From NCBI GenBank assembly GCA_051362555.1, contig CM120640.1, positions 44,556,788 to 44,620,787 of the forward strand: DNA of 64,000 nucleotides. The letters are read 5' to 3'. The position numbers were made by a program, and so were the translations under genes. This DNA comes from Lingula anatina (Eukaryota; Animalia; Brachiopoda). Shown piece after piece: positions 1 through 64,000 of the stretch; the stretch's first letter is position 1, and the number at the start of each line of letters is the position of its first letter. The notes below the pieces were generated by a model that saw nothing but the letters and a program-made list of their open reading frames with translations, had not been told where the DNA came from and searched no databases.

Positions 1-466
1 TAATTCATATATTATTAGATCAAACATCAACCTTTAATTTTATTTTTAAATGACACATTATAGTGAATGTAATAACCTTTGTAATTCAATAAGATGAAGA
101 TAATTCATTATCTTCCGTCATCAGCTATATTGATATTTTTGTCCTCTAATATTTCAGTGGCTATCAGATTATAGTTTTGTTTTTATCTTAGTCATAAATG
201 AAGAAGAATGGAATGAAATGTTTCATGAACTTTAGTTTATTCACGCCAAACCTTGTGTGCATATTAGAGCTGATAATTGTGAATGATTAATTCACACACC
301 CAGGAGTACAGGGAGTATCCTCCTCAGGGAGATTAGATTAATGCAAGTTTGAATACATCCATAATAGTCAGATATACATATGATAATTGCAAATCTTTCT
401 AGTCTTGCTTATTGAGGAAATCTGACTTTAATAAAGCTAACCTTGACCTTTTGATCTTTATTCCAG

Positions 467-3400
467 GAACCTCGGGCGAAATCACGTCCACCAGTGTGGA
501 GCAGGAGAAGTACTTCCATGCCATAGTGCAGTGCACTCCAATGGGTAATCTTCAACATCAACAACAAAGTCACAACAAATCTCTCAGCGATTCGCTGACC
601 AGTATTGACTCTCTGATGCTGTCCACTGACACACTAGCGCTACCTGATACACCTTCTCTGTCTCGCAAGAATCCTATCGCTCGTGCCGTCAATAGCTTGC
701 GCAGTAGTGGCGGGAAAGTCAAATGTAAGCATGGCTGCATGGTTGTGGAAATTGAGCAACCAGTGATGATTATTAGGAAGAGACTAGTTTGTAGTTCAGT
801 CCTGTCCTTGTTCTGTCCACCCCAATCCCCCCCCTTTCCCAATAGAGAGAAATTATCCCATTATGTTTGATAGCTGTTTGATAAGAATAGGAGAGGACCA
901 TGCCAAACTGATACGAAGATGGTTTGAATTTTTTTCTGTCCTGAAATTGAAAAGAAACAAATTCCATGCTCACCCTAAAAATTTTAAAGACTTGATTTAA
1001 CTTTGAAGTATGCCGCACATGCACCACATTTGACAAGAGTGGTTGTTTTGATTGCCTGACTTAAGAGTTCAACAAAGAGTCAGTATTGGTTTGCTGTGAC
1101 CGTGCTTCACTAACCTGCACAGTGGATTTAGGGTTGGGAACTCGCTATTTCACTTTATTATTTTTTTTTCCTGTGCAGGGAAATTCGATGTATTTATGTT
1201 GTCTAACTTTCCTCTTTTCTCTCACATTGGTGATTGTTTTTTGTGTATTTTTCAACTTTTTCTCTAAGCTAATGCACAATTTTTTAAAAACATTAGTCAC
1301 TTAATTGGTCACATGGTTCTATCAAAATGAAATTTTGGTAATTACTAGTATGTTGTGTGCCAGGTTTGAGGAATAGAAATAACCTGAGATTTCATATTTT
1401 GTTTACAAAACTGACCAAATTTTCATAATGGGAGGTAAAATTTAATTTTTGAGTTAACAAACATTCTTCCAAATCTAAGATAATGTTTAATAAGATAATC
1501 TTACATTTTAACTTAAAATATTATTTAGTAGATGTCATTTCTTCACTCACTTGGCTGGCCCTCACATCTTAGTTTTATTTGTTTCATGTTTTTAGTATTT
1601 GGGTGTGGTGATGTTTTTGCCAACCACTTTGTGCTTTTTCTGTTAAAAAAAATAGATCCATTGTGTCAATGTTAGATAATGTTGAAAAATAGAAGAATAA
1701 GTAGTCACAGATAATACATAGCACATCAGTAATTTGTACATAATTGTGAATAATAATGTATAGAAATGCATGTTAGATGTAGAATCATGTGTAATTGAAA
1801 TAATTAAAGACAGGTGATTTAGTATACAGTATAGCTCTAAGTGGTTGGTGAGTATAATGTTATAATGTAAATACCATGTATCTCACCTGCTACTACCTGT
1901 GGTGGTGGTGACTGGTCAGTGTTATTTATGTAGTCTATGTATATAGCAGTGTGAGCTAGGTGTGATATTTCTATATAACAGTCCATAGTGGGCGTTATAT
2001 ATGTTAATGTATATAACAGTGCGAACTGGGTGTTATATATGCATATAACAATGTGAGTTCGGTGTTATGTATATATAACATGTTGTACAAGGTTGCATCA
2101 GAGGCAGCAGTGGCATTTTCTTCAATGCATTTTTAGCGCAAAATTTTGGAAATTTTAAAAACCTTTTCTTGGCTTACTGTGATGAATCCATTGAAAAGTA
2201 CAATGCTCTGAATGAAAAACTTAAGGCATAAAAGCTGCTGCCAATGACCAAACAAAATGTTGATGATAACAGGTGGTGGCATTGCACACTTCAAATTATC
2301 TCTGATCAACAATGTTTCAGTAACAGACAACTGTATGGCAAACAATTCTAGGGAGAGTGCACTAGCAGGTAAAAAAAAAAACCCTATGACAACTAATAAG
2401 CATTGTTTGGTATTTAGAGAATCAACCAAAAAAGCATCGTACTGGTCGGACTTTGAATGGTGTGTAAAAAGTTTGGTTTCTATCCATCTATTCTGAGTTT
2501 GGTACCCTGATTAAAAGGTCTTGGCCCATGCAATCTAAATGATGTAACAGTGTGATTGTGTTTGTTGTTAAGATTGTTTTTTTCTCCAAAGATCGTGCCT
2601 CTTTGTCTGGTGAATGGATACCACATTAACAGGTTGTACTTTACCTGCAGCAGGGGAGCTTGTGTTAGACTGGCTTGCTGCACATTTTACATTCATTGAT
2701 GGTGCAGGATTATTCCAAGTAATGTCCTCTCTTTGCATATCTTTATAATATACTCTTTTCACACTTAGATATGTAACCCAATAAATAATTCATAGGACTG
2801 GTAGTACTCAGGGTAGAACTATTGACTTGATGAGCTACTCATTGCTTTATCTTTCATGGATCTAACATTCATTTTACTAACAACAAAATTATTTTGCTTG
2901 CTATTATTCTAATTACATTTTTCCTTTAAATTAGTCTAGTGCAAGTTTCATTTCCCCAAACTATTTTTGTTTATTTGAGGCATTAGGTTTTGTTTGATGC
3001 ATAGATTTTAAATCCTTTTATTGTAATGTAATAGTTTTGATTAGATTAAAATGATTGAGTTTATTGTAATATGGCTTAGAAGTTTGTTTTTGCTAGTTAA
3101 GATTGAAAGCCCATTTTATTTGCTCATTTTTTGACTTACTGGCTATATCTTTAAAATTGTCTTTTTTTAGAAGCCTATTCATGCTTCATTCCCTTTTTTC
3201 CATGGCTTGGCATGTCTTCTGTTTTTCATCACAAGACAATAATGCTTGTACCAATCACCTACCCACACTGGGCCATAACAAATACATAACCAACACAGTA
3301 TAACTCATGATAACTTAACTATCCTGTGTGAGGAATGACTTGAACTGACCTTGGTCTGTTTTCTTGCTTTACTCAGCTGGTGTAGCCTATAGTATTTCCA

Positions 3401-6400
3401 CCCCCACTATGAGTCGCCGCAGTCCTCTGCTGAGGAGAACTATACACGGAAGTTTACGAGCAAATGCTGGAAAAGGGGGAAAGTGTATGTATTTGACTAC
3501 CAAGACTCCACCCAGGTTGTAATGGGAAAGATGATGGCTTTTATAATGTACACATTCCATGCAGTATATATATTTCATAACCCTGCCATTTTATACATAC
3601 ACTTACATTATATAGAACCATATATATGTGTGGATATAAATTATGTGCAAGTACATATACTTATGTATTAAAGTGTGAAATAATGATAACAATATGTATA
3701 TATATAACAGAGTATATGGTTCAGGGGCCAAACTGACTTGATTATCACATTGTAAGAAAACAATCATGGCTGTTCAGTATCATTAATATAATGCTAGATA
3801 GGCTGATAGTGTAGGCTATCCTAAAAATAAAGCTTTGTAAAAAGCATAATCATCAGCTCAAGTAGATCAGCTGTCTATTTAGACCTGACATGTATGTCTG
3901 TTACTGAAACTTGATATATTTGAACTTCTACCACACTGTTTATTGATGTTGTAATTATTGCTTATGGTTTCAGTATTTGTTCAAGCTTATAAACATCGAT
4001 GTTCACCTCTACTTTTTTTTTTCCAACAAATGCACAAACTTTTTCTGACAGCACCAAAGTCACAGGCTGTAGATTAAGGGTGTGGTTTGTACATATTGTG
4101 TTATATGGACTCCATCAGCATTAAATTGTAAAGGAATGGATTTCATATCCTTTCCAGGGGGTAGGGAATAAAAATGTCCTGGTTTGCATAGTTTTCACTA
4201 AGCTCACAACTTGGTGTAGAAGGGCATAGTAACGGAATTTATATCTGAGATACACAAGGGCTTTGTGAAACACTGAAGTCTGCCATCAGTATAAAAAATA
4301 ATTTCACTTACGAATGGGGACCTGTCATTGAATGATTGTTCAGATATCTTAACCCTAACTTTCCACATTATTTCACCACCAGCTCTGGGTAGACTAGGTA
4401 GTGTACGTGACCGGCGGGCAGTCACCTCATCTGGAAGCCTGGAGGTGGGAATGAGGCTGGCCATGAAGTCCAATGGAAGTATCGACCACTCTGCAGAGCT
4501 GGAGTCTCAGACACAAGGGCTTAATAAGGCAGCACTGTATGTGTTAGGGGAGAAAGCACAAGTGAAGGTGAGTGGTGAAAACTATAGGGTTTATCATTTC
4601 TATAGTACATGAATTTGATGAGCCTACAAGCCTTATGAGCTAACCATGGCTCGAGGAGGATAAGTAAGTAAGTAAAGTACATGGATTTTTTTTTAAGTTG
4701 CCACATATCACCCTGAGCTTCAGAGCTAACTTGACACTAACCTTTTCACTGTAGCCTATCTCCATCGTGTCAAGTAACCTCTGACCAGATTCGATTGCCT
4801 CCGCCGCCCGCCAATCAAATTTAAAAGCCCGCACTCAATGACTCATTAAACGATCTAGCCAATGAACGCGAACGAGTCAAAGCGCGCTTTGTTCAAATCC
4901 GGACCAATCAAAGATAAGGCTGAATATCAGGGACTTGCTGTAACCTGTGGGCAGCACGCAAATAACATCGTCTCTCAGTAGATAATGATGCAGGGCCTCA
5001 AACTGCTAGACCCTATGGTTTCAATTCCGATTTACTCATATTTTGCAAAGAATCAAGAGATAACTTAACACATTCTTTTTCGTAGTCACTCGCCTTGCTT
5101 TCTTTGTGTACGGTAATACACTCGGAACTACTCGGATGTCTCCGCACTCGACAATAACTATGTTGTTAGTATGGAGCTTGCGGAATCAGCCGAGGATTGC
5201 CGATTGACGGTTAACCAATCAGCGTTTTCACCAAACTTTGGTGAAAAATTTTGAAACATGGATTTGATTGGCTTATATAAACTAGGTCAAACTATTTTCG
5301 TCAGAGGTTACTTGACACGATGGAGATAGGCTACAGTGAAAAGGTTAGTGTCAAGTTAGCTCTGAAGCTCAGGGTGCCACATATGAAATGAAGACAAAAA
5401 TTTGATGTTTATTCCATACTTCAACATTTCACTTTCAGAACATCAAGGTTGATTCATTCCCCAAATGTGAGTTTGTCCCGGTGGATTTCTATGAGGTGCG
5501 CCAGGTGAAGACCAGTTTTAAGAAGTTATTAAGGGCCTGTGTCCCCAGTGCTCTGCTCACTGATGCTGAACACAGCTTCTACAAACTGGTACAGGAGTCA
5601 GAGTGGCTTCAACAGGTAAAGATAGCATAAAGAATGAAGATTATAACCATGACGGTAATGATAATGATGATTTTGCCTATATGTTTCACTTGTGCGCAGT
5701 GTATTTCACTTGTGTTACAGCCCATAATAAACAAGATCAGTCAGCCTTATCATTTGTGCATCTGTGTACTTTTGAATGAATAAGTTTCAGGACTTAAGTT
5801 GACATTTATTTAAGGATGTTCGGGGTTCATCCATTCTTTTGAAAAATCGGTCATGATATAAATGTTTTGTATTTGTTTAAATTGCTTCACAGTCTCCTGC
5901 TGCAGTCAGGTGTGATGGTCTAGATAAACTCTGATAGAATGGTGTCTCTAGAAGAGGATTTTCCAATTAGTATATGAAATATTGAATTCTCCATTTTTAC
6001 AGCTACAAAGTCTAATGCAGCTGTCAGGAGCTGTGGTTGACCTGATAGACTTGCAGGGGTCCTCAGTGATGGTGTGTCTAGAAGATGGCTGGGACATCAC
6101 AACACAGGTGGTGTCTCTGGCACAGGTGTGCCTGGATCCATACTACAGGACAATCAAAGGATTTCAGGTATTGTACTGTTTTCCTTTACTTAGGTTTATG
6201 AAAGCTATTGTGTTAAATGTGGGAACTAACTTGACTTTTAAAACTTTAAAGAGTGGGAATGAAACAGGCAGGATGTGCATACAGTTTCAGTTTGATGGCT
6301 AAAAAATACTCATTTTTTTCACTTTGTAAGATTTGTTTGGAAACTGCTGATGGCTTGTTGAGTGTTGTGTCATTAGTGACACATGACATTGCTAATGTCA

Positions 6401-9400
6401 TACATCAGATGTGACACTGTATGGCATCATCACTGTTCTTTTGAGAAACATTTTGATAATACACTCTTAAACTCCGAAAGTAGAAAGGAATACTATTACA
6501 TAGAATTTGAAAGGTGGTACTTATAATAAGGTGCATCTTTTCAGGCACTGGTAGAAAAGGAGTGGCTATCATTTGGACATCGGTTTACTCACCGTAGTAA
6601 CCAGACAGCTGCCAACCAGGCCAGTGGGTTTGCTCCAGTCTTCCTGCAGTTCCTAGATGCGGTTCACCAGGTGATTTATGTTTGTTAAATATGTACTTTT
6701 TAATATGAAAAGTTAAATACTTCAGCAAAATGTATGTTTTTGTAAACTCATTACAGAAGGGAAAAAAATTAAACAAAAACCAGTGAACAAAAATTTTCAT
6801 CCAGCTATTCAAGTTTATCATGGATGTTATTTAAGACTACTCTTTTTGTTACAGGTTCATCGGCAGTTCCCTTTGTCTTTTGAATACAATGACTTCTTTC
6901 TCAAGTTCCTGGCCTATCACACAGTTTCAAATCGTTTCCGGACTTTTATGTTGGATAACGAGAGTGAGCGTATGGAAGCTGGTTGGTTGCTTGAAGAGAA
7001 GCCAAAGACCAGTAAAATAGATGGCGCTGCAACAGGAGAGGACGGATTTACATTGAGGCAAACAATGGGGACATCTGTGTGGGATTACATAGACAAACAT
7101 CACAGAAGATCTCCTGTCTTTTATAACTTTAGTTATGTTTCAATGGATGGCACCAATGTAAGTCGTATATTGTTTTGAGCAAGAAAATTAAAAAACATTA
7201 ATATCTGTATCATGCTATTTTGATTTCTGTTAATTAATTCAGTGCTTTGAACATGCTTCTTGAATTGTAAGCTGTCAAGATTAACAATTACTTAAATATG
7301 TTGAATTTTAAACAATATATGACACAAAATAAAATGCAATTCATATTTTAATTTTGTTTCACTTATTATTTTAGGAAAAGGCATTATATGTAAAATTTGT
7401 CTGAGAATAATATTTTCGCAGTAAACATGCATAATATGTCAGATTTGTCTGAGAATAATATTTAAACTGACCTGCCTAAATAATTTGTGTCAAAAGCTAT
7501 CTGTTCACTTATTTTACTAAAAAAAATTGAGCACTGTTGTCTCTAGTGATGAATTTCAATTAACTTTTCTGATCCAGGTTCTGAGACCATACTCTGGCAT
7601 AGCCAGCCTGGAGCTCTGGGACTACTATCTCACAGAAGATCTCTCCCATGGACCACCATATGACTTTGAAACCATGTACATGGACAAGAAGCAGAATGAG
7701 GAGATCGAGGCCATAGACGGACCACTGGCCCCCAGTAGCAGGCGGATAGTGAATGGGTGTTATGACACTATCTGGCATTTAGAACCTGAGTGTTTTTCTT
7801 TAGCTTTTCAGGTAAGATGTGTATATATGTGTTTGTATGTTTGATTCTGTCCTTAGTTCTCAATATATATATATATTACTATTTTGAACATGATAGTTGT
7901 ATTGAATTTGGGATCATTGTCCACCTTTCCTTGTTCCTTTCCTTACTTTTATCCCCATCCTAAAATTTTAAAATTCATAAACCTCCCAGCCAGACTCACT
8001 AAGTAACCTTTTAAACTCCTATTTCAGGATATTCATAAGACACAGACGAAGCTAGACCATCTTCCTATGAAATGGAAAGCCGTTTGGGAGAAATTAGACC
8101 ACCCGCAATCTGAAACATTACAGCGACAAATGTCACTGAAAACAAGACTTACACGTTCGCATGGAAGGACTTTACATAAACGATCCACTTTAGAAATTCT
8201 TGTGCGAGGGAAAATGGCCGGGGATGCAATCAAAAGTTTTGGACAACCACATCGGTTTGAAAAATTTGACTTTACTACTGCAAGTTACTGTGATCATTGT
8301 GGACATCTACTGTGGGGGCTGACACAAGTGAAACAAGGTCAGTGAAAAATAAGAGTTGACTACAGGTGCTTCCTCTGTGACTTTGGGTGAGAACAAGAAA
8401 ATTCATTCAATTACAAGAAGAGACCTGATGGGGTTCATTCTTTATGAAAAGCTCTGTGTTGAACAGACTAATATACATCATGTTTAGGAAGAATGGAATA
8501 AATGCTTAAGATGGAAACAAGGGTGACCATGAATAAGATCTTTGTGACAACAATATTTACTCTTAAGCATGTGTTTTCTTTTTAATAGGAATGAGATGTG
8601 CAGACTGTGGGTATAACTGCCATGAGAAATGTGTGTCCTCTGTTCCCAAAAACTGTGCCAAATTAATCCGGACCCCTTCAGAGCAGCCAGACAGCAGTGT
8701 GAACCTTGCAGAGGCCCAGCCCCACGCACCTGGTGAGTTAGTTAGCTTGAATGCAAAATATGCAATTTATGAGTTGCCCATGTTTGGCATATCCATATCT
8801 CATTTTATGCTTTTAAAGTTTAACTTTTAAAAAATGCTGAACGATATGAGAGAGAAAATATATTTCTATTTCTTTAAAGTTATTGAAAATGTTTTTTACT
8901 CAAAAAGATTTAACTTTTGTTTTGTTGCAATATTTGATATCAACCTCTAAGAAAAAGACACAGATACAGAAAAAGATTCCGAAAATGTAAACATTTCATG
9001 AGTTATATCTATAAACATTTCTCAGTACGCCTTGACCGTACTAAAATCTATATCAAGATATATATATATTTGCTGCACAAATTCTAGGGGATGTAACCAT
9101 CCAGGCTAGTCGTGATATGTACAGGCAGTTCTCAGCCAGAGCTCAGGAGCACAGAACACATGAGGGCTATCTTCTCAAGCAGGGAGCTCTGCTCAAACAG
9201 TGGAAACAGAGGTGGTTTGTGCTGGATTCTATGAAACATCAGGTACTTTGTTTAAAATTATCTGGTACTACAGAAATATTTATTATCATTCCAAATAATT
9301 TTGAGCTGTTTTAGCATGTTTATTTTTCATCTTGTGTTCTTTAATTTGCCTACAGATACCCTTAATGGTGTCTTCATGTGGAATTTAGGATTGGTCATTA

Positions 9401-10158
9401 TAAGCAAGATATATATATATTTGCTGCACAAATGTATGTAACATTAAATTTCTAAAAAATGAAAAATAAATTTAAAAAAAGACTAGGTTCATACATATTC
9501 CAACAGATAAGTTTAAACTTTTTGTATTTCTTCAGATTGTTTTGCTGCTTAAAATTTTATCTTTGATGAAATACATGGTTAATTTCTGGTTAATTCCCAC
9601 TCTTCGTTTTCATTCCAACCCTAGCTTCGGTGGTATGATGCTATGGAGGACAGCCACTGCAAGGGCTACCTGGACTTGTCAGAGGTCACCTCTGTGGGCA
9701 CATCCAAGAACTTTCAAGGTGCTCCCAAGAGAGCAGAGGACAACTCCTTCTTTGAGGTAAAGAGGGTTTTTTAATGAGACCATTTCTATTTGACCAGTGC
9801 GTGAAATGTGAAAGGAAAGGTCCAAGTGGTCTATTTATTTCAATACTGTCGTGGCTTTACTCTAAGATCTAGTCTAAGAACTAAGTTGTACTTCTTTCAC
9901 AAATGCCACGTTTTGAAAAGGTTTTTATCTGCTTTTTACTGCCATTTCAGACAGTAATGTCAGATCATATATAATGCAATGGTTCCTCTTTTATTTAACA
10001 TTTGTTTTCTTGGAAAAAAGATCGATTTAGAAAAAGAATTCAAATGATTGTCATTATTTTCACAGATGAAGACAGTGAAGAGATCGTATGTATTCTGTGC
10101 ACCAAATGTCCAAGCATCTCAGGAGTGGATAGACAAGCTCAATAGCTGTATACAGTAG
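467..10158 (+). CDS. SBF2: SET-binding factor / myotubularin-related pseudophosphatase (MTMR5/MTMR13 family), 3' part; 5' exons lie outside the window
   Basis: GT-AG exons in continuous frame: 467-724, (3377-3484 optional), 4383-4567, 5439-5615, 6003-6167, 6545-6670, 6855-7157, 7578-7811, 8028-8337, 8589-8732, 9088-9242, 9625-9756, 10066-10158 (TAG). Inactive phosphatase loop [36 protein letters not shown], a C1 zinc finger (HRF..CDHC..CADC..CHEKC..C) and a C-terminal PH domain ([22 protein letters not shown]). Probably the single invertebrate SBF1/SBF2 co-ortholog. Confidence 0.93.
1938..2082. repeat. Degenerate ~30-33 bp minisatellite
   Basis: About 4-5 diverged copies of tatataacagtgngaactgggtgttatatatg in an SBF intron. 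Confidence 0.55.
4709..5376. mobile_element. Non-autonomous DNA transposon (MITE), 668 bp, 77-bp perfect TIRs, 8-bp TSD
   Basis: 4709-4785 (CACCCTGAGCTTCAGAGC...CTCTGAC) is the exact reverse complement of 5300-5376. CCACATAT flanks both sides (4701-4708, 5377-5384). CA...TG ends with an 8-bp TSD fit the hAT or P superfamilies. Confidence 0.93.
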
Positions 10159-12924
10159 AGAACATAGAGGAGTAAATATCACAATGCAGGAACACAGTGC
10201 ATCAATGCAGTAGAACAACACACCAGGGCCAGTTTTATAATGCAAATAAAATTCATTTCAAGGATTGGATTCCACATTTAAATCTTAAAAGAATGAAATC
10301 TGGAAACCATATCAGCATAATTGAGAAGCATATCATGGAATGCACAAAACCTGTGAGATCTTTTTTGCACCACTTTGTTTTCCTGTCTATGGAAAAAAAT
10401 GACACTGCTGGCATTTAGTAAGTATGGCGGTGAAGTCCTATTGATTTTCCATTTAGACTAATCACAAACTTACGTTATATGTTCATACAATTGATGAATA
10501 GACATGGAGGAAGTCTCTGCAGTAATTATGGCAAGGAAAACAAATTATGGCAAGGAAAACAACTTTGTTCATAGAACATGGTCATCCTTTCAGATAATAA
10601 TGTGTCCAATGAAGAGCATGACCTAAAAACTACACACAGCTAGTCAGACAGATGTATGTGAATTATTAATAAACTGAATAGCAGCTTTCCCAGTGCTGAT
10701 TGTCTTATGTGGGTAGGTGGTCAGGTACTGGCACAGCTCTTTTAGGTTAGTACCTGTAAGCTTTTACTTGCAGTGTTGTTAACGAAAGCCAATATATACA
10801 GGTAGTTGCAGAGTTGATAAACATGATGGTACTAAATATAATTTTTTAAAAACCCTGACGCAATTTTTATGAATTAAAATAGTGATATTGTAATGACAGT
10901 TTTGTCACTATTTGTGAAAAAATCTCTAGCTGACTCCAGACACTTGAAAAATTTAGAAAAAAAAAAGATGTTTAAAACTGGCAATTATGAAATATTCCAA
11001 CGTGTACATTTTGTATAAAATTATTTTTTGTAAATATTTGTACAGAATATTTTCTATTTTGCTTGCCTTCCTCCCTCAGGTTGTCTTGATCCTTTATGTT
11101 TGTTTTTTTTTTTTTTAACCTTGGGTGGTTTGTGACATGTGTTCATAGCTTCAGGCTACTGAGTTTCTGTGGTATGCGCACCAGTTGCTGCAGGGTTATA
11201 TTGAACAAGGCAGTGAGTGATAGATTCTCCGGTGTTTAAAACTGCTTGAACGAAAAATTTCTGCATGTTATGCTGTCATGTTTTTATAATTTGGATAACA
11301 CTAGCCAAAAGATGTTCGTAAACACCCGCTTTTCATTGAAACAGTTAAATTGTACATCTGAGTCTTATTTTAGAGGGCATGCCATCAGCAAGCGATTAAG
11401 TTAGCATTTGAGAAGTACTGAATGGCTTTTAATGATACTTTGGATAGTCTATCATTAGCCTTAAATGGTTTCACTGCCATCATAGATGTTGTGTGCATAG
11501 AAGCAAAGCACTTCATTCTGGAGCACTTGTCCTTGACACTTGACTGCCAATCGAATTTTATTGTATGGTACATGGTGCAATATTTGTTATTATTAACTTA
11601 TCCATTCAGCGCAGATGTTTTGGTGCTAATTTTTAAGCTATGCATTAATGCTTCATAAGTTCACCTCTACATTGTGAAAATCTGGTCACATTTTTATTTT
11701 CCGCCCCCTCCCCCCAAATTCCCGCAAATTCCATTGAATTTTTATTCGTAGAGAAAGGCTGCAGGTCACATCAGCTATTTGTCTCTTAGAGAATGATGAG
11801 AAATATTTTAATTTGTACTTACACTGCTACCTCTTTCCTCTCTATGTTTTCCTTTTAAATGCCACACAACTTTTAAATCTGTTTCAATTGTAGTTGCTAA
11901 GTGATAAGTGTGGTTATTGCTCCCGTACATTGAGGAAGCAGAATTGAATTTGACTTGAATTTTATTTTACTGAAACTGCTATGGGTCTTAAAAAACAAAG
12001 TAGTAAATGAATGCCAAGCTTTGGTGCATTTTTGGTGTGGTAGAGTTAATTTCTGCAATAAAAGAAGACTTCACATTGGACAGAGAGCATGATGTGGGCA
12101 TTGTACCTTCAAGACATTAACTTACAGTTTGTACGTTTTTAAGCTGTTCTGAAGTTTTATATATGTACCTGTAAAAAGCATATCACCACTAGATTTTAAT
12201 CTATTTATGGATTATGAATGGGGGCAAGGCTTAAAGTACAATGACTTGCAGAAATAAAAAACCAATTTGGAATGGTTAAGTGTGTCTATGTGTTCTTACA
12301 TTCAAACATTATGTACAGTACGTAGGGGGCTGCTAAGTAAACAGAGACAGTTTCTACAAACAGTGTACTATAGTGATCGCAATCTATTGTGGTGCCTTTC
12401 TAGTAGTTCATAGCTGTAAAGATACTAGCATTGTACATAATTGTTGATTGAGAATTTTTGTTACTAAGTTATGATGTCCTTAACTTATATTGTGTAGCTG
12501 CATGGCGTTTTGAGGAGCTTCCATTGGTGTCTGTGTGGCAGCAGGTGTAGTGTTCACCCTCGGTCATCATTACTCTTGACCTGTGGTCAGTAGAAGAACA
12601 ATATATGATGACCTGTACTTAACAAGTCTTGTGGCAATAAAATGAACAAAATTTTGAAACTTTGTGTGTACTTTATTTCATTTTGTCTTTGTGACGTAAA
12701 ATTAAGTAAAATAAGGGTGAAAATATGAGATCTTATTCAGGCCTACCCAACTACCAGACTCGGCACCGAATGATCCTGAATTTCACCGGTAGATCGAACC
12801 ACACAACCCATTTTCAAGGTGTGTATCAGTACGCACGCATATCAGGGGCCTTTAAAACAGTCTACAAAAATGAAGTATAGGCTGTACAATAATTTTGTAA
12901 CAGGACAAGCGGACCCTGGTGTAG

Positions 12925-15900
12925 TTAGAGATTATGAGTTGCAAACTCTACCATTTCTTCCTCGTTAAGTCTTTTGTCATCGCTTCCGTATCCTTCCGAA
13001 TAATCATCCAAATCAAATCGCACTTTTCTTTCCTGGGTTTGTTCGGGATGATTTTTTAAATCTTCTTTACAAAATCTGTAGATAATTGGCACGCTCATAG
13101 CATGGCTCATAACATTGCTTGTTGTCCTTAACCGATCACTGAAACCAGAATAATATTTTTATATAATATGAACAGATTTTCAATCCACATTTTGTAAGTC
13201 TATAAAAGCTATGGAAAACACCTAATTATTGCATACGTACTATTGTTGTTATATACATCAACACCTCGACTGTGCTCCCTATGAAAATTCAAACGATGAA
13301 AATGTTGATTCCCGTCACTTACAGTAACCATTCGACTGTGAACAGCAGCGCTATTTCCTGGACAGGAAGATTAAGGGAGGTCAGTAAAATCACTATGGTA
13401 ACGATGCTAGAGCTGGGGACAGATGGAAGGGCCATGCAAGCTACTGTGGTCAGTGTCCTGTAGGAAAAGGATAGTGTTATTTAATTTCTGAGGTTTACCT
13501 TACAAGTGACATTTGCAAGACAGGTACACAATGTAGAGGAAGCGCACTGCTAGAGAAACATATTCAATGCAAATTAAATTAAGATGCTTCTTTTACACTT
13601 TTGCTATTCTAAAGAATGAATGTTATTTCAGTGATACCAATATTACTATCAATTTTGAATTCCGTTCAAGAGAAGGAGAGAGACAGGTGATTCCAACAAA
13701 GTTAACTTACACCAACATAACGATTTGCCCAGCGTCCAACGTAAACCCCTCCAACTGGCTGAGAAACATAGATGCAGAGACTATGTACAATGCACTACCA
13801 TCAGCATTAAGAGTCGTCACGAATGGGACAGCAAACCTTGTAAGACGCGAGTCGATTTTGTGCTTTTCTTCACAAGCTTTAATCACGTCGGGAATCGCCA
13901 TTGCTCTGAAAATGTAAAACCGATGTACTTTTAATCAAAGTTAGTCTTTTGCAGATTCTTCTAGGGAAACATTCTCAGTATTCGATTGCAGCCTGAAGCG
14001 AAAATTACCCATTCAGTTCAAGTTATCATGTTACGAGTATGTCTAATTCAGAAAAACCATCGGTACAATGTAGGTCTATAGATAAAAGAAAAAAAAAACA
14101 CTTACCCGCTAGTGGACGCAAAAGCTGTCACCCATGCTGGAATGTTGGAAAAGAAGAAACGGAAGGGGTTATTTCTAACAATAACGAAATATAGCAGCGG
14201 CAACACAACAAGCTGATGGATGGCGAGCCCGGCTGTGACGGTGACAACGAACAGCCCTATTCTGGCCAGGGTTTCCTCGATTTCGGTAATGGCGGCCAGG
14301 GAAGCTGCCATCAGACTGACGATGCCGATGGGAGAGTACCTAATAGAACAAAACGTTATACTTCTTATTAATTTGATTTTCAATTTTAAACCAAAGAGGA
14401 TAATGAATCTTCATTTGCATAGGAAGTTAAAATGGAAATAGATTGGTTCATTAGAAGATAAATCGCATTACGTACAACTTTCTTAATATAAGAAATACTT
14501 AAAACGTGTTTGTAGTCACTTGTTGTGGGACTATTTCTTTATAACTAAGAAATAAGAAAAACAAAACAACGACCTTCAGAATACTTGAAAATAACACTAA
14601 TAGTTTTGTGTATACATACGATGTTATATAAGCATGAACGAGCACATATGGCAGACCGGTGTGACAAGAATGGTAGTCCTAGGAATAGAAGTCCGAGATT
14701 CCATATGATTAGTGCAGGTTTAGTGAAGTATAGGGATTAGTATATGGAACGAATGTTACCTGTACAAAGTAATTGGCAACGGACTAACCCAGCAAACACA
14801 AAACGTCCTTACCACGTGGAGAAATGTGGTATATATGTGACGTGGGAAATCAACGTTTTATCAACGTGGTATCATTGTTATCGCCAAATGTTAAACATAT
14901 TATATCATCTTATTCAAAGTAACGTTGCTGCCACGTTATAGGTAACGTGGGGTTGAAACGTGTATTCCACGTAAAAAGCGGGTGCAAATTTACGTGGGAA
15001 CCACGTTCAAAGTAACGTTACTGTCACGTTATATGTAACGTGGGGTTAAAACGTGTATTCCACGTAAAAAGCGGTTGCAAATTTACGTGGGAACCACGTT
15101 CAAAGTAACGTTGGTGCCACTTTATAGGTAACGTGGAGCTGCAACGTGTATTCCACGTTACAACCTTACAGATTTACGGGTATTTCACGTTCAATCCTCT
15201 CATGGATTTACGTGGGAACCACGTTTAGAGTAACATTGCTGCCACGTTACACGTAACGGGAGGGTGAAACGTGTACTCCATGTAAAAAAGGGCTATAGAT
15301 TTACGTGGGTACCAAGTTCAAATTAACCTTGCTGTCACATTCAGTAAGACGTGCTCACCACGTGGTGTCAACGTGGACTTGTTTGTTAGGAAGGTCCCTA
15401 GCGGACTATTATTCCTGTCACACCGGCAACAACAAAACGATCAGCGGTGTGGTGATGTCGGGTGCATCACCTGCTTCTGCCCTCTGAAAGTGCTTCAATC
15501 TTATTCGAGCACTAAAAACAATTCTTAAACTGACAACTTTTCACAGCGCCGCTTCCTTCAATTACTCCCTCACAACCTAAATTTTCTTATACATTTTTGT
15601 CGTTCTTTTTTAATGGCTGTTCAGTTTAATCTGATAATGCCTCTTACCAAAGAAACCATCGCAATATTGTGATCACTATTTCGCTTGTGGATGAAAAGAA
15701 CTTCAAAAAGGGCCTGCCCTTTTCTTTGTTGGCGCTTGTTGCTATTCCAAATATCATTGAACACACTATGATTCCTGGCAAAGAGATAAAAATTAACTAG
15801 AAAAGCACTCCGAGAGCGCAGACCTCCGCCAAGGCAGCAATTTTTGATTATTATTGATTGTTGATTGATTATTGATCCGGATCACCACCAAAAACTAATC

Positions 15901-18612
15901 ACTTCTAAGTTAACCCATTTCTGACCTACCCTAATAATTTCATCAAAATCGGTCCATAACTTTTTGAGTTATGTTGATGACAAACAGACAAACAGAAAGA
16001 CAGGGGTGAAAACAACCTCCTTGGCGGAGGTAAAAATATATGTATGCAAGACCACGCAAATAAGCATGCACAGAAATTACAAACTATTCAAATCCTTTTT
16101 TTAAATAAATAAAGCTTAACAAAAGCAACCTTGAAACCACCTACCAAGAATGTTTGACCCGTCACTATATCCAACGGATTTTTTTACTTCTTTTACGGTT
16201 TTATTTACTAAACCTTCTGTAGTGTTTACTTGTGCGATTTTCAAGGTTTCGCCATAATACGTCTGGACCTAGAAATACAAGAACCAGGTAAGCATGAAAG
16301 GTGATAAGAATCTATCTACAGCATCAAACTAATTCTTATACAAATACAAACTGAACCAGATTTTCCTAATACAGGTAATAACTAGTGGGCTAACAATCTA
16401 CCTCCCGTATGCCTTATGCAATCTCCATTCCCATAATAGTCGGAGCTTATGCTAAGGTCACAAACCAAATGGTACCGCACATTCAAAATCATAAAAATAG
16501 ACGAATTTCTATTTATCTTTCATCATTAAAAGAAAAATTAAAATGTTGTACAGATTTAACATGTAAAAAAAGCTAGCACTTCACCTGTTTACTGCACGCC
16601 CGAATGATATTGTCGGGGAATATATTCCTGATCAAATCAGCAAAGATGTCCTGCGTCTGCAGGGTCTGCTCAAGGCCAGATGACCCCCCATCTTGGTTTG
16701 GAGAGTTACCTGAAACGAAAGAGCAACGTTTCGATTGATTTGTTTATGAATCACTGACATGGGAGGTACCCTGCGTATCCGGTACATACTTGTTGTCTTG
16801 ACATATACATGGTAATAAAAATGTTTATGTTTACTCTACAACTGCTTGCAGAACTAACCGTTGTCAACGCAAAGTTTAAAAACTAGATCTATTACTTTTT
16901 CTGCATGTCATTCAAATACTGGAATAAAACCTGGGGCTTCCTCTTTAACCAGGGGGCAGAACGCCACTTACGAGAGATAACGCCAGTACTCATAAACTCA
17001 GGGTGACTGATATTGATACAAATGGAAAAGCAAACCAAATTTCTTTTTTGTATCTTAACTCTTGAGCAATGTCTTTGAGAGAAAGTTCAGCATACCTGGT
17101 TGAATAAGTAGAGTCAATACCACTGCTAATACACAACCAATGATGTTAGTGAGCACAATATATACCAAAGCAATCATGCTCATCTTCCCATTGGTTTTGA
17201 GACTTAATGAAGCAGTTCCTAAAAAGCAAAAATTTAAGATTTATTTATAGAAAAAAAACACTGACTGCAAATTGGCAGTTGGAAAGACAAAATCAGATTC
17301 ACGGGCTACAGACACAGTATTTTTGTTGTTTTTTGCCAAGAGGTGTCTCAAGTTCGCCTCCCCCCCCCTCCCCCAACATCTCCCGGTCCTCCATGACAGC
17401 ACGCGTCTGTAGTAAAATCATTGGTCGTCTGGTGTCTTTTTTGTCCTGTTTTCATTATTTACGTCATGGGTCAAGGGGTCAAGTAATCCGTTTAAAAACG
17501 CATCTGTAACAAAGACAAATATCTTCGTTCATTGCCATTTATCCAAACGGATAAAGCACCTTTGTTCTTAGACAGCCCTCTCCGCACCAAACATAATCAG
17601 CGAGTGATTAATTTGAAAGACGTCTCTCATTGACAGACTTTCCTCTTAAAGTCGATCAAACCAAGGAGTTATAACAGATCTGTTATAACTCCTTGATCAA
17701 ACGCAATTTTAAACAATCTACTTATTGGATCAATATAGCGTTCCCTCTTATCGTGTGATCATCTGTTCGACATTCTGATCCTGCATGCCTATCATGCACA
17801 ACAATATATTAGTGATACATAAACATCATCGTTGGCTTCTTTTTTTAGACTTGTCACGCAATGTAAGAAGGTTTCACATTTCACAAAATGTCCCACCATG
17901 GCTGTTGTGCATTGGTGTAGTCAAATCAACGATATCATATGTGAACGAAATTTTTGACAATCTTTAAAAGGAAACATTATTTGTTTCTCTTGAATCTTAT
18001 TTTGTGAGTGCGCACATGCTCATGCCTTTGACAGTAGGACTTCCGAGGCGTGAGTCGGCAGTTTTTTCCACTTTCGGGAACAGGGGTGAACGGGCAAACG
18101 ATGCTCATCCTTTAAAGAATGACGGTTACATCAGAAGCACAGAATAAAAAAAAGGTCGATATGGCATTATGTCTTACCAGTTATTACGTTAGAGACAATG
18201 AGAGGAAGTATCATCATCTTCAACATTCGTAGAAATACATCACCAGGCATTCCTGGAAGAGAAGCAGTTCGCTAATTAAAAAATAGGTTTACTCTCTATA
18301 TTTTCTAGAATCACAGTCCTCCTTATTGTTAGTGTCAGTACTCCCAGGCATACCGACGAAAGTTTCTGATGTCATTGATAAGATTTGCAAGGATATTCTT
18401 TAAAACCTAAACTGCATAAAAATAATCCTTTTTATTGAAATTTGCAATCCAAATTATGTGTAATTATTATTGAAAAATGTACGCGAAGATTTATGGGAAA
18501 GTGCTGACGTACTTCACCAGGAATGTATATAAGGCACTGTTAGACTTTTTTGTTAGAATTACTATGTTGGGACAAGGCACAAGCAATAATAATAATAATA
18601 ATAATAATAATA

Positions 18613-18651
<39 letters not shown>

Positions 18652-19068
18652 ATTATAATAATAACGCTAGTATCACAAGATCTATCTTTACACATATATT
18701 GTTTCCTATTATTTCGGCAGCCTTTTGCTTTTATCATTTCCTAGACATCTTATATGAAATATTCTTTTTATCCTGCCTGCTACGGCAAAAATCTTGTTGA
18801 AGAAGCACCCGTTCACATTACCTAACCACATCAGGGCATCCTTTGACGGCTGTAACAGACGCACCGTAAAACCTAGGACCGCTCCTATGACAATCGCTAT
18901 TAGGGTTAAAATTAACAAGAGGTTCTTCTTGACCCCCTTTTTAACTTTTTTCCTCCAGTCTTCAGGTGTTCGACTATGAACCTGTCTGTCTTCTCCAAAA
19001 GAGAGGGTGGAATCGTGTGGTGAGCTCTGCATTGACATAAGCTGTGCTTCGCTGCTGTTCGACTCCAT
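12925..19068 (-). CDS. SLC1 / dicarboxylate-amino acid:cation symporter (EAAT-like), divergent
   Basis: Exons (minus): 19068-18822, 18252-18178, 17218-17096, 16709-16585, 16268-16145, 15774-15648, 14339-14106, 13905-13711, 13457-13323, 13138-12925. Family motifs NLLLILT, PGDVFLRMLKMMILPLI, DLIRNIFPDNI, YSPIGI, NPFRFF, IDSRLTRF, DRLRT. A probable 5' UTR exon ends at the donor near 19828. Confidence 0.92.
14788..15391. mobile_element. MITE-like element with internal 93-bp ACGT-rich tandem repeats
   Basis: Begins CCCAGCAAACA and ends TGTTTGTTAGG (imperfect TIR). Units start TTCAAAGTAACG at 14913, 15006 and 15099 (93-bp period), followed by degenerate copies. Confidence 0.75.
15795..16033. mobile_element. 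Helentron-associated (HINE-like) interspersed repeat, copy 1
   Basis: ACTAGAAAAGCACTCCGAGAGCGCAGACCTCCGCCAAGG at one end, inverted CCTTGGCGGAGG at the other, with an internal GACAAACA microsatellite. A close second copy lies at 53587-53812. Confidence 0.75.
17662..17695. mobile_element. 34-bp perfect palindrome with 7-bp TSD (probable DNA transposon excision footprint)
   Basis: CAAGGAGTTATAACAGA+TCTGTTATAACTCCTTG, flanked by ATCAAAC at 17655-17661 and 17696-17702. Confidence 0.75.
18585..18664. repeat. (AAT)n(ATT)n microsatellite
   Basis: An AAT run directly followed by an ATT run; source of the spurious poly-I/N/Y ORFs. Confidence 0.95.
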
Positions 19069-19492
19069 TTTAGTTATATACACTTGGCCAACACTGAGAA
19101 ATGTCCAGCTACTGGTATTTGAAAAATAGACATTATAAATGATTTATAATTCAGAAATAAGATAAGAAGAAAACGCCTTACAAAACAAACAAACAAACAA
19201 ACAAACAAACAAACAAACAACAACAGCAATAAAAATAATAATGATAATAAAACTGATAGATACATGATTTATTCAATGAGAAAATGGGCATTTCTATGTT
19301 GGATATCACAAGCGTTTTGACAACTTGGAATAGGATAAACAATCAGGCCTAATATAAAATCTCCGTATATTCCGACATTCGACAAATTTCCATTAAACTG
19401 TGTAATGCATATACATGTATGTACATTGCTAATTATAAAATATGTAGATAACCCTTATCGCGTGTGTTAGCGACAAAAAAGACTGTATGAAT

Positions 19493-19528
<36 letters not shown>

Positions 19529-20822
19529 GTCGCTAGACTTGTACTTGTTTAACCTGCATGTACATGTATAAAACGCATTAAGGGTTAGTGTTTTTGTACT
19601 GTTTAATGTTTAATTTAACAACGATATCTCGGTTGTCATCTGCGGTCTACCTGTACGCCGTAGTTACCCCAATTTAAAATTTCCGTATCTGATATTTTAG
19701 TGTAAGGACATTAGCAAGATTGTGTGCTGACATAAGAAAACTTGGCAAATATAGATTCATACAATCAAGAGACTTTCTTAACAGTTGCATTTATATTAGT
19801 TCTTTATCATAACGTGCTATTACTTACCTGCGTCGGCCTTGTCAATTGTCCTGCCTTTAAGCATACGTGTTAAGTCTCTCTTGTGAGCTGATGCAATACA
19901 AATAATGCCAATTCACGGTGAGCTAGCAAAAAATATTCATTAATAATTCGGTCAATGGTTTAAGGTGAATTAAACTACTGCAGTTCATTAAAGAAACAGG
20001 ATTGGCCTGTTGTCGTTGTTCGGGTTTTTATAATGTCTTTGTGTTACATAAATCCCCCTGGTCGCACTGATTTGAACCGTTCTCCATTCAAGTGCATTGC
20101 CAGGTCTCTGAAGTCCGGTTCGAATACATATATAATGCATGTGGGCATTTATGGACTATGTATCCGGACATTTGACCATCACTGCCGTAAGCGTCACAGT
20201 GCACTAACCTCGTTAACGTTTAAGTACCATCATCCGGCTGTGTATTATTAGCCTACTACTCTCAAACTTACGAGAAAATAAAGCTATGGGGAATAAAAAC
20301 CTGCCTGATTGAATTGTTTTTTTTTCTTGAATTATTTCTTTATTTTTAACTTTTTTTACCCATTAGCGATTTTTAAGTTCACAGTAACAGCTAGTTTTAA
20401 ATTACAATTATTGGACCAACTTGAGGAACAGCTGGGCATCAGACTGAACAATAAAATGTTGAACACACTACCAGCCCTAAAGGAGCAAAACATTATCAAT
20501 TTACATTTTTATCTTTCTTTATATATATATAGTTTACAACAATTTAGGTTACCTGCATAAGTGTATAAAAAAACATGAAAGAATGCTGTATATCTATACT
20601 CACTTTCGTTCATTAAAAGTTCCATTTTATCAACAGGGGGTAGTTCATTTTGTCATGGTGAAAAACAAATAGAGTACAATTGCAGGATTGTTGGTCAATT
20701 AGAGTTTAATAATTGGATAAAATATAAATTAACAATCACATGACTACTGGCCATCATGAGGTCAAACATTTGTCTAACATTGTAAAATGTGTGCGGTGCT
20801 TGTTTACATTGTAATTGACTGT

Positions 20823-20825
<3 letters not shown>

Positions 20826-20901
<76 letters not shown>

Positions 20902-21156
20902 TAAAATTAATAAATAAATAAACAAAAGACATACTATAACCCCGACTCCGAGTTTCACGGGCATACCCAGAAGGTATGCCTGATCGTCAGGAGGTTTATT
21001 TGAAAATGGTTATATTAGCAAATATACCTTCTGGGTATGCCCGTGAAACTCGGAGTCGGGGTTATAGTATGTCTTTTGTTTATTTATTTATTTATTAATT
21101 TTAATTGTGTACAAATGCTCCGTACTGTTGAGCACTCTGTTCCACATTCACGCTTG

Positions 21157-21232
<76 letters not shown>
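20826..21232. repeat. ~85-bp inverted repeat (fold-back element) between (TA)n/(CA)n microsatellites
   Basis: 20895-20977 is the reverse complement of 21024-21110 apart from one extra 4-bp unit, with a 46-bp spacer. Microsatellites at ~20826-20898 and ~21158-21232. Confidence 0.9.
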
Positions 21233-21235
<3 letters not shown>

Positions 21236-21704
21236 ACTTTGATGACAGAGAAATGGATGTATCCAAAAGGTATTTTATTACAAATACATGTACAATACAT
21301 TGTACTTTAATAAATATTTTACATCACATATTTGTAATTGCTTTTATATCTACAGAGCATGCAACTAACACTAAATGATCCCATACATGAATCTTTCTTT
21401 TACAGACTTTGATGACAATATTTTTCATAAACTTCATAATCATAAATGGCCTTAAACTTGTTATTTACTTACAAACATTTTAAAAGTTAGAACATATCTA
21501 GTTACTTCAAAGCCACCTGTCTACCTTCCCTAGAAAGGAAAATATGGACCATTAAATTGCAAATTCTTTGATTCATTCAGTCACAATTCTACAAAATTAA
21601 AGACATATAAAGAGGTATATAAAGAGGCATTGGTTCCTTTCGGAGATATATGCCTTGATAACTGCTTTTTTAAAAATATTTTGTTTTAGATAAGCCATCT
21701 TTTC

Positions 21705-23217
21705 CCGGTGTACCATGAAAATCTGACTCCCCCAAAATGTAACTCCCCAGTCAGATTTTCATAGTGAAAATGTGACTCCCCAGTCAAATTTTCATAGTGA
21801 AAATGTGACTCCCCCCCATGAAATTTTGACTCCCCCCACAAAATTGAATAAATGTTATTTTATTTGAGTATATGACTTTAATATTGTAGTATGCATAATG
21901 GCGGATACATTGGCACTTTTTGTTAGTTTGCAGGGGAAAATTTGATGAGAAAATAAGAAAATTAAAAATGTGTATTTTACCACCCAATGCCTTCCCTATG
22001 AAAGAGCTGTTTATTTGATATTTGGTGATCATTTCAACATCTTTCCCTTAAGTATACTTTATAAAGAATATATTGGAAATATTTGAAAGTTGGTGGTAAA
22101 ATATTGGGTGCAAAAAATGAAAAAAAAAAAAACCTTGAAAAATCTTTATATTCATACCCATGGGATTTGGACTCCCATGAAGAAAAGGCCCTATTTTACA
22201 TTTAGTCACCATACCATTGTTTTCCACATGGTTTGCATTGTGACATATATTTTGTTAGTATTTGAAAGTTTGGGGGTGAAAATTGATCATTTTTGCATTC
22301 ATCTTACTACCCGTAGGATTTGGACTCCCATAGCCTTTTCATAGGAGTTACTGGGTGGAAAAATACATGTTTTTGATTTTCTTAATTTCTCATGAAAATT
22401 TTCAAAAAGTGCCAATGTATCCTCCATTATGCACACTACAAGATAAAAGTTATATACTCAAATAAAATAAGATTGATAAAGTTTTGTGAGGGGGAGTCAA
22501 AATTTCATGGGGGGAGTCAGATTTTCATTTTTCACCCGTCACACTAGAGGCAGAATGAGCAAGAATGCCGTCGGAAAGACAATTTTTTGTGCGCTCCTGG
22601 ATATTCGAAGAGCATTCTAAAAATTCCGAGTGCATTCTAAATATTTTTACCCATTCTTGTGGCATCCTGAATGTTTTTGTCATGTCAAAAACTTTCGAAG
22701 TGCATTCCAAGTGGAAATTTATCGAATGGCATTTGAACAGTATTCTTACTGCACTATGACTGCATTCCAAATATTCTCACGGCATTCTGACAGCATTCGC
22801 AACATTCTGATCACATTAGAGGAATATTCGAACTGACAAGTGACTTAAGGCCCCCGTCAAACTTATTCTAAATCAGTAGGAATCAAGCCGCAATTACTAA
22901 ATTAAAAAATTCGTTCCATATTCGGGAGGGAATTTCAAATTATCATAAAATATTACTGCTTTGTAAGAATGCCTCTGGAATACTAAGAATGCACATTGAA
23001 CCCGCCTGGAATGATTCTTGCACATTCCAGGTATATTACCTCTCAAATGCAGCTTGAATGTAGTTGGAATACTGTAGGGATATTGCGATAAATTTCCTCT
23101 TGGAATGCACTTCGAAAGTTTTTGACATGACAAAAACATTCGAGTGTGGCAGGGGCATTATGACATTTTGACTGGGGGAGTCAGATTTTCATGGGAGTCA
23201 GATTTTCATGTTACAGG
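21705..23217. mobile_element. Fold-back DNA element with long imperfect TIRs and GACTCCCC sub-repeats, interrupted by a second element
   Basis: Left end GTGTACCATGAAAATCTGACTCCC versus right end GGGAGTCAGATTTTCATGTTACA. ~21790-21975 is inversely similar to ~22350-22527. Confidence 0.75.
22536..23157. mobile_element. GAATGC/GCATTC-rich MITE-like insertion (Harbinger-like ends), nested
   Basis: Ends CCCGTCACACTAGA and TCGAGTGTGGCAGGGG, with an internal end-like GGCCCCCGTCAAACT at ~22848. A ~55-bp segment at ~22670-22723 recurs inverted at ~23087-23140. Confidence 0.55.
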
Positions 23218-23558
23218 GTGTACCATGAAAATAGTGCACCAACCTGAATATCCCTAAGGCATTGCTATGGCATCGATTGTTAAATCAGTTAAAATTACCT
23301 CACTTAATACAGAATTGCCACAAGTTGACTGATTTTCATCAAAATCATCACCAGAAGTTGGTTTGTATTTCTCCCTTTTCACTTTATGGCTCTCTTTTGT
23401 GCATGTTATGATGGCGTGTCACCGAGATGGTTTTATTTTCTCCATTTTAAATAATTATCTTTTGTAATAATCATGCTTGTCCAAAGCACAGCTAAGATTG
23501 CAAGTTGCAACTTCCATGACTAGTAGTTGAGGTTTACCACAATTTAACTCCACACTTA

Positions 23559-26500
23559 TCATACACTGTATGGTTTCACTAGATGTTCAGAAAACTGGCG
23601 AATATCATCAGCACCCCTCACTTCATGTTCCAGTAATGGAAGTTTGGTAACATTAAAGTCCTCATACAAGTCTTCAATCTAAAATGTATAAAGTGTGATG
23701 TGTGATGTATCATTACCTTTAGTATCATCATATAGTGATTAAAAACCATAAAACCTAAGGCAAGCTTTCATCACATTAAAAAAATCTACTGAATTATTTT
23801 GCCGACTTGAAAGTAATGGTCATCATGTTGTTTTAACAGTTAAAACATGACTGTGAAAACAAAATACATGGAAATGTGTCTTTTCTACTACAGTTTTCAC
23901 CAACCTGATCCAGATACTTGGATTGTATCCGATGTCTGGCAGCACACATTTTGCAGGGTTTTTCATTTTTGGGGAGGAACATTAGCTGGTTGACAACTAT
24001 GTTATGAGTGTCAATGTTCATTTTAGTAAGTTCTTGAACTAGCCTCTCTGTTTCATACAGTGATAGGAATTCAGCTATACACACACACACAAATGTAGTT
24101 TGGTCCTAAAAAAGAAAAAAAAAATGAAATCATTTTTGTCATGGATAGTATTTTGATTATGAGAGAGGGAAACATAAGGGGCAAAACAAGTTTACAATAT
24201 AAAAAAATGAGATATAATTATAAATAAATTACATCTTTATTAAATCTAGTTGCATTAACTTTGATTTTTAAAGTCAATCATAAATAAACAGACAATAAAA
24301 ATTAAGAAAGAAACATAAACAGTTACATATAAAATATATCCAGGATCATATGGATCAAATAATCTGTCAACAAAGTGACATTTACTTAATTCTTACATTT
24401 ATGAGAAAACTTCAACTTCCACTAACCATATATGTTTTACATAAACTTTCTGGAAGTCGGGTGACTAAATCAATTATGGTCAATATCCAATCCAAGTGAA
24501 TTCTAGTGTGAACATGGTTCCTTATACAAGATTACCATTGCAACCTTGGAGTGCTCAAAATTCTTAGATCTATTGTTAAACAAGTTATTCACAGCAGAAT
24601 AACAAACAAAAAAAAAATCAGAACTGGAAAGTGGAACGAGTAGCACAAGTGACCATGTGCTGAGTTTGCAAACACTGCTCAAAATCTACTTACTGGATTC
24701 CTAAACTGTTCATTAACTTGTTTTATGATGGGTAGTGTCTCTTCTAGTCTTGTGGTCATCTGTTCTGCATTCATATCCTGCATGCCCATCACACCTGCCA
24801 TCTGTTTATACATAATATTTGCAATTATGAAGCATAAAACATATAAATTTACAAGCAACTGAGATCTAATAAATGCGGTACACATAATTTTGCATATCAT
24901 TTGCATTCCAAAATAAAAAGCAATCAGTTGATGTTTATATGAGTGACCATATTTCAAAGTACTTGGAAAGTTATGGATGTAAGCAAAACTGCTTTTAAGT
25001 CTATTTTGAATACATTTTTAGGGTAAAGTTATCACATTTGTCAGAACTTAAAAACAAACTTGTTCAACTTTGTAAATCATAACATATACTTTCTTCACAT
25101 AAGCTCATACCATGAACCAACAACACTCGTTTCTTTGTCAAAAATTTCTAGACCATGACTTCATGAATGTTGTAGTCTTTTAATGATGAAAAAATAGAAA
25201 TTCAGAGATACAATGCAGCATGGACTTTCACAGACCTGTGAGATAAAGGGTGCAAACTGGCTTTTTATCTTAAGAAGTTTTCCCAGCCCCTTCTCCACCA
25301 TAGAGGGAAAGGATAACAGACGCAGTGTGTGTCCTGTAGGAGCCGTATCAAATATCACCACAGAAAAATTCATACTTTGAACCAACCTGAAACAAATAAA
25401 TAAATAAGTAAATAAATAAAAATAAATAAACAATCACAGAAAGAAAAGCATTTCATTATAGTGTCATCATTGTTTGTGTATGTTCTGCAGTTGTCTTTTT
25501 CTCTTTTTAAAGAATGTACCAACTCTAAAGTGTAATATATATATATATTTTTTATAAGTTAATCTCTTTTTAGTAAAATATCTATTGAACACAGCAAATA
25601 TTACATGGATAAGTTAAACTTAACTTCAACAACATTTAAACATAAAGACTGATAAAAGCAACCAAATGTCCACAATTAAGTATATTTTTTTTTTGCAGAA
25701 TAAGGTATCAGCTCCAATGTCATAGCCAGGGACTATTTATTTTTTGGGGTTGTTTGAGTAAATCAGTTTAACACGTAAATCTGAGATAGTTAATATGGAC
25801 AATTGATAAAACTTGACTACAGAAAAGGTAGCCTTACCTCATAACTTCAGCATAGCTCATGGCTTCATCTATACCAGGAAAAGCACCTAACAGCTCCTGA
25901 ATGACACCTTTGCCAACTGCCAACACATCTGAAATTAAACTCCTCTCACTGAGTGAAGCTACATAAGACAAGGTTATAAATAATCATTATTTCAGAATTG
26001 TGAGAAATACAGATGGGGGTGTGAATTGTCTTCATTATTTAATACCACTCTACATATGTCAAAATTCTGAGTGTCTTCTTTCAAAGGACGATTGTTTCCT
26101 TCTCTGAAGTTTTGCAATGATAGCACAATCAAACTGACTAACTGTTCAGCTATATCACTACAGATCATACAGAGCATTTTGAAGATTTTTTTTCTTTCTC
26201 AAACTTAGGTTAACAAATAAACCTTAAAATTTTATATTTTGCACCATAACATCTTTCTTAGAGACTGTATGAAATTGCCTAAAAGTTTATCTTTTCCACA
26301 ACAGTATTTATTCTGATAAACTTCCATTTTTCTCGCATCAATAATTTTAATTTGTTCACCCATACAGTATCCTCAAATTAAAGGGTCCGAAACAGAGCGT
26401 GATAAAACAAAGCTCTTGTAAGCTAGAAATCGGTCTAATATGTTGGTTCCTGATCTCTCAGACATATATTTGTCCATTTAGTGTTTGTTATCTGCTAATT

Positions 26501-29500
26501 TATTACCTTGTTGTCCTTCAAAGTAGTCATCTGGTAAATCTGCCATACCAACATTTGGGTCAATTTCCTAAAAAAATTAATAATAAAATATGAAATCATC
26601 AATGAAATGGAGTCTGTAAACATCTTCCAATTTGACAATTTTATTTTTGCAACCTCCCAAGCATGTGTAAAAATTAATCATTAATTAAATGTCTTTATTA
26701 AAAACATGCACCTACAAACATGCACATTATTCCTGGTGCAAAAGGGCAAAGCTGAAAAAAAACTCTATGGGGTAATAGCTTATACCTTACTGGTTGGTTA
26801 TCATTAGTTTCAACATTTTATTTTCAATGTTTCATTTTTTCCTCATCAATGGATGATGTCATATCCTCATAAAAACCAAAATTGATACATTAATACATTA
26901 CATAATATACATATGAGATAACTGAGAGTGAAATCACATAATGAAAGCTTAATTACTCATAATTACTTCTATGTCATAACTAAACAGACTAGTTTCATCA
27001 TTTACAGATATGAAATTATGCATCATATTATGGCTGATTACAGCTTCAACATTACCAATTTCTTAAAAATAGATAATGAGCAGTAAGTAATAAACATCAA
27101 GTGCAAGATAGCTACAGTAGCTGAATGTCATTTTCTGGAAATGATCATGATCAAAAACAGGACAAAAAAATTTCACGTGATGTATGGCATCAGCATAACT
27201 TAATTATCATGAAATAAATCAAGGAGCAAAAGGCAGATTTCTGTGAAACTAATGTTAAGAGCTATTAATGGACTATTCCTGCACAACAGGAAGATTGGCA
27301 CTAGTCATTTTGATTATGATCATCATCATCATAAATGAATGAAAAGAGTGACTGATCATGATTTTTTTCTTTTTTCAAGGCTGCTCCTTGGTATAAAAGA
27401 AGAGACAAACACTGGTGCCACATATGCTGAGACCGTGTGATACCAAGATGCACATCAGCCTGGTCTTTGTGTTACTTGGGATAGCTATCCTGGGATATGC
27501 TGCAGGTAAGAAGAAATCATGACATGTTATCAAACTGGGCTACTGTAGGGACCATTGAAAAAAATTCTTACATTTCACATCCCATCATCTTAGTATACAG
27601 TGTTGGAAATGGTCAAGACTAAATCATGTTGCAACCAACCTAAAAACCCTAACCAGATTCAAATAGGAAACAACTGGAAGAAATTCTCTCACACTATAGC
27701 TGAAGATCACAAAAATCACCAACACATTTAAAAAAGCCCAATACTGAAAACCATGTCCCTTAGTTTCTATTTTTTTAATAAAAATTTTCTCATCAATGAC
27801 ACATGGTTTCATGACTCACAAATATAATAACTGTAGGACTCAAATATGAGAAGTACTGCTTGATTTCTTTTTATTTCTAGGCTATCCTGGGGAGAGCAAT
27901 GAAGACTGCCATGATCGTTGTTACAATGGCATCACTAGAAACAGAAAGAAATTTATGTCAGGGTATGTTCTTGGAGGAGTGTGCCGCTGCACCAACAATT
28001 GCTATTGGGCATTGCGGTATTACAGTGGCATGTCTCCTGATGAAGCCTGTCAGTCTTTTTGCCGACACAAATACCACAGCAGAGCAACTGGGGAATGTGA
28101 AAATGATAAACTTTGTCACTGTGACCGGGTAAGAATTCTGCTCCGAGCAATGTTTTTTTCATTTCATAAAACTGCAATTTAAAATGAATATCATTTACAT
28201 GTATATCTATATAATACATTTTCTACTTATTTGGCTTTGGGCTTTGGTGCTTCCAAATTTTCAGATCATATCTTCACCTCTTTTTGTTTATCTGGAGATA
28301 CTTCAATATCTGCTCTTGTATATAAGCTTATAGAAAGGATTTATATAAAGGATTACGCGTAATGCTAGAATTATCCTTCTTTTTCCAACAGAGTGGCCGT
28401 GGCTGAACATCCTGGTCTGAACTGAATGGTCATCCTGACAATGGATTCCATAGCTGATAATTCAAATCTGAATCTTGAACTCATTCTTCTTTAGAAGTAA
28501 TAAAAATATGGTATACATCATCATCAACATCTATTCTGTCTAATTTACACTAATATCTATTACAAACAATGAAAAAAGACAAACTTTCTTTACTGAAATT
28601 TTCTATTCACATTGACAGCAAATAAGAAAGTGAGTTCTAATTCACCTCAAACCCCTTTCCTCCTTGCATTAAAAAAAAAAAGATGACAATTAAACACCTT
28701 ATTTTAGAAAAATACTATTGTGAGAAAAGACTTACCATAGCAAACAGGTTAGTGAATCCTTTAACTTTTGTTGGCACCTTAGAGAATTTCTGGTCAAAAG
28801 CATCTGATATGTTGTGAGCTGGATCTGTGGATATGACTAGAACACTCTCTCTGATTTTGGACAACTGTACTGCAAGGCTACAGCTTAAAAAATACCAAAT
28901 ATCTATAAATACTCATACAGGCGATAAAAAGATTGCTATTAATTATAATTTAGTGTGGATGTCTGGACTCACAATACCTCAAAATACCTGAAAAATAAAT
29001 TTCTTTACATAAAATAAAAATGTTTTGTATTAAAATTTGGCTTTTATGAAGACTTTTCAACATTTGGATAATACAAACTTCGTGTTTAAGTGGGCTCATC
29101 GTCTGTATCAAATACTCTTATTAAACTCAAAGGATGGTATATAAATGGCATAAAGGGGAAATAATATAAGTCATATTTCATTATGCAGATCTCAGCAAAC
29201 TCTCATTTCACTCTTGGTGAAATATCAATAATAACTAACTAGCATCTGATGCACTAAAACTCTCACTGCTTCTACTAATACAATAATTCAGTTAGATTTA
29301 AGCACAACCCTGACTCAAACACAATTATATATCATTCTTCAGTACCACCAATAAAACAAAAAAATAATTTATCCAAAAGAAAAAGCACCACTAAAACAAG
29401 TCTATACTACAGTATGAGTATACGAGTTGTAGAGGTCATACAAAAGAGGCATTTTGGCCCAATTCTGAGAATTTCACCCATCGGATTTACAAACAAAAGA

Positions 29501-30619
29501 AGAGGTAGGTGTACCATGTTCGAGTTGTATCTGATGTCTGGTTCTTTGGATTCTTATAGTTTATTTTTTCACGATTCTGTTCTAAAACTTCACTAGCTTA
29601 CTTTATTTCAGTCTCTATGGTCCGTGTATGGGGGGGGGGGGGGAGAATGAAACTGTCATTTTTTTCCTTTTCATTTCATAAATGGTCAAAATAAAATGAA
29701 AAATCTGTGTATCTCAAATTTCCTTTATCTTTAACAAAAAAAAAAAAAAGAAAAATGAGATAATTGTTTGTTTTTCTATTTTACTATGATAAACAAACAA
29801 ACAAACAAAAAAACAAAAAAAATGACAGATATCCTGACGATGATAGGAAATGGAAATATCCACTATTTTTCAATATCAAGGGGGTAAAATATATTAGAAT
29901 ACACGTTATTTTCTCCCTCTGTGAAAAAATGAAAGAATTTTTTAAATGTTCATTTTATCAATTTAAAATGGAAAAAGTTTCCCTGATTTTCATTTTGGAA
30001 ATAAATATGGTAAAACAAAAGTACATACATATATACATAACTGTTATGCTTTAATCACTAGCAGTAGTTAAAAAGTAGAAGTAGTAGACACTTCAGTAGT
30101 AGTAAACATTGTATCATTATTTAATTTGTTCTGTCAGTCAACAACTACTCAGTTTAACTTAAGTATATTGTATTGTATTGTACTCCCCCCCCCCCCCCCC
30201 CCCCCCCCCAATACACGGACCCTCTATGGGGGTATGTGGCGATATTATGAAATTAGTTTAAAATACTTCACTGAGTTTGATTGTTTTTATTTGAGTTTTG
30301 ATAAACTAGTATGGTGTTCCGATGTCATTTCTGTGGTTTAATTTACCAATCAAGGTGACAGCTGAGCATTGTGACCAAACCAAACCAAAGCAAAGGGCAC
30401 TAAAACAGTCAAGAGTAACACGTCATTCATCTAAACACATCCATTGCATACTATCTTACTGGGCATTTTGACAAAGTCAGTATCTACAACAAATACCAAC
30501 CTGCATGTTGTCTTTCCCACGCCACCTTTTCCTCCGACAAATATCCATCTCAGCGTTTTCTGTTCAAGGATATTTTGCACACTGCTTTCTAGGGTGTCAT
30601 GCTCCATAGCAGTCGCCAT
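23559..30619 (-). CDS. ASNA1: ATPase ASNA1 / GET3 (TRC40), tail-anchored protein targeting factor
   Basis: 8 exons (minus): 30619-30501, 28883-28736, 26567-26507, 25928-25838, 25386-25236, 24801-24694, 24105-23905, 23678-23559 (TGA). Motifs [58 protein letters not shown] and the CKMC zinc pair. Confidence 0.97.
27392..27399 (+). promoter_or_regulatory. TATA box of nested cysteine-rich peptide gene
   Basis: GTATAAAAG about 55 bp upstream of the ATG at 27448. Confidence 0.6.
27448..28406 (+). CDS. Secreted 106-aa cysteine-rich peptide with tandem CS-alpha-beta defensin-like modules, nested antisense in ASNA1 intron 2
   Basis: Exons 27448-27505 (signal peptide, phase-1 GTAAG donor), 27881-28128 and 28392-28406 (TGA). 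Product [106 protein letters not shown] with 10 Cys. TATA box upstream and AATAAA at 28499-28504. Confidence 0.85.
29619..30221. mobile_element. MITE with short TIRs extended by G/C homopolymer runs, 6-bp TSD
   Basis: GGTCCGTGTAT+G14 on the left, C25+AATACACGGACC on the right. CTCTAT flanks at 29613-29618 and 30222-30227. Confidence 0.75.
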
Positions 30620-30841
30620 TCTTAAACAGAGCTATAAATCCATTTTTGAAAAAAATTAATTCTTTAGTCCCATGAAAACACGTTGACAGTATTGTATATT
30701 TTACTATTTTAAATTTAAATCTAGTGTATTTTGAATAAACATATAAAATGACATATTCAACTTGGAAATAAACCATAGTATTTTAAATAAAAACTACAGT
30801 ACGTTATTAGCACTAGCTTTGTATTAAAGACAAGTGCCAAG
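30620..30841. promoter_or_regulatory. Bidirectional promoter ASNA1/HECTD3
   Basis: Only 222 bp separate the divergent start codons. Confidence 0.75.
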
Positions 30842-33800
30842 ATGAGTTTGGATCTTCCGCGTCGTCGACTGGGAAGGATTCGATGTTTACAGCAATGTAT
30901 TTTGTGCTTTAAAGAAAAAAGACGGCTTCCAGAGTCTCTGTGCTATGTACCAGCTCGTATAGAATTTAAGGCAACCGGCAGTTTTAAAGTATATGCCTTC
31001 GAAAAACCAAGCAAGCAAAGTGGCAAAGTGACAGAAATTTTGTGTGAAAGTGACACTAGAATTGTTGGTTCTGGAGAAGAATTTTGTAATTCAGAAGGAC
31101 AGTGGATAAAGATAATTGAGGTTTGTTATTGGTGAGAAATGATGGTGCAAATTAATTCCGAGAGATATAGATTCAAATAGGGCAAAATAATTCATGTTGC
31201 ATGCAGTACTGTAGGCCACGGTGGTTTCTTTTCAGTGCAGACCACATATATTTCCAATGACTCATCACTCTTTGGTTTATCATATGTTGATCTGTTCCTG
31301 TTACATAAATATTATTTACTGCTGCCATAACAGATATTACTTTTAGGCTTGTATTTGAAAGCGTACTCATGATACATTACATGTAATGTTACAAATCTGA
31401 TATTTAAGAAGTTCACTTGTAGTATTGTGCTGTGGAAAAATGTTCTTTGATTTTTATAAACAAGACACTGTAAGAAATGCCATGCTTTGCCTGTGTTCCC
31501 CACACTCGCGTGCACAGGCATAATCCAATGTAAGGGTTTTCTGTCTTGCTTATACAGGAGGATGACATTTAGGATGAAATTTCTAATGTTAGCACTCTTA
31601 TTTACTGTTTCTGTTTAGTGCTTATGTGCTAATGTATGTAAGATATACATGTAAGTGCACATAACTAAAATGACTGTCAGTTAGAGGATAAAACTTCGTG
31701 CTAGATCTGGTGGCATTTAGGAGTGTCTTAGTTTGGTAGAAAAAAACATCTATAGCAAAAACAGTATCAAAATGAAAACTGTGCTATTTTTTAAATACAT
31801 ATTTGTCACTTCTTGAAAGTATGTCTGTAATGTTGAGTGTGCATTTTGTTTATTTTAACTACAGTATTACAGTAAAAAATCCAGAGATAAAAGAGAGACA
31901 TTAGAAAAGGAAGCATGGGCCTTGCTATTTAATAATGCCAGTTCAAATGAAGAGGAACCTTCACTTATACAAGTGGAACAGGAATACACAAAGCCAACAC
32001 CAAAAGAGTTAATATTTGGATGCAAGCCAAAAGTTATAGACAGGTAAGATGACTGTGGAATACTTGAAAGTATAGTAGCATTGATAGGTCCCATGTTTTC
32101 GGGGATCAATATTTAAGAACTAAAGGATATCACATTTAACTTTATTTGAAAGACCATCATAATTAAAAACATAATTATTATTTTAATTAATGTATCTAAA
32201 TTGACTTTTTTGATGCAAAATTAATTGTAAAAAAATTAGTTTTTACCAGCATTCTAGTTGATTTAGATTTTCAATCCCAAATATCATTTATATTTTTATT
32301 TGCTATTCTATTAACAAAATTTCTGTATATATACACAGTATTATTAATCTCTTTTTGTTGATTTTAGGTGGGAAGATGTAGTAGAAGACAGTTATTCTTT
32401 GAGGTGTGGCCGTGTCACAGAAGTTGCACCTCCAGATATGGAGGCTGTTAAAAGACTACAAACAATTCCCCCAAATTGGTCTATAGACTATGATGAAGAG
32501 TTAGTGAAATTTTTAACAGAACACGCTGAACCTGATAATGACCACTTGGGCAGTGTACGGAATTATGTAGAATCCATTGAAGTCTCTTCTTTCTGTGTAA
32601 GTTACTGGATGCTGATAGTTTAGGAAAGCACTGCCAAGATACAATTTCTCAAATTTGTTATGAGTCAATTGATGATATTTGAATGGTATATAGTCTGTGA
32701 TTAAACCTGGCACACTGTATAGTAATTAAGAATCTTTATGAAAAATTTTACCACAAGTAATTTCTCGGTCCATGCTGTAGGATTGATTCACAAAGAATCT
32801 GAGTTAGTGAAGTTTATTTTATGACTGTGTTACTTCGTATATATATTTAATTCTCTAAATATTATGTTATTGATCATACTATTGATTTCCCTTCTTAGGA
32901 TGATGATGGCTGCAATAATTTAACCGATGGAGATTCAGACACATTTTGGGAGAGTGATGGTAACCAAGGGCAGCATTGGATACGACTTAAAATGAAAAAA
33001 GGAACTGTGATTAAGTTAGTTTCCTTTTCAATCGTATTAGTGAAACCTTTGAAAAGATTTAAATAGGAGTTATTTACATGTACAAAATAGAGACATATTT
33101 CTCGTGGTTTCTTCAAATAAAGATTAGTTTTGTCTTTAGAGAGTCCTGAGGTTTGTTTGTTTGTTTATCTATTTGTTTATTTAATTTTTTCTTTATTTCA
33201 GAAAACTTTTATTAACTGTTGATGGCAGAGATGATAACTATATGCCCTACCATATCATAGTGATGGGAGGAGAAGGGGACAATCTTAGTAAACTTGAAGA
33301 TATACACCTGGATCAGTAAGTGTGATGATAACCAATTACCTTACTGTACTGAATCAGACAGTAAGATTTGAATTAAGAAGGGAGGAAAGCAAGTAAAATT
33401 TAAAAAAAACCTAAACACTGTATATAGCAATGCCACTTTCAAGTATGTTAAATTACTTTTTTACTAGTATACTAGTAATCACTACAGTGCAGCTTTTGGT
33501 TTGAGGATATAAAATTACTGATTTAAACTTATTGTGCCTGTCTTTTCTTGCAGGAATATGAATGATATGAGTGATGTGTGTGTTTTAGAAAATATGCAGG
33601 AGCATTATCCCATCATCGAGATCAGGATAAAGGAATGCAAAGGTGAATATGATCTGTTATCTTATGTAAAGAAAAACATATAGAAAAACGCGATCAGGAT
33701 AAAGGAATAAACAGACCGAAATGCGCCAGAATTGTCACCAGTGATGCTCTCAAGCAAATAGAAGAACACTTAACACTGTGACTATGTCAGTTCATTGCTA

Positions 33801-36800
33801 TTGGTTTTGTCCTTGGACTTCTTTTATTCCAGATGATGGCATAGATACAAGAATTCATGGCATAAAGATCAAGTCTAGCAAAGAGAGGGACCTGGGACTC
33901 AGCAAGGACTTGTTTTCTTCACAGGATCTGGTGAGATATCCTAAACTGGAAAATGTAGCTGCAGATTTGTTGTATAGGAGGGCAATTGGTCTTCAGAGGT
34001 AATTTTTTTTTTCCTTTCTTTTGTATTTATTAATTTTTTTTTTCGTGGGGGAGCTGGTGGGAGGGGGGGGGGAGAGATTCAAAATGTTTTCATGACATAA
34101 GCATCATGATGATCATGCTTTGCACTATTTGGCACAAATTGTTCAAGTTCAAGTTTGTGTCAAAATAATATTTATGGGGCAATAGTCCAATTGATATAAT
34201 TATCAAAATAAACTAGTATTTATATTAAGGAGAAAATGCTTGGCACAAAATTCTTATTTCAAAGGGTCTAGGGGCAAATTCTGTTCATTTTTTATTCCAT
34301 TATGTGAATTATGATTTGCGTTTTGGACATTGTTCCCTTAGTGCCCTATTTTAACTTTACTCATTTCTTTTCCTTCAAAACATTGTATCAGAAAGCAAAT
34401 CCTAAGTCATTTTTTTATTTGAATTAAATAGAAATTCATTAATAGCCATTTCTGATCATTCTGACCCTTTGGGGTCATCTTGAATTTTGATACTTTGATA
34501 TTTTATCTAATCAGAATACTTTATTTTGACATATATCTCTGCTGATCCAAATTATCCTTAGAACTTGTCCTTTAATACCTTAAAGCCTTTTATAGTAAAT
34601 TGATACATCTTTGATCAGATTTCTGATCTTCACATTTAATTATATGTTGCAATAATTTTTGTTACATTTGTTCTAGGTTTATCACAATAGTAGACAGCAC
34701 CTTGCCTTTTATCCTTCCAGCCTGGGAGTACTCTGCAGGCTCTTTTAGCTCTCTTGAGGTATATAACTTTCACATTGATAACATATAGAAACATGCTGAA
34801 TTGTATCTACTGAATTGCTGAATTGTATATAAGATTAAGACTATGACTTATTATGTTGTGACAGTAAAAAAAGATGCTATATTATCAGAAATGCTATTAC
34901 TAGTTTATCATATTGAAATTTACTATCTTTGATATCTTCATCTGGAAGGTTGTGCGGCAGCTTTTACCTTTATCCAAGAAGAGATTAGGATTAATAGAAA
35001 CCTTCCTTAGAGAATCGGAGACGGGGTGAGTTAAATAACTGTATAGACTTAAATACTGATAAAAATGAGAGAAAATTATTAAGTATCTATCATTTGTCTA
35101 CAAATTAAATACTGAATTTACATTTGGCACTATTTGGGTCAATTTTTGACTTTGGGAGAATAAGATGAGTAGGATATCATATTATGACATTTGAACATTT
35201 TGAAAGAAGTGTGGAGTAGAACTTTACCGTACAATGCTTATAACTCAAAAAAGGAAAGTTTCATTTCCTATATATGATAAATACTGCTCTATGTGCATAA
35301 TATATTTTATTTTATTTTATTTTTATTTTTTACATTATTTAAAAATTTTAACATTTGTATCAATTATTTGGTCATACTAGGGTTCCTTCCAACATGCCAA
35401 AACTGTACATAAATCGACGAGCTGCGATGGAACATCGCCAAGACCCTTCTTTAGATCCTGAGTACAAAAACTCTGTGTTTTACCAAATTTACGAAGGCCT
35501 TAAACCCAGGGACAGATATGATAAACAGCTGGACTACAGGTAAATGCAAACCAGTTTTCTTAATATGGATAGTTGAAATTTTATCCCAAACAGATGATAC
35601 AGTCTAAATTTTCTTGCGTCTTATATGTTATTAGGAAAACTCTAGTTACTTGGTACTTCAAACTGAAAACTGTAACAAGCCTAATACAAATCATATACAT
35701 GAATAAATTTGATCCCGTGCATTGTCAAAGAAAAACTAACAGGCATGACATGTATTTTGGGAGATTTCAAGTGATGATTTTTGCCAAAACATGGGTGCAT
35801 AAATAAAATAATGAATAAATGGCTGAATGAATGAATTAAAATATTTAAGAAATGAATAAAGATTATATTAAGCTCATTTATGTTTCTGTATGACAACCAT
35901 TAAATGTCTGACTCAGGTGGCCAAGTCGCAATGACCAGTGGTGGGAGTGTAAGTTCCTATCAGAAGGTATAATAGATCAAGGGGGAGGGTTCAGAGACAG
36001 CCTGTCTGACATGTCAGATGAGTTATGTCCCAGTGCCAGTGACGTCCCCGTTCCTTTGCCATTTTTTATTAGATCACCAAATCAGGTAAGTGGACTTATT
36101 TGAGACAACATTTGAAGCAGTAATGTCAAAATGTAGCCTTGTATTTTAAAAATGTTGTTTTTACTTAGCAGAAGTAATTGTATAAAATCAGCCTTTTTTA
36201 ATCAAAAAATTTTTGCAATGGGATTTTTAACAGATTTCAAAATAAACATTTTTACATACTTTGATCAACATAAGATTAAAATAGGAGGAAAGCCCAACTG
36301 ATCACTTCTTCTTAAACCTTTTTAGGCCCAAGATGACTTGAATGTAAATCGTGATGTGTATATTCCCAATCCCTCCTGTCAGGAGTTGGCTAAGTATCGC
36401 TGGATAGGGAAGATTATGGGAGCTTGTCTCAGAGGGAAGGAATCTTTGGTAAGTTGACAAAAAAGGAAAATGGGGGCACCTTATTTGAAAGTGTTTGTAA
36501 GAAAACTTTTGTGATAGTCAAGAACAAAAAGCATAAATAAGAGCGTAATTTTGCCAGCAATAGGTATATGTACAAAGTAACTAAAATATATATGACATTT
36601 TACCACTTTTGTTGAGAAATATGTATTGAATTCTTTGCTAGGTGCTCTCCTTGCCTCAGTTTATCTGGAAAAAGTTATCTGGTGAGACTGTTCACTGGTC
36701 CAGAGACTATGTAACTGTGGATGCTGCCGAGGTGAGGTATATGGCATGTAGAGTAAAACTTCCACATGCAGTATTTTTGCTAGAAAAACTAGTAAATTTT

Positions 36801-39800
36801 TGAAATTGAGACTAAGCTATTTTGAAAAAAAGATTTGCGCTAAAGCAAATGAGATTTGCTCATAATGATTTTGAATTTAATAATTTAATATACAATTCTG
36901 CTAAAAATCTATGTTAAATTATTTACCTTTTCATTTTGACATCTTATTTTGAGAAATGTTTTAATTAGAGCAATCAAGACTGCCTGTAATTTTTGACACT
37001 TAGGACATCAAAACTATTCTATTTTGATAAGATAAAGGTTATTTGTGTTCAAGGTCCGTGTATTAGAGACAATGGAGACACTGGACCAAGAGACGTTTGA
37101 GGCTCACTTTGGTGAAGACAGGACATGGACCACAGTGCTTAGTGATGGGACACCACTACCTTTAAAAAGTGCCGATTCTGACTCTGCAGTGCAATATGAA
37201 GACAGAGTGGAGTACATTAAACTGGTGCAAGAAGCCAGGATGAATGAATGTGAAGAACAGGTAAGTCAACACGACATTGAGTTATTTCTTTTTCTGTCCA
37301 ATTCCATGGATTTGTTTTGTAGATAAGAAGTTGACACCTGCTGGAATAACTCTACTTAAGCCAAATCACTGACTTTTACTAAGTCTGTGTTAAAATGTCA
37401 AAGAATACAAATATATATATTTTTTTAGAAAGAAGAAAAGGCTAATGTGAACTTTGGTAGGTAATAGATATTTGTATAGTCTACTGTGGAAGTTGTCTAT
37501 TATTATGCTAGGCTGTGACAGAAGCTGTTGAAAGCCAGCTTTTTTTTCTTTTTTCTTTTTTTTTTGGGGGGGGGGGGGGGGATATGGCTGAACAAGTATG
37601 AACATGGCAAATGTTTCTCAGTTGTGCTTTGCTTTTTTTTAGTATGTGGGAATGCAGTCAAGTTCAAAATGTGATTTAACTCAAAGAATAAAATGAAATG
37701 AAAATGAAATGAAATAAAATGAAAAATGATTTAATATATAAATTTTGTTTGAGAAAATGTTGGAATTTCTGGCCTTTTGAAATGTTGAGCAATTAACTCA
37801 AAACAGCAGATGGATATGTGAAAACAACATATAATTATAGAAATAAAAAATGGCTCAAACTAATTTATTAGCTGATTTCTTTGATTTTCTGTTCAGTGTG
37901 ACAGCAAAAATAATAACTAATACACAGGCTATCAGACCCAGTTCAAGAAAGTTTAGAAAGCTCAACTCTGACCAAGAAGCCATGTCTTTTCCACCATCAT
38001 CTTTTTCATATATAACAACCACATTCTTCTCTATTTCATCTTCCTTACTATGACTAGTTTGTATGTGAGACCACACTTGCTTCATTATGTAGTTTTCCTT
38101 TCCTCTGTAGTCAAAATCTGTAATTCCTATCATTATGGGACTAGTCAAATACTTTGAATCCATAAAGTTTTTCATTAAAGAGGGGGTATTTCCAATGCCA
38201 GCAAAAGCTTTATAACTATCTAAAAAGGTAAAATTGAGCTTAGCTGCCAATATGCCAACATAGACATCATCCATGAATAAATAAGGTGTCTGTAGTGACA
38301 TAGAAAACAAGGCTTTGGCTGTTGACAGGCTGACAATATATGCAGTCCCTGAACAGTACGATGGGAATGCATTGCTCTTGTATTCCTCCTTAGTTAAACC
38401 ATACTTTGTTTGCCGTGATCTGTGCACCCTAGTACAGCAGGGATAGAGGTAGCAGAGCTTGAAATGCTGCATGCCAGGTCCAGAATGCTCTATAACATAC
38501 GGAACCAGCTTGTACATGTCTATCACTATTTGGTCATCAGTGACCATGACATTCTGCGCATTACTGCAGTAGGTCTGTGCCCATTTGAAAATCCCCATCA
38601 CTTTAGTGGTGAGATTGCGAAAGTCTTCAACAAAATCTTCTTGCGCAATGTCCTTGTATTTACGATGCTCCCTCTCTATGGCTCTTTGAGTGTGAACATT
38701 TTTAGGTGTGGCAAAAAAGAAGACCACCACTACATTGAAATTAGAGTTTAAACCCTTAGCACCCCAGGTTTTCCTGATCACAGTTCTTGTGTCTATATGT
38801 GGAAAATGTGTCTTGACTGCTATGAGGAGAACTATATCTCTGTACCTGGAACATATATCTGTATTCCTGGTGAAGGTATAGGGATGAGGGTTACAGTTTC
38901 TTGGTGCATCCCAGAACCTTCCAGGTATGGGAGAGTCTTTTGGTCTTGGAACTGGTTTTATGTGTGTGTTTGTCCCTTTTTCCATGTCGTTGTCTTCCAC
39001 TGAGATCACACTGACAGCTGAGAGACAAAAAAAAAAGTGAATCGATAATTATTTGTTCGCATAAGGCTTTTTATCATGGTGATTATTTCCAAGAAACATT
39101 TTCTAGCCAGGGATGTACATGCCTAGTGGGCAGTTTAAATGAAATGGTTTAAAGATAATTGAAAGATAATTTATTTTAAGGTTATACGTTTGATTATCCT
39201 TTACTACATAAACATTTCTAAAATAACTGTAGTTCCTCCCCCCCCCAAAAAAAAAATAAATAAATAAACAAAATAACATTTCCTTAGACCATCGAATGAT
39301 GTGTATGACCATTAAAAAGAAATTGGTATTCAGAAAGGCATGGTAATTTTCAAAGGCCATACACATGTAATAAAAGGGGGAAGTAATGAATGGTGTTTTA
39401 TTTAAATTGTGCTCTCATATCATATATACTTTAAAAAGCTGCAGCTCTTTTTTACATGTGATTGACCAGAAAAGCCTAACATAGACACAAAATTATAGAT
39501 TAGGCATGTAACTTGCTTTCATTACAGTAGCATCATTTAAATGAGGAACTGCATATAAGACCCAGAAACAAGGCAGACTTGAAAGGTGTAGAATAGATCA
39601 GATTATCTAATGTTCATTGTGGAAAACATTCTATGCCATATTATGCCCATGCCTGCTTTTAAGTATACAATCATACCTAGTAACAACAGGTGTGCAGCCC
39701 TAATCATGCCATCACTGCCTATGTGTACCATCATGATGCATACACCTCCATTTCACAGGTGGGAATAGGTCAAGGTCACCATGCCAGGTGCTCAGTGCTG

Positions 39801-41410
39801 CCATCTGGGCAGGTAAAAATAGGTCAACAAAAGGGCAGTCAGAAAACTAGTTGTTTATACAGGAGTCAGTTATAGTGTTGTGCAGTACAAAGAAATAGTT
39901 TTGTTTGTGGAATGAGATAATTTGACAACAGCAGCAGAGCACAGCACGTGAAAAATCAAAACAGAAATTGTTGTATTGAATAAGTATTTAAATCTTATAA
40001 AGTTGACTGTTTGGATCATCTTATTATTACAGTGGAATTACTAGATACAACATCAAAGTAATCACAAATGTTTCTTTAGGTTATCTGCATTTTATGATAT
40101 TTGCACTTTATTGAGTACTTTTCAGTAAGTAGTAAATGTTATTCCTCAATGAAATTTGGTAAACACACAAAAAGCTTTTATTGTGTTATATAATGTATGT
40201 TTTAGGTAGCAGCTCTGAGGGAAGGTTTGTTGAGTGTAGTGCCCCAGGCTGTGCTAGATCTGTTAACATGGCAAGAGTTGGAAAAGCGGATATGTGGAGA
40301 CCCTGAAATCACTGTGGAGGCTCTCAGGAAAACTAGTGAGTAAAACTGTCACTGTGTCATATCAACTTCTGTATGTGTTTAATAAAGGCAATCAAAACTT
40401 GTATGAGTGAATGAGTGTTTTATTGTATGTTCATATTAAATTTCTTTGACTTAATGGGAATGGAGGCAGAACACTTTGAATACGTTTTTGTGGTTTGAAA
40501 TACTTCAGTTGTTTCCTGAAATACAGGGAAAGTTTTTACTGAAAAACATCTTATCAGAACATTTTCTATTATTTGGATGACAGATTCAACAGCAGAACAC
40601 CTGTGATCTATGACATTTCATCTGTTTTCAGCTCACTATGAAGATTTAGAACAAAATGACTCTAGAGTGAAGTATCTGTGGGAAGCCCTGGGAAATTTCT
40701 CAAATGAAGACAGAAGTAGATTTCTGAGATTTGTGACAGGCAGGCGGAGGCTACCAGCTCCACTCTATGTCTGCCCAGATAAAGGGTAAAATGAATATAT
40801 GTATTGATTATTGTAATGCTTTGTTTGCATTAGGTCTGTGTAAAATGAACAAGAATAGTTGGAGAATAGTTGAGAAGAAAGACACAGTGAAATGTTATGA
40901 ATCGTGTTTGATTTAACCAAATATACAATGAGTGGTAAAGCCTATGCATTATTACTATGTTTAAATATTTTTAAGTAATTCAACTTGTCTGTTTTGCTTC
41001 TCTTTACCCAATGTTGAATACTTGTTATTTTTTACAGTGAAGCTGTAGATGGTTTGCCAGAATCTTCAACTTGCTCAAATACTCTCTATTTGCCAAATTA
41101 CTCCAGGTAAAATGACTGGTTCCTCATTAGATGATTTGTGCATGCATTTTTATTGTGCAATAGAGAGTAATCTTGAACTGAAAGTAGACAATATTTCAGG
41201 CAAAAATTGTTTAATCACTTTACTGTAAATATTCAGCAGCTTGTGAAATGTACTTAGGTTCTTTAAAAGGTTTAAATTGTAATTTTTCTAAAGTTAAGGA
41301 TAATATTCTTTATTTATCTCCTTAGTGCAAAAATTGCCGAAGAGAAGCTGAGATACGCATCATATAACTGTGTGGCCATTGATACAGATATGAGCCCTTG
41401 GGATGAGTGA
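30842..41410 (+). CDS. HECTD3: E3 ubiquitin-protein ligase HECTD3 (DOC/APC10 + HECT domains)
   Basis: Approximate exons: 30842-31120, 31865-32043, 32368-32596, 32899-33014, 33202-33315, 33553-33642, 33833-33998, 34677-34758, 34949-35025, 35381-35539, 35917-36085, 36325-36448, 36642-36731, 37054-37260, 40206-40336, 40631-40785, 41038-41106, 41326-41410. Motifs [42 protein letters not shown], catalytic [14 protein letters not shown], and C-terminus [15 protein letters not shown]. Confidence 0.95.
37855..39734 (-). CDS. GT31-family beta-1,3-galactosyltransferase-like protein nested antisense in a HECTD3 intron
   Basis: Exon 1 39734(or 39707)-39677 with a phase-1 GTATG donor; exon 2 39017-37855. 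GT31 motifs [66 protein letters not shown]. It lies in HECTD3 intron 37261-40205, with a candidate minus-strand TATAAA at 39854-39859. Confidence 0.88.
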
Positions 41411-43257
41411 ATGACCATTAAACTAACCAACACTATGACTGACCAGCTACATCAATCACATCAGGCCAGGTTATTAATACTGGATATTATTTAAACTGAC
41501 CAGTGTAATACTGCTATCTGGATATAGAGGTCTGTGACTTGACCAAAATATGGACAGTGGATTTAAATATTAGTGACCATCTGTTAACATTTCTAAATGT
41601 TAGATATGTCATTTACTGGTACCAGGTTACCCATTGATATTAAGCTTATTTAGCTTTCATGTTCCAGTTGTACTGTAAGCTACTTCAGAGAGGCTTTTAA
41701 TCAGTGTCTTAATAACTTTTCATGTAAAGGGATGAACTTCGAGGAATAATGTGGATATTTGTCAATTGTGCAATAATTACTATCAAAACATGGTGGATTT
41801 TTATACAGTGAAGGAATAATAGTAGCATTCAGATAGTTATGTGTATGTATGTAGGTATGTATTACATGCAGATGGCAAAGTAGAAGGAAAACTTGCCTAG
41901 TTAAAGTTAAGAGTTTCTTATGCATATTGCAGAGGTTTAGGTAATTGTCTATAAAAATTGTAAATCAGAGACTACTGGTGTTATATAATGTTGGGTGTTT
42001 TTATGGTTTGGATGGTTGACATTTCTGATACAAAATATGATTGTGGCATAAAATGCAAAGAATGTTCTGAAGCTTTTAACACAAGCATAATGAGTTAATT
42101 CCCAAAGTTGTACAAATTATTTTATGTACTTTATAAACAAGTTAAATCATAGTCTGTGATTGAGGTAATTCCATTAGTTTGAAAATTATTTCTCTAGCAG
42201 ACTCATGAAGCTGAGTGTATGCAAGTATGCTTTTAGTCTCCTTAAATTTTCTTATGGAGTAACTGTGGCCTTTGATACAAATTGCATGTAAAATATCCCT
42301 TTTTTAAGTCAGGCATTAATTTTCATGACCAAAGCATTATTTGTCTTTACTTCATACCAGTCTACAAGAACTCCTATTCTGATACTAACGCTGTAACTAT
42401 GAAATCATGTTAACCATCAGTGTGTTGCAGATTACTCTTCATTATTTGTGTTCCGTCTTCTGATTAGACTCTTGAATTTCTAATAATAAATCTGTATGCT
42501 GAACAGGCATTTAACAAAATATGATTTGAATAATGACTTTCTGACGTTAATCAGTTGGGTGATCAGGCTCCCTGATAACATTTGCCAGCCATCTTTACAA
42601 GTTCTTAAGTGTTTTCTGGGTATCTTTCTGTAATGAGATTGTGAATGAGAGACAGCATAAGTAATCCGACTTCTGCTTTGTTATATCTAGATACATATAC
42701 CAGCTCCTTTTACCTTAAAGCTCAAAGCCAAGTCCAGTTCGAATGAGGTTATCTGCTCCATCATCTAATGAGGGCTATCAAAACATTATCTCTGCTGAAT
42801 CAGGTTGTAAAAGTACATGTTACATATCTCTGTGAATGTGTTTGTTATCAAAATAGACAGTTTTTACATGTAGCACATTAAAATTTGTACTCTATGATCT
42901 ACAACCATCATATGCTTTGTATAGTTTTATTTCCACATTTTTGTGAATAATAACAATGAAACCAGTTGGATACCATAATTTATATTTGGTCATAGTTTAC
43001 AAAGAAATTTGAACACAGCAAATCTGAGATTTTTTGTGGCAGTTTGTAATAAACACGTATTATCTGTACAATGTGTAGTAAATTATGACCAGGCTCTCAT
43101 ACAGCAAAGGTAGAAGAAAAAAAAACAACCTTAATTGAGGAGACACTAGTAAATGATATGAATCACATCATAAAGCATATCGTCCCTTTTTTTTTCATAA
43201 GGATACATCCAATTGTGGGAGTTTTAAAGCTTTTAGTGAGGCATGCTGCTTATACCT

Positions 43258-43478
43258 TAAGGCTGTATTCCCAGAGCTTTTAGATCGATCTATCCCGGCA
43301 GGGAGTCTCACTAGATTACTGTCAGATAATCCGGCTTAAATGTCCGTCCCGCCTACTACAAGCTGTAAGGGGGTAATTAACTTTCGTGTCCGCTCGGCTG
43401 ACAGCTATTTAGCATGAACCACCAGGGAGTTAGGTCGATCTAAAGTAGATCGATCTAATCTCTGGAAATGGGGTCTAA
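43258..43478. mobile_element. Small MITE-like element with TAGATCGATCTA subterminal palindromes
   Basis: GGCTGTATTCCCAGA..TTAGATCGATCTA on the left versus TAGATCGATCTAA..TCTGGAAATGGGGTC on the right; GC-rich against AT-rich flanks. A related fragment may lie near 59760-59830. Confidence 0.6.
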
Positions 43479-44605
43479 GTGCTGATGTGAATATAACAGA
43501 TATATAAATAACTGCGTGGTTCAATAAAATGAATACATCTTATTTTTTGATGAATATTAGTAACTGCTAGTTTCATAAGCACTTAGATTGATGGATATGA
43601 TATCCAAGTTTATGATATCAGAATTTCTTACACACATAAATTTTTAAGGAAAACGAGAAAAAAAGTCAATTATAACTAACACACTCCCATAAAAGGGGTA
43701 TTTAAAGTGTTAAGTTTATGGCATGATATATGGCAACATTAATAACAGGAAATACTTGACAAAAATTATACATTAATATTAATATAATAAGTATGTATTA
43801 ATCACAGAAACTGTAGGAGGATGATCTTAATATGAATAAGTAGCAGAAGTATGAAGAATATTGCACTAAATAAACAATTAGTAGAACAAATAACTGAAGA
43901 GACTAATGAGCAAAAAGTTGTAAGTGCACCAAAAACATGCATTCACAATTTCATGCTAAAAAGAGTCAAAACTAAATGCAAAACTCTTCTGAATAAATAA
44001 TTTCTAATTTATGATCATTGTGAGAACAGTATCATAAAAGGGAAATATATTGAACACATTTTTTCAATGCGCAAAAAACTTCTGTCATGGCATGTGGCCA
44101 CTCCAATCTTTATCTTCTTTTTATGGACAGACACCACCTGTGAGTGTCGGTGCTGCCGTTCACTTTTCACTGTTACCACAATGGCTGGTTAACCATGGCA
44201 CTTATTGTCTTCAAACTTAGTTTCATTTTCCACATTTGACAGCTTTGCTGCCTTGTCTAAATGTATATATCTTATCTTATAAAATTAACCACCAATGAGT
44301 GTGTGTATAAATATATATGTATATAAAGCTAATGATTCTATCACACGTCATAAATACTGTATACATGCTGTTAAAACTTATGAAATATACTGTGACAATA
44401 AAGGGTAATACTCAATAAGAGCAAAACCTCAATGTAATAAAGCAATGCCACACCAAATTTAAAATCCACAGAAATTAGCATTTAAGATCTCCAAAACCCC
44501 CAAAAACATGTTTATTGCAGCTGGGAAGGAAATGAATTTGTACAATCTGTTGTAATGCAATGGAATGAAGCAATGTCATCAACAATAATGTCCAGACATA
44601 TGTGC

Positions 44606-63059
<18,454 letters not shown>

Positions 63060-63875
63060 TCTCCACTCTACGTAAAATTAAGACTGGGGTTTCTATACGT
63101 ATGAATGTTGGTCGTACTCCACATACATAACCGAACTGCAAGAGGCAGTTCTGTAGTTTTCTGACCCTTTTATTACAACTGTTTATACCTATGCATAACC
63201 AACATGTGATGCTTTGGGCTCAACCAATCAGACGTTAGTCAGCAACCAATCAGATGTAAAGCCTGGAACACACCTTCACCGAATATGGGGAATTGGGTCA
63301 TCATGATAAATGTATGACCCGACACAGATTTTTTGCGTGACATGGGAGTGATCCTTGAGACGAGGAAAAGTTATTTTAAAAGTACGTTTAATTTGCAACA
63401 ATAGCCCACAGGTTATATATCAATGGGTCACATACGTATCAGTGTAATAACTAGCGGTATGACGTGTTTTTTTTTTTTATTTCTCGTGTCATTACAATAG
63501 AAATTTGATTGAAAATGACAAAAAATGTCTACAGAAAAGAATATATGTTATTCCTTTTAGATTTCATGAGAGCGTAGTATACAGGCTTCACACCCATGTA
63601 ATGTTTACTCGACAAATATCAGCACTTATGTTGTAATGAAATCTGCTGAACGTTAAAATTAATTATATATGTATGTTAAAATTTCATATGATCCATGTTG
63701 CTCTAAATTGTCTTTCTTTTTGAACCTTGGCCACAATCACCCAAGAGCATGTAACGTTATAACATATGCACCCGTTGATCTGATAACGGCCCCTACACCG
63801 ACAGTTGCCTGCTCAGTTCACAAAATTGAGTTGGCGTAGTTCTTTAGAAAAGAAGGTTCGAATGTTAATAGTAAA
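63060..63875. promoter_or_regulatory. Bidirectional promoter GLDC/HDAC3 with tandem CCAAT boxes
   Basis: 816 bp between divergent ATGs. AACCAATCAGA occurs twice (~63222, ~63244), CpG content is raised, and a YY1-like AAAATGGCG overlaps the HDAC3 start. Confidence 0.65.
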
Positions 63876-63933
63876 ATGGCGTCGCCGAAAGTAGCGTACT
63901 TCTACGATCCGCAGGTCGGCAATTTTCACTATG
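63876..63933 (+). CDS. HDAC3: Histone deacetylase 3, first coding exon (gene continues beyond window)
   Basis: MASPKVAYFYDPQVGNFHY-G followed by a phase-1 GTTAGT donor; matches the HDAC3 N-terminus (vertebrate MAKTVAYFYDPDVGNFHYG). Too short for the ORF track. Confidence 0.9.
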
Positions 63934-64000
63934 GTTAGTACATGGACCATTATGTAAAAGGGTCACTTTGACTAAAGCTGCTCTTATCAACTGCGGTTTC

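Follow-up and report, generated by a model that had tools for sequence, protein, structure and literature searches.

A transcribed ten-cysteine peptide gene of Lingula anatina and its two predicted CS-alpha-beta modules

Described CS-alpha-beta peptides and the Lingula locus

The closest described systems are peptides whose alpha-beta fold is stabilised by cysteines (the CS-alpha-beta fold). Tarr 2016 (PMC5116183) sets out what the CSH motif and the third bridge are, characterises AdDLP as a four-Cys peptide, gives a range of 4–16 for the n-loop, and ties a KCXN motif with a short n-loop to channel toxicity. Classical insect-type defensins consist of a single six-Cys mature domain. A CxxxC motif and a CxC motif only, with no GxC, are found in the myxobacterial AdDLP (PMC5116183) and in the centipede 2ds-CSab peptides SsTx and U-SLPTX15-Sm2a (PMC7232367), all of which are single-domain, with the qualification that the second Cys pair of SsTx is C46 and C53 and not CxC (PMC7232367). 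Secreted chains that carry defensin units in tandem are described for Nasonia nasonin-2 and nasonin-6 (PMC2853521) and for fungal pochlasin2 (PMC4165938). The nasonin repeats are without processing signals and follow a phase-1 intron placed after the signal peptide, and nasonin-6 has one exon per domain (PMC2853521). The Medicago defensin MtDef5 has two full 50-aa domains joined by a 7-aa linker (PMC5700942). Secreted lophotrochozoan CS-alpha-beta peptides also include the macins (ten-Cys theromacin, mytimacin), mollusc defensins, mytilins and myticins. In macins a single CxxxC...CxC core is supplemented by a bridge C1-C7 (and C5-C10) (PMC5116183), and mollusc defensins, mytilins, myticins and nematode ABFs carry an eight-Cys array with C5 and C10 (PMC5116183, PMC7168163).

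The gene examined here lies on the plus strand of the window, the whole stretch of 64,000 nucleotides of Lingula anatina DNA that was analysed. Its three coding exons, read directly from the sequence, give a product of 106 aa with 10 Cys at positions 29, 33, 54, 56, 60, 76, 80, 92, 98 and 100 (spacings 3, 20, 1, 3, 15, 3, 11, 5 and 1). The original prediction had described ten Cys in two modules with particular spacings, together with a TATA box, exons, intron phases, a 15-nt last coding exon and an AATAAA signal; the spacings were confirmed, and the gene model agrees with the sequence exactly. The features of the locus are as follows.

27392–27399, plus strand: TATA-box-like element TATAAAAG, from sequence, with a putative promoter role
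27424–27426, plus strand: upstream in-frame ATG (RefSeq start, 114-aa form), C at −3
27448–27505, plus strand: coding exon 1, 58 nt, with RNA depth, start ATG at 27448; predicted signal peptide, residues 1–19 and the first base of Gly20
27506–27880, plus strand: intron 1, 375 nt, phase 1, GT..AG, with spliced reads
27881–28128, plus strand: coding exon 2, nearly the entire mature peptide and all 10 Cys; covered by RNA reads in 7 of the 8 runs
27883–27999, plus strand: module 1, residues 21–59, four-Cys CSH motif C-x3-C-x20-CxC, without GxC
28000–28128, plus strand: module 2, residues 60–102, six-Cys CS-alpha-beta array C-x15-C-x3-C-x9-GxC-x5-CxC, with an n-loop of 15 and GEC in the GxC position
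28129–28391, plus strand: intron 2, 263 nt, phase 0, GT..AG, from sequence and the RefSeq model
28392–28406, plus strand: coding exon 3, 15 nt, SGRG and stop
28499–28504, plus strand: AATAAA polyadenylation signal candidate, from sequence
From 26567 downward, minus strand: ASNA1 exon 3
26568–28735, minus strand: ASNA1/GET3 intron 2, 2168 nt, acceptor AG ending at 26568; contains the whole peptide gene
28736–28883, minus strand: ASNA1 exon 2, with RNA depth
30501–30619, minus strand: ASNA1 coding exon 1

Module 2 has the CSH motif (C76-x3-C80 and C98-x-C100, located in a predicted helix and in the last predicted strand) and a putative third pair formed by C60 and the Cys of G90-E-C92. It carries C2-C3-C4-C6-C8-C9 of the array of Tarr, with GxC at C6, as do the six-Cys insect-type defensins (sapecin, lucifensin) and the short scorpion toxins, and its n-loop of 15 falls within the published range. 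It differs from those peptides in following a second module encoded by the same exon of one chain, in lacking an acidic propeptide and KCXN, and in an identity of about 25%, without a significant sequence match. Module 1 has only the four-Cys CSH pattern, C29-x3-C33-x20-C54-x-C56, with neither a third pair nor GxC. In this respect it is like AdDLP and the 2ds-CSab peptides, although no sequence similarity to them was detected and its second pair, unlike that of SsTx, is CxC. The absence of GxC had been taken to mean that module 1 lost both partners of the C1-C4 bridge; because four-Cys modules without GxC have precedents in AdDLP and 2ds-CSab, the absence stands and the loss becomes only one reading of the history of this module.

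As in the nasonins, the units lie in one chain, here predicted to be secreted, behind a phase-1 intron and without processing signals; here, however, both modules share one exon, and in contrast to MtDef5 they are unlike each other (4 and 6 Cys) and three residues apart. Theromacin has the same number of Cys, but the peptide has two CxxxC...CxC cores where macins have one. The stretch from C80 to C92 contains no further Cys and C100 is the last one, which sets it apart from the eight-Cys families, and the Cys arrays of the nematode subfamilies in bioRxiv 2022.09.26.507570 also differ. Ten Cys with two CSH motifs depart from the single domain of classical insect-type defensins, and GECEN with an n-loop of 15 departs from the scorpion-type Kv toxins. 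Judged by its Cys pattern, module 2 conforms to the CS-alpha-beta sequence definition, and the peptide as a whole lies outside the insect defensin, macin, mytilin and Kv-toxin families as defined.

Gene structure, transcription and host gene

The gene is real and already annotated, yet uncharacterised. RefSeq protein XP_013403052.1 (LOC106168513 isoform X1, Lingula anatina, 114 aa, 'uncharacterized protein'), which is identical to UniRef100_A0A1S3IXX4 in a cluster of one, has the same exon chain, and this record overturns the earlier view of a hidden gene that annotation pipelines would miss. The RefSeq form begins 8 codons earlier, at the ATG at 27424, and the protein collection has no entry for the 106-aa form. 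From the sequence context we favour the ATG at 27448, because it has A at −3, whereas the upstream ATG has C at −3, a weaker context, and is close to the expected cap position: it lies 32 nt past the start of the TATA-like element, about where the cap site would be expected. The donor of exon 1 is CAG/GTAAGA (phase 1), exon 2 is preceded by the acceptor TTTCTAG and followed by the donor CGG/GTAAGA (phase 0), and exon 3 is preceded by TTCCAACAG. The G+C content is 46–47% in exons 1 and 2 versus 27–33% in the introns and flanks. The N-terminus of the precursor is hydrophobic, with a Kyte-Doolittle window of up to 3.2.

To examine expression, we used eight same-species raw-read RNA runs, about 6–30% of each being sampled. 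The gene is transcribed, and its intron 1 is spliced GT..AG on the plus strand, as shown by 7 reads in 2 of the 8 runs (2 in X4 and 5 in X7); this joint was unlisted in the other six. The plus-strand spliced transcript on which the original prediction depended is thus present, and of the two junctions it had named, 27505/27881 was seen in spliced reads, whereas 28128/28392, the joint of intron 2, was unlisted in all eight partly sampled runs, where listing requires at least three reads. Depth was zero at 28306–28372 in all eight runs and returned at 28373–28439 in four of them. In run X4, all depth on ASNA1 was first-mate-plus and all depth on the peptide gene first-mate-minus, which fits transcription from opposite strands. 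The exon-2 depths of run X5 equal those of X4, and X5 may not be an independent run. No reads fell on the peptide gene in X2, and X1 had one pair, in the ASNA1 direction. Runs X7, X8 and X9 contained reads with intron sequence, which may be pre-mRNA of either gene. Exonic depth climbed in the 27368–27434 bin, with reads farther upstream as well in two runs; at the 3' end it dropped near AATAAA in X7 and X8 and extended to about 28660 in X9. Overall, depth on the peptide gene was low, at or below that on ASNA1.

The variants listed in other animals (X7–X9) were three replacements, L10F, A19T and S68R, and a silent change; no Cys was hit and no stop created. A reading of hypervariability or positive selection was considered and rejected as unshown, given that two amino acids are replaced in ASNA1 exon 2 as well. 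These replacements occur in the same runs and indicate that the animals are simply divergent, with no excess divergence shown for the peptide.

The minus-strand host gene encodes what we take to be an ASNA1/GET3-type ATPase, from its GKGGVGKTT and STDPAHN motifs and the earlier assignment. RNA loose ends at 28885 continue in coding exon 1 and those at 28735 continue in exon 3. These ends tie ASNA1 exon 2 to both neighbours and define intron 2 as 26568–28735, so that the peptide gene lies wholly inside it in antisense orientation; the nesting originally proposed is therefore borne out by the RNA. Around the peptide gene no mobile-element ends were found, only short A/T-rich chance repeats, and Rfam gave 0 matches in 24000–33000.

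Sequence searches and predicted fold

The Cys patterns used for shuffling were defined after the peptide had been seen. With this in mind, the 64-kb window contains the double CxxxC...CxC pattern and the six-Cys GxC pattern once each, and neither turned up in any of 60 dinucleotide shuffles of that sequence. A single CxxxC...CxC pattern was present in 34 of the 60, and module 1 by itself would thus not beat chance. An internal duplication was undetectable: 1536 of 2000 Cys-fixed shuffles scored as high as the real comparison of module 1 with module 2.

At the level of sequence, the peptide is an orphan in the collections searched. A search of 5.8 billion proteins gave the gene's own record as the sole true match. 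HMMER against 1.84 billion representatives gave 3 matches at E <= 0.001, namely the gene itself and two repeat artefacts, P0003 (3683 aa) and P0004 (521 aa), which were dropped because their weak scores were summed over tandem repeats; the matching repeat of P0003 has no Cys. None of 27 candidates among longer proteins and none of 60 pattern matches in metagenome contigs was confirmed. Pfam returned nothing under E 1 for the precursor, with Somatomedin_B (E 3.5) and Defensin_like (E 2.2) rejected as far below their cut-offs, and no macin or mytilin model matched. Against PDB sequences there was no match for whole exon 2 or for module 1, which also had no match in Pfam, and module 2 gave AtD90 at E 4.3. 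A close match to a described family, which would have removed the novelty first claimed, was consequently absent from Pfam, PDB sequences and the large protein sets.

AlphaFold2 was run on exon 2 alone (82 aa) as a single sequence and gave a whole model with pLDDT 75 and pTM 0.58. In exon-2 numbering, the model has a helix at 6–15, strands at 26–30 and 33–39, helices at 40–46 and 52–64, and strands at 69–73 and 77–81. Both CxxxC motifs lie in predicted helices and both CxC motifs in predicted strands, and the GYV of module 1 falls in its first predicted strand. The two helix-plus-hairpin modules expected from the Cys pattern are thus predicted. Module 2 modelled alone had pLDDT 76. The model made by ESM Atlas itself was poor (pTM 0.43); its feature matches were knottin/defensin-type clusters in both searches, and their best scores of 0.75 and 0.87 are below the 0.9 bar and serve as a lead only.

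We then compared the models with known structures. For module 2, VIA re-ranked the 349 chains of Foldseek, and 43 of the 50 matches listed were titled defensins, scorpion toxins, thionins or brazzein; the rest were 3 titles naming no family and 4 herpesvirus gB entries. Noxiustoxin (Z 4.4, rmsd 1.9, 38 residues aligned), margatoxin (Z 4.0) and lucifensin (Z 3.9) were tied at the top. Lucifensin aligned over 40 residues at rmsd 2.4, and its TM values of 0.61/0.70 include the best by query among the Foldseek matches listed. In the wide search with the whole model, the best matches, and most of those ranked above termicin, were unrelated alpha/beta proteins (Z <= 3.7). Defensins and AmmTx3 superposed on model residues 31–82, and Z values of 2.8–2.9 were obtained for Sm2a, of the centipede 2ds-CSab family, and for FS50, a NaV antagonist of the flea. 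Foldseek found no match at E <= 0.001 in the PDB or among viral models, and VIA gave no Z >= 5 in any search. Structures of macins, mytilins and MGD-1 were absent among the VIA matches listed, which excludes nothing. Because every Z is below 5, the assignment of module 2 rests on its Cys array together with consistent weak matches, and that of module 1 on its Cys array, its predicted secondary structure and one structural match.

The margatoxin and noxiustoxin alignments start at model residue 35, and in the model the strand bearing the CxC of module 1 runs into Cys60. This suggests that the predicted strand 33–39 of module 1 is shared with module 2 as its first strand. It is conceivable, but held here only tentatively, that the architecture of the peptide is undescribed and restricted to brachiopods. 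A CSH-only module of four Cys and a defensin module of six would then be interlocked without a linker into one rigid double CS-alpha-beta fold, unmatched among 48,161 PDB representatives. The 4+6-Cys CS-alpha-beta reading of the original prediction accordingly holds for the Cys array; its two-module fold holds as a prediction, with one listed structural match for module 1.

Whether module 1 is a CS-alpha-beta unit at all is a separate question from function. The peptide might instead be a single six-Cys defensin, extended at its N-terminus by a stretch that contains Cys, or its ten Cys might pair across the modules in another fold, and we regard this as unlikely. The low pTM of the whole model, the frequency of the lone pattern in shuffles, the lack of similarity between the modules beyond chance, and the lack of a Pfam or PDB sequence match all raise the doubt, as does the fact that termicin (rank 23, Z 2.9) is the only structural match supporting module 1 among those listed. 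On the other hand, termicin superposes on model residues 3–41 over 35 of 36 residues at rmsd 1.7 Å, and in the AlphaFold2 model C29 and C33 belong to a helix and C54 and C56 to a strand, pLDDT being 69–77 across the module 1 block.

Candidate function and novelty

We judge it somewhat probable that the product is a secreted host-defence peptide of two fused CS-alpha-beta modules, both function and fold being predictions. By the (−3,−1) rule, the signal peptide would be cut after Gly20, and the 86-residue mature chain would form five disulfides, with likely bridges 29-54 and 33-56 in module 1 and 60-92, 76-98 and 80-100 in module 2, and amidation could use the terminal Gly as its donor. Three residues separate the modules and contain no dibasic site, so the peptide would act as one piece. 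Module 1 has a basic RNRKK loop followed by a hydrophobic hairpin, and in the proposed mechanism this loop and the YVLGGV hairpin would attach to the anionic membranes of microbes and reach into them, with module 2 providing a scaffold of insect-defensin type, in the manner of MtDef5, the plant defensin with two domains. The net charge is about +3 (pI 8.4; 13 K/R versus 10 D/E), module 2 being near-neutral (+1 plus 3 His). This is weak for an antimicrobial peptide and counts against host defence, as mytilins carry +7 to +10 (PMC7168163). Low read depth counts against it too, as does the absence, among the proteins searched, of a paralogue family and of any homolog that could have shown conservation, selection or family ties. 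So does the lack of any kappa-B-like match in the ASNA1 intron holding the gene. A further point against is that AdDLP had no antibacterial or antifungal activity (PMC5116183), and centipede Sm2a likewise had none (PMC7232367).

The same low charge and low expression in the 8 runs, the missing kappa-B-like match, and the absence among the proteins searched of a paralogue family, in contrast to many immune peptide families, would suit a secreted CS-alpha-beta peptide that works outside immunity. It could inhibit proteases, act as a ligand in signalling or gamete recognition, or form part of the mantle or shell matrix, and brazzein and other non-antimicrobial members are among the structural matches. 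We nevertheless rate such a job as rather doubtful, because defence is the role of most animal CS-alpha-beta peptides characterised so far (Tarr 2016, PMC5116183) and module 2 has the six-Cys array of insect defensins. An ion-channel-active deterrent or toxin-like peptide directed against predators or fouling animals appears improbable. The top listed VIA matches of module 2 are short scorpion K-channel toxins, tied as they are with lucifensin, Sm2a and FS50 were retrieved in the wide search, and the two-disulfide SsTx blocks Kv7 (PMC7232367). However, fold likeness does not tell toxins from defensins, nor can a six-Cys array separate a toxin from an antimicrobial peptide (Tarr 2016, PMC5116183). 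The peptide reads GECEN with its long n-loop, and the absence of KCXN and of a short n-loop makes a Kv-toxin role less likely. Brachiopods are not known to have a venom apparatus. The earlier antimicrobial-or-toxin reading is thereby weakened in its toxin half, and its antimicrobial half remains a prediction. Finally, low depth, the intron-containing reads of X7, X8 and X9 and the lack of a homolog could also reflect a non-functional or decaying frame with noise transcription in an active intron. This is very improbable: the gene has its own canonical splice sites opposite ASNA1 and they are used in reads, the frame is intact, the Cys set is even and patterned, the exons contrast with their surroundings in G+C, and the listed variants spare every Cys and make no stop.

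Host defence thus being the preferred reading, the peptide would add to a poorly sampled group. Antimicrobial peptides of brachiopods are barely known, and an uncharacterised RefSeq protein here gains a predicted fold and a testable function. Four-Cys modules and tandem defensins are each known; a linker-less 4+6 fusion is apparently undescribed, in that no account of it or of this peptide was found in the literature searched, which did not extend to a 2018 study of Lingula immunity by Gerdol et al. That study reportedly may describe bi-domain defensin-like peptides from Lingula, and it or its supplements could remove the novelty of the peptide. Gerdol et al. 2018 is cited in PMC7203481, and in a 390-peptide lophotrochozoan compilation (PMC10414684) all 4 brachiopod rows are big defensins, none of them from Lingula.

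If the linker-less 4+6 fold is true, it would add a new and compact scaffold built on disulfides, and nature would have supplied a test of the contribution that GxC and a third disulfide make to the CS-alpha-beta fold. If the interlocked reading is true, a single animal exon would hold the two-disulfide state, which has been proposed as ancestral, together with the three-disulfide state. No principle is changed by either outcome: the four-Cys module, tandem defensins and nested antisense genes all have precedents.

The nesting itself is most likely incidental to the function of the peptide. Another gene is nested antisense in an intron about 10 kb away, which makes nesting unexceptional in this region.

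A second nested antisense gene and other features around ASNA1

Two further features of the window were recorded in the region of ASNA1, the minus-strand host gene, and its neighbour.

29619-29643 and 30197-30221, ASNA1 intron 1: 25-nt inverted repeat, arms 96% complementary and separated by 553 nt
37855-39048, minus strand: open frame of 397 codons whose product matches Galactosyl_T (PF01762, E 2.6e-37, Pfam scan)

The Galactosyl_T frame, which has a hydrophobic stretch close to its C-terminus, is flanked by plus-strand exons at about 37036-37326 and about 40607-40789 and runs antisense to both. In appearance these exons resemble the part of a HECTD3-type ligase that codes for its HECT domain. 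The frame is a second nested antisense gene in the window. ASNA1 (30619, minus strand) and the HECTD3-like gene (about 30833, plus strand) seem to begin some 200 nt from each other in divergent orientation, an arrangement that suggests a bidirectional promoter common to the two genes. The inverted repeat in ASNA1 intron 1, which ends in G and C runs, is possibly a small non-autonomous element.

Sequence variants in the RNA reads

In run X9, one of the same-species RNA read runs, all four reads over 27502-27513 carry a changed end of exon 1 of the peptide gene (A19T), which alters the bases immediately 5' of the intron 1 donor, and the same four reads continue into intron 1 without splicing. 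They may represent a divergent allele in pre-mRNA or a poorly splicing allele. The X9 reads across 28026, in exon 2, show at least nine further differences, and in ASNA1 exon 2 amino-acid-changing differences from the window were seen at 28743 and 28753 (runs X4, X5 and X7-X9, X5 being perhaps not independent of X4). Because of these many differences around 28026 and the amino-acid changes in several runs, the sequenced animals may belong to populations that have diverged from one another. A paralogous copy of the peptide gene is also conceivable.

Isoforms and a possible related family

The RefSeq record of the peptide gene, LOC106168513, is titled isoform X1, and this title implies another isoform, but no separate protein for one turned up in the protein collections searched; the 106-aa form likewise has no record of its own in the protein collection. 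The closest ESM Atlas feature cluster, whose score of 0.87 makes it a lead only, comprises 63 nematode proteins, each roughly 136 aa long; its knottin name was assigned automatically, and its members share no Pfam family. This group may be a further multi-module CS-alpha-beta family.
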